A stretch of DNA of 64,000 bases from Promethearchaeota archaeon (lineage in GTDB: Archaea; Asgardarchaeota; Lokiarchaeia; Sigyniarchaeales; SOKP01). Location of the stretch: the NCBI GenBank assembly GCA_048938005.1, contig JBHLMQ010000013.1, forward strand, positions 1 through 64,000, given 5' to 3'. The notes under the pieces were generated by a model. It was not told where the DNA came from, did no database searches, and saw only the letters and a program-made list of their open reading frames with translations. The position numbers and the translations under genes are program-made. Numbering within the stretch: position 1 is the stretch's first letter; the number at the start of each line of letters is the position of its first letter. Positions 1-64,000 of this stretch are shown in pieces.

Positions 1-690
<690 letters not shown>

Positions 691-770
691 CTGCGTAAAA
701 TAGAATAATTCTTAATAAATTTTCGTAGTTTAAAAATCTCTATTAAAATAAAAAGATATCATTTCAAAAA

Positions 771-1790
771 TTGAATTTAAGGTTTGCAATGCATCTAAAA
801 GATAAGATTGGAATCCATTTAGACCAAATAAAACAACTTAAAGGAGTAGAAAATGCCGTTTTAACTCAGCGAGATGGTAATCCAATACAATCAACTGGAG
901 TCTGGTTTTCGAAAGATGAAATCTTTAATGTAAGTTCAGCAACTAGTGCGATCTTTAATGTTGGAATACATTTACACCCAAAAGATTTAAAATATATCTT
1001 GATTGAAGGAAAAAAAGCAAAGATTCTAATTGCTCCCTTGAATAGCCCATTACACACCTCTTTAAATAAAATATTAGAAATGCAGGGTATATTAGATTCT
1101 AATCATGAATTTTTTATTGCAATTACTGCCCAGCCAAATATAAATTTAGGAGGAATCTTTTTACAAACTAGTGAATGTCTAAAAAAAATTAAAACAACTC
1201 TTATAACTTCTGGAGAATCGTTTAAACCACCTCTAATTCAGTTTAATAATCAGAAAATTCAAAGTATAATCGAAGGATTCAATGTAAAAGAAACAGAAGA
1301 TTTTGACTTAAGATTATCATCTTTTTCATTAAGTTTTTCAGAGACAATATCGTTAGAATTGAAAAAAGTTTTAAATAACATTTCACTGACAATTCCCGAT
1401 TTAAATTATGCTTTTATAACCATTGAGGGAGGATTTATCGCTTCTAAAGTCTTGAAGAGAATTGAGATTGATACTGAATATTTAGATAAAATTTCAGCAA
1501 TGAGTTATTCTCTTTTTCAAACAGCAAATAGATGTGCTTGGTTATTAAAGAAAATGCAAGCTGAGCGAATTCTACTCGACTGTCAAAATTCCTTTCAATT
1601 TATTGATGGGTTAGGGAAAGCAATTTTTAGTACTGAGATTGGAAAATTAAGACAGAAATTAGGTTTGATAAGATTAATACTTCCACAATTTTCAAAGAAA
1701 ATTGATTACCTTATTAAAAAAGCATCAGAAATTCAAGATCATAGAACATTTGATATTAAAAGGATGCTTGGAGAATTAATAATAAAATAA
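771..1790 (+). CDS. Tandem Roadblock/LC7 (MglB-like) domain protein; likely start ATG 789
   Basis: Two Roadblock-like units: GVENAVLTQRDGNPIQS...ILIEGKKAKILIAP and DLNYAFITIEGGFIAS...KISAMSYSLFQTANR...ILLDCQNSFQFI. Confidence 0.8.
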   Translation: MNLRFAMHLKDKIGIHLDQIKQLKGVENAVLTQRDGNPIQSTGVWFSKDEIFNVSSATSAIFNVGIHLHPKDLKYILIEGKKAKILIAPLNSPLHTSLNKILEMQGILDSNHEFFIAITAQPNINLGGIFLQTSECLKKIKTTLITSGESFKPPLIQFNNQKIQSIIEGFNVKETEDFDLRLSSFSLSFSETISLELKKVLNNISLTIPDLNYAFITIEGGFIASKVLKRIEIDTEYLDKISAMSYSLFQTANRCAWLLKKMQAERILLDCQNSFQFIDGLGKAIFSTEIGKLRQKLGLIRLILPQFSKKIDYLIKKASEIQDHRTFDIKRMLGELIIK

Positions 1791-1802
1791 TAAGGTGAAC
1801 AT

Positions 1803-2699
1803 ATGAATTTTTTTAATTTTTTAGATAAACTAAAAAGAAATTATAATTCTTTAATTCTTTATTGTCTATTAGATAGAATTCCTATTATTGTGTTAGGAGA
1901 AGACCCAGATGATATTGATAACTTTTTGATTGAACTTTCTGAACTTGTTCATTTTCGAAAAGAATATATTTTTTATACAGATTTTGTTTCAAGAAATGAA
2001 TATGAAAATCTTATTTCAAACGAAAATATTGATTATAATTATCAACGTGCACATGTTAGATGCCCTTGTAATGTCTCACGCAAAGCTTTAAGCCAATTTG
2101 AAGGCATTCATTCTTGGCTTATCGGCCTGACAATTCCTAAGAAAAAAGAGCAATTAATTTATCTTAAAAATTTAATTAAGAAAAAATCAAAAGATTTATT
2201 ATTTATTACAATTTCGTCAGATACCATTTTTTTTGATTTAGAAGGTTTTAACCTAAAATCAATAGATTTAACACTTGAACAAAATATTTTTAAGAAAATA
2301 TCTCAAGATACAGAGAAATCTATAGCAAAAATGAAAAGGGTGTTACTAGATAAATTAACTACAAATCAGCTTGATAAAGACTTAGTAAAAACACTGTTAG
2401 ATTTTGAGGAAGAAAAAAATGAGTTAAAAAAAAATATATTCAAAAAGGAAATTCAAAATTTTTATTCTGGTTCAAAAAGAACTTTCTTTATTTTATCTAG
2501 ATTGAAATTATTAAATAATATGGGAATTCAAACACGAATTGGAAGTAAAACTATCTTAGAAACAATAGATTATGAGGAAGCGCCAATAGAAAGGATCATT
2601 TCATTTATAAAGAGAGAGTGGGGAGAAGATTATTCAACTTTAATTGAAGATGGTAAAAAAGCTTTTATTGGTGATAAAATAGTCTCACTATGGGGTTAA
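1803..2699 (+). CDS. Hypothetical protein, possible DENN-core-like domain
   Basis: LYCLLDRIPIIVLGEDPDDIDNFLIELSELV...SWLIGL resembles the cDENN pattern; SD AAGGTG upstream; lies between Roadblock and GTPase genes. Confidence 0.5.
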   Translation: MNFFNFLDKLKRNYNSLILYCLLDRIPIIVLGEDPDDIDNFLIELSELVHFRKEYIFYTDFVSRNEYENLISNENIDYNYQRAHVRCPCNVSRKALSQFEGIHSWLIGLTIPKKKEQLIYLKNLIKKKSKDLLFITISSDTIFFDLEGFNLKSIDLTLEQNIFKKISQDTEKSIAKMKRVLLDKLTTNQLDKDLVKTLLDFEEEKNELKKNIFKKEIQNFYSGSKRTFFILSRLKLLNNMGIQTRIGSKTILETIDYEEAPIERIISFIKREWGEDYSTLIEDGKKAFIGDKIVSLWG

Positions 2700-3301
2700 G
2701 AAAGATCATGATTTTTAACTACGAAAATAAAATGATGCAAGTAAAGATTGTATATTATGGTCCTGCCATGTCTGGGAAAACTACATCAATACGAGTTCTT
2801 TTTTCTTATTTTAATAAAGAAAACAAAATAAAGTCCATTGATAGCTCAGTAGGACGTACTTTATTTTTTGATTTTGGAGTATTACAATTTAAAGGAACGA
2901 AATGGGGGATAAAATTTTTAATTTATTCGGCAACAGGTCAAGATTTTTATGCAAGTACTCGACCAGCGACATTAAATGGAGTAGATGGTATAATATTTGT
3001 TAGCGATTCTCAAATTGAATGTTTAGAACATAATGCACGATCTTGGAATGAATTAAAAATGTTATTCGGAACTCAGTTTTATAATATTCCCATTGTAATT
3101 TCATTAAATAAATGTGATTTATTTGAAAATTCAGGGCTAAGAGAGAAAGATATTTTGCCCTATGTAGAATATAACAAATTTAAACATATTTCTTTAAAAA
3201 GAACGATAGCTATAAAAGGAGAGGGAGTATTAGATTCATTCAGTCAATTAATTAAATTTATATTTCCACAATTGAAGGTTAATCTTTGTATTTATAACTA
3301 A
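2690..3301 (+). CDS. MglA/Arf-like small GTPase (start possibly 2708)
   Basis: G1 GPAMSGKT, G2 GRTLFFDF, G3 SATGQ, G4 NKCD, G5 TIA; KIVYYGP N-terminus is typical of MglA. Confidence 0.9.
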   Translation: MGLRKIMIFNYENKMMQVKIVYYGPAMSGKTTSIRVLFSYFNKENKIKSIDSSVGRTLFFDFGVLQFKGTKWGIKFLIYSATGQDFYASTRPATLNGVDGIIFVSDSQIECLEHNARSWNELKMLFGTQFYNIPIVISLNKCDLFENSGLREKDILPYVEYNKFKHISLKRTIAIKGEGVLDSFSQLIKFIFPQLKVNLCIYN

Positions 3302-3504
3302 GTATTGTTTTTATTCTTTGTTTCAACCTTTTGGTACATATTCTTTGATATTCTTTTTATATAACCTTGTAAGTAGAACTGTTTTAGCAAATTCCTTACT
3401 TTACGTACTTCTAACGCATCGATTCCTAAAACACTCATCATTTGGAAAATTGAAAATTGTTTCGGTAAATTTTCCTTAATGTTGTTATATAAACCCGTTT
3501 TTAT
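3298..3504 (-). CDS. Small winged-helix protein not in ORF track (68 aa from ATA 3504; 47 aa from ATG 3441)
   Basis: Translated by hand: IKTGLYNNIKENLPKQFSIFQMMSVLGIDALEVRKVRNLLKQFYLQGYIKRISKNMYQKVETKNKNNT*, an HTH plus wing pattern. Confidence 0.6.
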   Translation of the reverse strand: MKTGLYNNIKENLPKQFSIFQMMSVLGIDALEVRKVRNLLKQFYLQGYIKRISKNMYQKVETKNKNNT

Positions 3505-3585
3505 TCACAATATTATTTTTAATTTTAAACAAAAGAATGAAGAAATATTTATATATTTTATTTTAATTTGAGGAAGGTTATTCGA

Positions 3586-3699
3586 GGGAGTTTAGGTTTT
3601 TATAATCCTCAAAGTAACTATAACTTATCATTCCTACTTATAGTAGATCATCCTTGTCTAGTTTTTTTCATCGAATATTTACAATCCTAAATAACTCCT
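3586..3699 (-). ncRNA. Box C/D 2'-O-methylation guide sRNA, dual guide to LSU rRNA
   Basis: Minus strand: C-like AUGAAAA (3671-3665), guide, D' AUGA (3651-3648), hairpin UCUAC/GUAGG, C' AUGAUAA (3631-3625), guide, D UUGA (3612-3609). Both box pairs show K-turn geometry and there is a terminal stem. Guides are antisense to AGUAACUAUAACU and CCUUGUCUAGUU. Confidence 0.8.
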
Positions 3700-3794
3700 T
3701 ATAATCTTATAGGTGATTATTTATTTTAATATTAATTAAGAAAAACTGAAACGCCTTCAAAACTTTAAAAAAAAATTAAGAAAGTCTAAAAAAC

Positions 3795-4481
3795 TTAATA
3801 TTCACGAAAATCTTTAAAATTATCCCCAATTGGAGCCTCTCCATCACCGTATATTTGATATAAACCTGTTCTCCTTGCACATTCAGAAAAACTACGATAT
3901 ATATTTTTTCTTTGTTCATATAGAGCACATGTTTTATAAATTATAGGATTCCAAATATATAATTTATGATCAGGGTTATACCAGAGTTTCTCATCTTTTA
4001 AAACTTGTTTAAAATCTTCTTCTCCAATTACTTCAGTGAGATCTTGTTTATTAAGCATTATAATAAGAGGAATTTCTTTAATTAATTTATCTCTCGTGAC
4101 GTTTTTTAATTCTTTTAGAGATTCTATATTATCTTCAAAAAAGTGTGTTTGTGAGTCAACTGTAAAAATAACTCCGTCTGTACCCTTAAATATTTTTTTT
4201 CTTAATGGAGAAAACCTTCTTTGTCCCGCGACAGTGTAAACATGATAAAAAACTTTTCCTCTGCTTTGTTGCTTTGTTGATTGAAAGATACCTCTATCAA
4301 AATATAATGTTGAGCCACTAGCCATAGAGATTTTTGTTAAATTTCCTGTAGGTTCAATATCTATTTCATTTTCTTTTGTATATCGATAGAGTGTGTCTAC
4401 TATTGTTGTTTTTCCTGAACCTGCCATACCCCAATACAAGATTTTTATATATACTTTATGATCTGCTGTAAATCGAACCAT
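3795..4481 (-). CDS. Second MglA/Arf-like small GTPase
   Basis: G1 GMAGSGKT, G2 STLYFD, G3 TVAGQ, G4 NKQD, G5 TCAL. Confidence 0.9.
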   Translation of the reverse strand: MVRFTADHKVYIKILYWGMAGSGKTTIVDTLYRYTKENEIDIEPTGNLTKISMASGSTLYFDRGIFQSTKQQSRGKVFYHVYTVAGQRRFSPLRKKIFKGTDGVIFTVDSQTHFFEDNIESLKELKNVTRDKLIKEIPLIIMLNKQDLTEVIGEEDFKQVLKDEKLWYNPDHKLYIWNPIIYKTCALYEQRKNIYRSFSECARRTGLYQIYGDGEAPIGDNFKDFREY

Positions 4482-4697
4482 TGATATATCTACCTTAGAT
4501 ATGAATTTAAAGTAAAAGAATCACTCTTTTGAATATAAATCTTATAGAATTTGTTAATGAGAAAATATTGTATTAATTTTTATTAAAATATATTAATATG
4601 TATTATTATAATTTAGTATTTATAATTCCTTTGTGATATTTTAAATTTTTGTTTAAACTAGATATTTGAAGCTATGGATTGGTATTAGTTAAAGATA

Positions 4698-4934
4698 TTA
4701 GAATTCAACGAAAGTTTCTCCTAATCTAATTTTATAGTTACACCATACTATTAATTGTTTATATTTTTCTCCAGTATATCCTTCTCTAATAATTAAATTA
4801 ATGATATCAGAGTACATGATATCTCGTTTCCCTCTTATGACTTCGGTGAGTTTATTTACGATTTTTTCTAATATTTTATAATTATTTAATGGAATTTTTT
4901 TAATCTTTTCTGTAATATCAGAAACTTGACTCAT
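4698..4934 (-). CDS. Small hypothetical protein
   Basis: 78-aa ORF with plausible composition; no motif recognised. Confidence 0.6.
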   Translation of the reverse strand: MSQVSDITEKIKKIPLNNYKILEKIVNKLTEVIRGKRDIMYSDIINLIIREGYTGEKYKQLIVWCNYKIRLGETFVEF

Positions 4935-5165
4935 TTTAATTTAATTTCTCTAGATTTTTAATTTTAATATTAATATTTTTAATTATTATACCTCTAAATT
5001 GGATACTTTAAACTCCTATCTTTTTACTTTTTATCTTCTCTCTCTCTTTCTCTTGGGGAGATTGTTCCATTTTATAGATAAAACAATTCTGTTAAGGATA
5101 TTCTCATTCTACAAAATTAAAATAATGTAGTATTAAGCATTTAAACTTAAAATCTACATTTATTA

Positions 5166-6200
5166 GTGTTAAAAATAAACCAAACTGAAAATTATAAGGA
5201 AAATTATGAAAAATGTCCTGAATGTGGAGGAAATATAATCATTAATAGCTTTGAAAAAATCTGTAAGGATTGTGGATTAGTGATTAATAATCTTTTTAGA
5301 GAATCAGCCTTTATATTTAATAATATTAAAAGTAAAAATAGTTTGAGCAAACAATATGTAGCAATAGGCGAACGAACAGATTTCATTGGGGGTTTAGGTT
5401 CATTTATTGATTATGAAAAATCTAAATATTTAAAAGATAAAAATGGAAAACTTTTACCACCAAGCGAGCAAAAGTTATTTAGAAGATTAAAAAAAAATTA
5501 TGCTCAATTTCTTAGAATTAAAAATCATGAAACAGAATACAGAGTTTTTAATATATTAAACAAAATTTCATTTTATCTTAACATCACTAAAAATATTCGT
5601 AACAATGCTGCATATTATTACAAAAAAATAATTAAAAATGAAAATAAAGTGATTAATAACATCTCTTTAATCGCTTTTTGTATCTTTTTTGCAGCAAGGA
5701 AAGAATATCATAACGCTCCTATAACAATTAATGAAATATCTAAAGCATTTCAAAATTTTGGGCACCGTGTAAATCCAAGATTGATTTTGAGAGATGGAAT
5801 TAGATATAAACATCATTTAAATAATGATTCTGCACCTCATAAAAGTGAAGATTATTTAATTAGACTAGTAGATGAGCTTATGAAGCATAAACATTTACAA
5901 GAGAGACTAGTAAAAAAAGGCGTATCCTGGCATAAAAAAGAATTTCAATATAAATTAATAGTAAAATGCCGGGAAATATTAGAAGATTTACCTTTAGGGA
6001 AAAGAGGTGGGAGAAATCCCTTCATTTTAACTGGAGCCATAATTTACTTGGCAGACAAATTATTAGCTAGACAATGTGATCAAAAAGCACTTTTAACACA
6101 AAAGATCATATCTGAAGCAACTAATATTGCTGAATATTCTATAAGAGATCACTATGTAAATCTATTAAAACCAATTTTTATCAATAAATTAAAATTTTAA
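5166..6200 (+). CDS. Divergent TFB/TFIIB-family protein
   Basis: Zn ribbon CPECGG...CKDCG; two cyclin-like repeats (LIAFCIFFAARKE...PITINEIS; GRNPFILTGAIIYLA...LTQKIISEATNIAEYSIRDHY). Confidence 0.85.
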   Translation: MLKINQTENYKENYEKCPECGGNIIINSFEKICKDCGLVINNLFRESAFIFNNIKSKNSLSKQYVAIGERTDFIGGLGSFIDYEKSKYLKDKNGKLLPPSEQKLFRRLKKNYAQFLRIKNHETEYRVFNILNKISFYLNITKNIRNNAAYYYKKIIKNENKVINNISLIAFCIFFAARKEYHNAPITINEISKAFQNFGHRVNPRLILRDGIRYKHHLNNDSAPHKSEDYLIRLVDELMKHKHLQERLVKKGVSWHKKEFQYKLIVKCREILEDLPLGKRGGRNPFILTGAIIYLADKLLARQCDQKALLTQKIISEATNIAEYSIRDHYVNLLKPIFINKLKF

Positions 6201-6363
6201 GGGTTTAAAAGAATTGTTATCTTTAATAGAGAATAATCCTTTAATTTGTTTTATGAAAACAATCAAAAATAATAAAAGAGAATTTGGGCCATATTAAAAT
6301 TTTTAAAGTATATGTATTTATTAATATTAACGCTCTAAAAAGTTAACTAAACAAGCATTTTCT

Positions 6364-6475
6364 GCTTCTGTAGTGTAGTCCGGTCAATCTAACCTTGTTT
6401 TCAATAAATTATGATTAGGATTAAGCATACGAGGCTCTCACCCTCGGGACCCGGGTTCGAATCCCGGCAGAAGCA
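6364..6475 (+). tRNA. tRNA-Glu(CTC) with 37-nt intron at position 21/22 (6388-6424)
   Basis: Acceptor GCTTCTG/CAGAAGC, anticodon arm CGAGG-CTCTCAC-CCTCG, T arm CCGGG-TTCGAAT-CCCGG; removing the intron restores D arm GTGT...GCAT. Confidence 0.93.
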
Positions 6476-6556
6476 TTAATCTGTTTATGGCTTAATCTCT
6501 CGATATTCAAGATAAAGTGATTAAATTATTATTTTCTTCACAAATTAATTAGGTTT

Positions 6557-6940
6557 CTAATTTTTTTCTCTCTGAAAAGTAATACTACTTAGAATATCAA
6601 TACATTTAGCTAAAATGTTTGTATATTGTTCTATTAAATTAATTTGATCCTCATTTTTTAATTTTTGAATGATCAATTCTATTTTTTCAATTAATACTTC
6701 CTTTAATAAACTAAATTTTTCATTATGCTGGATCCGTTTATTAAGTTGTTGTTTTTTATTATTTTGTATCTCATTCGTTTTTATTTCATTATTTTGAAGG
6801 GAGTTATTTCTAACAATTAAAACTTTTCTGTTGCAAGTTGGACAAAACACAGTCCTGTCTCTTTTTCGGAATATTGGATTATTACAAACAGGACAAGCTA
6901 TGTTTAGCATCGTGCTTCCAGATCTAAGAAGATCAGCCAT
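6557..6940 (-). CDS. UPF0148 / Sjogren autoantigen-1-like Zn-ribbon protein
   Basis: MADLLRSGSTMLNIACPVC...FCPTC signature. Confidence 0.85.
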   Translation of the reverse strand: MADLLRSGSTMLNIACPVCNNPIFRKRDRTVFCPTCNRKVLIVRNNSLQNNEIKTNEIQNNKKQQLNKRIQHNEKFSLLKEVLIEKIELIIQKLKNEDQINLIEQYTNILAKCIDILSSITFQREKN

Positions 6941-7030
6941 CTTTTTGATATGATCGTTAATTTTTATCCCTTTATCTTTTCAATTTATTCCAATATAAAT
7001 GATAAAACGATTTGAATTATTTTAACCAAT

Positions 7031-7225
7031 TTACTCTTTATTCCTAATTTTTAATAAATTAACAATATATCCTGAAATTCTATTTCTTAAATGTTTTGAA
7101 TCTATCTCAAGATATTTATCCAATAATTTTTTATTTTTTTCAAAATCGGTGGTAAATACATTTGGATATTTATTTATTAATTCTTTTGAAACATTTTTAA
7201 TTAAAACTGTTCTTACTTTTCCCAT
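7031..7225 (-). CDS. rps17e: 30S ribosomal protein S17e
   Basis: MGKVRT...FTTDFEKNK...SKHLRNRISGY. Confidence 0.96.
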   Translation of the reverse strand: MGKVRTVLIKNVSKELINKYPNVFTTDFEKNKKLLDKYLEIDSKHLRNRISGYIVNLLKIRNKE

Positions 7226-7330
7226 TTCTACAACAAATTTTCTTCATTTCTTATTTTGTAATTGAATATTACTTAAAATAAATTTTTTTGGAATTGTTTT
7301 GGTTTTTATACATTAAATTAGAGAAATATT

Positions 7331-8557
7331 GTGCGGAAAAAAAAAATCATTTTAATTCTTTCATTACTGATGTTAATAGATATTTTTAGTGCTATTAATT
7401 TTGCTAACGCTTATTATTGTAATTTGAACTTTTTAAATATTAATAAAAACCTACTCTATTTTGATGAAGATATAAAAATTAATGCATCCTGGGAATTAAA
7501 TTATAATATTAATAATGAAATTGCGTATGTCCAAATTCAAATATTTGATAATTTAGAAAATATTATCTGGAATTCCTCAGAATATAATCAAATTGGTTTT
7601 TATGAAAAAAATTGGACCTTGGAAATTGACCAACTAAATATTGATTTTTCAAATTCTTCCACTATCCTTTATATAAAATTCTTTAGCTTTTATTTTCAAA
7701 TTGATACAACAAATACAGTATCTACTTTTCTTGAAACTGTAAAAATTACACTTATTAAAAGGAAATTATTTTGTTCATTAGAGGGATATAGAGAGCACAT
7801 AGAATTTGGTGAGAGTCTAAATCTTAAAGTAAAATTTTTTGATGAGTTATCACAAGATACTTTAAATTTAATTAATCTAACAATAAAATTTATGATATCT
7901 TTTAATAATTTGATAATACACCAGTGTAATTACACAACAAATAATTCAGGAGTTATAAGTGTACTAATCTCTTCTTTCACACATTTAAAAATAGGGCAAA
8001 ATATTTTGATTTTTTCATTAGTAAATAATAAAATATTTAACATGTCCATTTTTATTTATGAATTATTTGTTGAGAAAAATCCTATCTTCGTTGATATTTT
8101 AAGCTTTAATGAGGAATTAAAAGAAAATGAAGAATTGGAAATTAAACTTTCTTATTATTATTCTTTTAATCAAACGTTATATCCACTAGCTGGTTATGAC
8201 TTTACTTTAAAGATTTATGATAATAAGACACTAGTTTTTATTAGTGAATTTAAAACAGACAATTCTGGAAAATTAGAGATAAGACTTGCTCAAACTCTTT
8301 TTAATTCAAATCAGCAGAGTGAAGAATTAAGTATTAATATAATTTTTAATGGAACTTATTCTTTACCAAATAAAACATTAGTTTTATGTCTTAGAGTAAA
8401 TCAAGGAGCAATTCCTAAAATGGAAAACTCTTTTCAATTAAATTTTATTTCATTTATCTCTATTTTAATTATAGTATTAATTGTTTTATCAATCATAATA
8501 AATAACACTAAAAGCAAAAGTAAAAAGCTACTTGCAGAATTAGTAATGCGATATTAA
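7331..8557 (+). CDS. Secreted, C-terminally membrane-anchored beta-rich surface protein
   Basis: Signal peptide (MRKKKIILILSLL...ANA), Ig-like YTTNNSG/FKTDNSG turns, many N-x-S/T sequons, C-terminal TM helix plus basic tail. Confidence 0.7.
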   Translation: MRKKKIILILSLLMLIDIFSAINFANAYYCNLNFLNINKNLLYFDEDIKINASWELNYNINNEIAYVQIQIFDNLENIIWNSSEYNQIGFYEKNWTLEIDQLNIDFSNSSTILYIKFFSFYFQIDTTNTVSTFLETVKITLIKRKLFCSLEGYREHIEFGESLNLKVKFFDELSQDTLNLINLTIKFMISFNNLIIHQCNYTTNNSGVISVLISSFTHLKIGQNILIFSLVNNKIFNMSIFIYELFVEKNPIFVDILSFNEELKENEELEIKLSYYYSFNQTLYPLAGYDFTLKIYDNKTLVFISEFKTDNSGKLEIRLAQTLFNSNQQSEELSINIIFNGTYSLPNKTLVLCLRVNQGAIPKMENSFQLNFISFISILIIVLIVLSIIINNTKSKSKKLLAELVMRY

Positions 8558-8830
8558 ATTTAGGATGAGAGACTTTTCATAGAATTATTGAAAACAAACA
8601 AGAAATACAATAATTTATAAAACTTTTTAAGAGCGACAAAAATCTTAAAATCATCTGTTATAGAGCAGTATCGAAATTAGATTTTAAAAGATTCTATTAT
8701 GCTGCATTTTATAAAACAGATTCTTCTCCAGGTTTAGTATTTAAAATTTCGTGATAAAAAATTAATACTCTGTATTTTATTATAAACGATTGTTTTCTTA
8801 AATCACCATAAAATCCCACGAATTAATTAT

Positions 8831-10036
8831 ATGATTATGGATTATTTTGAAGAATTGTTAAAAAGACCATCATTATTTAGGGATGAAAGTAAGCTTGATT
8901 TAAATTATGTTCCAAAAGAATTGCCACATAGAGAGAAAGAACTTTCACTATTATCTCAACTTTTTTTGGGAGTAATTACTAATCCAAATTCAATATCAAG
9001 AAAAATTTTAATAACAGGCAAAACTGGGATAGGAAAAACCGTGACTGTAAAATTATTTGGAGAAATATTAGAAAAGGCCTCAGAAGAAAGAAATGTAAAT
9101 ATAAAATATATTCATGTCAATTGTAGAAAAGAAAGGACCAGCTATAAAGTATTAATTAAGATTATTCAATTAATAGATAAGGGATTTCCAAAAAGAGGTT
9201 ATTCTTCACAAGACTTATTAGATATTCTTATTGATTTACTTCATCGTCAAAATTTACATATATTAATCGTTTTAGATGAACTAAGTTATCTGATAAATAA
9301 GCATGAAGATTTAATTTATTCATTAACTCGGATTAATGATGACTCCTTAAAAGGGGATCAGAGGATATCTCTTATCGGAATTGTAAGAGATATTTCATGT
9401 TTAAATAATTTAGATAACAGTACATTGAGTACTTTACAAAGAAATATTATAAAATTTAAAAGATATTCTAAAGATCAAATTTTTGACATATTAAAATATA
9501 GAGCGAGAATTAGTCTTAAAGAAAATGTATTATCTGATAAATTGATAGAAATGATATCAATTATCACCTTTAATACCGATGATATTAGATATGGCTTAAA
9601 CATTATATGGAGAGGTTGTAAGATTGCTGAGAGTAAAAGCATGAACTATATAAATGCTGAATGTATTAGACTAGGCAACCAAGATTTGCTCCCTTTTTCA
9701 ACATTGGACATTTTAAAATATATGAATTCACAAAAATTAATTTTCTTACTTGCTATTATTAAGGCTTTAAAAATTAGTAATAATATTGAAATTTCATTTA
9801 TAGAAGCCTTACAAATATATAATATAGTATGTGAAAATATAGGAATAAAGGCCAGATCTCATTCTCAATTATGGAATTATCTCCAAGAATTGAATCGAGA
9901 AAATATCATATTAATCAAGGTTATAAGTGAAGGAATAAAAGGTAGACACACAATAATTAATGTTACAGATTTAAGTCTACCTAATTTAGAAAAGAATATA
10001 ATAGAAATATTAAATTCAAAAGGATTTAAAATATGA
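8831..10036 (+). CDS. cdc6: Orc1/Cdc6 replication initiator
   Basis: YVPKELPHREKEL, Walker A GKTGIGKT, Walker B IVLDE, C-terminal winged helix. Confidence 0.95.
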   Translation: MIMDYFEELLKRPSLFRDESKLDLNYVPKELPHREKELSLLSQLFLGVITNPNSISRKILITGKTGIGKTVTVKLFGEILEKASEERNVNIKYIHVNCRKERTSYKVLIKIIQLIDKGFPKRGYSSQDLLDILIDLLHRQNLHILIVLDELSYLINKHEDLIYSLTRINDDSLKGDQRISLIGIVRDISCLNNLDNSTLSTLQRNIIKFKRYSKDQIFDILKYRARISLKENVLSDKLIEMISIITFNTDDIRYGLNIIWRGCKIAESKSMNYINAECIRLGNQDLLPFSTLDILKYMNSQKLIFLLAIIKALKISNNIEISFIEALQIYNIVCENIGIKARSHSQLWNYLQELNRENIILIKVISEGIKGRHTIINVTDLSLPNLEKNIIEILNSKGFKI

Positions 10037-10326
10037 GTCTCAATAGTGTAGAAAAAACAAATAAAATTGAGGAAATATTAGGGTCAAGAGCTAGAGTGAA
10101 AATCTTAAAGACTCTAGCAATAAATGAAGAATTAACGATTTCATTAATCATTAATAAGACCAGATTGAACTATTCTTGCGTTATAAAACATTTAAATTAC
10201 CTCAAAACAATTAATTTGATCCAAGAAAAGAAATTTGGTAGAATAAAAATCTTCAGATTTAAATTAGAAAATATGAAAGCAAGAAGTTTTAAAAAATTTT
10301 TAGAAATTTGGGAAGGCGATTTTTAA
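10033..10326 (+). CDS. ArsR-like winged-helix protein
   Basis: LGSRARVKILKTL...HLNYLKTINLIQEKKFGRIKIF; ATGA overlap with cdc6. Confidence 0.85.
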   Translation: MSLNSVEKTNKIEEILGSRARVKILKTLAINEELTISLIINKTRLNYSCVIKHLNYLKTINLIQEKKFGRIKIFRFKLENMKARSFKKFLEIWEGDF

Positions 10327-10330
10327 TTAT

Positions 10331-10998
10331 ATGGGATTAACAATCTTTTTAATAAGTTTTTATTATATCAACATTATATTTGCTATTGAATTATATTATG
10401 ATTTGAAATTTCGTAAAGTGTCAAATAAACTCTTTAAATATGCTTTTAAATGTAGTTTTGTACTAATTATATTAGAGTTTATATTAAGTCCTAATAGTAT
10501 CTTTGAATTTTTAGTAGTAAAATTTTTTTTTTTATATTTGCTTTTCTTCCTTCATTCATATTATATAATTTAAAAATAATAGGTGGAAGCGATGGAAAGT
10601 TAATAATTTTAATTTTTATTACTTATCCAATAAAATTTTTAAATTTTTATTTTGTTCCTTTTTTCTTTTTGTTATTTTCATTATTTTTCGTTTTAATGTT
10701 CATAACAAAGTATTTAATAAACAGTGTTTTTAGAGACAAATACTCATTCATTGTTTTTTTAAACTCAAATTTAAAATACTCTGTATTTAAAAGATTTTAT
10801 ATTAAAAGTTTCTATAAATTCATTGATTATTCAAAATTAAGTGAATATAATGAAGAGAAAAGTCTAATTAAGTCGGTATTTTTAGTCTTTAATAATAAAA
10901 AGAGAGTAATCCAAGTTTTAGTCCAAACTCGTCCTCCACTTATTATATTAATTACTCTAGCTTATCTATCAATTAGTATTTTAAATTTAGTTGTTTAA
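10331..10998 (+). pseudogene. A24 prepilin peptidase split by a frameshift at T11 (10523-10533)
   Basis: First catalytic Asp motif YYDLKFRKVSN in the 10331 frame; second motif IIGGSDGK (10576-10599) in the frame of ORF 10669-10998; one extra T joins them. Confidence 0.75.
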
Positions 10999-11082
10999 TT
11001 AATTTATTTCGAATTAATTTTAAATTAAATAATTTTTATTAAATTAATGAGTTTTAATTATTTTCAATGTGAAAAATAAAAG

Positions 11083-11475
11083 ATGGAGATTGAAAAAACA
11101 AGAGAAACTTCATGGAAAATACAATTAAAAAACAAAAGTGAAAATATTGAAATAACTTCTGTAGAGATTAGTGGTGAAGTTCGCATCATTAAACTAGCAC
11201 TTATAAATAGTGATAATTCTGTCAAAGTTGAAATGAATAAAGAAGAGTTTTTTAATTTTCTTTCACTGATTTCAGCTTTTAAAGATGTTGTTATTGGAGA
11301 AGAATCCATTACATTATTAGATGAATTGAACTCGATTGAAGATGAAACAGAAAAAATTAAAGAGGTTCCCGAATTAGATGATGAATTATATCATATTAGT
11401 ACCGAATCAGATGAAGAAAATCTTGAAAACAATGATAAGGAAGAGTTAAATCCAGAAGAATGGGATCCTTGGTGA
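11083..11475 (+). CDS. Hypothetical protein with acidic tail ending EEWDPW
   Basis: 130 aa; beta-rich N-domain and D/E-rich C-terminal tail. Confidence 0.7.
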   Translation: MEIEKTRETSWKIQLKNKSENIEITSVEISGEVRIIKLALINSDNSVKVEMNKEEFFNFLSLISAFKDVVIGEESITLLDELNSIEDETEKIKEVPELDDELYHISTESDEENLENNDKEELNPEEWDPW

Positions 11476-11485
11476 ATAACCTCAT

Positions 11486-11974
11486 TTATTTTATTCTTTC
11501 AATTTTGAATTCACAGGAATCTAAGTTTAAATCCTCTAAACAACATTTTGTTTCAGAAATATTGACTCTATAAAGTGCAAACTCTCCAATACCTGTTAAT
11601 AATCCTGTTATAAAATAACAAAAATACTTTGATTTATTTTCTAATTCTGAGGAAATGTTATGAAAAAGATTTATAATAATTAAGTCCTCAGTAATTTGTT
11701 TAGATACAAATCGACCCCATCCATGATTACTTAATATATTACAACATTGATTTACTAAATCTTCTAATGCTTTTGGTTTTAAATTCTCATCCCAATTTTG
11801 TACTAATGTCCAACCTGCTTTTTTACCTAGCCAGACTAATAAAGATTTTACTCCCTCCCCATAAATTGAGGATAAGATATCGATTACTTGAGGGGGAAAA
11901 AAAACAAACCGATCATTATAAAGGTGGTATGTACCTTTGCTATATTTGAGTCCTTTTAATTTTAAATTTCTCAT
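11486..11974 (-). CDS. V4R-domain (Bet3/TRAPP-like fold) protein
   Basis: LGKKAG, GWGRF, CYFITGLLTG, ETKC...CEF. Confidence 0.85.
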   Translation of the reverse strand: MRNLKLKGLKYSKGTYHLYNDRFVFFPPQVIDILSSIYGEGVKSLLVWLGKKAGWTLVQNWDENLKPKALEDLVNQCCNILSNHGWGRFVSKQITEDLIIINLFHNISSELENKSKYFCYFITGLLTGIGEFALYRVNISETKCCLEDLNLDSCEFKIERIK

Positions 11975-12151
11975 AATTATAATCAGCGTTTTTTCTTATA
12001 TAATTTTTTCTAACAATTCCAAAGTTTACATAAATTTAGGCAATGTTAAGGATATTAAAATATATTATGAAAATCAATACAATAAATTCATTTTTATATA
12101 ATATAACAATATGGGCTCTTTAAATAATTTATAAATGATCTATCATAGAGG

Positions 12152-12451
12152 ATGTGGGAGTTTAATATTTTATTATGTGAGATTTTATTGATTTTGGGCA
12201 TTTTTATATTTGTGTTTATATATTCTGCAATTTCAGTTGATAAAATAACATCTTTAACTTCTTTCTTAGTCTTTCTAATTCTATTAATTCCGTTTTATAT
12301 AGTATTAGAAAAATTAGAAATTTTAGCGTTTATTAATAATTTTGAGAACATAACATTTTTCAAATTTATTTTTTTTTACGCTACACTTATTACTCTTTTT
12401 ATTGGGATATATTTTGTGATTGAATTAATCTATCTTTTTATTTTTTCTTAG
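12152..12451 (+). CDS. Small membrane protein
   Basis: Three hydrophobic segments. Confidence 0.6.
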   Translation: MWEFNILLCEILLILGIFIFVFIYSAISVDKITSLTSFLVFLILLIPFYIVLEKLEILAFINNFENITFFKFIFFYATLITLFIGIYFVIELIYLFIFS

Positions 12452-12469
12452 TAAGAAAATCGACTACCT

Positions 12470-14008
12470 TTAAATAAAACTTAATGCATTTAAAAAGGTT
12501 GAAATAAAAGTTAAGATGAATATAAGGTTGGAAAGAAAAATTATTAAGAATTTCTTTTGATAATTAATAATTTTTAGAAAGTAATAGGAGGTTATTGAAA
12601 TACTTGATACAAATATAAAGTTTATTACGATTATATAGTAAATATTTATAAGATTATGGAATTCAATTAAAACTATATGATTATTTGAATTTATGTTTCT
12701 TGATATTAATAGAAAAAAAGGAAACATACCAGAAATTGCCCCAATTAAAATGGGTAATAGAAATATAAAGAAAAATATTTTAAACTTCTCCCCCTTTATA
12801 ATGACTTCTAATTTTTTTTCTAGACTTTGATGTTTTTGAATAACATCTAAAATATCGAAGATTTTTTCTGAAGAATAATTAGCATTTTCTATGACAAATT
12901 TTTCAATTGCATCCAAAATTATACTATATTTTATAGATTTTAATTCTAATTTCAGAAAATGTATCATGTCTTTAAAGGTATAATTAAAATTTAAGAGATT
13001 AAATATTTGATTTTTTACAGGGTGCTCAAGTGATTTAAAAATATTTTTATTCTGTTTGTATGATTTAAGGAAAGCTATTTCAGGAGAAATGTTATTTTTT
13101 AAATTTATAGCAAAGCTCTTTAAAAGTAATAAAAATTCGTTAAATCTCCTCTTTTCTAAATTTGAATATTCACGTAAAATTCCAATCATATAAGAGTCTT
13201 TTTTTAAAAATTTGCGAAATAAAAGATGTAGAAAATATAAAAAGAAAGGAATTACACAAATTAGAATTAACAGGTTTATTAAACTGAATAAGATCAAAAA
13301 ACATAGGCCAATTGGAAAAAAAATACCAACAAAAAAAAGAATACTGATTTTTGATTGAATACCTCTCAGATAGATTTTAAAGTTCTTTTCTAATTTATTA
13401 TCTTTAAAATCGTTAAACATTTTATTATTATCGAAATTATTAATTAATAAGTTTTTTAGATATTGATTAAAATCTTCTGATGGAGTTATTAATTTTGTTA
13501 ATTCAACTTCAGGAATATTACCTTCATGAATTCTTGTTAGAATATCCTTAAAATTACCTAAAAATGGATTTTTATATCCAATAATTAATTTTATAAAATT
13601 TAAACAATAATCAGAATTATTATTCAGTGATTTTTGAATTAGAGAAAAATTAATCTTGATTATATAGAGAATGGCATTAATTATTGATTCTTTTCTATTT
13701 ATTTCATGATAGAGAATTAAACTAAATCGATATGAGAGAATAAGTGATAAAATCGCCGAATATAAGAGTATTATTGAAATATTAATGTCTAGTAGGACTA
13801 TTGACAATATTACAAAAATGCTAAAAGAGGATAAATTAATGATAAAACTCGCTTTATTAATATCATCTTCATCAATGTCGTATAGTTTTCTATATAAATA
13901 ACTATATCTTTCATTTAGTACCTTAAATTTTAATTTGGGTAAATTAAAATTATGAAATTTTCTACAAAAGTGAAGATAATTTTCAAGATTTTTCATATAA
14001 TTAAACAT
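12470..14008 (-). CDS. Pilus assembly platform membrane protein (TadB/TadC/ArlJ-like)
   Basis: Two repeats of TM pair plus cytoplasmic helical domain (RIHEGNIPEVEL; LKNNISPEIAF); downstream of a secretion ATPase. Confidence 0.7.
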   Translation of the reverse strand: MFNYMKNLENYLHFCRKFHNFNLPKLKFKVLNERYSYLYRKLYDIDEDDINKASFIINLSSFSIFVILSIVLLDINISIILLYSAILSLILSYRFSLILYHEINRKESIINAILYIIKINFSLIQKSLNNNSDYCLNFIKLIIGYKNPFLGNFKDILTRIHEGNIPEVELTKLITPSEDFNQYLKNLLINNFDNNKMFNDFKDNKLEKNFKIYLRGIQSKISILFFVGIFFPIGLCFLILFSLINLLILICVIPFFLYFLHLLFRKFLKKDSYMIGILREYSNLEKRRFNEFLLLLKSFAINLKNNISPEIAFLKSYKQNKNIFKSLEHPVKNQIFNLLNFNYTFKDMIHFLKLELKSIKYSIILDAIEKFVIENANYSSEKIFDILDVIQKHQSLEKKLEVIIKGEKFKIFFFIFLLPILIGAISGMFPFFLLISRNINSNNHIVLIEFHNLINIYYIIVINFIFVSSISITSYYFLKIINYQKKFLIIFLSNLIFILTFISTFLNALSFI

Positions 14009-14009
14009 T

Positions 14010-14432
14010 TCAATGTATATTAATAATATTGACTCGCGTAAAGAATGAATAACAAGAAATATTTAGAAGATATATTTGAGGGGGAATTCTGTAGAAGCAA
14101 CAATTTATAAAAGTTAAATTATATTCTATCAATTTGTAGCGAGTTTTATTTTCAATGAGAAACTCGTATTTAATAATGTGGTCATAAATTGTAATATTTA
14201 AATTATTTGGATATTTTATCTTCTTAAGATATTCTTGATTTGGATTTTGGGCCACATAAGTAATTCCTTGGTCAATTTCATCAATAAAAATCAAGTATGC
14301 TTCTAATGTTTTCTTCTCATTCTGATTAAACTCTGCAATTTCTCCTAAATAGGGAACCACTATAGAAGAAAAAATTGTCAAAGTAAAAATCCCAAAACCT
14401 ATTAATAAGGATTTTTCAATTAAATTTGTCAT
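14010..14432 (-). CDS. Pilin-like protein lacking a class III leader
   Basis: MTNLIE followed by a hydrophobic helix and a beta-rich domain; between ATPase and platform genes. Confidence 0.6.
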   Translation of the reverse strand: MTNLIEKSLLIGFGIFTLTIFSSIVVPYLGEIAEFNQNEKKTLEAYLIFIDEIDQGITYVAQNPNQEYLKKIKYPNNLNITIYDHIIKYEFLIENKTRYKLIEYNLTFINCCFYRIPPQIYLLNISCYSFFTRVNIINIH

Positions 14433-14448
14433 ATAGTTGAATACAAAT

Positions 14449-16629
14449 TTAAAAATTTAAACTTCGATTCTTTTTATAGTCATGCCAAAAGTTATTTAAT
14501 GCTTCAATAGAAGTTAATGAATAATAGGAAATTTTATGAAAGAAATCTATTAATTTTAAATTTTCAATTTTATTAATTCTTAAGAGAAATTCGAATATTT
14601 CATTATAGATTTTAATAAATATTAACAAACGTTCACTACTCAAATTTTCGTATTTTTTTGTTTCTAAAATCACATTTGTTTCAGAAAGAGATTTAGTTAA
14701 TAACCACTTTTTCGTTTCTGGATTATATTCGAATATAGAATTATAAGATTTGTTTTGAGTACCAGGAGATTTACATATTTCAAACACTCCTACGACCTTT
14801 CTCTCATTAAAGTTTTTTTTCATTAGGACAAGTAGATCTAAATCATTTAGACATGCTTTATTTATCTTAAAGTGATAAATAAATCGATTCAAAAGTGAAT
14901 TAATATTTTTAGCATGGATTGTTTGAAATCCTCTTAATCCGGCAGCAAGACAATGAAACATAGCCTCTGCTTCGTCTTTTGTCAGAATTTCACCTAAAAA
15001 GATAATATCGGGTGTTCTGTGTAAAAGAGTTTTAATTTGGTTGCTTTTTGAATATTTTTCTAAAATAGACTCCTCTAATGAATCAACCTTATATTTTAAT
15101 TGGTGCTTTCCATATTCATTTTGATTTAATGACTCTGTGATATTCTCGATATAAATCTTTCTGAATTCTTTTGGTGTTAATAAATCTAATGCATTAATTA
15201 AAGTTGTTTTTCCTGTATCAGTTTCTCCTGTAACTGTTATATTTTTTCTACGAAGGATATTGAAATAAATAAATGATGCCATTAAAGGATCTATAGTTCC
15301 ATTTTTTAGTAAATCCTGTATATTTAGTATGTTCTTATTTAGTTTTCTTATATCTAAAGCAAAATTATTTATTTGAATAGGCTCAACATCAATAGCAAAT
15401 CTACAGTAAAAATATTTATTTTTAAGAACAAATTTTATAATTGGATTCATAAAATCAAGTCTTTTTCCACTGTATAACCTAAATAACGTTTTTATTCGAT
15501 CAATTTCTTTTGAGCTGAATTTTATATCAGTTCGACACCGAGCATAGGAATGGTGATTTATGTAGATCTTATCTTTAGGAGAATCTAAGAATATTTCTTC
15601 TATAAAATCATCAACTAACAATGGGAATAATTTATCTAAATTTAATTTTTTTAATCCTGTTATGAATGCAATCTTCTTTTTAATGGATTCTGGGAAGTTA
15701 TATTTTGAATTTAAAATTTTTATTGATTCACTTTTATACATTTTTATTAAGCTTTCCAAGGGAATTAGTTGATCAAATTCAGCGATTTGGATATTTTGAT
15801 GGATATCTTGAATAATCTTTTCAAAGTAATCCTCCTCAGGTTCACCCTTATAAAAATAGTTGACCTCATATCTTTTTTCAATTTCAGATGAGTTTTCATA
15901 AATATGAACCTTAAAAATATCAAATTTTCCAGTATTATAGGTTTTTAATAGTTTTTCATCTCTAAGTAGGATTTTAGTTTGAGATTCTTGAGTTTTATTT
16001 CCAAAAAATGAATTTCCCAAAAATAGAAATTCATAAAAATTATTGTATCTTTTATGATTTTCAATTTTACTTTCGAAACTTTTAAATTTTTTAATTATTC
16101 TCAAATTATTGAGCAGTTTAAGAAGATCGTTTATTAGAGCTTCAATATAATATTGGCAATTTTGACAAATTGAATCAACGATTTTTTTTTTAATTATGGT
16201 TGATGATCTTTTTATAGTAGTATTATAAACCAAAATTGGATCATAGAACTCATAATCTCTAATTTTATACAAAGAAGAAAAATCTGGGAAGATTTTACAC
16301 TTAAATTCTTTAAATTTACATCTTTGATTCCTTGTTTTCTCTATTTTTTTATTAATCTTTCTAATCTTTTTTAAAATTTTATAATATTCTAAAATTAATT
16401 TAAATTGATGATCACTAATTAAAATCTCGTTCCATGAAATGGAGATATAATTATATTTTCGATCTTTATGTTTATATAAGGTCTTTAAAAAACAGAATTT
16501 ACAATTTTTTGAATTAAAGAAATTTGTTTTCTTTTGTGGGCAGTTATAACAATCTATAACTAAAATAACTTCTTTTTTTCCATCAAAATTTTCTTTTTCT
16601 TTAAAAAATGTTGGATCTTTTAAAGCCAT
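14449..16629 (-). CDS. Type IV pilus/secretion ATPase (TadA/CpaF/ArlI family) with Cys-rich N-terminus
   Basis: IEEIFLD, Walker A GETDTGKTT, Asp box IENITE, Walker B PDIIFLGE, His box FQTIHA. Confidence 0.9.
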   Translation of the reverse strand: MALKDPTFFKEKENFDGKKEVILVIDCYNCPQKKTNFFNSKNCKFCFLKTLYKHKDRKYNYISISWNEILISDHQFKLILEYYKILKKIRKINKKIEKTRNQRCKFKEFKCKIFPDFSSLYKIRDYEFYDPILVYNTTIKRSSTIIKKKIVDSICQNCQYYIEALINDLLKLLNNLRIIKKFKSFESKIENHKRYNNFYEFLFLGNSFFGNKTQESQTKILLRDEKLLKTYNTGKFDIFKVHIYENSSEIEKRYEVNYFYKGEPEEDYFEKIIQDIHQNIQIAEFDQLIPLESLIKMYKSESIKILNSKYNFPESIKKKIAFITGLKKLNLDKLFPLLVDDFIEEIFLDSPKDKIYINHHSYARCRTDIKFSSKEIDRIKTLFRLYSGKRLDFMNPIIKFVLKNKYFYCRFAIDVEPIQINNFALDIRKLNKNILNIQDLLKNGTIDPLMASFIYFNILRRKNITVTGETDTGKTTLINALDLLTPKEFRKIYIENITESLNQNEYGKHQLKYKVDSLEESILEKYSKSNQIKTLLHRTPDIIFLGEILTKDEAEAMFHCLAAGLRGFQTIHAKNINSLLNRFIYHFKINKACLNDLDLLVLMKKNFNERKVVGVFEICKSPGTQNKSYNSIFEYNPETKKWLLTKSLSETNVILETKKYENLSSERLLIFIKIYNEIFEFLLRINKIENLKLIDFFHKISYYSLTSIEALNNFWHDYKKNRSLNF

Positions 16630-16761
16630 TTAAACATTTTTTTCAAAGAAAAATTTAAATAACCCCCTTTTCTCTCTAAGTGAATGTTAATAGATTAAAA
16701 TTTAAATGAAAAAATTTATTTATTTTAAAAAATTCACATCCAAAAGTTGCTGTGATAAATT

Positions 16762-17781
16762 ATGGCTCATCGTAAAAAACATGCACCCAGACACGGATCA
16801 TTGGCATTTCTACCAAGAAAAAGAGCAATACTGATAAAAGCTCGAATAAGACATTGGTTAGACAGTTGGGATGAGATTAATTTCCTTGGTTATGCAGGAT
16901 TTAAAGTAGGAATGACTCATATCACATACATAGAGGATCAAAGAAATAGTCCTTATTATGGAAAAGAATTAATGAAACCAGTTACAATCGTTGAAGTTCC
17001 ACCATTAATTCTAATAGGGATTAGAGTTTATAATAAAGATGAATATGGGAAGTATATTGTTGGAGAATTATATACTAATGAATTTAATAATTATCTATCG
17101 AGAAAAATAAATCTCCCGAATTTAGAAAAATATAATTCTAAAGAAATTAAGAAAGAAATTCTTAAGGAATTAAACAATACAAGTGAAATTAGAGGTATTT
17201 TTCAAACACAGCCATATAAAACATCGATACCTAGAAAAAAACCAGATATTATTGAAATAAAAGTCAATTCAACGAATAATCCCAAAGAAGAATTTAATTT
17301 CGCATATAATCGTTTAGGTAAAGAAATTAGAGTAAGAGATGTTTTAACAGAGGGAGAGTTAATAGATGTAATCGCTGTGACTAAAGGAAAGGGATTTCAA
17401 GGTCCTGTTAAAAGGTTTGGAGTCAAAATTCTTACTCGAAAAAACAATAAAATACGAAGAGCTGTAGCATGTATTGGTCCCTGGCATCCTGCGAGAGTAC
17501 TTTATACAGTTCCACGTGCAGGGCAATTAGGATTTCATCAAAGAACTGAATACCATAAAAGGATCATGCTAATTGGTGAAAATGAGGAAGAAATTAATCC
17601 AAAAGGAGGATTTATTAGATACGGTAAAATTCAAGTAGATTATGTCTTGGTACTAGGTTCTATTCCAGGATCTAGGAAAAGGCTAATTAGATTAAGAAAG
17701 ACAATTAGACCGCTAAAATCGTTTGATTTAAATACTCCAGAGATTACATTCATAAGCCGAGAGAGCCAACAAAGAAAATAG
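16762..17781 (+). CDS. rpl3: 50S ribosomal protein L3
   Basis: PRHGSLAFLPRKRA, GFKVGMTH, TKGKGFQGPVKRFG, GQLGFHQRTE. Confidence 0.98.
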   Translation: MAHRKKHAPRHGSLAFLPRKRAILIKARIRHWLDSWDEINFLGYAGFKVGMTHITYIEDQRNSPYYGKELMKPVTIVEVPPLILIGIRVYNKDEYGKYIVGELYTNEFNNYLSRKINLPNLEKYNSKEIKKEILKELNNTSEIRGIFQTQPYKTSIPRKKPDIIEIKVNSTNNPKEEFNFAYNRLGKEIRVRDVLTEGELIDVIAVTKGKGFQGPVKRFGVKILTRKNNKIRRAVACIGPWHPARVLYTVPRAGQLGFHQRTEYHKRIMLIGENEEEINPKGGFIRYGKIQVDYVLVLGSIPGSRKRLIRLRKTIRPLKSFDLNTPEITFISRESQQRK

Positions 17782-17804
17782 TACTTAAAACTTCAGGTGA
17801 TTTT

Positions 17805-18593
17805 ATGGAAAAAATTAATTTTTACAGTCTAGAGGGTGAGAAAAAAGGACTTATTGATAAACCAAGATTATTTAATTTAAAACCTAGATTAGATCTTATT
17901 AAAATGGCAAGCGTAATTTCTCAAAGTAAAATAAAACAAATCCAGGGAAGAGATTATAGAGCGGGATTAAGAAATACTGCTGAAAGTTGGGGAACGGGTC
18001 ACGGAATTTCTAGAGCTCCAAGAATAAAAGGTAGCGGGTTTATTACAGCTAGACAAGTTGGAAGAGTTCCTTTTGCCAAGGGAGGACGCCGTGCACATCC
18101 AATAAAAGCTGAAAAAAGGAGGAAAAAAAAAATAAACAAACGTGTAAATAAAATATCTGTAATTTCTGCCATTTCAGCTTCTGGAAATAAATTTTGGGTT
18201 AAAAAGAGAGGGTATAATATTGAAAATATACCTGAAATTCCTTTAGTTGTTGACGATAAAATCCAAACTATTAAAAAAACTGTACGAATCTATTCAATAT
18301 TATGTAATTTAGGATTAGAAAAAGATTTAATTAAAATTAAGAATAGTAGATATATTAGAGCAGGAAAGGGTAAATCACGAGGGCGAAAGTATAAAAATAA
18401 AAAGGGTATTTTAATCGTAATTAAAGATGATTTTGGTATTGTTAAAGCTTCAAGAAATATTCCTGGAACAGATGTAATTAAAGTGGAGGATTTATCAATT
18501 AAGAATTTAGCCCCTGGAGGAACATCAGGTAGGTTAATCCTTTGGACTCAATCTGCTTTCAATGAATTAAATAATTATGAGGTGTTAATTTAA
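17805..18593 (+). CDS. rpl4: 50S ribosomal protein L4
   Basis: AESWGTGHGISRAPR, IRAGKGKSRGR, LAPGG. Confidence 0.97.
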   Translation: MEKINFYSLEGEKKGLIDKPRLFNLKPRLDLIKMASVISQSKIKQIQGRDYRAGLRNTAESWGTGHGISRAPRIKGSGFITARQVGRVPFAKGGRRAHPIKAEKRRKKKINKRVNKISVISAISASGNKFWVKKRGYNIENIPEIPLVVDDKIQTIKKTVRIYSILCNLGLEKDLIKIKNSRYIRAGKGKSRGRKYKNKKGILIVIKDDFGIVKASRNIPGTDVIKVEDLSIKNLAPGGTSGRLILWTQSAFNELNNYEVLI

Positions 18594-18857
18594 ATGGAAA
18601 ATTTTTTTAAAATTATTAAAAAACCATTAATTACCGAAAAGACATTTGATTTGATTGAAAAAGAAAATAAGCTGGTATTTATGGTAAATAGAAAGTCAAA
18701 TAAAAGTCAAATTAAGAGAGCTGTCGAAAAAATACATAACGTAAAGGTTATTAAAGTTAATACTATGATTACACCTCAAGGTGAGAAAAAAGCCTTCATC
18801 AAACTTCATCCAGATTATTCTGCTCAAGATATTGCGATTGATTTAGGTATATTTTAG
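18594..18857 (+). CDS. rpl23: 50S ribosomal protein L23
   Basis: PLITEK...NKLVF...KVNTMITPQGEKKAFIKL. Confidence 0.97.
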   Translation: MENFFKIIKKPLITEKTFDLIEKENKLVFMVNRKSNKSQIKRAVEKIHNVKVIKVNTMITPQGEKKAFIKLHPDYSAQDIAIDLGIF

Positions 18858-19976
18858 CTAATTATTTTTTTTAAATTCTTCGTAATTTAACTTCTGAATT
18901 TCTACAGGATTAACAATCTTAATATTTTCTATTAATTTAATAGACTCCATTTTTAATAGTTTTTCATATCCCAAATCATTTAATATTAAAATGTAAATAA
19001 CATATTTGGGATAATATTTTTCAATGATTCTGCGAATGTAATTAGAATTTAGATTTTGTAAGATTAAAAATAAGAAATTTTGCTCAATTAAAAATAGGTT
19101 CTCATTTAATCTCAAATACTCAATTTGATTATTTAATAGATTTTCTTCAAGCAACTCAATCATACGTGATAATTCTAATAAATGTGACTGTTTAATAGTT
19201 TTAAAAAGATCATAAAAATCATTTAATAAAAAGTAGGCATCTATTATTCCTAATCTCCAAAGCAAATTGAAAATTGCCTTAATTTTAAGATCTTGCTTTT
19301 TTATTAAATTACAATGGAAAAAACTGTTAATGTTTTTATCTATATTAGAAGTGAACTCATTATTTTCACAAATCTCTACAAGGTAAGATGTTAATTCAAT
19401 AATTTCATTATGATCTATTCGAAAATGAAATATTAAATGCCCTTTTTTGCTTAGATTTTTAATTAGATTTGAAAAGTTATATATAAATAATACTTTATTT
19501 TTAATTAAATCTAAATCAATGCTATAAAAACTAAAAATTTTTGACTCTTTCTCAGAAGAGATCAAAATTGATTCAGATGATTTATTGATAGATGTATATG
19601 AATTTATTCTTTTAAAAATAATTTTTAAAAATCTTTCCTCTAAGAGCTTTTCTTTTATGAATTTAAAAGGAAAATGAGTTTCAATCATTTTTTGTTGAAC
19701 TTTATTAAAAGCCTTAATTATTCCTTCTTTTGTATCATCTTCAAAATTCAACAATAATAATTTTTTGATTTTTTTATAAATATCTATTTGGATTGAATAA
19801 TATTGAATTATCCTCTTCTTTAAAAATTCATTAAAGAGGGATTCAATCAAATTAAGATTTAAATCTTCTAGAATTGCGAATGCTATTATTTTATTATTTT
19901 TACTTAGGCTCTTATAGAAAATTAAGTGATTTTCAATGAGATATGAAAAAAGTTTATACTTGCCCTTTTTAACCAT
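18858..19976 (-). CDS. Hypothetical protein
   Basis: 372-aa ORF with no recognised motif. Confidence 0.7.
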   Translation of the reverse strand: MVKKGKYKLFSYLIENHLIFYKSLSKNNKIIAFAILEDLNLNLIESLFNEFLKKRIIQYYSIQIDIYKKIKKLLLLNFEDDTKEGIIKAFNKVQQKMIETHFPFKFIKEKLLEERFLKIIFKRINSYTSINKSSESILISSEKESKIFSFYSIDLDLIKNKVLFIYNFSNLIKNLSKKGHLIFHFRIDHNEIIELTSYLVEICENNEFTSNIDKNINSFFHCNLIKKQDLKIKAIFNLLWRLGIIDAYFLLNDFYDLFKTIKQSHLLELSRMIELLEENLLNNQIEYLRLNENLFLIEQNFLFLILQNLNSNYIRRIIEKYYPKYVIYILILNDLGYEKLLKMESIKLIENIKIVNPVEIQKLNYEEFKKNN

Positions 19977-20101
19977 TACATTAATATTTTAAATTAGATT
20001 TATAAAAACATAAATTTTTTCGAATAACAATAGATAAAAATGGTATGAAAAAGTTATAATAAATTTGACATTATATAAGTAAAAAGAATTGGAGTCTTAA
20101 A

Positions 20102-20278
20102 TTGAGTAAATTCGAAAGGTATAAACAAAAAGCTGACGTTTATATATATCCACATAAACATTGTAAGAAGTGTGGAGAAATGATCTCTGAAGCTCATTCT
20201 TATTGTGCTGAATGTTATAAAAACTTAAAAGAAAAGAAAAAAAGGAGATGGTTCAGAAGGAAAAAATTGAATAGTTAA
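20102..20278 (+). CDS. DUF2116-like Zn-ribbon small protein (58 aa; not in ORF track)
   Basis: TTG start after GGAG; MSKFERYKQKADVYIYPHKHCKKCGEMISEAHSYCAECYKNLKEKKKRRWFRRKKLNS*. Confidence 0.75.
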   Translation: MSKFERYKQKADVYIYPHKHCKKCGEMISEAHSYCAECYKNLKEKKKRRWFRRKKLNS

Positions 20279-20317
20279 ATCATAGGATTTTTCCTTTTAT
20301 TTGACTTATTCAAAAAA

Positions 20318-22024
20318 TTAAATATTAAATCTTTCTAATAACCAATTTTTATCTAAGAGGGTTAAAAATGGTCCTAATCGTGGACCGCTTTTTTTACCTA
20401 AAATAATTTGATAAATTGCTTCAAATAGTTTTCTTGGAGAGATATCTAAATCATTTTTTGCTATAGAAAAAATTTTATTTTGAATAAAATTTGCATCTAA
20501 TTCATCATTTTCATTTAAGAACTCCCTTAATAAATGTATCCCTTTTAGTTGCTTTTTATCTAATTTCTTTATCGTATTTATAGTTATTTTATTTGGAATT
20601 GTGAAAATCTCTACTTTTCTTAGAATCTCTTCTTTAACTTTCGAATCTGTTTCGTTTTCTAATATTGTTTTTATTTCTTCAATCCAATTATTAGTTTTGG
20701 TTAAAAGTGCCTCAAATTCTTCTATACTAACTATATTATCAAAATTATGTTCTTCCATGTAGGATTTTGCTTTTTCATAGAGTATATCTAAATCTAAAAT
20801 ATTTTGAATTTGTGCGAAAAAAGTCAAAAGCTTCAAGGGTAATTTTTTTGATTTTGTTTTAGGGAAATCATTTATCTGTGTTAATGGAAAAATGTATTTA
20901 AAAAATCTATTTTCTTCAGACTCATTTAATATTTCCAAATCATAGTAAGAATTTTCCATTTTTTCATAATATTCATAATATTGAGGAAGTTCTTCAATCC
21001 TAAAAGCGATATGCTTCAGTGGAATTGTTTTTAAAATAATTGTCCTATAAATCTTTGGATCAGCCATTTCTAGATACTTTTTTGGTGTAAAAACAATACC
21101 TTTAGATGTTTTCATATCATAATTTCCAAGTCTTAACCATTCATATGGAACTTTTACAGGGCCTTCATATCCATATATTTCTTTACATAATTCTAAACCA
21201 GTATCATATGCACCACCCTTTACGCTATGATCCTTGCCTGCAGGTTCACATGTCGTTTTATAAATTGCCCATTTTGCAGGCCAATCTATTCGCCAATTTA
21301 ATTTTAACCTCCCGCTCCAAATTGATATTTTTCCGGAGTGTCCACATGCTTTACACGTATAGGTTACTTTTTCTTCGTCATAAAAATATTCTTTTGCTCT
21401 ATTTGGTTGAATAGAACCATCTTTACTGACATGCTGGATTGAATTGCATTCCTCACAAATAACCATAACTGGTAACCAGTTTTTTTGCATTTCTATAAAT
21501 TTTGGCTTTAATTCTTCTTTTAGAGTAGGCAATATATATTTTTTCAAGATTTCCTTAATTTTTTTAGTATTTTCCAGAGCAATCTTTATTTTTTCTTGCA
21601 TCTTTTTAGTTTTGTATAATTCATGTGACCAAATTACAACAATTCTTATTCCAAAATCCGGAAATGATTCTATTAATTCATTACCAAAATGATGTGCATA
21701 ACTTTCGCATCTACAATCATCGTAAGGGCATGGAATCATAGCAAATGGTTTTCCAAGATGTTTTTTCCGAAATTTTTCAGGAATATATGCTGGAAATCGC
21801 TTAGCTGCATCTAGACTATCAAAAAATAATAAATTATTAACAATATCACCATTTTTTTCAAAAACCCTTCTTAAGGCATCGCAAATTATTATTTCTCGTA
21901 AAATTCCTAAATGGATATGACCCGATGGAGTCTTACCTGTAGAAAGTGTAATTTCATCAACTTTACGGGAGTAAATTTCTTCAACAATTTCTTCTATCCA
22001 ATGAACTGGAAAATCTTCATTCAA
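20318..22024 (-). CDS. lysK: Lysyl-tRNA synthetase, class I
   Basis: TPSGHIHLG (HIGH), KMKTSKG-type KMSKS region, WRIDWPAKW, EPAGKDH, SGPRLG. Confidence 0.96.
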   Translation of the reverse strand: MNEDFPVHWIEEIVEEIYSRKVDEITLSTGKTPSGHIHLGILREIIICDALRRVFEKNGDIVNNLLFFDSLDAAKRFPAYIPEKFRKKHLGKPFAMIPCPYDDCRCESYAHHFGNELIESFPDFGIRIVVIWSHELYKTKKMQEKIKIALENTKKIKEILKKYILPTLKEELKPKFIEMQKNWLPVMVICEECNSIQHVSKDGSIQPNRAKEYFYDEEKVTYTCKACGHSGKISIWSGRLKLNWRIDWPAKWAIYKTTCEPAGKDHSVKGGAYDTGLELCKEIYGYEGPVKVPYEWLRLGNYDMKTSKGIVFTPKKYLEMADPKIYRTIILKTIPLKHIAFRIEELPQYYEYYEKMENSYYDLEILNESEENRFFKYIFPLTQINDFPKTKSKKLPLKLLTFFAQIQNILDLDILYEKAKSYMEEHNFDNIVSIEEFEALLTKTNNWIEEIKTILENETDSKVKEEILRKVEIFTIPNKITINTIKKLDKKQLKGIHLLREFLNENDELDANFIQNKIFSIAKNDLDISPRKLFEAIYQIILGKKSGPRLGPFLTLLDKNWLLERFNI

Positions 22025-22255
22025 TTTTTCTTCCCCTAAATTACTTTTTCTTTATTGGTGTAATGAATCTTTCCTTTTTAATTTATTTCGGTATATATAA
22101 ATTAGACTAATTTAATTAAAAAGATCGAAAGAAAATTCTTAGTTATTTAGAATATTTATTTATTCAAAATACATAATCGAAAGTTATGTTTTAGCGACAG
22201 CAAATAGCAAATTATAAATGATTATTTTTGTTTTTAAATGGTAGTGAGTTAAATT

Positions 22256-24088
22256 ATGAGGATTGCTGTTTTAAATAAGGATTTTTGTAAACCAAACAAA
22301 TGTAGTCCTTTTGGAGAAAAGCCTTGTATTAAATATTGCCCCAGAGTGAGAACAGGAGATAAAACAATTGTTTTAAGCCCAGATGAGAAATTTGTCATCA
22401 TTACTGAAAGTTTATGCTCAGGAGAAGGTATATGCATTAAAAAATGTCCTTTTAATGCAATTAATATTGTAAATTTACCTGATCCATTAGAGAATCAAAT
22501 ATCATATCGATATGGGCAAGATCAGTTTTCATTGTTTCGAATGGCAATCCCTAAAAAAGGAAAAGTCCTTGGATTAATTGGACAAAATGGAATTGGAAAA
22601 AGCACATTACTTAAATTGTTATCAAATGAGATAAAAATAAATTTAGGAAAATTTGGTGATGAAGCTCCTGACTGGAAACAAATAATAGAACATTTTAAAG
22701 GATCAGAACTGCATCAATATTTTAATGAAATTAGAGAAGGTAAGATAAAGATTGTTCATAAACCTCAAAATATTACAGTAATCCCAAAGTTCGTATCAGG
22801 AAAGGTATATGATTTATTGAGTAAAAATGCCAAAGGAGAACAATTAGATCAAATCTGTGCGAAATTGAATCTCATTGAAATATTAGAAAGAGAAATATCA
22901 GTATTATCTGGAGGTGAATTGCAAAGAGTAGCTATTGCAGCAGCTTATCTCAAAGATGGAGATATATATTTATTTGATGAACCAAGTTCATATTTGGATG
23001 TAAGTGAAAGAATTAAAATGGCTAAATTAGTTCGTAGCTTATCTGAAAAAGGCAAAACTATTATTGTTGTTGAACATGATTTAGCAATTTTAGATTATTT
23101 AAGTGATTACGTTTCAATTTTATATGGACAACCTGGTGTTTATGGGATAGTTTCACATCCACAGGGTGTTAGAGTTGGTATTAATATTTATTTAAATGGA
23201 TATATAAAAGATGAAAATGTCAGATTCAGAGAAGAACCTATCACATTTCACGAACGGCCACCCCAGGAATCATTATTCGATAGTGGAGATGTCGTTTTTT
23301 CTTATGACGATATCGAAATTTCTTTAGGAAATTTCCAGTTGACTGCTTCTGGTAGTGAAATTCATGCAGGTGAACTTATTGGGATTCTAGGGCCAAATGG
23401 AATTGGTAAAACTACTTTTATTAATTCGCTTGCTAATAAAATTCATATTAATAATGAAGAATATGGTGATAAAATTGAGGAAAATGATGCGGGAAATATT
23501 CAAAAATTAAAAGTTGTTGTGAAGCCACAATATATTAAAATTGAAGAGGAAGGATTAGTGTCTAAGCTTATTACACAAATTAAGTTAGCTCCCCATTTAA
23601 GTCAGTCCTATAAAAAGAGATTGATTAAAAATTTAAATCTAGAAAATATAAAGGAGAGAAATTTTTCAGAATTAAGTGGTGGGGAATTACAGCGGGTTGC
23701 AATTGCTAAATGTCTTTCAACTGAAGCAGATATTTATTTATTAGATGAACCTTCAGCATTTTTAGATGTTGAGATGAGATTGCAGGTTGCTCAATTATTG
23801 AGAAAATCTATCGAAGAGTTAAAAAAATCTGGATTTGTAGTAGAACATGATATTATAACTCAAGATTTTATAGCTGATTCAATAATAGTATTTGATGGTA
23901 CTCCTGGATTAGAAGGTAATGGTTTACCCCCTCAAAATTTAAGGGATGGGTTTAATACATTTCTGAGAATGATGGGAATTACATTCAGGAGAGATTCTGC
24001 TACCAAAAGACCTCGTGTAAATAAACTAGGAAGTAATAAGGATGTATATCAGAAGCGGATTAATGAATATTATTATATCCCAAAATAA
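22256..24088 (+). CDS. abce1: Ribosome recycling ATPase ABCE1/RLI
   Basis: N-terminal Fe-S domain; two NBDs (GQNGIGKS, GPNGIGKT, LSGGELQR twice, DEPS); TFRRD...RPRVNK. Confidence 0.97.
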   Translation: MRIAVLNKDFCKPNKCSPFGEKPCIKYCPRVRTGDKTIVLSPDEKFVIITESLCSGEGICIKKCPFNAINIVNLPDPLENQISYRYGQDQFSLFRMAIPKKGKVLGLIGQNGIGKSTLLKLLSNEIKINLGKFGDEAPDWKQIIEHFKGSELHQYFNEIREGKIKIVHKPQNITVIPKFVSGKVYDLLSKNAKGEQLDQICAKLNLIEILEREISVLSGGELQRVAIAAAYLKDGDIYLFDEPSSYLDVSERIKMAKLVRSLSEKGKTIIVVEHDLAILDYLSDYVSILYGQPGVYGIVSHPQGVRVGINIYLNGYIKDENVRFREEPITFHERPPQESLFDSGDVVFSYDDIEISLGNFQLTASGSEIHAGELIGILGPNGIGKTTFINSLANKIHINNEEYGDKIEENDAGNIQKLKVVVKPQYIKIEEEGLVSKLITQIKLAPHLSQSYKKRLIKNLNLENIKERNFSELSGGELQRVAIAKCLSTEADIYLLDEPSAFLDVEMRLQVAQLLRKSIEELKKSGFVVEHDIITQDFIADSIIVFDGTPGLEGNGLPPQNLRDGFNTFLRMMGITFRRDSATKRPRVNKLGSNKDVYQKRINEYYYIPK

Positions 24089-24410
24089 GTAGATAATATT
24101 TGAATCATTATCTAATTCATTTTTAATAATTAACTATTACTTTATACTCCATAATTTCGATTGGAGAAATTTTTATTAATCAAATTAAGATTTAATTCGA
24201 AAATTTGTATTATTTCTTTCTTAATAAGATTATTTAAATATTTTCAAATTTATTTTAACTGGGCTCTATTCTAAAATTTATATATATATTTTTTCTTCTA
24301 TTCTAAAATAAAATTTGCAGTGGAAATATAATGGTATCTATTGATAATATTATTTTATTAACAAATTCCTTTGAATTATAAAAAAATATAAAATAAGGAA
24401 ATTAAAGTTA

Positions 24411-24665
24411 TTAATCTTTTAATTTCCAGAAAACGAGTGGACGACCTCTTTTTCCGTCATTCCGTGAAAATTTTTCGATTAATCTTCTTTTTTGGAGCTT
24501 TACTAGATTATCATATATTGTTGTTCTTGGAGTTTTGAGTTCTTCTACTAAATCTTTGCGAGTTACCGGTCCAGTTTCCTTTAAAATTTGTATTAAATTA
24601 TATTGTATAGGTGATAAATATCCTTTCTGGTCAGAATAACTATTAATTAAGATTTTATTTACCAT
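24411..24665 (-). CDS. Small winged-helix regulator (TrmB-like HTH)
   Basis: GPVTRKDLVEELKTPRTTIYDNLVKL...GKRGRPLVFW. Confidence 0.85.
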   Translation of the reverse strand: MVNKILINSYSDQKGYLSPIQYNLIQILKETGPVTRKDLVEELKTPRTTIYDNLVKLQKRRLIEKFSRNDGKRGRPLVFWKLKD

Positions 24666-24875
24666 TATTTATTCCTCCACTTTTAATACAGATTTAAAAA
24701 CGACAATTTTTCGACTTTTTAATTTTTAAAGAGAAAAATTTATTCTTATGATCTAGTAAGTTCCAAATGATATATAAATAATGCTTATTTATGCATTATT
24801 ATCATCAACTAGCATAATATTTATTAACATAAATTTTTCTATACTTAATATAGAAATATATATTTTAAACTAAAA

Positions 24876-25247
24876 ATGACTGAGACTACAAGAACAACTG
24901 TCACGTTGAATAAAAGTTATATGAAGTTGGTTGAAGATTTAGTGGATGTATTTGGAGCTACAAAAGCACAGGTAATTTCTAATATTGTAGAATATTTTTT
25001 TAACGATAGTAAAAATGATCCTCTTTTAGAAAAATTAAGGGCTAGAAAAAGGAAAGAAAAACCTCCTGAGAAATCAGATATTGAAAATAGAATTATAAAA
25101 TATTTAAAAAGAGCAGATAAAATACCTTTTGAAGTATTTGTGAATCATTTAAAATTAGATAGTGAATTTGTAATAGATCACCTTGATGAGTGGGGGGAAA
25201 AATATGATTTTATGTATGTCGATAATAAAATAATTAAAAGCAAGTAA
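24876..25247 (+). CDS. Ribbon-helix-helix DNA-binding protein with C-terminal wHTH-like domain
   Basis: TRTTVTLNKSYMKLVEDLV...TKAQVISNIVEYF fits the RHH pattern. Confidence 0.7.
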   Translation: MTETTRTTVTLNKSYMKLVEDLVDVFGATKAQVISNIVEYFFNDSKNDPLLEKLRARKRKEKPPEKSDIENRIIKYLKRADKIPFEVFVNHLKLDSEFVIDHLDEWGEKYDFMYVDNKIIKSK

Positions 25248-25282
25248 GATGTAAAGCATTTACGCTATTAATCTTCTAGCCA

Positions 25283-25483
25283 TCATCTAAATAATTCTAA
25301 GAAGTTATTTGAAAGTCCCACAGTCCAATCTAATATCGAAGTTATAACTCCAACAATAATAAAGAAAATAAATAAAGCAAAACCAAGTAATAAGGCATAT
25401 TCCACAAGATTTCCTCCATATTCATCAGAGAAGAATTGTTTAATTTTGGATCCAAATTTTTTTATGAGATTTTTAAAGTTCAT
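25283..25483 (-). CDS. Flp/Fap-type pilin
   Basis: FFSDEYG|GNLVEYALL followed by a hydrophobic helix; E at +5, Y at +6; 66 aa. Confidence 0.75.
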   Translation of the reverse strand: MNFKNLIKKFGSKIKQFFSDEYGGNLVEYALLLGFALFIFFIIVGVITSILDWTVGLSNNFLELFR

Positions 25484-25556
25484 TGCTAATTTATTTTTTA
25501 AAATAGTTTTATAAACTAAACGATTAAAAAAAAAAGTAGAATTGAATAGACAAATC

Positions 25557-25970
25557 TTAAGAAATTAAAATCTTAAAGACTTCATTAAGATGCTCTTCAG
25601 ATGCATGGGACCTTGGGATTTTAATTCGAAATTTTTTATCATCGAAATTTCTTGGAATTATATGAACGTGAAAATGTTTTATTACTTGACCAGCAGCTGT
25701 AAAATTATTTTGAAGTATATTATATCCATCAATTTTTAATTTATCATGAATCATAGTTGCTAAGCTCTTTACAACTTTATATAGTTCAGTAAGCTCATAA
25801 TCAGGGATATCCTCTAAATTTGAATAATGGTTTTTGGGTATCACTATTGTGTGTCCATTAGAAATAGGAGAAATACTTAAAAAAGCAAGATTTAAGTCAT
25901 TTTCAAATACAATTTTTGAAGGAATTTTCTTATTCGTTATTTTGCAAAATATACAATCTGTTTCATTCAT
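25557..25970 (-). CDS. hit: HIT family hydrolase
   Basis: DCIFCKI, GHTIVIPK, AGQVIKHFHVHIIPR. Confidence 0.95.
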   Translation of the reverse strand: MNETDCIFCKITNKKIPSKIVFENDLNLAFLSISPISNGHTIVIPKNHYSNLEDIPDYELTELYKVVKSLATMIHDKLKIDGYNILQNNFTAAGQVIKHFHVHIIPRNFDDKKFRIKIPRSHASEEHLNEVFKILIS

Positions 25971-26109
25971 TTATTTTAAACATTCTTATTATTAAGATAT
26001 TTTTTATATAATTTATATAATTTAATTTAAAATTAAAAAATCTTTACTCAGTTTTAGCATAATAAAAAATACATATTTTTCATCTTAATGCTCGTAGATA
26101 GTAATTGTA

Positions 26110-26925
26110 ATGTTGCTTCAAGAAATAAAAGCGATCTTAGAGAATAAATTATCTCCTAAACTATTTAGGATGAGTTCTGATATTTATGGAATACATTATG
26201 GTAAAAATAATAACATTAAACTAATAAAGAAGGTATTGCTTACGATTGATTTAAGTTTAGAAGCAATACACTTTGCCCTAAAAAACAAGGTTAACTTAAT
26301 AATCTCTCATCATAGTATAATTAATAAACCAATAAAAAGATTTAATCAAGTCCTCGTAAATAAATTGTCATTGCTTTCGAAATACCCATTATCAATATTT
26401 GTATTAAATTCGTCATTTATTGCAGCAGAAGGAGGGATTTCTGACACAATTATGGAAGTACTTTATCTAAAATTAGAAACCATATTTCAAGTGAAAAATT
26501 ATAAAGGTATTAAAATACCTATCGGAAGAATTTGTTCACCTATGATTTATTTAAATAAAAAGCATCCATTTAGATTAGAAAATTTAATAAACCGGATAAA
26601 AACAAATCTGGATTTAGAAGCAGTTTTATATGTTGGAGATCTTAAAAGTATTATAAAAAGAATTTGTATTGTAGGTACAAATATGTCGAATATAAAATAT
26701 ATTAAGAAAGCAATGAATCTTGGCTGTGACTGTTATATATCAGGAAAAATTAATTATTTTGATGGAATTTTTGCTAGGGAGATAGGACTTAATTTAATAG
26801 AAACATCCTATTATAAAAATGGATTATTAGCGATGAAAAAACTAAGTAATATATTGAGTTTAGAGTTTCCTCAGGTTGAATTTATCTTATTCGAATCTAA
26901 GAATCCTATTAAAACTTATATCTAA
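26110..26925 (+). CDS. NIF3/YbgI-like protein with degenerate metal sites
   Basis: KVLLTIDL, LIISHH and CDCYISG retained; the HTxLD and GHxxTE motifs are replaced. Confidence 0.8.
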   Translation: MLLQEIKAILENKLSPKLFRMSSDIYGIHYGKNNNIKLIKKVLLTIDLSLEAIHFALKNKVNLIISHHSIINKPIKRFNQVLVNKLSLLSKYPLSIFVLNSSFIAAEGGISDTIMEVLYLKLETIFQVKNYKGIKIPIGRICSPMIYLNKKHPFRLENLINRIKTNLDLEAVLYVGDLKSIIKRICIVGTNMSNIKYIKKAMNLGCDCYISGKINYFDGIFAREIGLNLIETSYYKNGLLAMKKLSNILSLEFPQVEFILFESKNPIKTYI

Positions 26926-27022
26926 GGGATATAATAAAAGTTTAAATCTTTTAAGAAATATTTTGAATTTAAAATATTAAAACTTTTTACTTCATATTTG
27001 AAAAATTATTTGTGAGAAAATT

Positions 27023-27604
27023 ATGACCATAATGGAGTATAATGGGAAAAGACCAGAAATAAGTCCACTTAGTTATGTATCACCAATGGCCACACTAATC
27101 GGGGATATACGTATTAATGATAATGTGATAATTTGGCCAGGATCAATCATACGCGCAGAAAATTCACCGATTATTATAGGTGAATATACTACAATATTTG
27201 ACGGAGTTATGATGTTAACCCGTTCTCAAAAAAGCTCAATAAATATTGGGAGATATTGTATAATAGAATCTGGAGTAACTCTTTTAGGATGTTTTTTAGA
27301 AGATTATGTTCAAATAAAAGAGGGGACTTTAATTTTTGAAGAAGCTTCTATTGGAGAAGGCTCAATAATTCTAAATCAAAGTCAAGTTCCACCAGGTTTA
27401 ACAATTCCAGCCCGAGCTGTTATGAGAGGAATTCCAGTTGAACCGATAAGAGAGCAAACTCGTAATGATGTACTTAAACAGAAAGAAAAAGCAGAAAATT
27501 ATTCTCAGTTATTTATTAAAATCAAAGAACAATTACCAAACGCTCAAAGTTATTTATTAACTTTACCAGATTTCATTAAGTTAATGTTAAAAAAAGAAGA
27601 TTAA
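27023..27604 (+). CDS. Gamma-carbonic anhydrase-like left-handed beta-helix protein lacking Zn-binding His
   Basis: Hexapeptide repeats (ATLIGDIRI, IWPGSIIRAE, IIIGEYTTIFDG); no His in the sequence. Confidence 0.8.
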   Translation: MTIMEYNGKRPEISPLSYVSPMATLIGDIRINDNVIIWPGSIIRAENSPIIIGEYTTIFDGVMMLTRSQKSSINIGRYCIIESGVTLLGCFLEDYVQIKEGTLIFEEASIGEGSIILNQSQVPPGLTIPARAVMRGIPVEPIREQTRNDVLKQKEKAENYSQLFIKIKEQLPNAQSYLLTLPDFIKLMLKKED

Positions 27605-27624
27605 AAAAAAACTAAAATTTTAAG

Positions 27625-28512
27625 TTATACCATAATATTTAACATTTTTACAAGTTCTTTATAACGTGAGCGAAGAGTTACCTCAGTTACCCCTACCAAA
27701 TTTGCTATTTCCTTTTGTGAAATTTTTTTATCCTTCTTTTTACAAACTAAATATAATGCTCCTGCACATAAACCTTTTGGATCTTTCCCACTTGTAGAAA
27801 ATTTGGTAGTAAAAGTTTGCAAAATTTTTATTGTTGTATTTTCCGCATCTGCATCTAACTCCAATTCTGCTATAAATCTTGGAATAAGAGAGATGGGATC
27901 TGTTGAGGGAGCTTTTAAATTTAATTCTCTAATTAATGTTCTATAGCATCGTCTTACATTTTTAGCACTTATAGATGTCTGATCTAAAATTTCCTGTAAA
28001 GTTCTTGGAATTTTTCTTTCCCTACATGCGAAATATAAGCAAGCAGCTACCATCCCATTGATTGATCTTCCACGAAGTAATTTCTTTTTGAAAGCTTCAA
28101 TATATAATCTTATTGCTGCTTTTTTTACATGATTTGGTAAATTTAAATTACTACCAATCCGTTTTAATTCTGTTGTTGCAATTAACATATTCCTTTTATC
28201 CCATGTCATACGAGAATTCCATTTAGCAGCTCTTTTCAAGTCAGGGCTTTTAATATTAGTTTTATCTATAATTGTACTTAAACCCATATCCGGTAATAAA
28301 ATTGAAATTGGAGATCCTGTTCTTTCTCTTGACTCTTTTTCTTGTTTAGTGAATGCCCTTTTTCCACTGTGAGATATATCAACAATTCTCTCACTTATTA
28401 CTAAACCACACTGTCCACACACAGTTTCTCCTCTCTCATGAAGTAAAATAATTTTACCCCTACATTCAGGGCATAAATTCGATAAATTACTTAAATCTGA
28501 TTCAACTTCCAT
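27625..28512 (-). CDS. tfb: Transcription initiation factor IIB (TFB)
   Basis: CPEC...RGETVCGQCG, RERTGSP, LLRGRSI, AACLYFACR, PRTLQEI, GKDPKG, SQKEIA...VTEVTLRSRYKEL. Confidence 0.95.
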   Translation of the reverse strand: MEVESDLSNLSNLCPECRGKIILLHERGETVCGQCGLVISERIVDISHSGKRAFTKQEKESRERTGSPISILLPDMGLSTIIDKTNIKSPDLKRAAKWNSRMTWDKRNMLIATTELKRIGSNLNLPNHVKKAAIRLYIEAFKKKLLRGRSINGMVAACLYFACRERKIPRTLQEILDQTSISAKNVRRCYRTLIRELNLKAPSTDPISLIPRFIAELELDADAENTTIKILQTFTTKFSTSGKDPKGLCAGALYLVCKKKDKKISQKEIANLVGVTEVTLRSRYKELVKMLNIMV

Positions 28513-28752
28513 AATAATAACCTTAAATTATTTCTAAAATTATTTATTTCCCTATTTTTGTTGCTATTTTAACAGACTTTAACCCGTATAGCGAATAAAA
28601 TATGGTTTTGAATACTAACTAAACTTAATGTGACTGAAAATCTAATATATTCTTTGATGCAAATAATATAAATATAAATATATTATATAAATGTTTCGCT
28701 CAGAATTTGTATATATTTTATTAATTTAGTATTGTTTTCTATAGTTAAAAAA

Positions 28753-29385
28753 TTATAGAAAAAATGGAAGACATGTATTGAAACCAAACAAAATTCCTCC
28801 TCCTACACCAGAAATCAGAAAGGCTAATGTTTTTCTTGGATTAATGATTAACCGATTATTATTAATGAGATACCATAAACTTAATAAAATATCTAATATC
28901 GAAATTAACGAACCAAACGAAAAAAAATAATAGATCGTTTTTTCGTAAGGAAACTGAGAAACGCTAATATCCATTATTCCATTCAAGTAAAAAGGATCAA
29001 TTTCACTAAAAGAAATAAAATTAAAGATTAATCTATCTGGTAAAGGATCTAAAATCCAAATTAAAAAATATGTGACATAATTAAATAGAATTCCAAAAGC
29101 TAAAACAATATAAGAACATCCTAGTATTAACCTTGGTTTTATAAATGGGTCTTCTTCGTTATTTTTACCAACTAATCTTGATTGTCTATAAACACCTCTT
29201 AATCGTAATAAAGTTAATATTCCAACAGATAAAATTATAAAAACAAAAATATATTTCATGTATTTACAGAAAATTAAAAAAAAATTATTAAAAGCTATAC
29301 ACCAGTTTTCTAATCCCCTAATTATGTCATTAAGTATATCATCTATAAATAAATTCTTTATATTGACTTGTCCAAAAATAACCAT
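28753..29385 (-). CDS. Hypothetical membrane protein
   Basis: About four TM segments. Confidence 0.7.
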   Translation of the reverse strand: MVIFGQVNIKNLFIDDILNDIIRGLENWCIAFNNFFLIFCKYMKYIFVFIILSVGILTLLRLRGVYRQSRLVGKNNEEDPFIKPRLILGCSYIVLAFGILFNYVTYFLIWILDPLPDRLIFNFISFSEIDPFYLNGIMDISVSQFPYEKTIYYFFSFGSLISILDILLSLWYLINNNRLIINPRKTLAFLISGVGGGILFGFNTCLPFFL

Positions 29386-29439
29386 AACACATTATTTTCT
29401 AATATTGCTTATTTAAACTCTACAAAAATCAATACAAAT

Positions 29440-29871
29440 CTAAGATATCTTTTCACATTCACTATTTATAACCTTCATGGTAATATTAAAATCTTGCCAC
29501 CAATCTTGCCCTTGTTGAGCTACTAACATTGGATCTCTCTTACGAGAGTCTAAGCACCTAATTTCTTCTTTCTGCGCTTTTATTTTTCCTTTCCATATTT
29601 GAGAAATTATATTTTGCAAATTAATTTTCACTTTTTTAATTAATTCTTCATATGGAACTGAAACGTCTTCGGTCTTCTGTAGTCTTTGAAGCTGGGTAAA
29701 CTTTACCCTTTCTTTCGCTCGATTTATATCACTACAACTAATTTTGATAGAAAAAGGTTCCTCTTTCCCCCATTTACAATATTTTTGAATATCACATAAA
29801 GAACAATAACTTTCAAAACTAATTATATAATCCTCAAGGCCAATAATAGAATAATTCAGAGTTTTGGGCAT
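29440..29871 (-). CDS. Hypothetical protein with Cys cluster
   Basis: CSLCDIQKYC...C motif; otherwise helical. Confidence 0.7.
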   Translation of the reverse strand: MPKTLNYSIIGLEDYIISFESYCSLCDIQKYCKWGKEEPFSIKISCSDINRAKERVKFTQLQRLQKTEDVSVPYEELIKKVKINLQNIISQIWKGKIKAQKEEIRCLDSRKRDPMLVAQQGQDWWQDFNITMKVINSECEKIS

Positions 29872-30020
29872 TTTTTTACCTTTGTTAATTAATTATAAAA
29901 TGTACCCTTTAATCTATTATATTTTAGGTCAAAAAATTTTTTAAATACTATATATTAAATTTATTCGTTAATTAACGTTTTTTAAAATAAATAAGTTAAT
30001 TTTATTAAAATTCCCGTTAA

Positions 30021-30094
30021 GGGAGAGTGGCTTAGCCTGGTATAGCGCACGGCTGATAACCGTGAGGTCGGGGGTTCGAAGCCCCCCTTTCCCA
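30021..30094 (+). tRNA. tRNA-Ile(GAT)
   Basis: GGGAGAG/CTTTCCC acceptor, CACGG-CTGATAA-CCGTG anticodon arm, GGGGG-TTCGAAG-CCCCC T arm. Confidence 0.96.
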
Positions 30095-30148
30095 TTATTT
30101 TTCATATGAATTAATTTCAATTACATTCATTCAATTTTTTAATTATTA

Positions 30149-30763
30149 TTGTATATTATAAATTTAGAAATGAAGAATTTAATAATCTCCGGAACACCAG
30201 GGTGTGGAAAGACATCAGTATCAAAAGAAATATCTAATTCAACGGGAGCTAAAATTATATCTTTGAATGAATTGGCAATTTCTGATGAATTTTCGTTTGA
30301 ATATGACGAAGATAGAAAAACATACATTGTAGATCTTGATATATTTCTTCCTTATATCTTAAAAAAAATTAATGAGATCAAAAAAAATGATCCTCCTTTT
30401 CTAATAATAGAAAGTCATTTTTCTGATATTATTCCAGAAAAATTTATTGATTATGCATTTATTTTAAGGTGTGATCCGGATGAATTAGTTAAAAGATTGG
30501 AAAAAAAAAGATATACTTCAAAAAAAGTTGCTGAAAATATTCAAGCAGAAATTTTGGGTAATTGTGTAAACCATTTTATTCAAAAACGAACAAAGGTACC
30601 TCTTTTTGAAATTGACACCACAAATCTTAGTATTAAATCAGTAGCAAGAATTATTTTAGATATTGTAGTTGAAAATAAAAATGGATATGAGTATTTTATA
30701 GGTAAAATCGATTGGTTAGAAAAATTATTCCAAGAAAACCGATTAAATGAATTTTTTGATTAA
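30149..30763 (+). CDS. Adenylate kinase AK6/Fap7 family (likely start ATG 30170)
   Basis: ISGTPGCGKT, IIESH, LRCDP..L.KRLEKKRY, ENIQAEI. Confidence 0.9.
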   Translation: MYIINLEMKNLIISGTPGCGKTSVSKEISNSTGAKIISLNELAISDEFSFEYDEDRKTYIVDLDIFLPYILKKINEIKKNDPPFLIIESHFSDIIPEKFIDYAFILRCDPDELVKRLEKKRYTSKKVAENIQAEILGNCVNHFIQKRTKVPLFEIDTTNLSIKSVARIILDIVVENKNGYEYFIGKIDWLEKLFQENRLNEFFD

Positions 30764-30781
30764 AAATCAAAATTAACCAAA

Positions 30782-32443
30782 GTGGAAAATTTGAACTGGG
30801 AGATATCTGATATTGATGCTCTAGGAAGAATTGGAAAATTAATTGTAAATAGAAAACAGTTAATTACTCCAAACTTATTTCCTGTGGTTCATCCTTTTAA
30901 AAAACTAATTTTAGCTCCAGATTTGAAGAAAATAGGTGTACAAGGTGTTTTTACAAATGCTTATATTATCTATCAGAATCCTCGGATACGAGATGATATT
31001 ATAAGAAAAGGCTTGCATTCACATTTGAATTTTGATGGCATAATCGCAACTGATAGTGGAGCGTTTCAAAAATATATGTATAGAAAACATAATTTAGAAA
31101 TTAAAGCAGAAGATATTGAAAAATTCCAAGAGGACATTGGTACAGATTTTGCCGTAATTTTAGATGACCCTGTCCAGCCAGATGATGATTATGATATAGC
31201 CAAGAATAAGGTTGATATAACAATTGAGAGAGCTAAAGACAATGTTATTCGTAGAAAAAAGGACACATGTTTTTGGTTTGGTCCAATCCATGGAGCAAAA
31301 TTCGATGACTTATTAAAAAGAAGTACTTTTGAGATGAATAAATTAGACTTTGCAATTTATGCAGTTGGTGGTTTAGTTAAATTACTACTAAATTATAGGT
31401 TTGACTTAGTAATTAGGATACTTCTAAATGTAAAAAAGAATATTTTATGGAATAAACCCCTTCATATTTTTGGATTGGGATTACCACAATTCTTTTCCTT
31501 GGCTGTGGCATGTGGATGTGACATGATGGATTCAGCAGCATATGTTTTATTTGCAAAGGAAAATAGATATTTCACATTGTCTACAGGCACAAGGAAATTA
31601 GAAGATTTAGAAGAATTTCCATGTAATTGCCCTATATGCTGTAAATACAAACCCAAAGAAGTATTAAATCTCGACAAGAAATTAAGAACTGAACTTTTAG
31701 CCAAACATAATTTATATATTTCTTTTTCTGAATTAAGAACAATACGTCAAGCGATTAAAGAGGGTAATTTATGGGAGCTTGTTGAACAACGGATTCGAAA
31801 TCATCCCGGTTTAGTAAAAGCTTCAAAATTAATTAAATTATATCTACCATTATTTGAGAGTCAGGAGAAATTGTATAAAATGCATGGTAGATTATATTCC
31901 TCTCCAGAGAGCATACAGAGACCTCTCTTATATCGTTATGAATTAAAACTAAAAAACAACTATCGAGTTCCAGAAGATGCGAAATTTTTAGTAATTCTAC
32001 CTGAATTAGATGTAAAGGGAGATCAATCACCAAGTATTAAGAAATGGCTGGAACAATTAGATACTAATTCATTAATTCCTAGAAAGTTTCTCCATATTAC
32101 TTTTTTTTCCGATTTTTATGGGATTATCCCACTAGAATTAAGCTCCTCATTTCCTATGGGTCAATATGAAGCAATAATGCCCATATATGAAAATGATTTA
32201 ATTTATTATAACTTGGTCCAAAAAACAGAATTATTCTTTAATCTCTACTCTAAGTATTATTCTAAATGTGGAATATTAATCCCTGATAACTTTATAAATC
32301 AATTCAATGAAATTGTGGAGTTCCCTAAAAAAAATATTATGAAAAATCTAACTAAAGCGTTAAATTCTAATTATAAATTGGAGATTGCTTCTTGCATTGA
32401 TATAATCACTCTTATTAAATATTTAAAAAGTGATGAAAAATAA
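30782..32443 (+). CDS. tgtA: Archaeosine tRNA-guanine(15) transglycosylase
   Basis: GRIGKL, TNAYII, TDSGAFQ, PLHIFGLG, DMMDSA, CNCPIC...HN, LWELVEQR. Confidence 0.95.
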   Translation: MENLNWEISDIDALGRIGKLIVNRKQLITPNLFPVVHPFKKLILAPDLKKIGVQGVFTNAYIIYQNPRIRDDIIRKGLHSHLNFDGIIATDSGAFQKYMYRKHNLEIKAEDIEKFQEDIGTDFAVILDDPVQPDDDYDIAKNKVDITIERAKDNVIRRKKDTCFWFGPIHGAKFDDLLKRSTFEMNKLDFAIYAVGGLVKLLLNYRFDLVIRILLNVKKNILWNKPLHIFGLGLPQFFSLAVACGCDMMDSAAYVLFAKENRYFTLSTGTRKLEDLEEFPCNCPICCKYKPKEVLNLDKKLRTELLAKHNLYISFSELRTIRQAIKEGNLWELVEQRIRNHPGLVKASKLIKLYLPLFESQEKLYKMHGRLYSSPESIQRPLLYRYELKLKNNYRVPEDAKFLVILPELDVKGDQSPSIKKWLEQLDTNSLIPRKFLHITFFSDFYGIIPLELSSSFPMGQYEAIMPIYENDLIYYNLVQKTELFFNLYSKYYSKCGILIPDNFINQFNEIVEFPKKNIMKNLTKALNSNYKLEIASCIDIITLIKYLKSDEK

Positions 32444-32874
32444 CTGTTTTAGACAAAATTTACGCTTATGGGCATGAAAATATTTTTGGTATTCATAGCA
32501 CAACTATAGAAGTTACTAAGGACAAAAATTTAACAAAGAAAGGTAATTGCATAATAGGGGTTAACGCTACAAAAGCTTGTTTTGATTTAAGCCCCAAATT
32601 AAAAAAAAATATTAAAAATGGAAATAAGATAAAAATTACGTTAAAAATTGATGATCTTCAGGATTCTTTTTATGGTTTTGGAAGTAAAGAGTTAAAATTA
32701 TTAGATAAGGATGATATTGTCTTTCGAAAAAGTAATTATATTTGTGATAGAACTATTTTGATAAACTGTACTAAAACATCAAGCGAATTAAGTCGTGAAT
32801 TAATTGAAAAATTAAAAAACCCTAGAAATAAATTATCAATCATATTTGAATTAAATGAGATAAATGGAAAATAA
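32440..32874 (+). CDS. DUF371 family protein (144 aa; not in ORF track; apparent ATA start)
   Basis: Translated by hand: ITVLDKIYAYGHENIFGIHSTTIEVTKDKNLTKKGNCIIGVNA...DIVFRKSNYICDRTILIN...INGK*. Confidence 0.85.
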   Translation: MTVLDKIYAYGHENIFGIHSTTIEVTKDKNLTKKGNCIIGVNATKACFDLSPKLKKNIKNGNKIKITLKIDDLQDSFYGFGSKELKLLDKDDIVFRKSNYICDRTILINCTKTSSELSRELIEKLKNPRNKLSIIFELNEINGK

Positions 32875-34018
32875 TAATAAACCAGAAGTTCATTATGTCA
32901 AACTGAAAAATAACGATGTTCAGAATTTTATTGATCTTATAAAAAACAATCTTAATTCAACCCCATTTATTAACCATAAATTTAAAATTTTGCATGAAAA
33001 TGATTATGTATTATTTCCAATTATTAAAAACCAAGTTCTCCGTGACAGAGTAATTAAAATAATAAATAAACAAATTAATCTTGAATTTATTTCCAAAAAA
33101 GGTCAAATGAATGAATATTATAAATATAAGACTCTTCAAGAAGCGTTAGAAGGTAAATTACCAGATAAATATTTAAATATAATCCCAAAATCTTATGATA
33201 TTATTGGACATATTGTAGTTATTGAGTTTGATAAGTTTAATCATATAAATGATAAAGACTTTAAAAATTATAAGGAAGAGGTTGCTAAAGCGATATTATT
33301 CGTGAATAAAAATGTTAAGACTGTTTATGAGAAAAAAAGTCAAATAAAGGGAAAATATCGCTTAAGAAAACTAGCCCTTTTATATGGTGAAGATAAATCT
33401 GAAACAATTCATAAAGAAAATGGCTGTAATTTTAAATTAGATATTAAGAAAACCTATTTTTCTCCAAGGTTGGTTTTTGAACGACGTAGAATTGCTTCAA
33501 GTGAGATAAAGGAGAATGCTTTAATCGTTGATATGTTTGCAGGAGTGGGTACATTTGCTATACAGATTGCAAAAAATAGAAATGTGAAAATATATGCTTT
33601 TGATTTTAACCCTGATGCTTATAAATACCTAAAAGAAAATATTATTATAAATAAACTAAAAGGAGAAATAATCCCATATAAAATTGATGTCAAGGATCTC
33701 CTTAAACCTGCCAACCGAATAGGTCAATCATTATTACATAAAATAGATAGAATAATTATGAACTTACCCGAGAATTCGATTGAGTTTATTAGGGAAGCTT
33801 GTTTTTTAATGAAAAAATCTGGTGGTGTACTACATTTCTATCAATTTTCAGAAAAACCAAAGCCAATTGAGAAAACTTTAAAGATTCTCGAAGAAAATTT
33901 ATCGAATTTAAATTGGGAAATTGAAAATGTAATTAATTCCAAAAAAGTTAAGCATTACTCACCCAGATCTGATTTAATTGTCGTAGATTTAAAAATAAAA
34001 TCTTTAAACCGATCTTAA
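32864..34018 (+). CDS. trm5: Trm5/Taw2-family tRNA methyltransferase
   Basis: SYDIIGHI, HKENG, YFSPRL..ERRRI, DMFAGVG, DRIIMNLP. Confidence 0.88.
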   Translation: MENNNKPEVHYVKLKNNDVQNFIDLIKNNLNSTPFINHKFKILHENDYVLFPIIKNQVLRDRVIKIINKQINLEFISKKGQMNEYYKYKTLQEALEGKLPDKYLNIIPKSYDIIGHIVVIEFDKFNHINDKDFKNYKEEVAKAILFVNKNVKTVYEKKSQIKGKYRLRKLALLYGEDKSETIHKENGCNFKLDIKKTYFSPRLVFERRRIASSEIKENALIVDMFAGVGTFAIQIAKNRNVKIYAFDFNPDAYKYLKENIIINKLKGEIIPYKIDVKDLLKPANRIGQSLLHKIDRIIMNLPENSIEFIREACFLMKKSGGVLHFYQFSEKPKPIEKTLKILEENLSNLNWEIENVINSKKVKHYSPRSDLIVVDLKIKSLNRS

Positions 34019-34095
34019 AATGCAGATAACATAGAAAATATATGGATTAAAATATAAGATATATAAATTGCTAGTTTAATGTTTAGGAACAATAG

Positions 34096-34170
34096 CGGAC
34101 CTAGCAGGATTCGAACCTGCGACTTTCGGATTAGAAGTCCGACGCCCTATCCAGGCTAGGCTATAGGTCC
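34096..34170 (-). tRNA. tRNA-Arg(TCT)
   Basis: Reverse complement: GGACCTA...TCGGA-CTTCTAA-TCCGA...GCAGG-TTCGAAT-CCTGC-TAGGTCC-G. Confidence 0.96.
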
Positions 34171-34455
34171 TCTATTTATCTATAAAATGTCTTATATTAA
34201 ATAAAATATCATATATGATGTTTAAATTTTATTATGATTTTTAAGTGTATTTCACATATGAGATAACTATAAATAAAAAGGATTTTACAATAACTCCCTG
34301 AATTTAATTTCTATCGGATATTTTGAGTTAAAGGGTCTTAATAAATTAATAAATTGTTAACATATTCTTTTTAATAAATAAAATTCTTTAATAAAATTTA
34401 AGACTTATATTTATTATATTATCTAGATTTGGTAAATTAAAAGAGAGTATTAATT

Positions 34456-35178
34456 TTGCTTAGGAAAAAGAATTTTCTTCATCAAAATATTCCATATTCC
34501 TTTATCTGGAATAAAATACACCATAAAGCAAAATACTCTCAATTAACTGCTAACCAAAACGAGTTAAATAAACTTAAGGAACATTTTAAAAAAGTTTGTG
34601 ATGGATTAATTCCTAATAATTTATTTAATTCAAAAGCATTTCCACGGGCATCTCAGTTTAAAATTAAAGGTATGAAATCCGCTTTTATAAGAAGTTTTAG
34701 CAAAAGTTTGATTAGATCAGGTAAGGTTCGATATCATGATTCTAATTCGAAATTGCCGAAGTATGTTCAAAAAGTTTTTGATAACTATCGGGTGAATAAT
34801 TTTACAATTACTCCTGGGCATGAACCAATTTTGAAGAATATTTTAATTAAAGATAAAGATGCTATTGCAATAGAAGTTCCGATTTGGAATGAAGAAAAGA
34901 ATAGAGTTATTACTGGTCATATTGATTTGATTCAAATTGAAAATGAAGTAGTAAAAGTAATTGATTATAAACCTGAAGGAAACTTTTTACTTTCTCTACC
35001 ACAAGTTGCTATGTATGGATTTTTAATTAAATCTAAATTAAATATTAAAAAATTGAGATGTATTTCATTTAATCACCAAGGTGCTTGGGAATATGATCCA
35101 AATATATTACAAACAGACATTAAAGAATATTTAATCTCCCTTCGAATTAATGAAAGACCTTGGGAAACTTTTCTTTGA
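34456..35178 (+). CDS. PD-(D/E)XK (RecB-like) nuclease family protein
   Basis: IAIEVPI...TGHIDLI...VIDYKP...QVAMYG. Confidence 0.8.
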   Translation: MLRKKNFLHQNIPYSFIWNKIHHKAKYSQLTANQNELNKLKEHFKKVCDGLIPNNLFNSKAFPRASQFKIKGMKSAFIRSFSKSLIRSGKVRYHDSNSKLPKYVQKVFDNYRVNNFTITPGHEPILKNILIKDKDAIAIEVPIWNEEKNRVITGHIDLIQIENEVVKVIDYKPEGNFLLSLPQVAMYGFLIKSKLNIKKLRCISFNHQGAWEYDPNILQTDIKEYLISLRINERPWETFL

Positions 35179-35190
35179 AGTTATGGGTAA

Positions 35191-35466
35191 TTAGAGGTTC
35201 TTTCCTTTAGGTTTTGAAGGTTCAGTTTTTTCCTCTGATTTTAAATATCCACGAAATAAGAAATAACATAAAAATAATGAAATAAATTCGGTAATAATAC
35301 CAAAAAATGTAATTATTGTACCATTATATCCTAAATATCGGAGTAGTAAAGCGCATGCTAAACCGGCGGACGCTAAAATTACAAAAATTATACCTTTTAT
35401 TATTTCAAAAAAAGAATCTTTTATATACACAAGTTCTTTTTTAATCCATGAGAATATCGAAGCCAT
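35191..35466 (-). CDS. Small two-TM membrane protein
   Basis: Two hydrophobic helices and a basic tail. Confidence 0.65.
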   Translation of the reverse strand: MASIFSWIKKELVYIKDSFFEIIKGIIFVILASAGLACALLLRYLGYNGTIITFFGIITEFISLFLCYFLFRGYLKSEEKTEPSKPKGKNL

Positions 35467-35628
35467 AAGAATATATTCCTTGTTTTCTGATTAGCTTTTA
35501 ATTAAATTAAATAAAGATTATTTTAATATCTTTATTATTTCTAAGAAATAATTTAAAAACAAGTTATTCAAAAAAAAGATTATTATATCTTTTATATAAT
35601 ACATAGCGGCAAAAAATTCTAATCAATA

Positions 35629-38043
35629 TTAAAAAGATCTCTTTTTATTTTTAAATTTAGTATATAATGCTTTATCTAATAGACTTCCTATTTTCACAGC
35701 AATTTGATTCCCAATTTCATACCTTTCTCCATCAAGTAGATTTCTTTTTTCCTCAGGAGTAGGGATTTTACCTAGTCTTTTCATTAAGATTTTTTCAATA
35801 ATATCATTTACAATATTTTTAGTTTTCTCGTAATTAGGTAATTTAATATCTGAAGTGAAGTTTTTAATTTTTTCAATGGCGAAATTAAAAAATTGGCAGA
35901 TTAAATCTATAGGATCCCCTCTTCTTTCACTGTGAAGTTTGATATTATCTGTTGCTATTTTTGTGTCTTTTTCTTGCCAATATAACTGATTTGGGTTAAT
36001 CCCAGGACTATTAATTCGCATAAGTGAACTTGTGATTCTACGTTCAATCCAATTTAAAGTACTTAATTCTTGTTCTTCTCGAATTTTTTTTGCTTTTTCT
36101 TCTTTTTCTTTTTCTTTCGATTCTATTATTTGTTCTACTTCTAACTTACGTGTTTGTTCAGATTTTTCAAATCTTTTAATAATATCATAACCAATAGAAT
36201 ATGAAATGGGAGAAATTAAATCCACTTTCAAGTTTAATGGAGCAATATCCTCGTATATTGGGCTTTCTTTATTTTTTAATTCTGAAATAGCCGTTTTTAA
36301 AGAGATCTCCATCAATCGGCTTAAAATGAATCCATTAACTTGAAATGGCTGATTATCAGCATTAAGTACAATAACTAATTCTTCTTGTCTTTTATTTAAC
36401 CGTTGAATAATTAATTCTTCAAGTTTAATTTTAACCCATTCCTCCGAGTCAGTCGTTCCATAGATTTTTTTTAAAGCTAAAAGAATAAGTGATCTATCAT
36501 TAGAAACCTTAAAATACAACTCTATTATTCTACTAAGCTGCCTTAAAATCTTGGATAATATATAAAAGAAAATATCTTTTGCTAATTGATTAATAATGTC
36601 CTCGAAATCCAAAATAAATAATATATGAGAATAATTTATTAACTTTAACTCATTTAAAAAGACCTTATCGATAACTTGCTTTTTTCCAATATACTCTCTT
36701 AACTCATTAATACTTGTTCCCATTTTTTCTTCTAAAACTCTTAATAAATCTGGATATTTATTAAGATCTTTGTTTATTATGTTTAATAATTCAAATTCAG
36801 AGACTTTATCGGACATTTCTGAGATTTCCCTGATATATTGAAAATCTAATTGGGAAATCGCCTTTTTTGCTAAATAGAATAAATTTTGTTTATCGTCATT
36901 TAAAGATACAATATCTAGTCTTTTTATATTATATCTAACCATGCTACTTTTTACTTTATCAGATAATTCCTCATCAATATTTAAGAAATATAAAACATTG
37001 TAAACACCATATTTATTTAAAACATAAATGATATCGTCAAAACTACATTCATTTAAACATTCTAAGAAATAGATAAAATCATTCGGATTCTCTTTTAATT
37101 TTTTAATTAATACGAATTTTAAAAAGCTTAATACTTTTTTTTCGAATTGATCATAATTTATTTTCTCCTTAAGACCATCTTCAATTTTTTTTATTAAATC
37201 TTTCTTTAAATTATTTGCGGCTATAAAAGTATTCAATCCAGGTATTGAAATAGGAAACCGGTCAAAATTGAAATCTAAAATTTTCCTTTTTATCATTCTA
37301 ACTGGCATTGCTTCAATTTGTAGTTCCTTATAAGATTTAAACTCGAAATCCTTTTTAGTTTTCTTTATTAATCGATTTAATGTTGCTAATTCTATGAATT
37401 TATCTTCCTTCTCTTCCAACTCTAATTTTTTCTCCAATTTAACAGATATATCTTTAAAAGCCGCGCTTTTTTCTAAAATTTCTTTTTTAACTTCATTGGT
37501 TAGTCCTATTAAATCACCTATTAAATCGTAAAAATAAAAAGGCGGATAATTTAATATAATTTCTCTTAATTCTTGCTCAATTTGAATTTCAATATCTTTT
37601 ATCATCTTCTCTTTTTGAATTTCTTGAAGTTCAGGTTTTCTTTCTTCAATTAACAACGAAATAAATTTGTTTTCTAAATCGATCAATTTATTGAGAAGAT
37701 TAACTTCTAAAAATAATGAGTTTTTTAATAGGGAACTAACCTCTTCAAAAATAATCTTTTTTTCTGTGAGTTCTAAATTCTTGGTAGAATCGTAAGTAAA
37801 TTTATCTAAATCAAAAGTCTTTTGAACCCTGATTCCTATATTATGATATATATGAACAGTTGCTGTGGCAATTAATAAATCATTAAAGCTAGTTTTCTGG
37901 CTAATAAGTTCAAAGATTTTATTCTTATCAGCTTCCCTTTTAAAATGGGAAATTATTAAATCAACTGTTTGAAAGAATCTAAACGTACTTTCAACTGCAG
38001 TTGTTTTTCTCTTAACTCCGCTAATCATAATTCCTTCACCCAT
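35629..38043 (-). CDS. Large helical hypothetical protein
   Basis: 804 aa with coiled-coil stretches; overlaps the upstream gene. Confidence 0.75.
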   Translation of the reverse strand: MGEGIMISGVKRKTTAVESTFRFFQTVDLIISHFKREADKNKIFELISQKTSFNDLLIATATVHIYHNIGIRVQKTFDLDKFTYDSTKNLELTEKKIIFEEVSSLLKNSLFLEVNLLNKLIDLENKFISLLIEERKPELQEIQKEKMIKDIEIQIEQELREIILNYPPFYFYDLIGDLIGLTNEVKKEILEKSAAFKDISVKLEKKLELEEKEDKFIELATLNRLIKKTKKDFEFKSYKELQIEAMPVRMIKRKILDFNFDRFPISIPGLNTFIAANNLKKDLIKKIEDGLKEKINYDQFEKKVLSFLKFVLIKKLKENPNDFIYFLECLNECSFDDIIYVLNKYGVYNVLYFLNIDEELSDKVKSSMVRYNIKRLDIVSLNDDKQNLFYLAKKAISQLDFQYIREISEMSDKVSEFELLNIINKDLNKYPDLLRVLEEKMGTSINELREYIGKKQVIDKVFLNELKLINYSHILFILDFEDIINQLAKDIFFYILSKILRQLSRIIELYFKVSNDRSLILLALKKIYGTTDSEEWVKIKLEELIIQRLNKRQEELVIVLNADNQPFQVNGFILSRLMEISLKTAISELKNKESPIYEDIAPLNLKVDLISPISYSIGYDIIKRFEKSEQTRKLEVEQIIESKEKEKEEKAKKIREEQELSTLNWIERRITSSLMRINSPGINPNQLYWQEKDTKIATDNIKLHSERRGDPIDLICQFFNFAIEKIKNFTSDIKLPNYEKTKNIVNDIIEKILMKRLGKIPTPEEKRNLLDGERYEIGNQIAVKIGSLLDKALYTKFKNKKRSF

Positions 38044-40331
38044 TCTCTATAAACTTCTTTAAAATTATCTGATATTTCAAATCTAGCATTATTGTGCCAA
38101 AATTTGAAATCTATTACATGAAAAAGTTCTCCCTTAAACAATTCTCTTTCCTCATTTGTTAAAATATGTTTTAAAGTTACCGTTAAAGGTCTTGGTACTA
38201 ATTTCGAAAAATATTTTAATTCCATATTTTTAATATAATTATAAAAAGTCTCATCCTCATCTAAATTAAAATAATTAATGGGAATTATTTTCTCTGTTTG
38301 AGGATTTAGATAATTCAACTCATTTTTAATATTATTCTTAACATACTTCGGGAATTCAATATTAATATCAATACTAAATTCATAATTCTTATAAAATTCA
38401 AGTAATAAACTTTTTTCTTCAGGATTAGGTATTTTGGCTATATACATGTCTAAAAAAGCCAGAAAATTTTCAATTTTTTGCTCATTTGATTCTCTCTCTT
38501 CAAAATATCCAATAAAATCATTGTATACCTCCGTTAATGTCCAAATTTTTTGTTCTTCTGGTTTAAGAAATTTCTTAGAATAATCTTTTATCCAATCTAG
38601 AATATAAAATTTCCACTCAAGGTTTATACCTCCTATTCTCTTTTCTAAAAATCTACGAAATCTATTCGCAAAAGTTACAGGATCACTGATTTCTTTATCA
38701 GGTTCCTCCTTAATATATCGATTTATTGTAGAATGTCGTAGAACATAGCTTAACAAATAACGGAGCTCTCTTGAAAATTTCTTAAATTTCTCAATATGTT
38801 CTCTTATTCTTTCAGTATTAGATTCCATCTGGATTTCTGCAAAAGAGATTAAATCATCTATTTTCAAATCTATTACGTTAAGGAAAATATCAATATTCTT
38901 ATCAACTATTAAAGTGAATTCTTTTATAAGTTCTGCTTCATCATATTTGAGATCCTTTTTTAATAGAATCGAGTGTGTTTCAATATGATTAAAAAGAAAT
39001 GCTTTAAATTTTCCAATTAATCTCTGTCCTAAAATTTTAGCCGGTTTTTGCTCCCTATTAAATTTCTCATTTAGGTTTTCAATTAATTTTATAGTTAATG
39101 TTTTTAATCTACGATAAGAAAGATATTTTGGAAGTGACCTCCTAATTAAATTTAGACTTTTTTTAATAATTTCAGAAAAATAATTGAAAACCGAAGTTAA
39201 TTCTATTATTCTCAAACTTTTTTCTTGCTTTATTGAATGTTTGATAAATTTTTTAGTTATTTTGAAAATTTCTTCAAAATTTTCATTTTCTAATTTTCCT
39301 TTATTTAAAATAAAATGTTCAAATTTGTATAATAATTCATCTATATCTCCTATTTCTCCTGTAATGAGAAAATTTCTAGAATATTCTAAAAATTTATTTA
39401 GAAATCTTTGTAAAACGACTAGTAATTTATCTATAGAGGAGATTAACCATTCTACTGTATGAGGTTCATCATATACTTGTATTTTTTTGCTAATATACTT
39501 AATTATAAAAACAACTATTTCATCTTGAGATTCATCTAATGTTCCTGTATTTGCCAAATTAATGAGATTAGTTCCTAAGTTTAAAGTCTTGTCAACAATG
39601 AAATTAGCACTTGGTTCAGATATTGAATATTTAAGATGTTCAATAGCTTGTTGTCCATCAAATGGAGTTTTCAGCTTTTGAAATTTAGAATTTAAAAAAT
39701 TTATCTCCATAGGTCTTTTATACCATAAAATTTCAACATTAGAGATAATTTTAGCATATGTACTTAACATTTCCTTTTCTGTTGGGAGAGTCCTGCTTAA
39801 ACCTATTAGTTTTCTGTTCCATTTTTCTTCTATTAGTTCTCCATAGAGTTTTTTACTAAATCTAGAGGCGAATTTGTTATACAACTGTTGTTTATTTTCT
39901 TTGTTTAATCCTGGGTGATTAGATAACTCTTCTACTTCAAAAAATAATTTACTTATATTATTCAATGATTCTCTAGATTTATGTATATCTAAAACTCCAG
40001 TTTCAGGTTTTAACGCAAGTAGCAAGCTTTCACAATCTTTAAATTTGCCTGGTATGAAAATCATTGATTTTGGGAAAATATTAATTCGAGCACTTTTTTC
40101 ATCAAAGTTGTATAAATCAAACTCTATACTAAACACTTCTGCTCCCGTATAATCCCGTAAAAAAGCATTATACATTGTTAGAAATCTAATAACTTCTTGT
40201 GAAAGCTCAATGACTTTTTTTCTTGTTAGCCTTCCAGGACCAATTACATCTCCAGCAATAACATCATTTGGAGAGGAATATCCAAATATCAATGAAAACT
40301 GGTAACTTATAGATTCGCGAGTTGTTATCAT
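38025..40331 (-). CDS. Large hypothetical protein
   Basis: 768 aa; alpha/beta N-terminus followed by a long helical region. Confidence 0.75.
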   Translation of the reverse strand: MITTRESISYQFSLIFGYSSPNDVIAGDVIGPGRLTRKKVIELSQEVIRFLTMYNAFLRDYTGAEVFSIEFDLYNFDEKSARINIFPKSMIFIPGKFKDCESLLLALKPETGVLDIHKSRESLNNISKLFFEVEELSNHPGLNKENKQQLYNKFASRFSKKLYGELIEEKWNRKLIGLSRTLPTEKEMLSTYAKIISNVEILWYKRPMEINFLNSKFQKLKTPFDGQQAIEHLKYSISEPSANFIVDKTLNLGTNLINLANTGTLDESQDEIVVFIIKYISKKIQVYDEPHTVEWLISSIDKLLVVLQRFLNKFLEYSRNFLITGEIGDIDELLYKFEHFILNKGKLENENFEEIFKITKKFIKHSIKQEKSLRIIELTSVFNYFSEIIKKSLNLIRRSLPKYLSYRRLKTLTIKLIENLNEKFNREQKPAKILGQRLIGKFKAFLFNHIETHSILLKKDLKYDEAELIKEFTLIVDKNIDIFLNVIDLKIDDLISFAEIQMESNTERIREHIEKFKKFSRELRYLLSYVLRHSTINRYIKEEPDKEISDPVTFANRFRRFLEKRIGGINLEWKFYILDWIKDYSKKFLKPEEQKIWTLTEVYNDFIGYFEERESNEQKIENFLAFLDMYIAKIPNPEEKSLLLEFYKNYEFSIDINIEFPKYVKNNIKNELNYLNPQTEKIIPINYFNLDEDETFYNYIKNMELKYFSKLVPRPLTVTLKHILTNEERELFKGELFHVIDFKFWHNNARFEISDNFKEVYREWVKEL

Positions 40332-40655
40332 AATTTAATTCCATTAACCAGTAGTAATTCTTAAATCAAGATATTATAAATATTAAATGTTCAGGCAAAT
40401 ACCTAAAATAAAAAATCAAAGGTTGTTTTAAATATTTTTAAGTTTATAAAGTATTAAAATTTACTTTTGAATAGTAAATAAAGTACACCTATAAAAATAT
40501 TATAGTAGAAATAAGAGAGTAAGATAATGAATTTAAAAGTCTTGATTTATTAATCGCACTCTATAAAGATTATTTAATTTTTTAAAATAAAAATATAATA
40601 AGAGAAAAACTATATTAATAATAATAAAAACTTAAAGCATTCAAGGTGTTGGCTT

Positions 40656-41060
40656 ATACAATTTGGGTCTGATTTAGGAATTAATCAAGAGGATATTGAA
40701 AAAATTAGCCCTCAAATTACTTTTATAACCTCTAATGCAGATATAGAAGCTATAGCACTTGTAAGTTTTGAAGGGTATCAAATAGCTTTTTCAGCTTTAC
40801 CACAATATCATGTTGATGGAGATCAATTTTGCGGACTTGCGAGTGCACTATTAATGACAGGAAGATCAACTATTCAGACTTTATTTCAGGAAGATTTGAG
40901 TGAAATCATAGTTCGGGCACAAGATGGCTATATCGTAATTACTAATGCGGGGCGACTAGTGATTGTCTGTGCAGGAACAATAATTGATACACTTATGAAG
41001 ACAGTAAAAGTTATGCGCATTGCAGCAAAGAATCTTTATAAAATTTTCGAAAATCGCTAA
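40656..41060 (+). CDS. Roadblock/LC7 protein (134 aa from ATA 40656; ORF track lists only the C-terminal 68 aa)
   Basis: In-frame DIEAIALVSFEGYQIAFSAL...FCGLASALLMTGRS...EIIVRAQDGYIVITNAG; AAGGTG ends 7 nt before the ATA. Confidence 0.85.
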   Translation: MQFGSDLGINQEDIEKISPQITFITSNADIEAIALVSFEGYQIAFSALPQYHVDGDQFCGLASALLMTGRSTIQTLFQEDLSEIIVRAQDGYIVITNAGRLVIVCAGTIIDTLMKTVKVMRIAAKNLYKIFENR

Positions 41061-41249
41061 AAAATGTTCTCTTTTTACTCACTCTTTTAGAGACAATCTT
41101 ATTTTACTTAATTTTCTTTCAAGAGTCTAGAATTTTTAAGCTCAAAAGTGAACATATTTTTCAACAAGTTTTAAAAAATTTCCATAAGTTTTTATTTATA
41201 GATGTATAAACAAGATTTAAAAATACATGATTGATTTTTTTTGACAATT

Positions 41250-41300
41250 ATGGCAACTGTAAGAAGTATTACTTGGCAGTGGCCTTGGCGTTGGCAATAG
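41250..41300 (+). CDS. Trp-rich leader peptide MATVRSITWQWPWRWQ
   Basis: 16 codons with TGG at 41274, 41280, 41286 and 41292; TATA-like TTTAAAAA at 41216-41223; lies upstream of trpB2. Confidence 0.8.
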   Translation: MATVRSITWQWPWRWQ

Positions 41301-41339
41301 AGTCAACTACAATGGATTTTACTTAAAATTGTTTTTTCA

Positions 41340-41377
41340 TTTTAATATTTCTTCTCAAAATATTAAAAACTCTTTTT
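41340..41377 (+). terminator. Candidate attenuator hairpin plus U-tract
   Basis: TTTTAATATTT-cttctca-AAATATTAAAA followed by ACTCTTTTT; another T6 tract at 41332-41337. Confidence 0.4.
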
Positions 41378-41419
41378 AAATGCGCATTATCTATATTGAT
41401 TTCCAATATCTAAATGATA

Positions 41420-41435
41420 CACATCTTAAGATGTG
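41420..41435. promoter_or_regulatory. Perfect 16-bp palindrome upstream of trpB2
   Basis: CACATCTTAAGATGTG. Confidence 0.45.
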
Positions 41436-41450
41436 AAAAAATGAATATAA

Positions 41451-42866
41451 GTGGTAATTAAAATGGTGGATTACTTTAATAGTAGAATTTTTTTACAACC
41501 AAATGAAATTCCAAAAGAATGGGTAAATATTTTACCAGATTTACCCTCTCCTATGACACCCTTAATCAATCCGATGGATGGGAAACCCGCTTCCCCAGAA
41601 ATGGCATTTGCTATATTTCCTAAAGAATGTGTAATGCAAGAAGTTTCTCAAGAATCTAATATACCCATTCCTAATGAATTAAGAGAAATTTTTGCGAGCA
41701 CGTATCGCCCTAGTCCTCTCCATCGTGCTTTAGCTTTAGAAAAAGAATTAGGTATAGAAGGTGATGAAATTAAAATTTTTTATAAAAATGAATCTTTATC
41801 TCCTACTGGTTCGCACAAACCTAATACTGCTATTGCCCAAGCATATTATGCAAAGAAGGAAGGAACAGAAGAACTAGTCACCGAAACAGGTGCAGGACAA
41901 TGGGGTTCAGGCTTAGCATATGGATGCAATCTATTTAAACTTAAATGCACTGTGTATATGGTAAGAGCAAGCTTTTTACAAAAACCAGGCAGAAAAATTT
42001 TAATGAGATCTTTTAATGCTGATGTTCATGCAAGTCCTTCGAAGCTCACTGAATCTGGAAAAAAATTTTTAGAAAAGGATCCAGGGCATCCAGGTAGTTT
42101 AGGAATTTCCATATCTGAAGCATTAGAGCATAGTATGAGAAGTGATAAAATAAAATATTCTCTAGGAAGTGTAGTTAATTTTGTACTTTTACACCAAACC
42201 ATTGTAGGACAGGAAGCTAAAATTCAATTAGCGAAAGTAGATATTGAAAAGCCAGATATAATAATTGGGTGCATGGGAGGCGGTTCAAATTTTTCAGGTT
42301 TGATGATTCCATTTGTCAGAGATAAACTCCGCGGAATAAGTCCAGATATAGAAATAATTGGTGTGGAACCTCGAGCATGTCCAAGTGTATGTAAAGGAGA
42401 GTATAGATGGGATTTTGGGGATACATCGATGAAGGGACCTATAGTAAAGATGCATACTTTAGGACATACTTTCATCCCAAGCCCAATTCATGCAGGAGGA
42501 TTAAGATACCATGGAATTGCTCCTATTATTTCAATATTATACAACAATCGAATTATCAATGCTACTATGCATCATCAAACTGAAGTTATTAAAGCAGGTA
42601 TTCAATTTGCAAATGCTGAAGGAATACTTCCTGCCCCAGAAACCGCTCATGCTGTAAAAGAAGCTATTGATCAAGCATTGAAAGCTAAAGAGGATAATGA
42701 AAAGAAAGTTATCTTGTTCAATTTTAGTGGTCATGGATTTTTTGATTTATTAGCTTATAAAAAATATATGACAGGAGAATTAATGGAATATGAATTACCA
42801 ACAGAAGAAATCCAAAAAGCTTTAGCGTCAGAAGAGATGCCTATAATTGATGAATCTCAATTTTAA
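41451..42866 (+). CDS. trpB2: Tryptophan synthase beta chain, TrpB2 type (likely start ATG 41463)
   Basis: SPTGSHKPNTA (PLP Lys), TETGAGQWG, GCMGGGSNF, IHAGGLRYHG, PAPETAHA, FSGHG. Confidence 0.96.
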   Translation: MVIKMVDYFNSRIFLQPNEIPKEWVNILPDLPSPMTPLINPMDGKPASPEMAFAIFPKECVMQEVSQESNIPIPNELREIFASTYRPSPLHRALALEKELGIEGDEIKIFYKNESLSPTGSHKPNTAIAQAYYAKKEGTEELVTETGAGQWGSGLAYGCNLFKLKCTVYMVRASFLQKPGRKILMRSFNADVHASPSKLTESGKKFLEKDPGHPGSLGISISEALEHSMRSDKIKYSLGSVVNFVLLHQTIVGQEAKIQLAKVDIEKPDIIIGCMGGGSNFSGLMIPFVRDKLRGISPDIEIIGVEPRACPSVCKGEYRWDFGDTSMKGPIVKMHTLGHTFIPSPIHAGGLRYHGIAPIISILYNNRIINATMHHQTEVIKAGIQFANAEGILPAPETAHAVKEAIDQALKAKEDNEKKVILFNFSGHGFFDLLAYKKYMTGELMEYELPTEEIQKALASEEMPIIDESQF

Positions 42867-42976
42867 ATAATAATTATTATTTCTTTTTTTTTTTATATTT
42901 TATACCTTTAATGTTCAAGAAAATATTAAAACAAAAGAAACCTTTAAATATTAAAATTTCATGAGTTTGACCGTTA

Positions 42977-43960
42977 TTGAATATTTTTTCGATAATTATT
43001 ATATGCTCTTTCTATTTTTATGGATTGATTCTTTTATATATCACTTATTTAGCAAGGAGAAATAGAGAAAAAAGTGCGTTTATAAATAATTTAACAAATA
43101 GTTTAGTTCTAATAATTTCTATTACGACTAACCTCATTCTGATAAACTACTTAAATCTCTCAAATAAAGAATTTATATTATTTCCTTTTAATATTTTAAT
43201 GATCAGCTTTATTGTTTTATTTTTTCCCTTATTCTATTTATTTATTTCTCGAGAGAAACATAAAATAAAAAAAAGGGAAAAAAAGAGTAATAAGATTGGA
43301 CTTCAATCATTTACAGAACTACCCCTTAAATACGATATATATAGAAAAATAACTCACCTAGTTGTATTAGGAATAGTATTTATTTATTTTATTTTTGGAT
43401 TTTTAAATCATAATTTAGTTGTCTTTTTAGTAGGTATTTCATTGATTGGTTTATTAACTGCTGAAATAGTAAGAATTTTAAAACCTGAGATCTATCCTTT
43501 AAAACCAATCAATCAATTATTACGAGAAAAAGAATTACATATGAGAGTGGGACCTCATATATCTTTGAGTATTGGATGTTTCTCTGTAATTATAATATAC
43601 GGTCTAATTCAACCGAGTGGGCCTATAATAATCTGTTCTTCAATGGTAATGTCTATTTTTGGAGACATTGCATCTAATTTGATAGGTCGAACAATAGGAA
43701 GTAAACAAATAAGAAATACAAAAAAGACATATGAGGGATTACTTGCTGGAATCATCGTTGCTTTTTTCTCAGGAATAACAATCTTATTTTTTCTAAAAGA
43801 TTTTTATAAATTCAATATCTCAGTATTATTTTTAATTCCTTTTATAGGCGCAATGCTTATAGGCATATTGGATTATCTAGACTTAGAGATCGATGATAAT
43901 TTGTCTTATAATTTCTGTTTATCAACAGTATTATTTTTTATTTCAGCTTCTTTACTATAA
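42977..43960 (+). CDS. CTP-dependent lipid kinase (dolichol/phytol kinase family)
   Basis: RKITH, GDIASNLIGR, KKTYEG, IDDNL; multi-TM. Confidence 0.85.
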   Translation: MNIFSIIIICSFYFYGLILLYITYLARRNREKSAFINNLTNSLVLIISITTNLILINYLNLSNKEFILFPFNILMISFIVLFFPLFYLFISREKHKIKKREKKSNKIGLQSFTELPLKYDIYRKITHLVVLGIVFIYFIFGFLNHNLVVFLVGISLIGLLTAEIVRILKPEIYPLKPINQLLREKELHMRVGPHISLSIGCFSVIIIYGLIQPSGPIIICSSMVMSIFGDIASNLIGRTIGSKQIRNTKKTYEGLLAGIIVAFFSGITILFFLKDFYKFNISVLFLIPFIGAMLIGILDYLDLEIDDNLSYNFCLSTVLFFISASLL

Positions 43961-44017
43961 AATAATTTTTTTCCTGTTTAATTAACATAAATTTTTTCAA
44001 TCAAGGTATTTTTTTTT

Positions 44018-44530
44018 ATGAAAATGTTAGAAGAAAAATTAAAAATTGATAAAATTTCTAAAGGGACTGTTATTGATCACATTGATGCAGGATATGCTTT
44101 AACCATTCTTAATCTTACCGGTATTGATGAATCCAAAAATTTAATGACAATAGGAGTTAATGTTTCATCAAAGAAATATCAAACGAAAGACATTATTAAA
44201 ATTGAGAACGTTTTCTTAAATGAAACTCAAATGCAACAGATATCTATACTTTCCCCAAATGCTACAATTTCTTTAATTGAAAATTATAAAGTAATTGAAA
44301 AAAAAAAGGTAAAACTTCCACAGATAATTAAAAAATTGATATTATGTGTTAATCAGACATGTATTTCAAATTCAGAAAAAGAACCTATCGAGTCTGAATT
44401 TCTAGTCTTAGAAGAAAAGCCCCTGAAAATACAATGTGTTTATTGTGAACGTATATACAAATTGGAAGAAATTATTTTTACCTCAAAAGAAAAGAAAGAG
44501 AAGAAAGTAATACAACGAATACAATTATAA
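44018..44530 (+). CDS. pyrI: Aspartate carbamoyltransferase regulatory chain
   Basis: GTVIDHI, KDIIKIE, CVNQTC...CVYCE. Confidence 0.95.
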   Translation: MKMLEEKLKIDKISKGTVIDHIDAGYALTILNLTGIDESKNLMTIGVNVSSKKYQTKDIIKIENVFLNETQMQQISILSPNATISLIENYKVIEKKKVKLPQIIKKLILCVNQTCISNSEKEPIESEFLVLEEKPLKIQCVYCERIYKLEEIIFTSKEKKEKKVIQRIQL

Positions 44531-44547
44531 ATAGAAATTCGTTTATC

Positions 44548-44988
44548 CTATAGAAAGAGCTCGAGAATTGACGAGAAACCAGGGATATAAAAAAGCAGAG
44601 TATGAAGGAAAATACCTACAATCATAAATAAGAAGAAAAAAATACCTATACCTGGTAAAATAATATTTTTCCAATTCCATTCTTCTTTATCATAATCATA
44701 TTTTAATATAACAAAACTCACAACAAAAGGAAATAGAAACCACCAGAACAGCATCCATAACAATAAAAACCAACCTATTAGCCCGAAAATAAGTCTTCCT
44801 ACAAGTGCACTCAGTGCTCCTGTAAGTGCACGAATCCAATACATCTTTGTTTCCTTTTCTAGCCGAAGATCTAAAGTTTTTGATGGTCTTTTTTCAATTT
44901 GAATAGACTTTACTTGTAGTTCTTTCTTCTTCTGTTTTATTAATCTTTGTCTTCTTTTTTTAATATCCACCTTCTTGCGCTTTCCCAT
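44548..44988 (-). CDS. EMC6/Rab5ip(OPTI)-like three-TM protein
   Basis: KMYWIRALTGALSALVG...GLIGW; three TM helices; basic N-terminus. Confidence 0.55.
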   Translation of the reverse strand: MGKRKKVDIKKRRQRLIKQKKKELQVKSIQIEKRPSKTLDLRLEKETKMYWIRALTGALSALVGRLIFGLIGWFLLLWMLFWWFLFPFVVSFVILKYDYDKEEWNWKNIILPGIGIFFFLFMIVGIFLHTLLFYIPGFSSILELFL

Positions 44989-45059
44989 GATTATTATTAT
45001 AAATATTATTTATTATAAAAATCATTATATATATTGACAAACTAAAAATCGAATATAAA

Positions 45060-47117
45060 ATGATTAAAGCGGCTAGTGAATTCTCTAATTTTGACGTCTT
45101 CGCTATTGTTAAAGAATTAGATTCGATCCTGAATAATGGTACAATTCTAAATATCTACGATATTGAAGATTTATTGATAATAAAAGTCAATACTAGTTTT
45201 GGAAAGAAAAATTTAATAATTAAGAAAGATTCTCGGATTAATTTAACTGAATATGATTATCCTATTCCAAATTATCCCAGTCAATATATTAGATCTCTAC
45301 GAAAATTATTAAAAAATCGAAGAATATTAAAAATTTCCCAACACCAATTTGATAGAATTATTATAATCGAATTAAGTAATAAAGATAACCAACCTTGGAA
45401 ATTTGTTATAGAATTATTTAATAAGGGAAATTTCTTACTGTTAGATGAAAAAAATGTCATACAAATTGCCAAAAAATACAGAAAATTTAGAGATAGAGAA
45501 CTTCTCGCAAAAAGAGAGTATATGTTTCCCAAATCTCAGGGAAGTAATTTTTTAACAATAAATAAAAAAGAATTTAAAGAATTATTTGAAAATTCAGATG
45601 TAGAAATTGTTCGAGATCTATCTAGAAAGATTCATATTTCTGGTTTATATAGTGAAGAAATATGTTATAGAGCAGATATTAATAAAAATGCTTACGGAAA
45701 GATCCTTAGTGTTGATGAATATCAACAATTATATGAATCTTTCAAAAATTTAAGAAATCAATTACTATTTGGTCATATTAATGCACAAATTGTGTTTGAT
45801 CAAAACGGGAATCAACTTTCTGTACTTCCTTTTGAAATTGATATTCTAAAAAATTATGATAAAAAAAAATTTAATTCATTTAATAAAGCAGTTGATGAAT
45901 ATTTTTCAAAAATCGATTCTGATGCTCTGAAGAGTCCAAGTGATCAAAAAATTGATGATCAAATAAAAACACAGGAGAAAATATTAAAAAATCAAAAAGA
46001 ATACCTTGAAGAGCTGAAAAGTAAAAAAGAGAATTATTATAAAATTGGAGATCTAATATATACTAAACTAAATTCATTAGAAAAATTAAGATCTGTAATT
46101 TTAGAAGCAAAGGAAAAAAAGTATAAATGGGAAGAAATAAATAAAGAATTAGAAAAAGCAAAAATGAAAAATCTAAATGGAACTGAATTATTCGTAAAAA
46201 TTATTACTTCAACTAATCAACTCTTAATAAAAATCAATGGTAACGAGGTTTATTTAGATTTAAAGAAAAGTGTTGGACAAAATGCTAATTCTATATATAC
46301 TAAAGGAAAAAAAGCTGAAAAAAAAATAAGTGGAACAATTATCGCAATTGCTAAAACTGAAGAAAATATTGATAGATTAAAACTTAAGAAAGAATCAATG
46401 GAAACCGAGGTTGATTTTTTAATAAAAAAGCCAAAGAAAAAATGGTATGAGAAATTCAGATGGTTTATTTCTTCCGATGGATTTTTAGTTATTGGAGGTA
46501 GAGATGCTAGCTCGAATGAAATAATTTTTTCAAAATATTTAAAATCACATGACTTAGTTCTACATACCAATTTTCCAGGTTCACCCTTAACCATAATAAA
46601 GAATCTTGAAAATAAGAAAATTCCAGAAGGTACTATACAAGCAGCAGCTGATTTTGTTGCAAGTTACTCTAGAGCATGGAAAGAAAATTGGGGGATAGTT
46701 GATGTTTTTTATGTAATGCCTGAACAAGTATCTAAAAATCCCCCCTCAGGAGAATTTTTACCAAAAGGATCATTTATGATATCTGGTAAGAAAAATTTTA
46801 TTAAAAATGCAAAAACAGAACTTGCAATAGGTTTGAATTTAATAGAAATAGAAAATGAAAGTATTAATGGCGTTAAAGTCAACTATCCTAAAATAATTTG
46901 TGGTCCTAAACGAGTAATAGAAAATCAATCTGAAAAGATATTGATAATAAAACCATCGAAAAAGGGATTAAGCAAAGGGAAATTAGCTAAAGAAATAAAA
47001 ACCTATTTCCTCAAAAATACAGATAGGGAATTAAAGAAATGGGTGAAATTATTATCTCTTGATGAGATTATTTTATTCCTTCCCAATGGGTTTTCTAAAA
47101 TTGAACTACCCAATTAA
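45060..47117 (+). CDS. rqc2: Ribosome quality control factor Rqc2/NEMF (NFACT)
   Basis: FDRII, IELFNKGN, WYEKFRWF, GGRDASSNE, PSGEFLPKGSFMI. Confidence 0.93.
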   Translation: MIKAASEFSNFDVFAIVKELDSILNNGTILNIYDIEDLLIIKVNTSFGKKNLIIKKDSRINLTEYDYPIPNYPSQYIRSLRKLLKNRRILKISQHQFDRIIIIELSNKDNQPWKFVIELFNKGNFLLLDEKNVIQIAKKYRKFRDRELLAKREYMFPKSQGSNFLTINKKEFKELFENSDVEIVRDLSRKIHISGLYSEEICYRADINKNAYGKILSVDEYQQLYESFKNLRNQLLFGHINAQIVFDQNGNQLSVLPFEIDILKNYDKKKFNSFNKAVDEYFSKIDSDALKSPSDQKIDDQIKTQEKILKNQKEYLEELKSKKENYYKIGDLIYTKLNSLEKLRSVILEAKEKKYKWEEINKELEKAKMKNLNGTELFVKIITSTNQLLIKINGNEVYLDLKKSVGQNANSIYTKGKKAEKKISGTIIAIAKTEENIDRLKLKKESMETEVDFLIKKPKKKWYEKFRWFISSDGFLVIGGRDASSNEIIFSKYLKSHDLVLHTNFPGSPLTIIKNLENKKIPEGTIQAAADFVASYSRAWKENWGIVDVFYVMPEQVSKNPPSGEFLPKGSFMISGKKNFIKNAKTELAIGLNLIEIENESINGVKVNYPKIICGPKRVIENQSEKILIIKPSKKGLSKGKLAKEIKTYFLKNTDRELKKWVKLLSLDEIILFLPNGFSKIELPN

Positions 47118-47857
47118 TTTTTACTCAATATCTTTTTTATTTTGGGAATATTTTTATGATTATCAAATAGTATTCCATCAATCTGTAATTGGATGAGGCT
47201 TTTTATCTTTTCAATTGGGTTCTCATAATCAATAAAATCCCATGAAAGGGCAAACACATCATTTTTATGACAGATTTCTATGAACTCTTTAGTAATTAAG
47301 TTTGATCTTAAGCTGATCATGTCGATTTTAAAAGGGAGGCTTTTTCGGCGCCCTAATTTAAGAAAATCTACTAATTTTAATCCAATTCCTTTTGTTATGT
47401 TATAACATATTTTACTTTCAGGAAATCTTTTTTTCATCTCTTTTAAATCATCTAGTCGCCGACAACTAAAAATACATTCATTTATTAACTTTTTTTTTTT
47501 AACGAAATTACAAATATCTTCTCTTACATTCGTTCCTTTTAATTCTATCATGAATTTTACTCTACCTATAAACCTTTCTAGTACATCTGATAAGCTTGGT
47601 ATTTGTTCTTTTTTAATTCTTGTTTTAAAATTTCTAATTTCTGCAAAAGAACAATCTTTCACTAAACCATGACCATTTGTAGTTCTGTCTAATGATGAAT
47701 CATGTAAAATAATAAGCTGTCTATCTTTAGTTCTATGAATATCGAATTCTATATATTCTGCACCAAAATTTACAGCCTCTTCAAATGCACCAATTGTATT
47801 TTCATCAAAATTAGTTCTAGTCCCTCTATGTCCAATATAAAAAAATTCTGGGCTCAT
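47114..47857 (-). CDS. Glycerophosphodiester phosphodiesterase
   Basis: GHRG, ENT, IEFDIH, HDSSLDRTT, IELK. Confidence 0.92.
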   Translation of the reverse strand: MSPEFFYIGHRGTRTNFDENTIGAFEEAVNFGAEYIEFDIHRTKDRQLIILHDSSLDRTTNGHGLVKDCSFAEIRNFKTRIKKEQIPSLSDVLERFIGRVKFMIELKGTNVREDICNFVKKKKLINECIFSCRRLDDLKEMKKRFPESKICYNITKGIGLKLVDFLKLGRRKSLPFKIDMISLRSNLITKEFIEICHKNDVFALSWDFIDYENPIEKIKSLIQLQIDGILFDNHKNIPKIKKILSKN

Positions 47858-47881
47858 TTCAAAATTATAATAGATTCTCTT

Positions 47882-48298
47882 TTACAGCTCTTGAACAATA
47901 TATAAGTAGATTAAAATGATAATAAGTCCCAAAAGAGTAAAAATAAAAACCCAAGGATTTAGGATTGTTTGCCCTATTGAAAAGCCAATAAGTAAAAATA
48001 ATTCTTTCCAATCTAATGGTTTGCCAATTAATTCTTTATAATTAGCGAGACTCGTAATCATAAACAAAAAAAACAAAAGGATCACGATTACTTTAACTAA
48101 CACATCAAAAAATGCCCATAACATACTCTGATTCAAAAAAATAGTTATTATTTCAAGATTAAATAAGAGTGAAATTATATAAAAAACACCTCCTAAAATA
48201 GCAGATATTATTACCGATCTATAGGCAAATTTTTCATCGGATCTATATTTCTTCCTCTTTTTTAGCTCCTTTTCTGGTTCTTTCGGAAATTTTGACAT
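47882..48298 (-). CDS. Hypothetical membrane protein
   Basis: About four TM segments. Confidence 0.7.
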   Translation of the reverse strand: MSKFPKEPEKELKKRKKYRSDEKFAYRSVIISAILGGVFYIISLLFNLEIITIFLNQSMLWAFFDVLVKVIVILLFFLFMITSLANYKELIGKPLDWKELFLLIGFSIGQTILNPWVFIFTLLGLIIILIYLYIVQEL

Positions 48299-48299
48299 T

Positions 48300-49109
48300 T
48301 TATCGCTTAATTCTTTCTATTTTTTCTTTTAATTTAAAAATTCTGTAAATATAAAACCCATAAAGAATTCCCAGAATACTAAAAATTATAATTGCCAGTA
48401 CAAGGATAACTATATTCCAAAGTGGTGATTCTGTAGTAGGAAATGATTTAATATTAATCAGTATTATTGTGCTTTTTATGATCCCACTTGGATAAACTGG
48501 CATTTTTCCGTAAGTAATGTTAAAAGAATAAGCGTTACCATAATCTAATAAAACATCTTCCCCGTTTCCATTGCTGCTAGTAATTGGAATTGAAAATTCA
48601 TAAATTGAGGAAATATCTTCTAATTTTGCTGCTCCATCACCATTATAATTACTATCGTTTAAAAATATACTATTATTTATGTAATAATCGAGGTAATTAA
48701 ATTCATTTTCCGAAATATTTGAAAATTGCAAAATTTTAGCATCAATAAAGTCTTCTTTATTCTCTGAAGAGCTATTTGAAATTATAATGCCTACAAATTC
48801 AGTGGTATTATGATATTCATGTTCTAAATCAATTTGTACAGAGATATAAAGATTCGAATTATCTTGCATAACCCATAATTTAACAGGTAAACCTACAGGA
48901 GGAGAGCCACCTAAATTAATCTGAACTTTTGTAGCCTTATTCCATTCTTGAGAGGAAATATCAATATACCCATCAATTATTGGAGCTTCTCCAAACTCAG
49001 AATCAATTTCTTCAGTTGCGCCATAACTATCAGATATAAAAAGCCAGGAACTGATAGTAATGTTTATTATTATGATGCAGATTATTCCTTTAAGAAATAT
49101 TTTTTTCAA
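48300..49109 (-). CDS. Membrane-anchored DOMON/CBM9-like protein
   Basis: Signal peptide, APIIDG...EW, NLYI, YEFSIP; C-terminal TM. Confidence 0.65.
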   Translation of the reverse strand: MKKIFLKGIICIIIINITISSWLFISDSYGATEEIDSEFGEAPIIDGYIDISSQEWNKATKVQINLGGSPPVGLPVKLWVMQDNSNLYISVQIDLEHEYHNTTEFVGIIISNSSSENKEDFIDAKILQFSNISENEFNYLDYYINNSIFLNDSNYNGDGAAKLEDISSIYEFSIPITSSNGNGEDVLLDYGNAYSFNITYGKMPVYPSGIIKSTIILINIKSFPTTESPLWNIVILVLAIIIFSILGILYGFYIYRIFKLKEKIERIKR

Positions 49110-49308
49110 GATTATTAAGCCATATATTATATATTGTTCTAATTTCTGTGCAATTCAATAATAAAATTGATAATTAAAATTTAATTTAATATTTTTCGCA
49201 TCATCCTTGTTTTTTTCTAAATAGGCTGAACTTTAACATAAAATTTAACTATTAAATATAAAAAAGAGAGATTCAATTATCTAATTAAAATAATTTGAAA
49301 ATATTAAT

Positions 49309-49758
49309 TCAAGATTGATAATTAGGGAGAATTATTACACAATTAAATTTATTTAAATATACAACAATATAGTTTATCAGACTTTTAATCTCACGTTTTG
49401 CTTCTGGCAAATTTTTGTTATTATAATCTGCAAATGGTTTTGGTCCTATCGCAATAAGAACTCCAGATAAATCTTTTTCTCTTTTAATGAATAACCAGAA
49501 AGGCATTTTTTTTTCATTATCTTTTACAATCATAAGCATCCAAGGATTTAATGTCCAGTCAACATTATCAGGCCCTATAACTTTTACTATTGCTTTTTGA
49601 GTATTATATTTTTTAGTCATACGTATTGCTTTAACAAGAGCATTGAAGTAGCTTCTTTTTATCTTTAAATATCCGCCATAATATTTTTTAGCATCATATA
49701 ATTCGAGTTCTTTTTCTATACCACCTGAAGATTCTAAAAAAACTTTCCAAATATCCAT
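49309..49758 (-). CDS. Hypothetical protein
   Basis: 149-aa ORF in an operon with the RNase P genes. Confidence 0.7.
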   Translation of the reverse strand: MDIWKVFLESSGGIEKELELYDAKKYYGGYLKIKRSYFNALVKAIRMTKKYNTQKAIVKVIGPDNVDWTLNPWMLMIVKDNEKKMPFWLFIKREKDLSGVLIAIGPKPFADYNNKNLPEAKREIKSLINYIVVYLNKFNCVIILPNYQS

Positions 49759-49760
49759 AA

Positions 49761-50201
49761 TTAATTTTGTTTGCTTTTTTCTAGTTGAATTTCTTCTATT
49801 TTTATTTCTTTAAATATATTTTTAATCTTTTCTAATGATTCCTTTAAATCCTTACCTTTTATTTCAGCTAGACTTAAATTCAAATAACACTCATAAAAAA
49901 GCTGTTTTGTTATTAGTAGTACTCCTGATGTATGAATAACTTGAAAATTTTGGAGGACTTTGGATATCTTATCAAATATTTCATTGGAAAAATTAAATCC
50001 TGTAAATGTAATCTTTATTATTTTGTCATTTTTTATTGGATAAACTGATATTTTTATGGAGTTTTCTATTGTTGATTGAATTATTAAAAGAAATGGGTAA
50101 TTCTCCATATTTTTGATGTCTAGCAATGAAATTTTTAAAATAGCTTCGGAAATATCATTAGTACGCTGAATATAAGCTTTTGTTAAATTATATACTTTCA
50201 T
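49761..50201 (-). CDS. Hypothetical protein, possible ACT-like fold
   Basis: VIHTSG...FYECYL pattern. Confidence 0.65.
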   Translation of the reverse strand: MKVYNLTKAYIQRTNDISEAILKISLLDIKNMENYPFLLIIQSTIENSIKISVYPIKNDKIIKITFTGFNFSNEIFDKISKVLQNFQVIHTSGVLLITKQLFYECYLNLSLAEIKGKDLKESLEKIKNIFKEIKIEEIQLEKSKQN

Positions 50202-50207
50202 GTTCAG

Positions 50208-50579
50208 TTAAAAAATATTTTTTTCATCTAAATCTATCTTTTTTATTAGGTTCGTTTTTTTAATTGATCGTATAGTCCCAGAAGTTTTTATAGGTGAAAA
50301 TATCACTCTAGTTCCATTAATTTCTTTCACAAGGCTCAATGCTGAAATTATTGTTTCTTTAGATTGGTGAGAGCATCTTATAATTCCATAATCTTCATCT
50401 AAATTAAGCTCTATTAACCATAATCCTATTTTATTTGCCCCCTTCATTCCAAAATAACGCCATATTGATTGCCAAATTGATTTTAAAATTGAACTTTGTG
50501 TAAGATTTATTTTACTTTCTTTAATTATTTTAAAATAGATATATCTTTGCCGTTCCTTTATTGGTATTTTAATCATCAC
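50208..50579 (-). CDS. rnp2: RNase P protein Pop5
   Basis: KERQRYI.F, GIIRCSH, TSGTIRS. Confidence 0.92.
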   Translation of the reverse strand: MMIKIPIKERQRYIYFKIIKESKINLTQSSILKSIWQSIWRYFGMKGANKIGLWLIELNLDEDYGIIRCSHQSKETIISALSLVKEINGTRVIFSPIKTSGTIRSIKKTNLIKKIDLDEKNIF

Positions 50580-51288
50580 CTTTAATTAATCTAACTTCAG
50601 GTTCAAATTTATTATCACGACGTTTTTGAGTTTTTTCTAATAATAACATTGGATTAATTTTAAAAATTTTTTTTGCTTTATCTAAAGAAATTTCTAAAAG
50701 AGAATGACAAATGCTTATTAAAGCTCTTGGATGCCTAAAGTTATACATATCGTCAAAATTTCCACTTATAATACAATTAGCTTTTAATTTTAGGGCTAAT
50801 TGCATTGATCTATAAAGATTTCTAAAACTTTTTGACTGATTTACCTTGCTTTTTCCTATAATCGGAGCTAATGAAAATTCTATAAATGAATTATTTTGTT
50901 TAGTTAGTGAAATTACTCCTGGAGTAAGTGTCTTTATTATTTCTGGATCAGAAAAAGAAACAATATCCACTCTTGAATCTCTTGCTGCATATAATTGAAC
51001 TTCTTTGTTTAATGACTCAATTGAAAGAATTTCCGAAAAATTATTAAAATGTTTTATCTTTTTTTTAAAATCTTCAGGATTATTTAATCTTAAATTAATT
51101 CGATAGAAAATATTTATTTTCGTCTCTTTTTCTATTTTCTCCTTTATATTTGATGGTATTGAGAGTTGATTACCTCTAGGTTCTAAAACTACATTTTTTA
51201 TCCCTAATTTTTCACAAAATTTTAATTTTTTTTGAATCTCGTTAAAATCATCAAAATTTACTAATAGCCGTGATTCAAAATATGACAA
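50569..51288 (-). CDS. rnp3: RNase P protein Rpp30
   Basis: AARDSRVDIV, IEFSLAP, IISG...RHPR, NP; upstream of pop5. Confidence 0.88.
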   Translation of the reverse strand: MSYFESRLLVNFDDFNEIQKKLKFCEKLGIKNVVLEPRGNQLSIPSNIKEKIEKETKINIFYRINLRLNNPEDFKKKIKHFNNFSEILSIESLNKEVQLYAARDSRVDIVSFSDPEIIKTLTPGVISLTKQNNSFIEFSLAPIIGKSKVNQSKSFRNLYRSMQLALKLKANCIISGNFDDMYNFRHPRALISICHSLLEISLDKAKKIFKINPMLLLEKTQKRRDNKFEPEVRLIKGDD

Positions 51289-51414
51289 AAATAATATAAC
51301 CTCAAATGAAATGCTTGACTCTTTATAATAATGTTAAGAATGGTAAAAATAAAAAAATTTTATTGTAAATAAATATTTAAATTTTTAGTTTTTGAAATTA
51401 AGTGAGGATTTTTA

Positions 51415-52704
51415 GTGGTTAAAAAAAGAACTCATTCAGAAATAAGAAAAAAGATTGAAAATGGCTCTGCAGTTATATTTACTGTTCAAGAATTAATAGA
51501 TTATATCAGTGAAGGTAAGAAAATTAAATTTGAAGATGTTGATATTATCACAACAGCAACTAAAGGTCTCATGAGCGGAATTATGGGAATCTTCTCGTTT
51601 CGACTCTCACCTCCAAAAACATTGAGAAAATTTACTGAAGTAAGTGTCAATGGAATTCCCGCTTTTCCAGGACCATGCCCTAATGAATATTTGGGTATAG
51701 TAGATTTAATCATTTATGGCACTACACAGAGTAAAACAATAGATAATTATTGCGGTGGTTCTCTTTTTAGAGAAATTGTAGAAGGAAAAATTATAAAAAT
51801 TACAGCTAAGAGTGCTGAGGGTGAAACTATTGAAAAAAAAATGAAACTTGAAGATATGCAATTCGCTAAACTAGCAGGGACAAGACAAGCTATTAAAAAT
51901 TATAATGCAATGATCAATTGCGAGCCATATAAGGTTGAAACTATCTTTTCTTGTCTTCCTTTTAATGAAAACAAATCCCAAATCACATTTTCTGGATGTG
52001 GAGCATTAAATCCATTTCAAAATGATCCTGAATTTGAATCATTTGGTGTTGGATCTCCTGTTCTTGTAAATGGGGCAATAGGGTATCTCATGGGCCCTGG
52101 AACTCGTAATTATATCGAAAAGCCAAATATGATGACTATTGCGCAATTTAAGGGAATGAAACCAGAATATATGGGAGCGTTTAAAACTTCTTATGGATTA
52201 GAACCTATCTGTAGCTTGGCACTCCCAATTCCTATTTTAAATGAAAGAATTTTTAATAATATAGTGAAATCTGATAAAGAAGTTAAACTTTCAATATTAA
52301 GTCTCGTAGGTCGTGAAAAGGTAGGGGAAATTACTTATGGTGATGTATGGGATAATAATTTCCTTATGAAGTTTAATCCTGATGCTTGTAAAAATTGCAT
52401 AGAATGTAAAGCTATTGATAAATGTCCTACAAATGCTTTTATTTTAAAAAATGGAGCGATTACAGCTATAGATCGATCTCGCTGCTTTAATTGTGGTAAT
52501 TGTACTCATTTATGTCCAGAGGCCTTTATATTAGAGTTAAAGACAATTAAATTCGAGGGTAATGATATTCCAATAGTTTTAAGACAATCTGATAGACATG
52601 GTGCCATATTATTAGCTGAACAGTTGAAATCTATGATTCTTAAAGGAGATTTTCCCATAAAAAAACCGATTAATAAATTACAGTTCGCAAAAACGGTAAA
52701 ATAG
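51415..52704 (+). CDS. DUF39 / methanogenesis marker 16-like metalloprotein with C-terminal ferredoxin
   Basis: VDIITTATKGLMSG, GPCPNE, SGCGALNP..NDP, CKNCIEC...CP and CFNCGNC...CP. Confidence 0.85.
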   Translation: MVKKRTHSEIRKKIENGSAVIFTVQELIDYISEGKKIKFEDVDIITTATKGLMSGIMGIFSFRLSPPKTLRKFTEVSVNGIPAFPGPCPNEYLGIVDLIIYGTTQSKTIDNYCGGSLFREIVEGKIIKITAKSAEGETIEKKMKLEDMQFAKLAGTRQAIKNYNAMINCEPYKVETIFSCLPFNENKSQITFSGCGALNPFQNDPEFESFGVGSPVLVNGAIGYLMGPGTRNYIEKPNMMTIAQFKGMKPEYMGAFKTSYGLEPICSLALPIPILNERIFNNIVKSDKEVKLSILSLVGREKVGEITYGDVWDNNFLMKFNPDACKNCIECKAIDKCPTNAFILKNGAITAIDRSRCFNCGNCTHLCPEAFILELKTIKFEGNDIPIVLRQSDRHGAILLAEQLKSMILKGDFPIKKPINKLQFAKTVK

Positions 52705-52721
52705 TAATTAATACAGTAATT

Positions 52722-53165
52722 ATGGTAGAATCTAAATTATCTAAATTTGATCAAATTGACCTCTTAGTAAGAGATCTTGAGAAAACGGCAAAATCTTGTA
52801 ATACTTTACTAGATTTTAATGGAAAAATCAATATTGTTGTACAGATTAATACGGTTTTTTATAAAGAAAAAGAAGCTACATTTAAGATGAAAAAAATTAG
52901 GCAATATTTTGGCGGGAAACAGTTTGAAATTATTGAATTATTAGAATCCACGGGTGATCATCTATATTCAGAATTTCTTAAAGAAGGGAAGGAACGTATT
53001 CACCACTTAGGAATATATACTAAAAAGGCAAATGAGTTAATCGAATATTTTAAAAATGAATAATATATTGAAGTTATTCAAACTGGAAAATACGAGAAAG
53101 TAAAATTCAATTATTTAGATACCATTGAATCTCTTGAATTTTTTGTAGAATTGATCTCTTTCTAA
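52722..53165 (+). pseudogene. VOC/methylmalonyl-CoA epimerase-like gene with in-frame TAA at 53061
   Basis: DQI..LVRDLEK, QFEIIE, YSEFLKEG..RIHHLG; after the stop the frame continues YIEVIQTG...YLDT...VELISF. Confidence 0.7.
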
Positions 53166-53236
53166 TAGTTCCTCTTTTTGTTTACATTTTTGGTGTTTTA
53201 CTAAGCTTTATTTTTTATTTTTAATAACTATATTAT

Positions 53237-54973
53237 ATGTCTAAACAAACCTTCAATGGTGGAGATTTAGTTGTTAAATGCCTTCTGAAGGAAGGGATTA
53301 CAAAAATTTTTGGTATTATTGGCGGGGAATTATCGAGAATATATGACGCTATAGAAAGATGGGGACGTGAAAAAGGTATTGATACTGTAATGGTTCGTCA
53401 TGAACAAGCAGCAGGGCATATGGCAGACGCATGGGCAAGGGCAACTGGGGAGATTGGAGTGTGTATGGGTACTGTTGGACCAGGGGTTACTCATCTTGTA
53501 CCTGCTGTATCAGCAGCTAATGCAGATTCAATTCCAATGCTGGTAATTGGTGCACAAATCGGTCGTATGTTTGAAGATACTGGAATATTACAAGGAGGAC
53601 TTGATCAAATGGCTTTAATGAAACCTATTACAAAATTCCAGGTTTCAGTTGAAGAACCATATGAGATACCACATGCTGTACAAAAATGCATCAAAATCGC
53701 CATGTCTGGAAGGAGAGGTCCAGTTTTTCTTGAGTTAAGGGAAACTGCATTAGTAAGGGATGCCAATGAAGAGGATGTAAATAAAATTCTAGCACCAGAT
53801 AAATATCGAGCTAAATTTCGACCTGCTGGTAATCCAGAAGTAATTAAAAAAGCTGTTGAAGTTTTAAAGAAAGCAAAAAGACCAATAATCGTAGCAGGAG
53901 GGGGCGTAATTGCCTCAGAAGCACATGAGGATTTACAGAAATTATCTGAAACGTATATAATCCCCACAGGAACATCTTTTAATGGTGTAGGGACAATTGG
54001 AAGAGATCAAAAAACATTTATTGGCTCAAAACTGACTTCTAGTACATATAGAAGTGCTGCATCTGAAGCAGATGTCGTTTTGTCCCTTGGTTGCTCATGG
54101 AATTATACATTACTTTATGGTACGGCACCATTCTGGAATCAAAATCAAAAAATAATTCAAGTAGATATTGATTCAAAAGAAATTGGCAAAAATAGACCTG
54201 TTGAAATTGGGATTATCGGAGATGTAAAAGCAGTTATCCAACAACTTTTGAAAGAGATGGAAGGAATGTTTCCTAAAGAAAAAATTAAAGAATGGTCTGA
54301 ATGGAATGATTACTTACAAGATCTGAGAAAAATTGATGAGTTACAAATTCAGAAACTATTAAAATATGAAAAATTACCTATGAAACCTCATAGATTAGTA
54401 TTTGAAGTGTTAGATTTTATTCCTTCTGATACTCAGTTAGTAATTGATGGAGGGGATATATTCGTATTCACAATGGATCTAATTAATCAAAAAAGTCGTT
54501 CTCCAAGAAGCTTTTTCCGTTCTGTCTCAATGGGACATTTAGGAACAGGAGTACCTTATGCTAATGGTGTTAAAATGGCAAAACCCGATAAGCTTATAGT
54601 ATGTATAACTGGAGATGGTAGCTTTATGTTTACAATTCAAGAATTAGAAACTGCTGTAAGATTAAATCTTCCTATAATTGTAGTAATTGCCAACAATTGT
54701 GCTTGGGGTATGATTAAGAGTTATCAAAAAAATAATCTCCAAAAAAGGTTCTGCGATGTTGATTTTCCACCTATTAATTATGCTGAAATCGCCAAAGGAT
54801 TTGGATGTTATGCTGAGAAAATATCGAAACCAGAAGATATCAAACCTGCTTTACAACGAGCAATAGATTCTAAAAAACCAGCAGTTTTAGATGTAAATAT
54901 TGCTTTTGAAACACCCCCTGCAATGAAGTTCCTTGGTCTCTATAAGAAAAATAAAGGATTGTTTGGAAATTGA
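53237..54973 (+). CDS. Thiamine pyrophosphate enzyme, acetolactate synthase-like
   Basis: VRHEQAAGHMADAWAR, GPGVT, GPVFLE, TGDGSF...NNCAWG. Confidence 0.92.
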   Translation: MSKQTFNGGDLVVKCLLKEGITKIFGIIGGELSRIYDAIERWGREKGIDTVMVRHEQAAGHMADAWARATGEIGVCMGTVGPGVTHLVPAVSAANADSIPMLVIGAQIGRMFEDTGILQGGLDQMALMKPITKFQVSVEEPYEIPHAVQKCIKIAMSGRRGPVFLELRETALVRDANEEDVNKILAPDKYRAKFRPAGNPEVIKKAVEVLKKAKRPIIVAGGGVIASEAHEDLQKLSETYIIPTGTSFNGVGTIGRDQKTFIGSKLTSSTYRSAASEADVVLSLGCSWNYTLLYGTAPFWNQNQKIIQVDIDSKEIGKNRPVEIGIIGDVKAVIQQLLKEMEGMFPKEKIKEWSEWNDYLQDLRKIDELQIQKLLKYEKLPMKPHRLVFEVLDFIPSDTQLVIDGGDIFVFTMDLINQKSRSPRSFFRSVSMGHLGTGVPYANGVKMAKPDKLIVCITGDGSFMFTIQELETAVRLNLPIIVVIANNCAWGMIKSYQKNNLQKRFCDVDFPPINYAEIAKGFGCYAEKISKPEDIKPALQRAIDSKKPAVLDVNIAFETPPAMKFLGLYKKNKGLFGN

Positions 54974-54976
54974 ATA

Positions 54977-55816
54977 TTGATTTTTTATAATTTATTTATT
55001 AAATTTAAGGGAATAAATATGAATAACGACAAATTTTTAGCCGGAAAAATAGCCCTAGTTACAGGGGCTGGAAGTGGATTTGGTCGTGAAATGGCAATTG
55101 CTTTTGCAGGCAAAGGTGCCAATTTAGTACTAAATGATATAAACATTGAAAGCATCGAAGAAACGAAAGATATCATTTTAAGATCATACAAAGTAGATAC
55201 TCTGCCTGTAAAAGCAGATATTTCTGATTTTAACCAAGTTAAAGAGATGAGAAAAAAAGTTTTTGAAAAATTCGATAATATTTTTATATTAGTTAATAAT
55301 GCAGGTGTAAGATTAGGAACATTTTCACTTGTTACAAAAGAAGAGGACTATAATAAAATCATGGATGTAAATGTTAAAGGTGCTTGGAATGTAACAAAAG
55401 CATTTTATAGAAGAATGAGTAAACAGGATTTCAAACCTATTGCAGGAAAAATTATTAACATAGCATCATGTGCAGGTACTGAATGTGGCGCTAATCCATA
55501 TATCGGGATATATAGTGTAAGTAAGGCAGCGCTTATTAGTTTTACAAAACTTTGGGCTCTGGAACTCGGATCGAGTAATATTACAGTAAATGCAATATGT
55601 CCAGGATTATTTTTAACACCTATGTACAAAAATAACCCAGAATTCATTCGAGAGTTTATGAAAAGAAGAAATATTAAACTTCCAATAAACAGGATTGGTG
55701 AATCTAAACAAGTAGCTGATGTCGCTCTATTTTTAGCTTCACCTGCTTCAGATTATATTACTGGCCAGAATATCATTTTAGATGGCGGGATGACAGTTTC
55801 AGTAAACACATTATAG
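54977..55816 (+). CDS. Short-chain dehydrogenase/reductase (likely start ATG 55019)
   Basis: TGAGSGFG, VNNAG, YSVSK, VNAICPG, ITGQ. Confidence 0.93.
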   Translation: MIFYNLFIKFKGINMNNDKFLAGKIALVTGAGSGFGREMAIAFAGKGANLVLNDINIESIEETKDIILRSYKVDTLPVKADISDFNQVKEMRKKVFEKFDNIFILVNNAGVRLGTFSLVTKEEDYNKIMDVNVKGAWNVTKAFYRRMSKQDFKPIAGKIINIASCAGTECGANPYIGIYSVSKAALISFTKLWALELGSSNITVNAICPGLFLTPMYKNNPEFIREFMKRRNIKLPINRIGESKQVADVALFLASPASDYITGQNIILDGGMTVSVNTL

Positions 55817-55870
55817 AATATAAGAATTAATTAAGAATTTGATTTATTTGGTCAAAATCATATAATACTG

Positions 55871-56455
55871 CTATTTTCCACGACCTTTATTTGCTCTAAT
55901 ACTTGGTCGTGTTTTTTCTGAACCCCATCCTTTCTTATGTAATCCTCGAGCTCTTTTTCCCGCAGAAGTAAGACCACGAGTAACTCTTTTCGAGTGTTGA
56001 GGTTTAGTCATCCAATTAATTTTAGGATCGGATTTAATGACCGGGTGGTTTGGATCTACTAATAATACTTCATAGTACCAGTGTCTACCATCAGAATAAA
56101 CTTTATAGCTATTTAGAACCTGCATGTTTGGATACTTTCTTTGAACACGTTCTTCCGCAATCCATTGAAGGTTCTTTCCTGTTGTATATTTGGAAACACC
56201 CATTGCTCTCGGTTTTCTGCCTCGTTTCGGACGTGTTTTATGCATTCCTCCTTTTCTTATTCTAGCTCTCACTATTATATATCCTTGTTTTGCTTTATAC
56301 CCTAAAGTTCTTGCTCGATGAAGTTTGGTTGGTTTTTCAACTCTTTGGATTGATCTACCCTTTCGGTATTCAATTCCACGTTGCCAATGTGGTGTTTGAT
56401 AGCCTTTTTCGTGTTTTTCAAAAGTCTCTTTCACATGACTATATCCTGACTTCAA
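55871..56455 (-). CDS. rpl15e: 50S ribosomal protein L15e
   Basis: [36 protein letters not shown]. Confidence 0.97.
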
Positions 56456-56654
56456 TTTATCCTAGCACATCCTTGAATTAATATTTATTAAAAATAAGCA
56501 TATTTTATTATTTTTATGGTTATTCAATTTTTACATTGAAATCCTAAATTCTTTTGGTAATTCAGAGTTAACATAATTGTCTTTTAATTAAATACCTGTT
56601 TAAGTAAATCACTTGTTCTCTTTAAATAGTTAAAATCAAAAATTAAAGTGTACT

Positions 56655-57881
56655 ATGTTTAAATCAAAAAAGATTGAATCAAAATCGTATTTTAAGATAA
56701 ATTATGTTTCTTTTGTATTCATTTATTTGGTATATTCATCCATTTTTGTTTTTCTTAATAATTACTTCCCAATTCTTTTTTTTGATGTATTAAATATTAA
56801 TCGATTTATGTTAGCGTTTATGCAATTTTTAGCTTACTCTCTTCTATTATTTCGCCCTATGTTTGCTGCAATAACAGATAAATATAGAATCAATGGTTAT
56901 CAACGGAAATATTATATTATACTTTCAGGATATTCTTTAGCTCTTATCTATATCTTAATGGGTCTTTTTGTTACTAATATTTTTGTTTTTGGAGTTTTTT
57001 TATTCTTAATTTTTATTTCTAGTACAATGTTAGATGTTTCTACAAAATCGTTAGTTATAGATATTTCACCAACTAATGAAATGAAAAAACGTTATATTTT
57101 TTATATGTTTGTTGGCGAAGCTTTAGGAAAATTTTTTCCTTTCTTTCTATATTTTCTTTTACTCAGGGACGTTTATTCATTAAGCTCTTGGGAAAATTTT
57201 ATTATTTGTAGCTACCTTTTTTTAATACCTTTATTAAGCATCTTACCATTTATTAGGGAAATTAATCAAGATAAACCTCAAGTAATTGAAAACTCTGAAA
57301 ATTTTATTATATCTAGTAGTAAAGATGTAAATTTTTCTCCATTTTCTAAGCTTACTTTTATCTTATTTTGTGTTTTTGTATTTTTTGCTTTTAGTGACGG
57401 AATTTTTGCATATTCTTTTTTCCCATTTTTATTGAATAAATTTGGACCTGATAAATTTAACCTTTTTAACTTTTTTTTACTTTTTTACTTTCTATTAAGT
57501 ATCTCGAGTAGTGCAATCGGGAGTTTTCTTATAAAAAGAACAGAACCTAAAAAAATTATATTAATTTTAATCCCAGTGGTAGGAATTATATATACGATGT
57601 ATACCGTTGTCCCTTTTACATTTTTTACCATATTATATTTTATTGGATGCTCTTTAGCGACAATTACTAATCTTAATATTTCAGCTTATATGATGAAATT
57701 TAAAAAAGGAAATAAATCCATCTACTTTCATCTTATTGCATCCTTCAGACAGCTTTCAATCTTCATTTTTCTTCCATTAGGAACATTACTTTCCAGCTTC
57801 ATCACCACAGAATATCTTATTATCATTGGAGCTATTTTACTTAATGTATCTCTAATTCCTTTGATAATTATAAAACCTTGA
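56655..57881 (+). CDS. MFS transporter
   Basis: About 12 TM; RPMFAAITDKY...QRKYY; DVSTKSLVID. Confidence 0.85.
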   Translation: MFKSKKIESKSYFKINYVSFVFIYLVYSSIFVFLNNYFPILFFDVLNINRFMLAFMQFLAYSLLLFRPMFAAITDKYRINGYQRKYYIILSGYSLALIYILMGLFVTNIFVFGVFLFLIFISSTMLDVSTKSLVIDISPTNEMKKRYIFYMFVGEALGKFFPFFLYFLLLRDVYSLSSWENFIICSYLFLIPLLSILPFIREINQDKPQVIENSENFIISSSKDVNFSPFSKLTFILFCVFVFFAFSDGIFAYSFFPFLLNKFGPDKFNLFNFFLLFYFLLSISSSAIGSFLIKRTEPKKIILILIPVVGIIYTMYTVVPFTFFTILYFIGCSLATITNLNISAYMMKFKKGNKSIYFHLIASFRQLSIFIFLPLGTLLSSFITTEYLIIIGAILLNVSLIPLIIIKP

Positions 57882-57912
57882 CACTTATATCATTTTTTTA
57901 GAAATAAAAAGA

Positions 57913-59556
57913 TTAAGGATATATTTCTCCATGTTTCCAATATTGAGGAATAAATAAATCAAAATCCTTTTCCCCATTTCTATACAAATGAGCAAATTTA
58001 AAATATCCTTCTCTCATAATCTTGAAATCACCTTTATCAAAGAAAGGTGTTTTGTTTTTTATTTGATCCGAAACATATTTTTTTACCCATGCATAATTCA
58101 AACTTAATGATTCAAGAAAGTCCAATTCTTTACTAGGTTTTACTATCTTATTATAAACTCGATGATCATCGAGTGGTTTTCTCCACCACTTGTCATAGTA
58201 GATTTTACCTCCATACTTCACTTCACATTCATTATATATTATATTGGGGGGTATTGCTTTATAATACCTAATATCCATTATTATTTTGTATTGTTCGCTT
58301 AAAGATTTGCCACCAAATCTTTTTCCAATAAAAAAATCTCGATTATCTTTTATAGTTTGTCGTGTTTCACTTGGAAGCCCGATAATTAAAAAAATCCAAA
58401 TATTTGTATTTATTTCATTTGAAAATATTATTAGATCTTCCATCTTTTTTATATATTTTTCATAATCAGCATCATTCTTGGAATTTAATTTATTTAAGTT
58501 TTTAAGCATCGAAATTGAGGCAGACTCAAATCCAAAATATGGTTCAATATCTAGATCTCTGTAATATAAAAGGTCCATTTTTGAACATACATCGACTCTA
58601 TCATATACAATTATTTTATAAGGAAATCCTCTTTCACTATTTTTTAAGATTCTTAATTCTTTAAAAAAACTTTCTCTAACACTTTTTCTTGGGAAAAAAA
58701 TCGGATCACTGATAGTAATCCCATTTGGATTGAGCCAATTGGTTTCTCTGATGATTTTTAATTCTTCAATACATTTATCAATCGCTCTCCATCTATAATT
58801 TTTGTGAAAAACTGGGTATTTTCCAGAAAGACAAAGTTTACAATGAAAGACACAACCCCGCCCAAAATCAATATTTAATCTCAAATTTTTAAGTTTATCT
58901 TTATATCGCTTCATGAGGGAAAAATCGATGAGGGGTAAATCGTTTAAACAAGGAAAGAAGCCACCTTCTATGATATGGGGTTTCATTTTGTTTTTACGAT
59001 CAATTTTCAGATTGTTATTTAGAAGGTGTTTGAGTAAGTTGAAAAAAGCCAATTCTCCTTCTCCTTTTACTAAATAATCAAACGGAATAACTTTTTCAGG
59101 GAATTTTTTAACAATAAATGAAGGTATTTTTTCATCGCGGAACTCTTCTGGAAAGAATGTGGGGTGATAGCCTCCTACAGTGATTACACATTTAGGGTTT
59201 ATTAGAGATTTTATTAGATACGCAATTAAAACTGAATTTAAGTATTCATAGGAAGAATAACATGAGAGAGCTATAATATTAAAAGCAAAATTATCATATA
59301 AATTAGAAAAGAAAGCCTCCAGTTCCCTTTTATATTCATCTAAATTTTTAAATTCAAATGATGGTAATCCTTCCAATCGTAAATCAATAAGAATTTCTTC
59401 AAATTCGAAGGGTATCTCTTCCTTTCTCGAATTTATATAATTAGAGATCCGTAAAAAGTAAGTATAAAATGCTTTATGAGAATGGACTAATTCTTGAGGA
59501 AAAAGATACATAATTCTGAATTTTTCTTTATTATTATATAATCGTTCTATTTTCAT
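57913..59556 (-). CDS. B12-binding radical SAM protein
   Basis: VGGYHPT, GEGE, RGCVFHCKLC (CxxxCxxC), GFES, IIGLP.ET. Confidence 0.88.
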   Translation of the reverse strand: MKIERLYNNKEKFRIMYLFPQELVHSHKAFYTYFLRISNYINSRKEEIPFEFEEILIDLRLEGLPSFEFKNLDEYKRELEAFFSNLYDNFAFNIIALSCYSSYEYLNSVLIAYLIKSLINPKCVITVGGYHPTFFPEEFRDEKIPSFIVKKFPEKVIPFDYLVKGEGELAFFNLLKHLLNNNLKIDRKNKMKPHIIEGGFFPCLNDLPLIDFSLMKRYKDKLKNLRLNIDFGRGCVFHCKLCLSGKYPVFHKNYRWRAIDKCIEELKIIRETNWLNPNGITISDPIFFPRKSVRESFFKELRILKNSERGFPYKIIVYDRVDVCSKMDLLYYRDLDIEPYFGFESASISMLKNLNKLNSKNDADYEKYIKKMEDLIIFSNEINTNIWIFLIIGLPSETRQTIKDNRDFFIGKRFGGKSLSEQYKIIMDIRYYKAIPPNIIYNECEVKYGGKIYYDKWWRKPLDDHRVYNKIVKPSKELDFLESLSLNYAWVKKYVSDQIKNKTPFFDKGDFKIMREGYFKFAHLYRNGEKDFDLFIPQYWKHGEIYP

Positions 59557-59750
59557 TCTTTCTTATTTTGTTATTTCTGGTTTGAGTAAAATTCGAATTT
59601 ATTTTAATGTGTAATTTATTTTCTTTACTTTTCTTTTTAAACAGCCATAATTTCCACTATTTAAATTATTTTCTTTAAAAATCTATTAATTAAACAAACG
59701 ATTTATTAAAATAATCAAGATCAATAATAGGGAAAATGCTAAATGAATTT

Positions 59751-60432
59751 ACTGCTATTAGTGGTGGATTCTAAACAGAAATAAATGTTTGAAATTAAGA
59801 GCAGTTGAAAAATAAGAAAATAAAATAAGAGAATCTATAAATGATTCTGAAGCCAATTAACCTCCAATTTCTCCACTATATGGCATACTATGTATTCTTC
59901 ATTCAAATTTTTAAAGTAAACCAAAAAAAATTACAAATAAATTAAAAAATAGAAACATATCTTATCATAGAATAAAGAATTAAAAGTTATTTTATATATT
60001 AGGATATACTTTTTACGAAACTTTAGAGGATTTATCTAAGGGAAAAGAATTAAACCAAATATAAAACATTAAGAATATCAAGATTGTTAATATGTAAATT
60101 TCTGGACGCGTCTGCTGCTATAAGTATTGGATTGTAAATAAAAGTAAACATTTGAATTTAAGAAAAGTTGAAAAATAAGAGAATAAAATAGGAGAATCCA
60201 TAAATGATTCTAAACCTAATTAACTACCTATTTCTCCAGTTAATGGCATACCATATATTCTTCATTCAAATTTTTAAAGTAAACAAAAAAAAATTCCAAA
60301 TAAATTAAAAAATATAAAAATATCTAATCATAAAATAAAGAATTAAAAATTTTTTTTATGTTAGGATACATTGTTTATGAAACTTTAGAAGATTTATCCA
60401 GAGGAAAAGGATTAAGCCAAATACAAAATGTT
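59751..60432 (+). repeat. Diverged tandem duplication (~320 bp, period 362 bp) of the upstream region and first codons of the 1211-aa gene
   Basis: Shared blocks GTTGAAAAATAAGA, ATAAATGATTCT, TATTCTTCATTCAAATTTTTAAAGTAAAC, GAAACTTTAGA; copy 1 encodes ILGYTFYETLEDLSKGKELNQI* (59996-60064). Confidence 0.9.
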
Positions 60433-63400
60433 TTCAACATTTTAAATTCTGAATTAGCTGATTATCTTAAACTACAGCCCCTATATCAAGAGATAATTAT
60501 AAAATTACTTAATAAAGGAGGTTTTAAAAAAGGAGCAAACGTATCCATCCTTGATTTTGGAGTTAAGAGAATTGTTAAAAATAATAAATTAATGTTAGAA
60601 ATAAATGAAAATTATAAAAAATTTTTACCCTTTATTTTGTTTAGAGAAGCATGTTATTCCTTCATTCCTAAAGACGTGAGTGACCTTGTTAAAATATGTA
60701 TTAACCAAATTGTAGAAAATAATCTCATTAGATTATCAACCTCTAAAGATTGGAAGAAATTAATAAGAGATTCTTTAGTAGACAGGATGTTTATTCACTC
60801 TCAGTTCGATAAATTACAAAAATTTTTCAATATTGAGGCAAAAGAACCGTTAGAGAGCTCAACTCAATTTTTTTTTAATGAAATGAGAGAAAATAGATTA
60901 TTGAGCCAAAATGATAATATTGATAAGTTTTATGATATAATTTATGAAAGATTTACCTATAAAACATCTAGATCTTTATTTAATTCAGATATTATAGAAA
61001 CATTAAGAATAATGATCCACCTTTTTTACAAAACCAAATCATATTTAAATTTATCAGATTATCAATCCCTATTCAAAAAATTCAAGGAAAATAAACAGAT
61101 AGATACAGATTTAAGTTTGAGAAAATTTGCCGAAAATATGCAATGGATTAATAAATGTTCTTCCATTGCGCCTTCCTATGATATTGATTATGGGGTTATT
61201 GACCTTTGTGTAATTATAGGTATTATAAAATTTAATCCTCTTTTAGAGAAAAATAAAATCAAAATTTTAATTGAAGAATGGCCATTTTACCATTCTCTAA
61301 AATTCTCAGAAAATAGTCTCGCAACAGAAGTTTTTTTATATTTTAATGTTCCTAGAATATACTTAAATGATTTATTAAATTATTTTGGTAGATTAGAAGA
61401 ATATGGTTATATAATTAGAAAGGAATTATATCAGGAATTTAAAAAAACCTCTCCTATAAATCTAAATTATTTTAAAGATATCGCCAATGTAAGAAGAATT
61501 ATTTATCCCAATAATATTAGTTATGAGGAAAAGTATGAGATTGAATCTAACATAAAATATTCTACGATTTCTCACCCTCCTCCCCTATCCATTTTTGATT
61601 TCATAATTCTAGATCGTGTAAGAAATCTATCAGTTACGGGTCTAACCTTTGATAAAAGAATAGAAACGCTAAATTCTATAAAAGAGGATGTCGAAAATGA
61701 ATTACGAAAACAAAGAGTTTTTAATGAAGAGTTTAAGGTTAGTTTAGATAAAATATTAAATTCATCTAAATTAAAACACCAATTCTTACAGTTTATAGAG
61801 AAAAATAAGAACAAAGGATTTTTATATTCATATTTTCAACTGAGCCATACTTTAAATTACATAGATTTAATTAGAAACATTTTAAATGATCATCCTGAAA
61901 TAACAAATAGCCATCTACTCCAGACATTCCTAAATACAAAAGCAATCTCTCAAATTATCGAAGAACAATTACTTATTCGAAATAAAAATATAAAAAAAAG
62001 TATATTTCGAAATTTTATTTCGCTGTATTTTCAATCCATAAGCTTATTTAAAGAAAAAATAGGAAAAATTCAAGCCTTTTACAATGTATTAGATGCTTGT
62101 AATAACCTTAAAATTTTAGATTTGATTAATATAAAAAAAATCGTAAGTAATTCCAATTTAGTTGAAGAAATTTATCGAAAAAGAGAAGAAAGATATGAGG
62201 ATATATTCAAATCCGTAACCTTATATAAAATCACAAACGAAAAGATTGAATCCACCATTGAAACGTTTCTAAATTGTAATCCTCCTTTATTGAACCCCCT
62301 TTTAATAAATACAATAATAACAAGCACATTTGCTAAATATTATCCCGAATTAATATTAAAAGACACACCTAAGGCTTATGATGGCCTAAAGAAACTGAAA
62401 TTATATTTTCCAAGAATATTTATCTTTAAAACAACAGAATTATATACTAAAAGAAATTTTATTTGTATTGAAACCTACTTTATAAATATAAAAGAAAAAG
62501 GATTATTTTTATCTATTTTATGTACTTATTTTAAAGATTCGATCATTAAAATAACACGTTATTTTTGGAGGGGGGTTAGGAGAAGATGGAAACTTGATCC
62601 AAAAGAGTTTTATGATTATGAAAATCAACAATTTTTCTATTCAAAAGACTTATTTGAACAACTCCAAATATATACTCCGAAAATTCTTGGAGAAAAATTA
62701 GAGTTGCCTAAATATCCATTGAATGATAATGTACCAGAAATTTTTTGGTCAGGAAAAGAGAATATGGAAAACTTGGTAGCTACTGTAAAGAACAGAATCT
62801 CGCGTCAAGATATTGATTTTAACGTACAAAAATTAGGTAATTTGCTAGAATTTATAAGAAATTTAGAAACAAATTTATTAGATCGTACTAAATTTATTGA
62901 TGTTAAAGTTAAAAAATATTTTAAGAGATATGTAAATTCGATAAAATTTATTCCAGCTTTTCAGAAATTTGGCTTATCCCCGTATTGTTTATATTTTCGT
63001 CCATTTGATTATAAATATGTCGATTTCAGGCTTCTGTTTATAAATACTTTTAGGGTTATTAAATATCCTGCTTGTGTTGAGACTAACACACCAATTTTTT
63101 GTGAGTTTATATTTCCCTTCAGGACTCCTAATAAAACTTATTTAAATTGGCTTGTAAAATCAAAAAAAAATGTTTTTGAGTATTGTCTTTTCTATAAAAA
63201 GAAATTTTATGAGGTTATTCACTTTAATCGCAATTTAACAAAAGAAGGTTGGAGCTATTCATCAATTAGATTTAAATCATACATGCAAGATGTGTTATTC
63301 AATCCTTCATATAATCCAAAGATTTCCAAAATAAGAGAATTTGATATGAATGAAAAGTATGACCTTAATATTTATGGACCAAAAACTCAAGAATATGAAT

Positions 63401-63993
63401 CTTTAACTCAATTATATAATACCCATGCTATCGATATCAAATCATACTTAGGAACAAAAAGATATTCCATTATTAACAATATTACTGATCTCCTTCAAAA
63501 GAAATTAATTTTCCCTTATCTATCATTAAAAAATTTAGATTTTCAAGAGAAAATTTCAATAATTTTACCCAATATTAAACAGGATTTAAATGATAAGATT
63601 ATAAGGATATTTAGTTTTTTCAATATGTGTCGAATATATGAAATCGAAGGGGAATTCTTTATTTATGGTTTTGAAGATGTGAAATCATTTGAAAACGGGC
63701 TTTTAATCGAAATTTGGCTGCCTAAATGCGAATTGGATGAATTTATTGAAGTTTTTGATTTGTTATTTCAATATTTTAATGTGAAACATCGCCTAATCTT
63801 AAGTGATATAGTTAATGGAAATACCTTACTCAAGTCAATTTACGGAAATTTAGACTTTCTAAATTCATATAACCCACTATTAAATCTAAAATGGAATGAA
63901 AAAGATAAGATCTGGATGAATCATAAGCTTTTTAATGAAAAATTCGAACCAATTTACCCAGATTTAATTCCTAACAAAATAAATCAAGTTTAA
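60358..63993 (+). CDS. Giant hypothetical protein, possibly with repeated Lrp/AsnC-like modules
   Basis: 1211 aa; recurring segments IAPSYDIDYGVIDL, IKFIPAFQKFGL, IFPYLSLKNLDF each followed by beta-alpha-beta units. Confidence 0.7.
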   Translation: MLGYIVYETLEDLSRGKGLSQIQNVFNILNSELADYLKLQPLYQEIIIKLLNKGGFKKGANVSILDFGVKRIVKNNKLMLEINENYKKFLPFILFREACYSFIPKDVSDLVKICINQIVENNLIRLSTSKDWKKLIRDSLVDRMFIHSQFDKLQKFFNIEAKEPLESSTQFFFNEMRENRLLSQNDNIDKFYDIIYERFTYKTSRSLFNSDIIETLRIMIHLFYKTKSYLNLSDYQSLFKKFKENKQIDTDLSLRKFAENMQWINKCSSIAPSYDIDYGVIDLCVIIGIIKFNPLLEKNKIKILIEEWPFYHSLKFSENSLATEVFLYFNVPRIYLNDLLNYFGRLEEYGYIIRKELYQEFKKTSPINLNYFKDIANVRRIIYPNNISYEEKYEIESNIKYSTISHPPPLSIFDFIILDRVRNLSVTGLTFDKRIETLNSIKEDVENELRKQRVFNEEFKVSLDKILNSSKLKHQFLQFIEKNKNKGFLYSYFQLSHTLNYIDLIRNILNDHPEITNSHLLQTFLNTKAISQIIEEQLLIRNKNIKKSIFRNFISLYFQSISLFKEKIGKIQAFYNVLDACNNLKILDLINIKKIVSNSNLVEEIYRKREERYEDIFKSVTLYKITNEKIESTIETFLNCNPPLLNPLLINTIITSTFAKYYPELILKDTPKAYDGLKKLKLYFPRIFIFKTTELYTKRNFICIETYFINIKEKGLFLSILCTYFKDSIIKITRYFWRGVRRRWKLDPKEFYDYENQQFFYSKDLFEQLQIYTPKILGEKLELPKYPLNDNVPEIFWSGKENMENLVATVKNRISRQDIDFNVQKLGNLLEFIRNLETNLLDRTKFIDVKVKKYFKRYVNSIKFIPAFQKFGLSPYCLYFRPFDYKYVDFRLLFINTFRVIKYPACVETNTPIFCEFIFPFRTPNKTYLNWLVKSKKNVFEYCLFYKKKFYEVIHFNRNLTKEGWSYSSIRFKSYMQDVLFNPSYNPKISKIREFDMNEKYDLNIYGPKTQEYESLTQLYNTHAIDIKSYLGTKRYSIINNITDLLQKKLIFPYLSLKNLDFQEKISIILPNIKQDLNDKIIRIFSFFNMCRIYEIEGEFFIYGFEDVKSFENGLLIEIWLPKCELDEFIEVFDLLFQYFNVKHRLILSDIVNGNTLLKSIYGNLDFLNSYNPLLNLKWNEKDKIWMNHKLFNEKFEPIYPDLIPNKINQV

Positions 63994-64000
63994 AAATATA

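Follow-up and report, generated by a model that had tools for sequence, protein, structure and literature searches.

Does the intergenic DNA at positions 3586-3699 encode a guide RNA for ribosomal RNA methylation, and are its targets the two large-subunit (LSU) nucleotides suggested by its letters? The first-pass annotation had read this region as a box C/D sRNA on the minus strand, with one guide directed to A1913 in the loop of helix 69 and the other directed to G1945 (E. coli numbering). Our analysis indicates that a dual-guide box C/D sRNA gene with non-consensus boxes very probably occupies positions 3584-3701 on the minus strand of the window (the entire 64,000-nucleotide stretch that was analysed). 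Judging from its sequence and that of its presumptive targets, this RNA most likely directs sugar methylation at the two predicted LSU rRNA positions. All of the elements in the original reading are found in place on the minus strand, including both kink-turn (K-turn) geometries. They are arranged as follows, together with the two neighbouring genes that matter for the argument.

3584-3701, minus strand: whole conserved RNA element (covariance-model match); the stem-closed RNA spans approximately 3587-3698
3673-3698, minus strand: 5' strand of the extended terminal stem, with GGAGUU at 3698-3693, UAGG at 3689-3686, UUGUAA at 3684-3679, and UUC at 3675-3673
3665-3671, minus strand: box C, AUGAAAA (consensus RUGAUGA), with the K-turn bulge G-A-U at 3672-3670 before the box
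3652-3664, minus strand: D' guide AAACUAGACAAGG in a 13-nt spacer; its last 11 nt (3662-3652) pair with 23S CCUUGUCUGGU
3648-3651, minus strand: box D', AUGA (consensus CUGA), unchanged in all 28 orthologues
3633-3647, minus strand: internal hairpin UCUAC-UAUAA-GUAGG, the canonical stem of a true C'/D' K-turn
3625-3631, minus strand: box C', AUGAUAA, preceded by the bulge A-A-U at 3632-3630, whose last two letters open the box
3613-3624, minus strand: D guide GUUAUAGUUACU, 12 nt, antisense to the helix 69 loop AGUAACUAUAAC
3609-3612, minus strand: box D, UUGA (consensus CUGA), which is UUGA in most same-family homologues
3587-3608, minus strand: 3' strand of the extended terminal stem, with GGA at 3608-3606, UUAUAA at 3605-3600, a bulged AAA, CCUA at 3596-3593, and AACUCC at 3592-3587
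3795-4481, minus strand: Arf-like GTPase gene, with its stop codon about 95 nt upstream of the element
3298-3441, minus strand: conserved small ORF of 47 aa, beginning about 145 nt downstream of the element

The boxes agree with their consensus sequences at five of seven positions in C, three of four in D', six of seven in C', and three of four in D. In the copy found in the window, the spacer from C' to D is 12 nt and the spacer from C to D' is 13 nt rather than 12. The terminal C/D motif fits a K-turn in which the UUC/GGA stem and the GAU bulge are followed by the GA at 3669-3668, which faces the GA of UUGA, and then by two A-U pairs. The internal motif is also present, with AUGA and AUGAUAA joined by a covarying 5-bp hairpin that has a 3-nt bulge. 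An alternative UCGAUGA register for box C was considered and rejected. The nucleotide directly before AUGAAAA is G, A, or U among orthologues, which excludes it as the sheared G that a UCGAUGA box would require, and the register that was chosen originally is the right one.

A covariance model of the element (R1) matches positions 3584-3701 with 142.6 bits (E = 1.3e-33), and this is its sole significant match within the window. A search of Rfam gave no match at 3586-3699, either at the gathering thresholds or at E values of up to 10, as anticipated by the earlier remark that such boxes would likely evade standard scanners. When seven homologues were searched against Rfam, the best match was to sR2 with 19.4 bits (threshold 42), and no eukaryotic family was matched. 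The element is a new RNA family, absent from Rfam, that belongs to the known kind of box C/D sRNAs.

Of 36 other genomes in the genus, 27 yield the locus by BLAST at 83-96% identity; of 131 others in the family, 92 contain the element according to the covariance model. Outside of the family, the model found none in 19 genomes of families f2, f3, and f4. A pattern search nevertheless finds the guide in five of 14 f2 genomes and in the one f3 genome, which indicates that the covariance model is blind to compact forms. Searching 400 Asgard genomes for a C' box followed by the guide and a D box gave a match in 129, compared with 10 matches of a reversed control pattern. One pattern match, in family f13 (genome G171), is without an upstream C box and was taken as chance. 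Compact relatives with canonical AUGAUGA and CUGA boxes come from seven further Asgard families. Eight families in all carry the A1913 guide, and at least six of them also carry the G1945 guide on the same RNA. The compact homologues in families f16, f3, and f9 are approximately 60-70 nt long, and both guides are kept in the compact forms of other Asgard families.

These homologues place the unusual boxes in a canonical frame. The same alignment columns in genus g19, which belongs to this family, read AUGAUGA-N12-CUGA ... GUGAUGA-N13-CUGA, with AUGAUGA in the columns of box C, and the homologues in families f16, f3, and f9 are likewise canonical. In g19 the C-D' spacer measures 12 nt and the C'-D spacer 13 nt; in the f16 homologues each measures 12 nt. 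Box D' is CUGA in the g19 and f3 homologues. Of the 85 homologues, 82 have a heptamer starting with AUGA 12 nt before box D, and the three g19 sequences have UGAUGAG there. Box D itself is UUGA in 78 and CUGA in five of the 85 same-family homologues, and it is CUGA in the homologues from other Asgard families. Among 28 orthologues, the GA at 3669-3668 is invariant, as are the tandem GA of all four boxes and the AUGAUA of box C'. The most conserved parts among orthologues are the guide cores.

The proposed fold is supported by an alignment of 85 sequences (A2), which was fitted to the model and consequently favours the structure. In this alignment, 19 of 26 helix pairs change on both sides and 89.5% of the cells are paired. 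None of 500 shuffles of the 85 sequences reaches any of five measures, and slid controls give 8-12 pairs that change on both sides. Helices 1-4 are 70-100% paired, with both-side changes in 13 of their 19 pairs, and the terminal stem pairing UUGUAA/UUAUAA becomes UUCUAA/UUAGAA in other genera. The internal hairpin (helix 6) is 96.5% paired and changes on both sides at four of its five pairs, reading UCUGC/GCAGG in genome G039, for example. In helix 5, positions 5-6 of box C pair with positions 2-1 of box D, as A-U and A-U here and as U.U and G-C in g19. In this family the unusual boxes reflect compensated drift: the change of UG to AA in box C and that of C to U in box D together replace the U.U and G-C pairs of K-turn stem II with two A-U pairs. 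The expectation that syntenic homologues with covariation would be found holds as well, and synteny extends across the family.

Within the genus, covariation is weak: six pairs were counted against a mean of 3.2 in shuffles, and 94 of 500 shuffles attain the covariation score. It takes the wider 85-sequence alignment to settle the structure. Folded as a single sequence, the RNA is not unusually stable (z = -0.88), and 33 of 200 shuffles do as well. RNAalifold returned a different consensus, in which the guides are paired together and the terminal stem is shifted. We prefer the UUGUAA/UUAUAA register because of its both-side changes from G.U/A-U to C-G in the wider alignment (pair 23-130).

The targets had to be taken from relatives. 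The genome's own 23S rRNA ends at model position 1783 of 2987, before helix 69, and the complements of the guides have no other match anywhere in the genome's assembly. Since the 3' half of this 23S is unassembled, targets were borrowed from six genomes of the same genus. In the helix 69 region, several relatives have short insertions, which probably interrupt assembly. Six of seven same-genus 23S fragments agree with the guides. The deviating fragment (G040:C18) reads GUAACUCUGAC and CCUUGUCGUGU, fits neither guide well, and may be foreign DNA or a second operon. The numbering of A1913 and G1945 comes from alignment to E. coli 23S rRNA, anchored on Psi1915 and Psi1917 as in PMC2794176.

The D guide forms Watson-Crick pairs at 12 of 12 positions with the helix 69 loop AGUAACUAUAAC of same-genus 23S rRNA. 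A1913 falls opposite the fifth nucleotide upstream of box D (the +5 position), and the six same-genus 23S sequences support the proposed targets of both guides. When random genome 12-mers and shuffled guides (20000 of each) were compared with one complete same-genus 23S plus 16S, 17 and 13 of them, respectively, gave an antisense match at all 12 nt. The core of the guide, AUAGUUAC, is exact in 80 of 85 homologues, and its target GGGAGUAACUAUAACUCUC is identical in 20 of 20 same-family 23S stretches. Because this target is invariant, the D guide gives no test of co-change between guide and target.

The D' guide does allow such a test. Here the first-pass annotation was correct in part: G1945 is opposite the fifth nucleotide upstream of D', but the target sequence that it had predicted, CCUUGUCUAGU, is absent from same-genus 23S rRNA and occurs instead in genus g19. 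The same-genus sequence is CCUUGUCUGGU, with which the guide forms a duplex of 11 bp (10 Watson-Crick pairs and one G.U pair) and no mismatch. The corresponding chance rates are 139 of 20000 for genome k-mers and 68 of 20000 for shuffled guides. In same-genus 23S rRNA, the best D and D' matches are 32 nt apart, in line with the predicted spacing of about 30 nt.

The D' guide covaries with its target in six lineages (families f9, f16, f21, f28, and f3 and genus g19), tracking changes at 23S positions 1946 and 1948-1951. From the f16 guide ACCUGACAAG, the target CCUUGUCAGGU was predicted before the 23S was read, and it is present in three of three 23S fragments of that lineage, which were obtained by a family-wide f16 search. 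The f9 guide GUCCGACAAG is paired with the target CUUGUCGGAC, and the f21 guide CCGGCAAG is paired with CUUGCCGG. A guide-target U-A pair is found in g19 where other genera show U.G. The mean guide-target score is 7.1 for cognate and 3.7 for non-cognate combinations. G1945 is at the +5 position relative to an NUGA box in 19 of 21 intact guides; those of genomes G228 and G229 are instead followed by GAAA in the stretch examined. In 11 of 32 genomes having both the RNA and a 23S sequence, the D' guide has decayed (three from genus g1, six from genus g20, and two from family f2), which suggests that the G1945 mark would be dispensable in places. Genomes G001, G061, and G077 have an intact D' guide, whereas it has decayed in G042, G064, and most of genus g20.

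Taken with the canonical boxes of the homologues and the helix covariation, the protein complement of this genome upholds the identification as a box C/D sRNA. Fibrillarin (PF01269, 271.7 bits) and Nop5 (PF01798, 212.8 bits) are encoded by adjacent genes at C57:27941-29403, and L7Ae (PF01248, 78.8 bits) is encoded at C8:55399-55635. If the RNA functions as a guide, then box C AUGAAAA and box D UUGA would form one K-turn closed by the long terminal stem, and a second K-turn, closed by the internal hairpin, would be built from C' (AUGAUAA) and D' (AUGA). L7Ae could bind both K-turns, with Nop5 and fibrillarin assembling there. The 12 nt before box D would pair with the helix 69 loop, so that fibrillarin methylates the 2'-OH of A1913. 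The 11 nt before box D' would bind the 5' strand of helix 71, which lies 32 nt downstream, and bring G1945 into position for methylation. The RNA may also aid folding of the intersubunit-bridge region by holding both strands at once. The sequencing data comprised 20 runs, one of them an RNA library, and four runs were examined as assembled contigs. A single contig from the RNA library (depth 2.4) spans 3578-3684 of a relative's copy and continues beyond it. Transcription of the locus and the ends of the mature RNA are inferred, as are the methylations and the binding of proteins to boxes that depart from the consensus.

It is hardly credible that short motifs came together here by chance in an AT-rich intergenic region. 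Short sequences such as AUGA and UGA are indeed common at 29.8% G+C, and the single-sequence fold is not significant. However, 92 of 131 other same-family genomes have kept the element, its helices covary, each guide matches at approximately the 1e-3 level with the two targets adjacent, and the pattern is found in 129 of 400 genomes versus 10 control matches. We regard as very improbable a cis-acting mRNA element with incidental rRNA complementarity, such as a K-turn through which L7Ae would regulate either the Arf-like GTPase gene, from its 3' UTR, or the small ORF, from its leader. Its location would suit such a role, given that both neighbours are on the same strand, at about 95 nt upstream and about 145 nt downstream, and keep their synteny with the element across the family, and binding of L7Ae to mRNA K-turns in archaea is reported (PMC5539422). 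A regulator of this kind is difficult to reconcile with guide cores that are the most conserved parts of the RNA, with a D' guide that follows the 23S changes of each lineage, and with compact homologues in other Asgard families that keep both guides.

A third reading, which we consider unlikely, accepts that the RNA derives from a box C/D sRNA and holds that it still pairs with helices 69-71 of pre-23S rRNA but serves only as a folding chaperone, or that drifted boxes and the 13-nt spacer, by misplacing fibrillarin, have cost it guidance on one or both sides. The non-consensus boxes in the window and the decay of the D' guide in 11 of 32 genomes point in this direction. In parts of the literature, a chaperone role is proposed for double guides with nearby targets (PMC4644070), and about 45% of Pyrobaculum sRNAs are described as having both targets within 100 nt (a passage of PMC6009581). 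Loss of guidance is at odds, though, with the tandem GA that is invariant in all four boxes of 28 of 28 orthologues, with the C'-D spacing of exactly 12 nt, and with box changes that are compensatory and leave K-turn stem II paired (helix 5). The +5 register to G1945 is also held where the guides differ, which a pure chaperone would not need.

As a dual-guide sRNA, the element has clear counterparts in the archaeal sR families of Pyrococcus, Sulfolobus, Pyrobaculum, Methanocaldococcus, and other genera, which act in an L7Ae-Nop5-fibrillarin sRNP. It has the same box order of C, D', C', and D. Passages of PMC7994747, PMC6009581, and PMC4644070 describe three further likenesses: guides 10-12 nt long whose target lies across from the fifth nucleotide upstream of D or D', two guides to nearby sites of one rRNA, and the occasional decay of one guide within a family. 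The Asgard RNA differs in its length of about 110 nt with a three-part terminal stem, compared with the usual 50-70 nt, and in its boxes AUGAAAA/UUGA and AUGAUAA/AUGA. Its C'/D' motif is closed by a 5-bp hairpin to give a true K-turn, whereas most others have a K-loop. Full-text literature searches returned no description of a C/D sRNA guide set for Asgard archaea.

The equation of the two targets with yeast 25S Am2256 (snR63) and Gm2288 (snR75) is correct. Am2256, in the helix 69 loop, is located two residues before Psi2258, which is E. coli 1915 (PMC2794176), so it corresponds to A1913. G1945 is yeast G2288, and the yeast positions differ by 32, which equals both the A1913-G1945 distance and the spacing of the two best guide matches. 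Both sites are also methylated in human and Ostreococcus, along with Arabidopsis, tomato, and tobacco at A1913 and plants at G1945 (PMC11542601, Table 2). As far as its table goes, PMC11542601 lists neither mark for Pyrococcus abyssi. The likeness to snR63 is one of target: it is a eukaryotic snoRNA, whose gene is treated in the literature as separate from the Gm2288 guide, and since the sequence of a guide is dictated by its target, guide identity with snR63 says nothing about descent. Likewise, snR75 is a separate snoRNA in yeast, whereas the Asgard RNA bears both guides and has lost the D' guide in some lineages.

Box C/D guides are the rRNA ribose methylation system common to archaea and eukaryotes, and Asgard archaea are the closest known relatives of eukaryotes. 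Am1913 and Gm1945 are two of the few LSU ribose methylations common to yeast, human, plants, and green algae, and the RNA therefore bears on the origin of the modification pattern of the eukaryotic ribosome. If both marks are present, then two pan-eukaryotic modifications of the helix 69-71 intersubunit bridge would predate eukaryogenesis. Occurrence in eight Asgard families strengthens the earlier suggestion that they may do so, though it keeps its conditional form. Other archaea are reported to have 2'-O-methylation hotspots in helices 68, 69, and 71 (PMC4644070), so the same sites could have been reached by convergence. Descent cannot be separated from convergence on this known archaeal methylation hotspot. 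A fuller scenario is conceivable, though doubtful. In it, an ancient Asgard-wide dual-guide sRNA makes Am1913 and Gm1945, and the marks, possibly with the guide lineage, passed to the first eukaryotes, where they were later split between snR63-type and snR75-type snoRNAs. The branch studied here would then have gained its eukaryote-like traits (long terminal stem, true C'/D' K-turn, and relaxed boxes) independently.

The family also illustrates how boxes can drift through compensated change, which explains why such genes escape scanners that rely on the consensus. With the alignment as a model, they can be annotated in Asgard metagenome-assembled genomes. Two lesser signals were set aside during this work. 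BLAST repeatedly gave a short match to one portion of the query, among others at window positions 63593-63626; it has no boxes and no model match and was treated as chance. Weak Rfam matches to sR28, sR5, and snoZ118 gave the appearance of a second C/D RNA near position 3444 on the minus strand; the AUGAUGA found there is the start of the conserved 47-aa ORF.

On the minus strand of window positions 3584-3701, a candidate dual-guide box C/D sRNA lies within a 490-nt minus-strand gap between an Arf-family GTPase gene and a 47-aa ORF. When the sequence was re-read, the elements followed exactly the order that the first-pass annotation had described.

Features of the sRNA element (read from the sequence, 5' to 3') and of its surroundings
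3795-4481, minus: Arf-family GTPase gene, upstream of the element
minus: 5' stem strand in three parts, GGAGUU, UAGG and UUGUAA, then UUC
minus: bulge G-A-U before box C
3671-3665, minus: box C, AUGAAAA
minus: 13-nt spacer from C to D', ending in ACUAGACAAGG (D' guide)
3651-3648, minus: box D', AUGA
minus: hairpin UCUAC-UAUAA-GUAGG between D' and C'
minus: bulge A-A-U before box C'
3631-3625, minus: box C', AUGAUAA
minus: D guide, 12 nt, GUUAUAGUUACU, between C' and D
3612-3609, minus: box D, UUGA
minus: 3' stem strand GGA, UUAUAA, CCUA, AACUCC
3298-3441, minus: small ORF, 47 aa, downstream of the element
1-442, minus: 16S rRNA gene, 5' part (Rfam scan)

The G preceding AUGAAAA varies among orthologues (G, A or U), which fixes the register: UUC/GGA is a canonical kink-turn stem with a G-A-U bulge, and the GA of AUGAAAA stands opposite the GA of UUGA. 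Of 85 sequences from the window genome's family (f1), 78 have UUGA as box D and five have CUGA; in genus g19, all three homologues show AUGAUGA-12 nt-CUGA ... GUGAUGA-13 nt-CUGA in the same columns. Judged from the sequence, the f1 box change is a compensated one: positions 5-6 of the C box and 2-1 of the D box form U.U and G-C canonically and A-U and A-U here. The window genome encodes Nop5 and fibrillarin in adjacent genes, as well as L7Ae.

The locus has no Rfam match at gathering scores or at E values up to 10, seven homologues likewise match no Rfam family, and folding of the single sequence gives nothing notable (z -0.88). Weak Rfam C/D-box matches at the neighbouring 47-aa ORF are explained by its AUGAUGA start. 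Of 36 other same-genus genomes, 27 contain the element by BLAST, at 83-96% identity. In a 28-sequence alignment, each box keeps its GA without exception, and the hairpin, 11 of the 12 D guide nucleotides and the greater part of the terminal stem are likewise invariant; covariation is weak within the genus. A covariance model built from this alignment has the element as its sole significant match in the window. The homologues with covariation that the first-pass annotation had looked to were found, the model matching 92 of 131 other same-family genomes (g1 41/52, g20 29/42, g21 5/7, g22 6/8, g23 3/6, g19 3/5, and five single-genome genera of f1) and none of 19 genomes in three sister families. 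When 85 family members were aligned to the model, a fit that itself favours the structure, 89.5% of cells were paired and 19 of 26 pairs had changed on both sides. No measure of the five was reached in any of 500 shuffles, and sliding the partners by 1-3 columns reduced the both-side-change pairs to 8-12. Four of the five pairs of the D'-C' hairpin covary, and the helix UUGUAA/UUAUAA becomes UUCUAA/UUAGAA in other genera.

A contig end truncates the window genome's 23S gene at model position 1783 of 2987, and complements of the guides are absent from the rest of its assembly; the targets were therefore taken from relatives. Six same-genus genomes (G042, G064, G001, G061, G063, G077) read GGGAGUAACUAUAACUCUC ... 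GCCUUGUCUGGUAAG in 23S. A seventh same-genus fragment (L063, G040:C18:1-166) deviates, with GUAACUCUGAC and CCUUGUCGUGU, and may be a foreign contig (assembly contamination 8%) or a divergent second operon. Compared with the complete 23S and 16S of G064, the D guide matches best at position 2144, where the pairing is 12/12 Watson-Crick, a score reached by 17 of 20000 random genome 12-mers and 13 of 20000 shuffled guides. The best match of the D' guide lies 32 nt downstream at position 2176 (random genome k-mers 139/20000, shuffled guides 68/20000). The region was numbered by alignment to the annotated E. coli 23S, whose annotation starts one base late as judged by Psi1915/Psi1917 (PMC2794176, in excerpt). 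With this correction, A1913 lies opposite the fifth position of the D guide, as first proposed. The proposed G1945 likewise stands at +5 of the D' guide in relatives' 23S, where the claimed antisense match amounts to 10 Watson-Crick pairs and one G.U. The suggested equivalence to yeast Am2256 and Gm2288 also holds: excerpts of PMC2794176 place Am2256 (snR63) in helix 69, with Psi2258 as 1915 and Psi2260 as 1917, PMC5199042, in the part consulted, lists both Am2256/snR63 and Gm2288/snR75, and 2288 - 2256 = 32.

On sequence grounds, the strongest evidence for the guide assignment is guide-target co-variation. All 20 family 23S stretches that were read share one helix 69 target sequence, which leaves the D guide unable to covary; the core of this guide, AUAGUUAC, is found without change in 80 of 85 homologues. 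The helix 71 strand differs between lineages, and the D' guide changes along with it.

Helix 71 targets in 23S and the corresponding D' guides
most f1 genera: target CCUUGUCUGGU; guide ACUAGACAAGG (or ACCAGAC, ACUGGAC)
g19: target CCUUGUCUAGU; guide ACUAGACAAAU
family f9: target CCUUGUCGGAC; guide GUCCGACAAGU
family f21: target CCUUGCCGGAU; guide AACCGGCAAGA
families f28 and f3: target CCUUGCCGGA(U/C); guide AACUGGCAAGG

For family f16, the D' guide ACCUGACAAG predicted the target CCUUGUCAGGU before any f16 23S was read, and this target is present in all three same-lineage fragments; a fourth (G229) is divergent and looks foreign. Among 32 same-genome RNA/23S pairs, 21 have an intact, in-register D' guide and 11 a decayed one (three in g1, six in g20, two in family f2), and the mean pairing score is 7.1 for cognate versus 3.7 for non-cognate combinations. 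Of the 21 intact guides, 19 have an NUGA box that places G1945 at +5, and the remaining two (G228, G229) are followed by GAAA in the stretch examined.

Across 400 genomes of the phylum, a search pattern combining C' start, guide core and D box matched in 129; its reversed form, used as a control, gave 10 matches.

Genomes with the pattern, by family
f1: 86/134
f2: 5/14
f3: 1/1
f6: 1/3
f9: 1/3
f13: 1/31, judged chance
f16: 22/22
f21: 6/6
f28: 5/5

Outside f1 the homologues are compact, with the ordinary build of archaeal sRNAs; an f16 example consists of a short stem, AUGAUGA, 12 nt, AUGA, an 8-nt loop, AUGAAAU, 12 nt, CUGA and a short stem. Five genomes of the sister family f2 (G024, G028, G053, G055, G029; L297-L301), possible single-guide derivatives, keep the A1913 D guide and a canonical CUGA, but their upstream half (C box, D' guide) is either degenerate or beyond recognition.

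Archaeal C/D sRNAs are 50-70 nt long with guides of 10-12 nt that follow the +5 rule (PMC7994747, in excerpt). The f1 branch differs from them in its unusual size, long terminal stem, C'/D' kink-turn and compensated box drift. A full-text literature search with Asgard and C/D-box terms returned no account of Asgard guide RNAs and at most passing mention of Asgard. Since the sRNA is of a known kind and has neither an Rfam match nor a described Asgard counterpart, it constitutes a new family of that kind. Both sites are methylated in Arabidopsis, tomato, tobacco, human, yeast and Ostreococcus, and Pyrococcus abyssi is without an entry for either (Table 2 of PMC11542601, as excerpted). Helices 68, 69 and 71 are archaeal methylation hotspots, with dense predictions near E. 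coli A1912 in hyperthermophiles (PMC4644070, in part), so the coincidence with eukaryotic sites could be convergence; exact sites are mostly not conserved from one archaeal group to another (PMC6009581, in part).

An L7Ae-Nop5-fibrillarin sRNP assembled on two true kink-turns would place methyl groups on A1913 (helix 69 loop) and G1945 (5' strand of helix 71), and would probably also keep both 23S strands together during folding. Double guides aimed at nearby sites in other archaea accord with such strand holding (excerpts of PMC4644070 and PMC6009581). We infer transcription, RNA ends, protein binding and methylation alike; the RNA-library signal is a single low-depth contig over a relative's copy.

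The window is contig C90 of a 3.72-Mb assembly (101 contigs, 29.8% G+C). The GTPase adjoining the sRNA is 83-98% identical over 80 related contigs, with synteny retained, and the conserved 47-aa ORF, which begins MMSVLGIDALEVRKVRNLLKQFYLQGYIKRISKNMYQK, is present at all 28 same-genus loci (70-93% identity, tblastn). A eukaryote-like signature cluster (771-1790 and 2690-3301, plus; 3795-4481, minus; 5166-6200, plus) comprises a Roadblock/LC7-domain protein, two Arf/Ras-like small GTPases and a weak TFIIB-like protein. The Arf-like GTPase and Roadblock/LC7 neighbours, together with GTPase-encoding relatives titled Promethearchaeota/Promethearchaeia (former Lokiarchaeota), identify an Asgard archaeon. 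In the window, G064 (C35) and G077 (C1), the sRNA and 16S genes share a strand, with the sRNA gene ~3.1 kb upstream; the 23S gene is unlinked, at a distance of ~50 kb on these G064 and G077 contigs. G063:C77:38575-38763 (L138) carries two tandem sRNA copies, one full length (74 bits) and one partial core (48 bits), a local duplication of the guide gene.

Short insertions of ~29-57 nt interrupt the otherwise invariant helix 69-70 stretch of 23S in several relatives, at L061 (G061), L062 (G063), L064/L065 (G077), L174 (G109) and L182 (G104). Three follow AACUCUCUUAA; two interrupt the helix 69 loop, one after GUAACUAU and one after GUAACUAUA, and there divide the D-guide target. From their sequences they look like mini-introns, and they may be the reason that 23S contigs in the window genus frequently end at helix 69-70 (G008 at GGGAGUAAC, G030 at GCCUUG; G000 is cut earlier). 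In relatives with a split target, the order of splicing and guide pairing is of interest.

What the first reader, a model, noticed from the sequence alone, without database searches (positions are those of the whole stretch)
41216..41465. Trp-rich leader peptide upstream of trpB2: candidate ribosome-mediated attenuation in an Asgard archaeon
Seen: ATG GCA ACT GTA AGA AGT ATT ACT TGG CAG TGG CCT TGG CGT TGG CAA TAG (41250-41300) encodes MATVRSITWQWPWRWQ, with 4 Trp in the last 8 codons, a locally GC-rich patch in an AT-rich spacer, about 160 nt before the tryptophan synthase gene. A TTTAAAAA box about 30 nt upstream would place the start site near the ATG (leaderless). U-tracts and an 11-bp hairpin lie between the leader and trpB2. 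Known: Trp-codon-rich leaders (trpL) sense Trp-tRNA in bacteria; archaeal trp control is mostly described as repressor-based (TrpY), and archaeal termination uses U-tracts and aCPSF1/FttA. Inference: stalling at the W-x-W-x-W-x-W run controls premature termination or downstream initiation. There is no GC-rich terminator/antiterminator pair, so the mechanism may be factor-dependent or uORF-like.
Basis: partly seen in the sequence, partly recalled or inferred. Interest (0 to 1): 0.92.

Follow-up and report, generated by a model that had tools for sequence, protein, structure and literature searches.

The report
Tryptophan leader peptide in Asgard archaea
A tiny gene packed with tryptophan codons sits in front of tryptophan-making genes across a family of Loki-type Asgard archaea; it looks like the bacterial 'leader peptide' way of sensing amino-acid supply, which my literature searches did not find described for archaea.

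Summary
ATG 41250 to TAG 41300 encodes MATVRSITWQWPWRWQ, 162 nt upstream of a stand-alone trpB2 gene. An equivalent W-x-W-x-W sORF lies upstream of trpB2 in 69 of 78 distinct loci of the same Lokiarchaeia family, in 4 of 21 loci of sister families, and in 0 of 17 loci outside the class.

The same kind of sORF also precedes a second tryptophan unit, the trpD operon, in 19 of 24 family loci. Only the Trp codons, the reading frame and the stop position are kept.

The stop codon sits in the loop of a covarying hairpin whose 5' arm is made of the last Trp codons. U-tracts follow. A 61-nt conserved element (R1) was found at 104 places in 100 of 135 family genomes; 103 of them lie beside trpB2 or trpD.

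Best reading: a translated Trp-codon leader that senses Trp-tRNA supply and controls the downstream gene in cis. This is attenuation-like. No antiterminator pair was found, and the step that is controlled is unproven.

I found no report of leader-peptide control in archaea. No RNA data exist for this locus.

The parts
41186..41195 (+). Conserved TATA-like box AAGTTTTTAT, the candidate promoter P1 of the leader transcript. Its TTTTTAT starts 61 nt upstream of the leader ATG.
   Evidence: The TTT.TA columns are invariant in the 27-sequence alignment A1. The box-to-ATG distance is 57-63 nt in most loci. trpD leaders carry ATATAAATA at a similar distance. Function as a promoter is inferred.
41227..41244 (+). 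5-codon mini-ORF ATG ATT GAT TTT TTT TGA in the presumed 5' UTR. It overlaps a conserved ATG(A/G)TT motif that may act as a weak Shine-Dalgarno-like signal.
   Evidence: Read. The motif ATGATTT / ATGGTTT lies 8-13 nt before the leader ATG in trpD modules. Its role was not tested.
41250..41300 (+). Leader sORF of 16 codons plus TAG, encoding MATVRSITWQWPWRWQ.
   Evidence: An ATG sORF with at least 3 Trp in 8 codons is present in 65 of 78 distinct family loci; 4 more have the Trp-rich frame without an in-frame ATG. The frame is open from ATG to the first Trp in 59/59 loci, against 20/59 and 34/59 for the other two frames.
41274..41294 (+). Run of four TGG codons at alternate positions (W-Q-W-P-W-R-W), the proposed sensor of Trp-tRNA supply.
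   Evidence: The pattern TGGCARTGGCCNTGG occurs once per genome in 38 of 54 genus genomes. The reversed control pattern occurs 0 times. Only the Trp positions are shared with distant leaders.
41283..41315 (+). Hairpin H1. The inner stem pairs GTTGGC (41290-41295) with GTCAAC (41302-41307), and the stop codon lies in the loop AATAGA. The outer stem pairs TTG with CAA and CC with GG.
   Evidence: Pair counts give 85.7% paired, with changes on both sides. In 66 of 73 distinct loci the stop lies in or next to a tight hairpin loop, against a mean of 32.6 (maximum 43) in shuffles. G.U exceeds A.C by 17 to 5.
41332..41337 (+). U-tract 1 (T6), 31 nt after the stop codon. Candidate premature termination site.
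   Evidence: A run of at least 5 T lies 25-38 nt after the stop in most same-genus loci. Termination is inferred from what is known of archaeal U-tract terminators (abstract of PMC8716108, seen in the listing).
41340..41367 (+). Hairpin H2, an 11-bp A/U hairpin (TTTTAATATTT / AAATATTAAAA).
   Evidence: 7 of 11 pairs show changes on both sides and 78.9% of cells are paired. G.U against A.C is 15 to 12, so the strand is not resolved.
41373..41377 (+). U-tract 2 (T5) within CTCTTTTTAAAT. It is either a second termination site or the TATA box of a proximal promoter P2.
   Evidence: A T-run in front of R1 is kept in both trpB2 and trpD modules, but it is often a poor TATA (for example TTTTCGTAG, CTTTTGGTG). 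Undecided.
41379..41439 (+). R1, a 61-nt conserved element. It is a nested hairpin (outer CATTA / AAATG; inner ATATTG 41393-41398 with CAATAT 41404-41409; invariant TTG...TCCAAT core) followed by the palindrome CACATC-TTAA-GATGTG (41420-41435).
   Evidence: Covariance model R1 scores 74 bits here. Its 104 hits in 100 of 135 family genomes lie, by my eye comparison, next to trpB2 or trpD in 103 cases. The outer and inner helices are 86% paired with covariation. G.U against A.C is 16 to 5 in the outer helix.
41453..41458 (+). Shine-Dalgarno-like GGTAAT, ending 4 nt before the trpB2 ATG.
   Evidence: The GGTAA columns are nearly invariant in A1. Function is inferred.
41463..42866 (+). trpB2, a stand-alone TrpB-like PLP enzyme of 467 aa. 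It is the regulated gene.
   Evidence: No trpA, trpB1, trpD, trpC or trpE was found in the 95%-complete genome.

Best explanation
The 16-codon sORF is a translated leader peptide whose run of Trp codons reports the supply of charged tRNA-Trp. It controls the downstream tryptophan gene in cis.

Proposed path. Steps 1-3 are supported by sequence comparison. Steps 4-5 are inferred.

(1) A promoter about 61 nt upstream of the ATG gives a transcript with a short 5' UTR.

(2) Ribosomes translate the sORF.

(3) The last Trp codons form the 5' arm of a hairpin (H1) that carries the stop codon in its loop. A ribosome on the Trp codons or on the stop codon therefore decides whether H1 forms and whether its 3' arm is free.

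(4) When Trp-tRNA is plentiful, the ribosome runs to the stop and leaves, H1 re-forms, and the now untranslated transcript ends at U-tract 1 or 2, either intrinsically or with aCPSF1/FttA.

(5) When Trp-tRNA is scarce, the ribosome stalls on the W-x-W-x-W run, H1 stays open, more polymerases reach trpB2, and/or the R1 structure in front of the trpB2 ribosome-binding site is remodelled.

In this organism trpB2 is the only tryptophan-forming enzyme found. The switch would therefore turn on tryptophan formation from indole (a role inferred from the TrpB-like family and the lack of other trp genes; no assay was done) when Trp runs short.

My odds: a Trp-responsive cis-acting leader of some kind, about 0.7. 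Within that, premature transcription termination is about half, translational or RNA-structure control through R1 about a third, and other mechanisms the rest.
For: Conservation with the right signature. An sORF with at least 3 Trp in 8 codons lies within 450 nt upstream of trpB2 in 69 of 78 distinct family loci (65 of them ATG-initiated). The figures are 4 of 21 for other Lokiarchaeia families and 0 of 17 outside the class (raw data). About 0.003 per region is expected by chance (arithmetic).

The peptides differ everywhere except at the Trp positions: WQWPWRWQ, WCWQWPWRWR, WRWQWQWRS, WHWHWRC, FWNLWQWWRL, LWTISWAWH, AWRWWSGLWVW. The clade-specific insertion in A1 is 6 nt, which keeps the frame. 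The stop follows the last Trp by 0-3 codons in most loci.

Independent second context. In genome G077 a second copy precedes trpD-trpC-trpF. Leader-like Trp-rich sORFs precede trpD in 19 of 24 family loci scored and in 4 of 38 loci from other Asgard families.

Co-occurrence. The 15-nt motif is found in 38 of 54 genus genomes. Of the 11 genus genomes without a TrpB2 match, 10 also lack the motif and R1. The eleventh, G036, has trpD and an R1 hit beside it.

RNA layout. H1 holds the stop in a tight loop in 66 of 73 loci, against a mean of 32.6 in shuffles. Its arms covary between clades (TTGGC/GCCAA, GGCG/CGCC, GGTCT/AGACC, GCACGC/GCGTGC), and G.U exceeds A.C. Regulatory codons in the 5' arm with the stop in the loop is the layout of the 1:2 hairpin of the enterobacterial trp leader (recalled, not tested).

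U-tracts follow the leader in most loci. In L034 a GC-rich hairpin plus T6 follows it.

Physiological sense. The genome lacks trpA, trpB1, trpC, trpD and trpE.
Against: There is no expression, start-site, 3'-end or ribosome data for this or any related locus.

No conserved alternative (antiterminator) pairing was found by constrained folding of 8 of the leader loci (L001, L008, L014, L025, L034, L043, L088, L131). RNAalifold on the whole region predicts only parts of H1 and R1.

There is no bacterial-type GC-rich terminator on the + strand. How ribosome position would change termination at a bare U-tract is therefore unexplained.

R1 persists in three species that have lost the leader (L057, L062, L097). 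The downstream part can therefore work without it. U-tract 2 could be a TATA box, with R1 sitting on the expected start site, which is the classical place for an archaeal repressor.

The synonymous third positions of the Gln and Pro codons inside the Trp run are almost invariant within the genus (CAG in 26 of 27; CCT in 22 of 27). Part of the conservation is therefore at the RNA level.

Four family loci have the Trp-rich frame but no in-frame ATG; a TTG start is possible.

The loci are related, so the counts overstate independence.

The simple 'stop is enclosed by some pair' statistic is not discriminating: 70 of 73 observed against 62.8 in shuffles.
Confidence: 0.68

Rival explanations
1. There are two separate units. 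trpB2 is transcribed from its own promoter (CTCTTTTTAAAT, 41369-41380) and is regulated there by a Trp-responsive DNA-binding protein that recognises R1. The Trp-rich sORF is an independent small transcript ending at the U-tracts. It could be a small peptide or RNA acting in trans, or a promoter that interferes with P2.
For: R1 is centred about 24 nt downstream of the TTTTTAAA box, where an archaeal start site and a repressor site would lie (coordinates). R1 is kept in three species without the leader. R1 is made of nested inverted repeats. The only regulators of archaeal trp genes named in what I read are DNA-binding proteins, TrpY and Tar (passages of PMC6737238). U-tracts after the sORF could be plain terminators. 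The palindrome 41420-41435 shows A.C exceeding G.U (20 to 5), which does not fit a sense-strand RNA helix.
Against: The T-run in front of R1 is a poor TATA in many loci, and in L062/L097 it is replaced by TTACTAAAC, with the nearest TATA-like run about 35-50 nt further upstream. That would put R1 inside the transcript. The R1 helices covary and prefer G.U over A.C (16 to 5), as expected for sense-strand RNA. It does not explain why only Trp codons, frame and stop position are conserved in the sORF, or why the sORF always travels with trp genes in the same orientation. No R1 copy was found away from trp genes, for example at a regulator gene.
Confidence: 0.15
2. The sORF encodes an arrest peptide that senses free tryptophan inside the ribosome tunnel, as in the TnaC type. 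It stalls the ribosome at or near the stop codon when Trp is abundant, and this promotes termination or blocks downstream events.
For: Within the family the residues between the Trp positions (Gln, Pro, Arg) and the position of the stop are strongly conserved, more than a pure codon counter needs. Trp and Pro near the C-terminus and a stop-proximal stall are features of TnaC (recalled).
Against: In distant lineages only the Trp residues persist; Pro and Gln are absent, and spacing and length vary. The Gln/Pro conservation extends to synonymous positions and is explained by H1 pairing. Pro is never the last residue.
Confidence: 0.07
3. The UGG triplets are binding sites for a Trp-activated RNA-binding protein (TRAP-like logic), and translation of the sORF is irrelevant.
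For: There are four UGG triplets at an exact 6-nt period, and the nucleotide-level conservation includes synonymous sites.
Against: An in-frame ATG and a nearby in-frame stop are kept in 65 of 78 family loci and in all 4 loci of sister families. In distant leaders the TGGs keep the frame but not the spacing (adjacent WW, or gaps of 4-5 codons). There are only 3-5 triplets, whereas TRAP sites have 9-11 (recalled).
Confidence: 0.04
4. It is a chance ORF in a conserved non-coding spacer, with no function of its own.
For: It is very short and AT-rich genomes hold many small ORFs. The other two frames are also open over the N-terminal part in 20 and 34 of 59 loci.
Against: 69 of 78 loci against about 0.2 expected. 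It recurs with unrelated sequences in front of two different trp units and in four other families.
Confidence: 0.01

Closest known systems
Enterobacterial trp leader / attenuator (trpL; Rfam Trp_leader)
   Same: A short ORF rich in Trp codons near its 3' end, directly upstream of and co-oriented with tryptophan biosynthesis genes. The regulatory codons lie in the 5' arm of a hairpin with the stop codon in the loop (the trpL layout is recalled; the archaeal hairpin is shown). A U-rich tract lies downstream.
   Different: No match to any Rfam family in this region. No antiterminator/terminator pair and no GC-rich terminator hairpin. There are 3-5 Trp at alternate codons rather than two adjacent ones. 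The host is an archaeon, where termination relies on U-tracts and aCPSF1/FttA rather than on hairpin terminators or Rho (abstracts of PMC8716108 and PMC11616081, seen in the listing). An extra conserved element, R1, lies before the gene.
Leader sORFs of Actinobacteria, including Cys-rich leaderless sORF attenuators of mycobacteria
   Same: Amino-acid-codon-rich sORFs upstream of the matching biosynthetic operons, recognised mainly by comparative genomics. Some work without a canonical terminator (PMC1262725 and bioRxiv 10.1101/834739; search listings and abstracts only).
   Different: Those are bacterial. Here the conserved promoter box suggests a 5' UTR of about 25-30 nt rather than a leaderless start.
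Translational attenuation by leader peptides (ermC / cat type)
   Same: A ribosome stalled in a leader ORF opens one hairpin and so changes downstream RNA folding before the ribosome-binding site. The H1 plus R1 arrangement would allow this.
   Different: Those sense antibiotics, and the leader is close to the regulated start codon. Here the distance is 162 nt, and no pairing that hides the Shine-Dalgarno-like site was established. The ermC/cat details are recalled.
TnaC arrest peptide of the tryptophanase operon
   Same: A short leader with essential Trp, a stop-proximal event and factor-dependent termination downstream (recalled).
   Different: TnaC senses free Trp and induces a catabolic operon. 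Here the genes are biosynthetic or salvage genes, and only the Trp codons are conserved across lineages.
Archaeal transcription factors for trp genes: TrpY (Methanothermobacter) and Tar/TK0271 (Thermococcus)
   Same: They regulate archaeal tryptophan genes in response to Trp (passages of PMC6737238). TrpY is also reported to regulate trpB2 (recalled: Karr et al. 2008, not seen).
   Different: Those are proteins acting at promoters. No copy of the recalled TRP-box hexamer TGTACA lies within 7 kb of this locus. The element here is a translated sORF with RNA structure.
TRAP-binding triplet repeats of the Bacillus trp leader
   Same: Repeated triplets in a trp leader RNA.
   Different: TRAP sites are 9-11 (G/U)AG triplets and need no translation (recalled). 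Here there are 3-5 UGG triplets, always in one reading frame bounded by ATG and a stop.

Membership tests
Amino-acid leader-peptide attenuators (trpL type) | Short ORF enriched in codons of the amino acid whose pathway it precedes | tested here: met
   4 Trp in the last 8 codons. 3-5 Trp in all 59 distinct leaders first collected.
Amino-acid leader-peptide attenuators (trpL type) | Located upstream of, and co-oriented with, the cognate biosynthetic genes, and conserved there | tested here: met
   trpB2: 69 of 78 family loci. trpD operon: 19 of 24.
Amino-acid leader-peptide attenuators (trpL type) | Regulatory codons overlap an RNA helix, so that ribosome position changes the folding | tested here: met
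   H1: 85.7% paired with covariation. The stop lies in a tight loop in 66 of 73 loci against 32.6 in shuffles. This is in silico only.
Amino-acid leader-peptide attenuators (trpL type) | Mutually exclusive antiterminator and hairpin-plus-U terminator | tested here: not met
   No conserved alternative pairing in constrained folds of 8 of the leader loci. No GC-rich terminator on the + strand. Only bare U-tracts and an A/U hairpin are present.
Amino-acid leader-peptide attenuators (trpL type) | The sORF is translated, and expression responds to charged tRNA | not testable with these tools
   No RNA run holds the locus. The organism is known only from metagenomes.
Rfam Trp_leader and other curated RNA families | Match to the covariance model at or near the gathering score | tested here: not met
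   Scan of 40300-41600 at E up to 10 gave 5 weak hits to unrelated families, all far below their gathering scores.
TrpY-type promoter repression | TRP-box operator (TGTACA, recalled) in the promoter region | tested here: not met
   There are 5 TGTACA in the window; the nearest are at 30937 and 48835. Presence of a TrpY homologue was not tested.
TnaC-type arrest peptides | Conserved peptide determinants beyond Trp, with Pro as the last residue before the stop | tested here: not met
   Pro is never last, and it is absent from distant leaders.
TRAP-type triplet-repeat RNA | 9-11 triplets with 2-3 nt spacers, independent of the reading frame | tested here: not met
   There are 3-5 TGG, always in a frame with ATG and a stop. 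Spacing varies in distant leaders.
TrpB2 (TrpB-like PLP enzyme), for the regulated gene | Match above the curated cut-off of the TrpB2 models and below that of classical trpB | tested here: met
   NF009057 633 bits (cut-off 366); TIGR01415 586 bits (cut-off 519); TIGR00263 149 bits (cut-off 392).

The most novel reading that the evidence does not exclude
[quoted passage not shown] A Trp-codon sORF, whose stop codon sits in a hairpin loop, is coupled to U-tract or aCPSF1/FttA termination and to a second, regulon-specific RNA element (R1) that may itself sense Trp, tRNA-Trp or a protein. As far as my searches reach, this would be the first case of attenuation-type sensing of tRNA charging in Archaea. 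It would also be functional evidence for regulatory use of transcription-translation coupling in the Asgard lineage.
Probability: 0.55. Interest if true: 0.92.

Novelty: new variant of a known kind. Interest (0 to 1): 0.85.

Why it matters
Leader-peptide attenuation is a textbook bacterial mechanism. [quoted passage not shown] What I read on archaeal trp control names only the proteins TrpY and Tar (PMC6737238). Nine literature searches found no archaeal leader-peptide attenuator.

A conserved Trp leader in front of two trp units in a whole Asgard family would have three consequences.

- It would show that sensing of tRNA charging by a translating ribosome is used for gene control in Archaea.
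- It would pose a concrete mechanistic question: how does ribosome position act on a polymerase that terminates at U-tracts with aCPSF1/FttA?
- It would give a compact 290-nt cassette that can be tested in tractable archaea.

It also marks stand-alone TrpB2 as the regulated tryptophan source (presumably from indole) in organisms that lack the rest of the pathway. That bears on their dependence on partner organisms.

Tried and rejected
Rfam scan of the region at E up to 10: nothing relevant.

Public sequencing runs: 20 DNA holders were listed and no RNA holder. I therefore did not use read laying, and nothing can be said on expression.

RNAalifold on the full 343-column alignment gave only 16 pairs. 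I then tested hand-drawn helices with pair counts.

An alternative register of H1, with W1-Q-W2 as the 5' arm, is nearly as well paired (83%) but has less covariation. I could not decide whether both registers form.

Constrained folds of 8 of the leader loci (L001, L008, L014, L025, L034, L043, L088, L131), mimicking a ribosome on the Trp run or on the stop, showed no conserved antiterminator.

The idea that the CATTGG box after H1 pairs with the invariant TCCAAT of R1 is complementary on paper (5-6 bp). It has no covariation, because the box varies while R1 does not. It is left as a lead.

The statistic 'stop enclosed by any pair' was dropped as uninformative after the shuffle control.

Bacterial-type promoter and terminator scan: the only terminator-like hit is on the minus strand, at the 41420-41435 palindrome.

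TRP-box hexamer search: none near.

Search of the genome for leaders rich in other rare amino acids (H, C, M, T, R, P, A, G, V, D, E, Q): 29 candidates, none convincing. The H-x-H-x-H-x-H sORF on contig C57 precedes a zinc-finger-like protein, and the Met-rich ones lie off-frame in a repeat protein. Leaders rich in AT-coded residues (F, I, L, K, N, Y) were not screened.

One of the 47 genome-wide Trp-rich windows resembled the leader (WPWRRWQW), but it lies off-frame inside a high-GC catalase-peroxidase-like ORF.

L162 gave no trpD match in the stretch I fetched and was dropped from the trpD count. L160's Trp-rich frame is not leader-like and was not counted. L102, L109 and L121 (partial trpB2 matches) were dropped.

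Supplementary files of papers were not consulted. They could hold start-site or small-ORF tables for other archaea that I did not see.

Structure prediction, complex prediction, atlas and homologue searches were not used, because they do not bear on a 16-residue leader.

I corrected that and resent the same report.


Full report
THE OBSERVATION

One search confirms the sORF letter for letter: ATG at 41250, TAG at 41298-41300, peptide MATVRSITWQWPWRWQ. The four TGG codons are at 41274, 41280, 41286 and 41292.

The downstream gene (ATG 41463, 467 aa) is a TrpB2-type enzyme. It scores 633 bits on NF009057 (cut-off 366). On the classical trpB model it scores only 149 bits, against a cut-off of 392.

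The genome that holds the window is 3.72 Mb in 101 contigs, with 29.8% GC, 95% completeness and 7% contamination. Searches found no trpA, no classical trpB, no true trpD (best hit 49 bits against a cut-off of 199), no indole-glycerol-phosphate synthase and no chorismate-binding anthranilate synthase. Each of those searches rang in all 14 control genomes. TrpB2 is therefore the only tryptophan-forming enzyme found in this organism.

Close relatives of the locus come from MAGs titled Promethearchaeota or Promethearchaeia archaeon. 'Asgard archaeon' is therefore correct.

IS IT MORE THAN CHANCE?

Over all six frames of the genome there are 47 stop-free windows with at least 4 TGG in 8 codons. That is about 6e-6 per position, or 0.003 per 450-nt upstream region (my arithmetic). 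Among intergenic ATG sORFs of 8-45 codons, this is the only one with at least 4 Trp in 9 codons.

CONSERVATION

I collected trpB2 loci in four ways: from relatives, from the public genome collection, from further genera of the family and from sister families. Counting only distinct upstream regions:

- Same family: 78 regions; 69 carry a frame with at least 3 Trp in 8 codons within 450 nt. Of these, 65 have an in-frame ATG. Four have none (three from one genus, plus L135); in the three from one genus an in-frame TTG is available.
- Other Lokiarchaeia families: 4 of 21 (L029, L034, L039, L043).
- Outside the class: 0 of 17. These records are titled Thorarchaeota, Bathyarchaeia/Bathyarchaeota, Methanoperedens, 'uncultured archaeon', one 'Promethearchaeota archaeon' (L117) and two bacteria.

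Six family loci lack the leader. In L097 the 3' arm of the hairpin and the CATTGG box remain while the Trp run is gone. This looks like decay.

The leaders are 12-34 codons long. Of the 59 collected first, 38 have 4 Trp, 12 have 5 and 9 have 3. They end in TAA (31), TAG (24) or TGA (4).

What is shared across clades is only the Trp positions, the frame and a stop 0-3 codons after the last Trp. Examples are WQWPWRWQ, WCWQWPWRWR, WRWQWQWRS, WHWHWRC, WRWQWAWRWCR and, in other families, FWNLWQWWRL, LWTISWAWH, AWRWWSGLWVW and FWRWQWCWRWQ.

The frame between the ATG and the first Trp is open in 59 of 59 loci. The other two frames are open in 20 and 34 of 59. The one clade-specific insertion in the alignment is 6 nt.

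A SECOND, INDEPENDENT CONTEXT

The 15-nt core TGGCARTGGCCNTGG occurs once per genome in 38 of 54 genus genomes (reversed control pattern: 0). Genome G077 has two copies. Its second copy (L144) encodes MATVKSSAWRWQWPWR and precedes three genes:

- trpD: 408 bits, cut-off 199.
- A trpC-like ORF: E = 1e-53, below the equivalog cut-off.
- The start of a trpF-like ORF.

trpD is present in 25 of 135 family genomes. Of the 24 upstream regions I could score, 19 hold a leader-like Trp-rich ATG sORF, for example MANEKIIPFRWHWSWRA, MAPENNSFWRWQWPWRWQ, MTTAKNFVWRWQWSWWRWQ and M..STWFWVWCWHA. Three more (L147, L168, L160) hold recognisable versions with only 2 Trp. Two (L152, L157) are filled by an upstream ORF.

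Outside the family, 4 of 38 trpD loci from other Asgard families have such an sORF 229-306 nt upstream.

A Trp-rich sORF that accompanies two different tryptophan units, with only the Trp codons conserved, is the signature of a regulatory leader. It is not the signature of a small protein.

ANATOMY OF THE MODULE (WINDOW COORDINATES)

1. An invariant TATA-like box at 41186-41195, 61 nt before the ATG. The distance is 57-63 nt in most loci, and trpD leaders have ATATAAATA at a similar distance. I therefore expect a 5' UTR of about 25-30 nt, not a leaderless mRNA. This is inference from the usual spacing of archaeal promoters.

2. Hairpin H1 (41283-41315). GTTGGC pairs with GTCAAC around the loop AATAGA, which contains the TAG. 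An outer stem pairs TTG with CAA and CC with GG. On the 27-sequence alignment, all the helices I drew are together 84.6% paired, against 34-46% when the partners are slid. Fifteen pairs show changes on both sides, against 8.1 in shuffles (0 of 500 shuffles reach this value). Across 73 distinct loci the stop lies in a tight loop in 66, against a mean of 32.6 and a maximum of 43 in 30 shuffles. The looser 'enclosed' measure (70 against 62.8) is not informative. The arms change together between clades, and G.U outnumbers A.C by 17 to 5, as expected for an RNA helix on this strand.

3. T6 at 41332-41337, 31 nt after the stop. A T-run of 5 or more lies 25-38 nt after the stop in most same-genus loci.

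4. The 11-bp A/U hairpin H2 (41340-41367). Seven of its 11 pairs covary.

5. T5 at 41373-41377.

6. R1 (41379-41439), a nested hairpin with an invariant TTG...TCCAAT core. Its outer and inner helices are 86% paired and covary, and G.U outnumbers A.C by 16 to 5 in the outer helix. A covariance model of R1 finds 104 places in 100 of 135 family genomes, two per genome in the four genomes where or one search lists two trp units (trpB2 plus trpD, or two trpB2 copies). I compared these by eye: 103 lie next to trpB2 or trpD. The exception is on a small contig of a fragmented assembly. The palindrome at 41420-41435 does not behave like a sense-strand helix (A.C 20, G.U 5).

7. A Shine-Dalgarno-like GGTAAT at 41453-41458.

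A subset of trpD operons uses a different downstream part. It has a GC-rich stop-loop hairpin and a 12-bp long-range helix and lacks R1.

HOW IT MOST LIKELY WORKS

What the comparison shows is a translated-looking Trp-codon sORF whose last Trp codons and stop codon are built into a conserved RNA hairpin. U-tracts and a regulon-specific structured element follow it, in front of tryptophan genes.

What I infer is this. When Trp-tRNA is short, ribosomes stall on the Trp run, and this keeps H1 open. When Trp-tRNA is ample, they reach the stop in the loop and leave, and H1 re-forms. The outcome is a change in how many transcripts pass the U-tracts. Archaeal termination uses U-tracts together with aCPSF1/FttA (abstracts of PMC8716108 and PMC11616081, seen in the listing). 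Alternatively, or in addition, R1 refolds in front of the trpB2 start.

The arrangement of regulatory codons, stop and hairpin is that of the 1:2 structure of the enterobacterial trp leader (recalled). The second half of the bacterial device is not here. Constrained folds of 8 of the leader loci gave no conserved antiterminator, and there is no GC-rich terminator. This is why I do not file it as a member of that family, and why I give the termination version only about half of the 0.68.

THE MAIN RIVAL

The main rival is a proximal promoter at the second T-run, with R1 as an operator. R1 survives without the leader in three species and sits where a start site would be. Against this:

- The T-run is often a poor TATA.
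- In L062 and L097 the T-run is absent at that place.
- R1 covaries like RNA.

Both layers may coexist. The bacterial trp operon combines a repressor with an attenuator (recalled).

WHAT IS KNOWN

Nine full-text searches returned bacterial leader peptides and general reviews. None reported an archaeal leader-peptide attenuator.

- Passages of PMC6737238 say that little is known about archaeal Trp regulation beyond TrpY, and the paper adds the activator Tar.
- The abstract of PMC8448881 (listing) calls promoter recruitment the only known target of regulation in archaea.
- Passages of PMC7261190 report uORFs in Haloferax ribosome profiling, without a regulatory mechanism.
- A passage of PMC13681488 lists attenuation among the roles of coupling in general terms.

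The library lacks most subscription journals, and I did not see supplements, so absence from print is not proven.

VERDICT

The finding extends to a small Trp regulon: trpB2 and the trpD operon, each with a leader, most also with R1 and a subset of trpD units with a different downstream part, across a Lokiarchaeia family, with scattered cases in sister families. The mechanism is open and no expression data exist. I rate it a new variant of a known kind, with high interest.

Noticed in passing
window 41379-41439: R1, a 61-nt conserved nested hairpin with an invariant TTG...TCCAAT core. In 135 family genomes it was found next to trpB2 or trpD at 103 of 104 places. It might be an RNA sensor or a protein-binding site of its own. 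It persists in three species that lost the leader.
   Followed up: partly
L151, L166, L147, L168, L148 (trpD upstream regions): A second type of trpD leader module: peptides ending WFWVWCWHA, a GC-rich hairpin GCACGC/GCGTGC with the stop in its loop, then a 12-bp long-range helix TTTAGAATTTCT...AGAAATTCTAAA in place of R1. In L147 and L168 two Trp codons have become Cys codons.
   Followed up: partly
L144 (G077:C17:41300-44300): One genome of the same genus carries the whole module twice: once before trpB2 and once before trpD-trpC-trpF. The window's genome has no trpD, trpC, trpE or trpA. The pathway is thus patchy within a genus (trpD in 6 of 53 genus genomes).
   Followed up: partly
window 41227-41244: A 5-codon mini-ORF (ATG ATT GAT TTT TTT TGA) lies between the conserved promoter box and the leader ATG. 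A related ATG(A/G)TT motif lies 8-13 nt before the leader ATG in trpD modules. It could be a weak ribosome-binding signal.
   Followed up: no
window 40854-41060: The 68-aa ORF upstream (no Pfam or NCBIfam match) is syntenic in relatives. Its C-terminal ...AAKNL.KIFE(G/N)R and stop precede the trpB2 regulatory region in several loci (L057, L062, L082, L085, L097).
   Followed up: no
G000 contig C65, about 80.7-82.9 kb on the minus strand: A 733-aa catalase-peroxidase-like ORF with visibly higher GC than the 30% GC genome. It is possibly acquired by transfer, or it reflects the 7% contamination. It hosts an off-frame Trp-rich window.
   Followed up: no
G000 contigs C63:2349-2477 and C97:39438-39566: Two paralogous 42-codon sORFs that encode a hydrophobic segment followed by 10-12 glycines.
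   Followed up: no
window 45060-47117 and 44018-44530: An NFACT-family protein (ribosome quality control type domains) and the aspartate carbamoyltransferase regulatory chain PyrI lie downstream. They are ordinary genes and are not linked to the finding.
   Followed up: no
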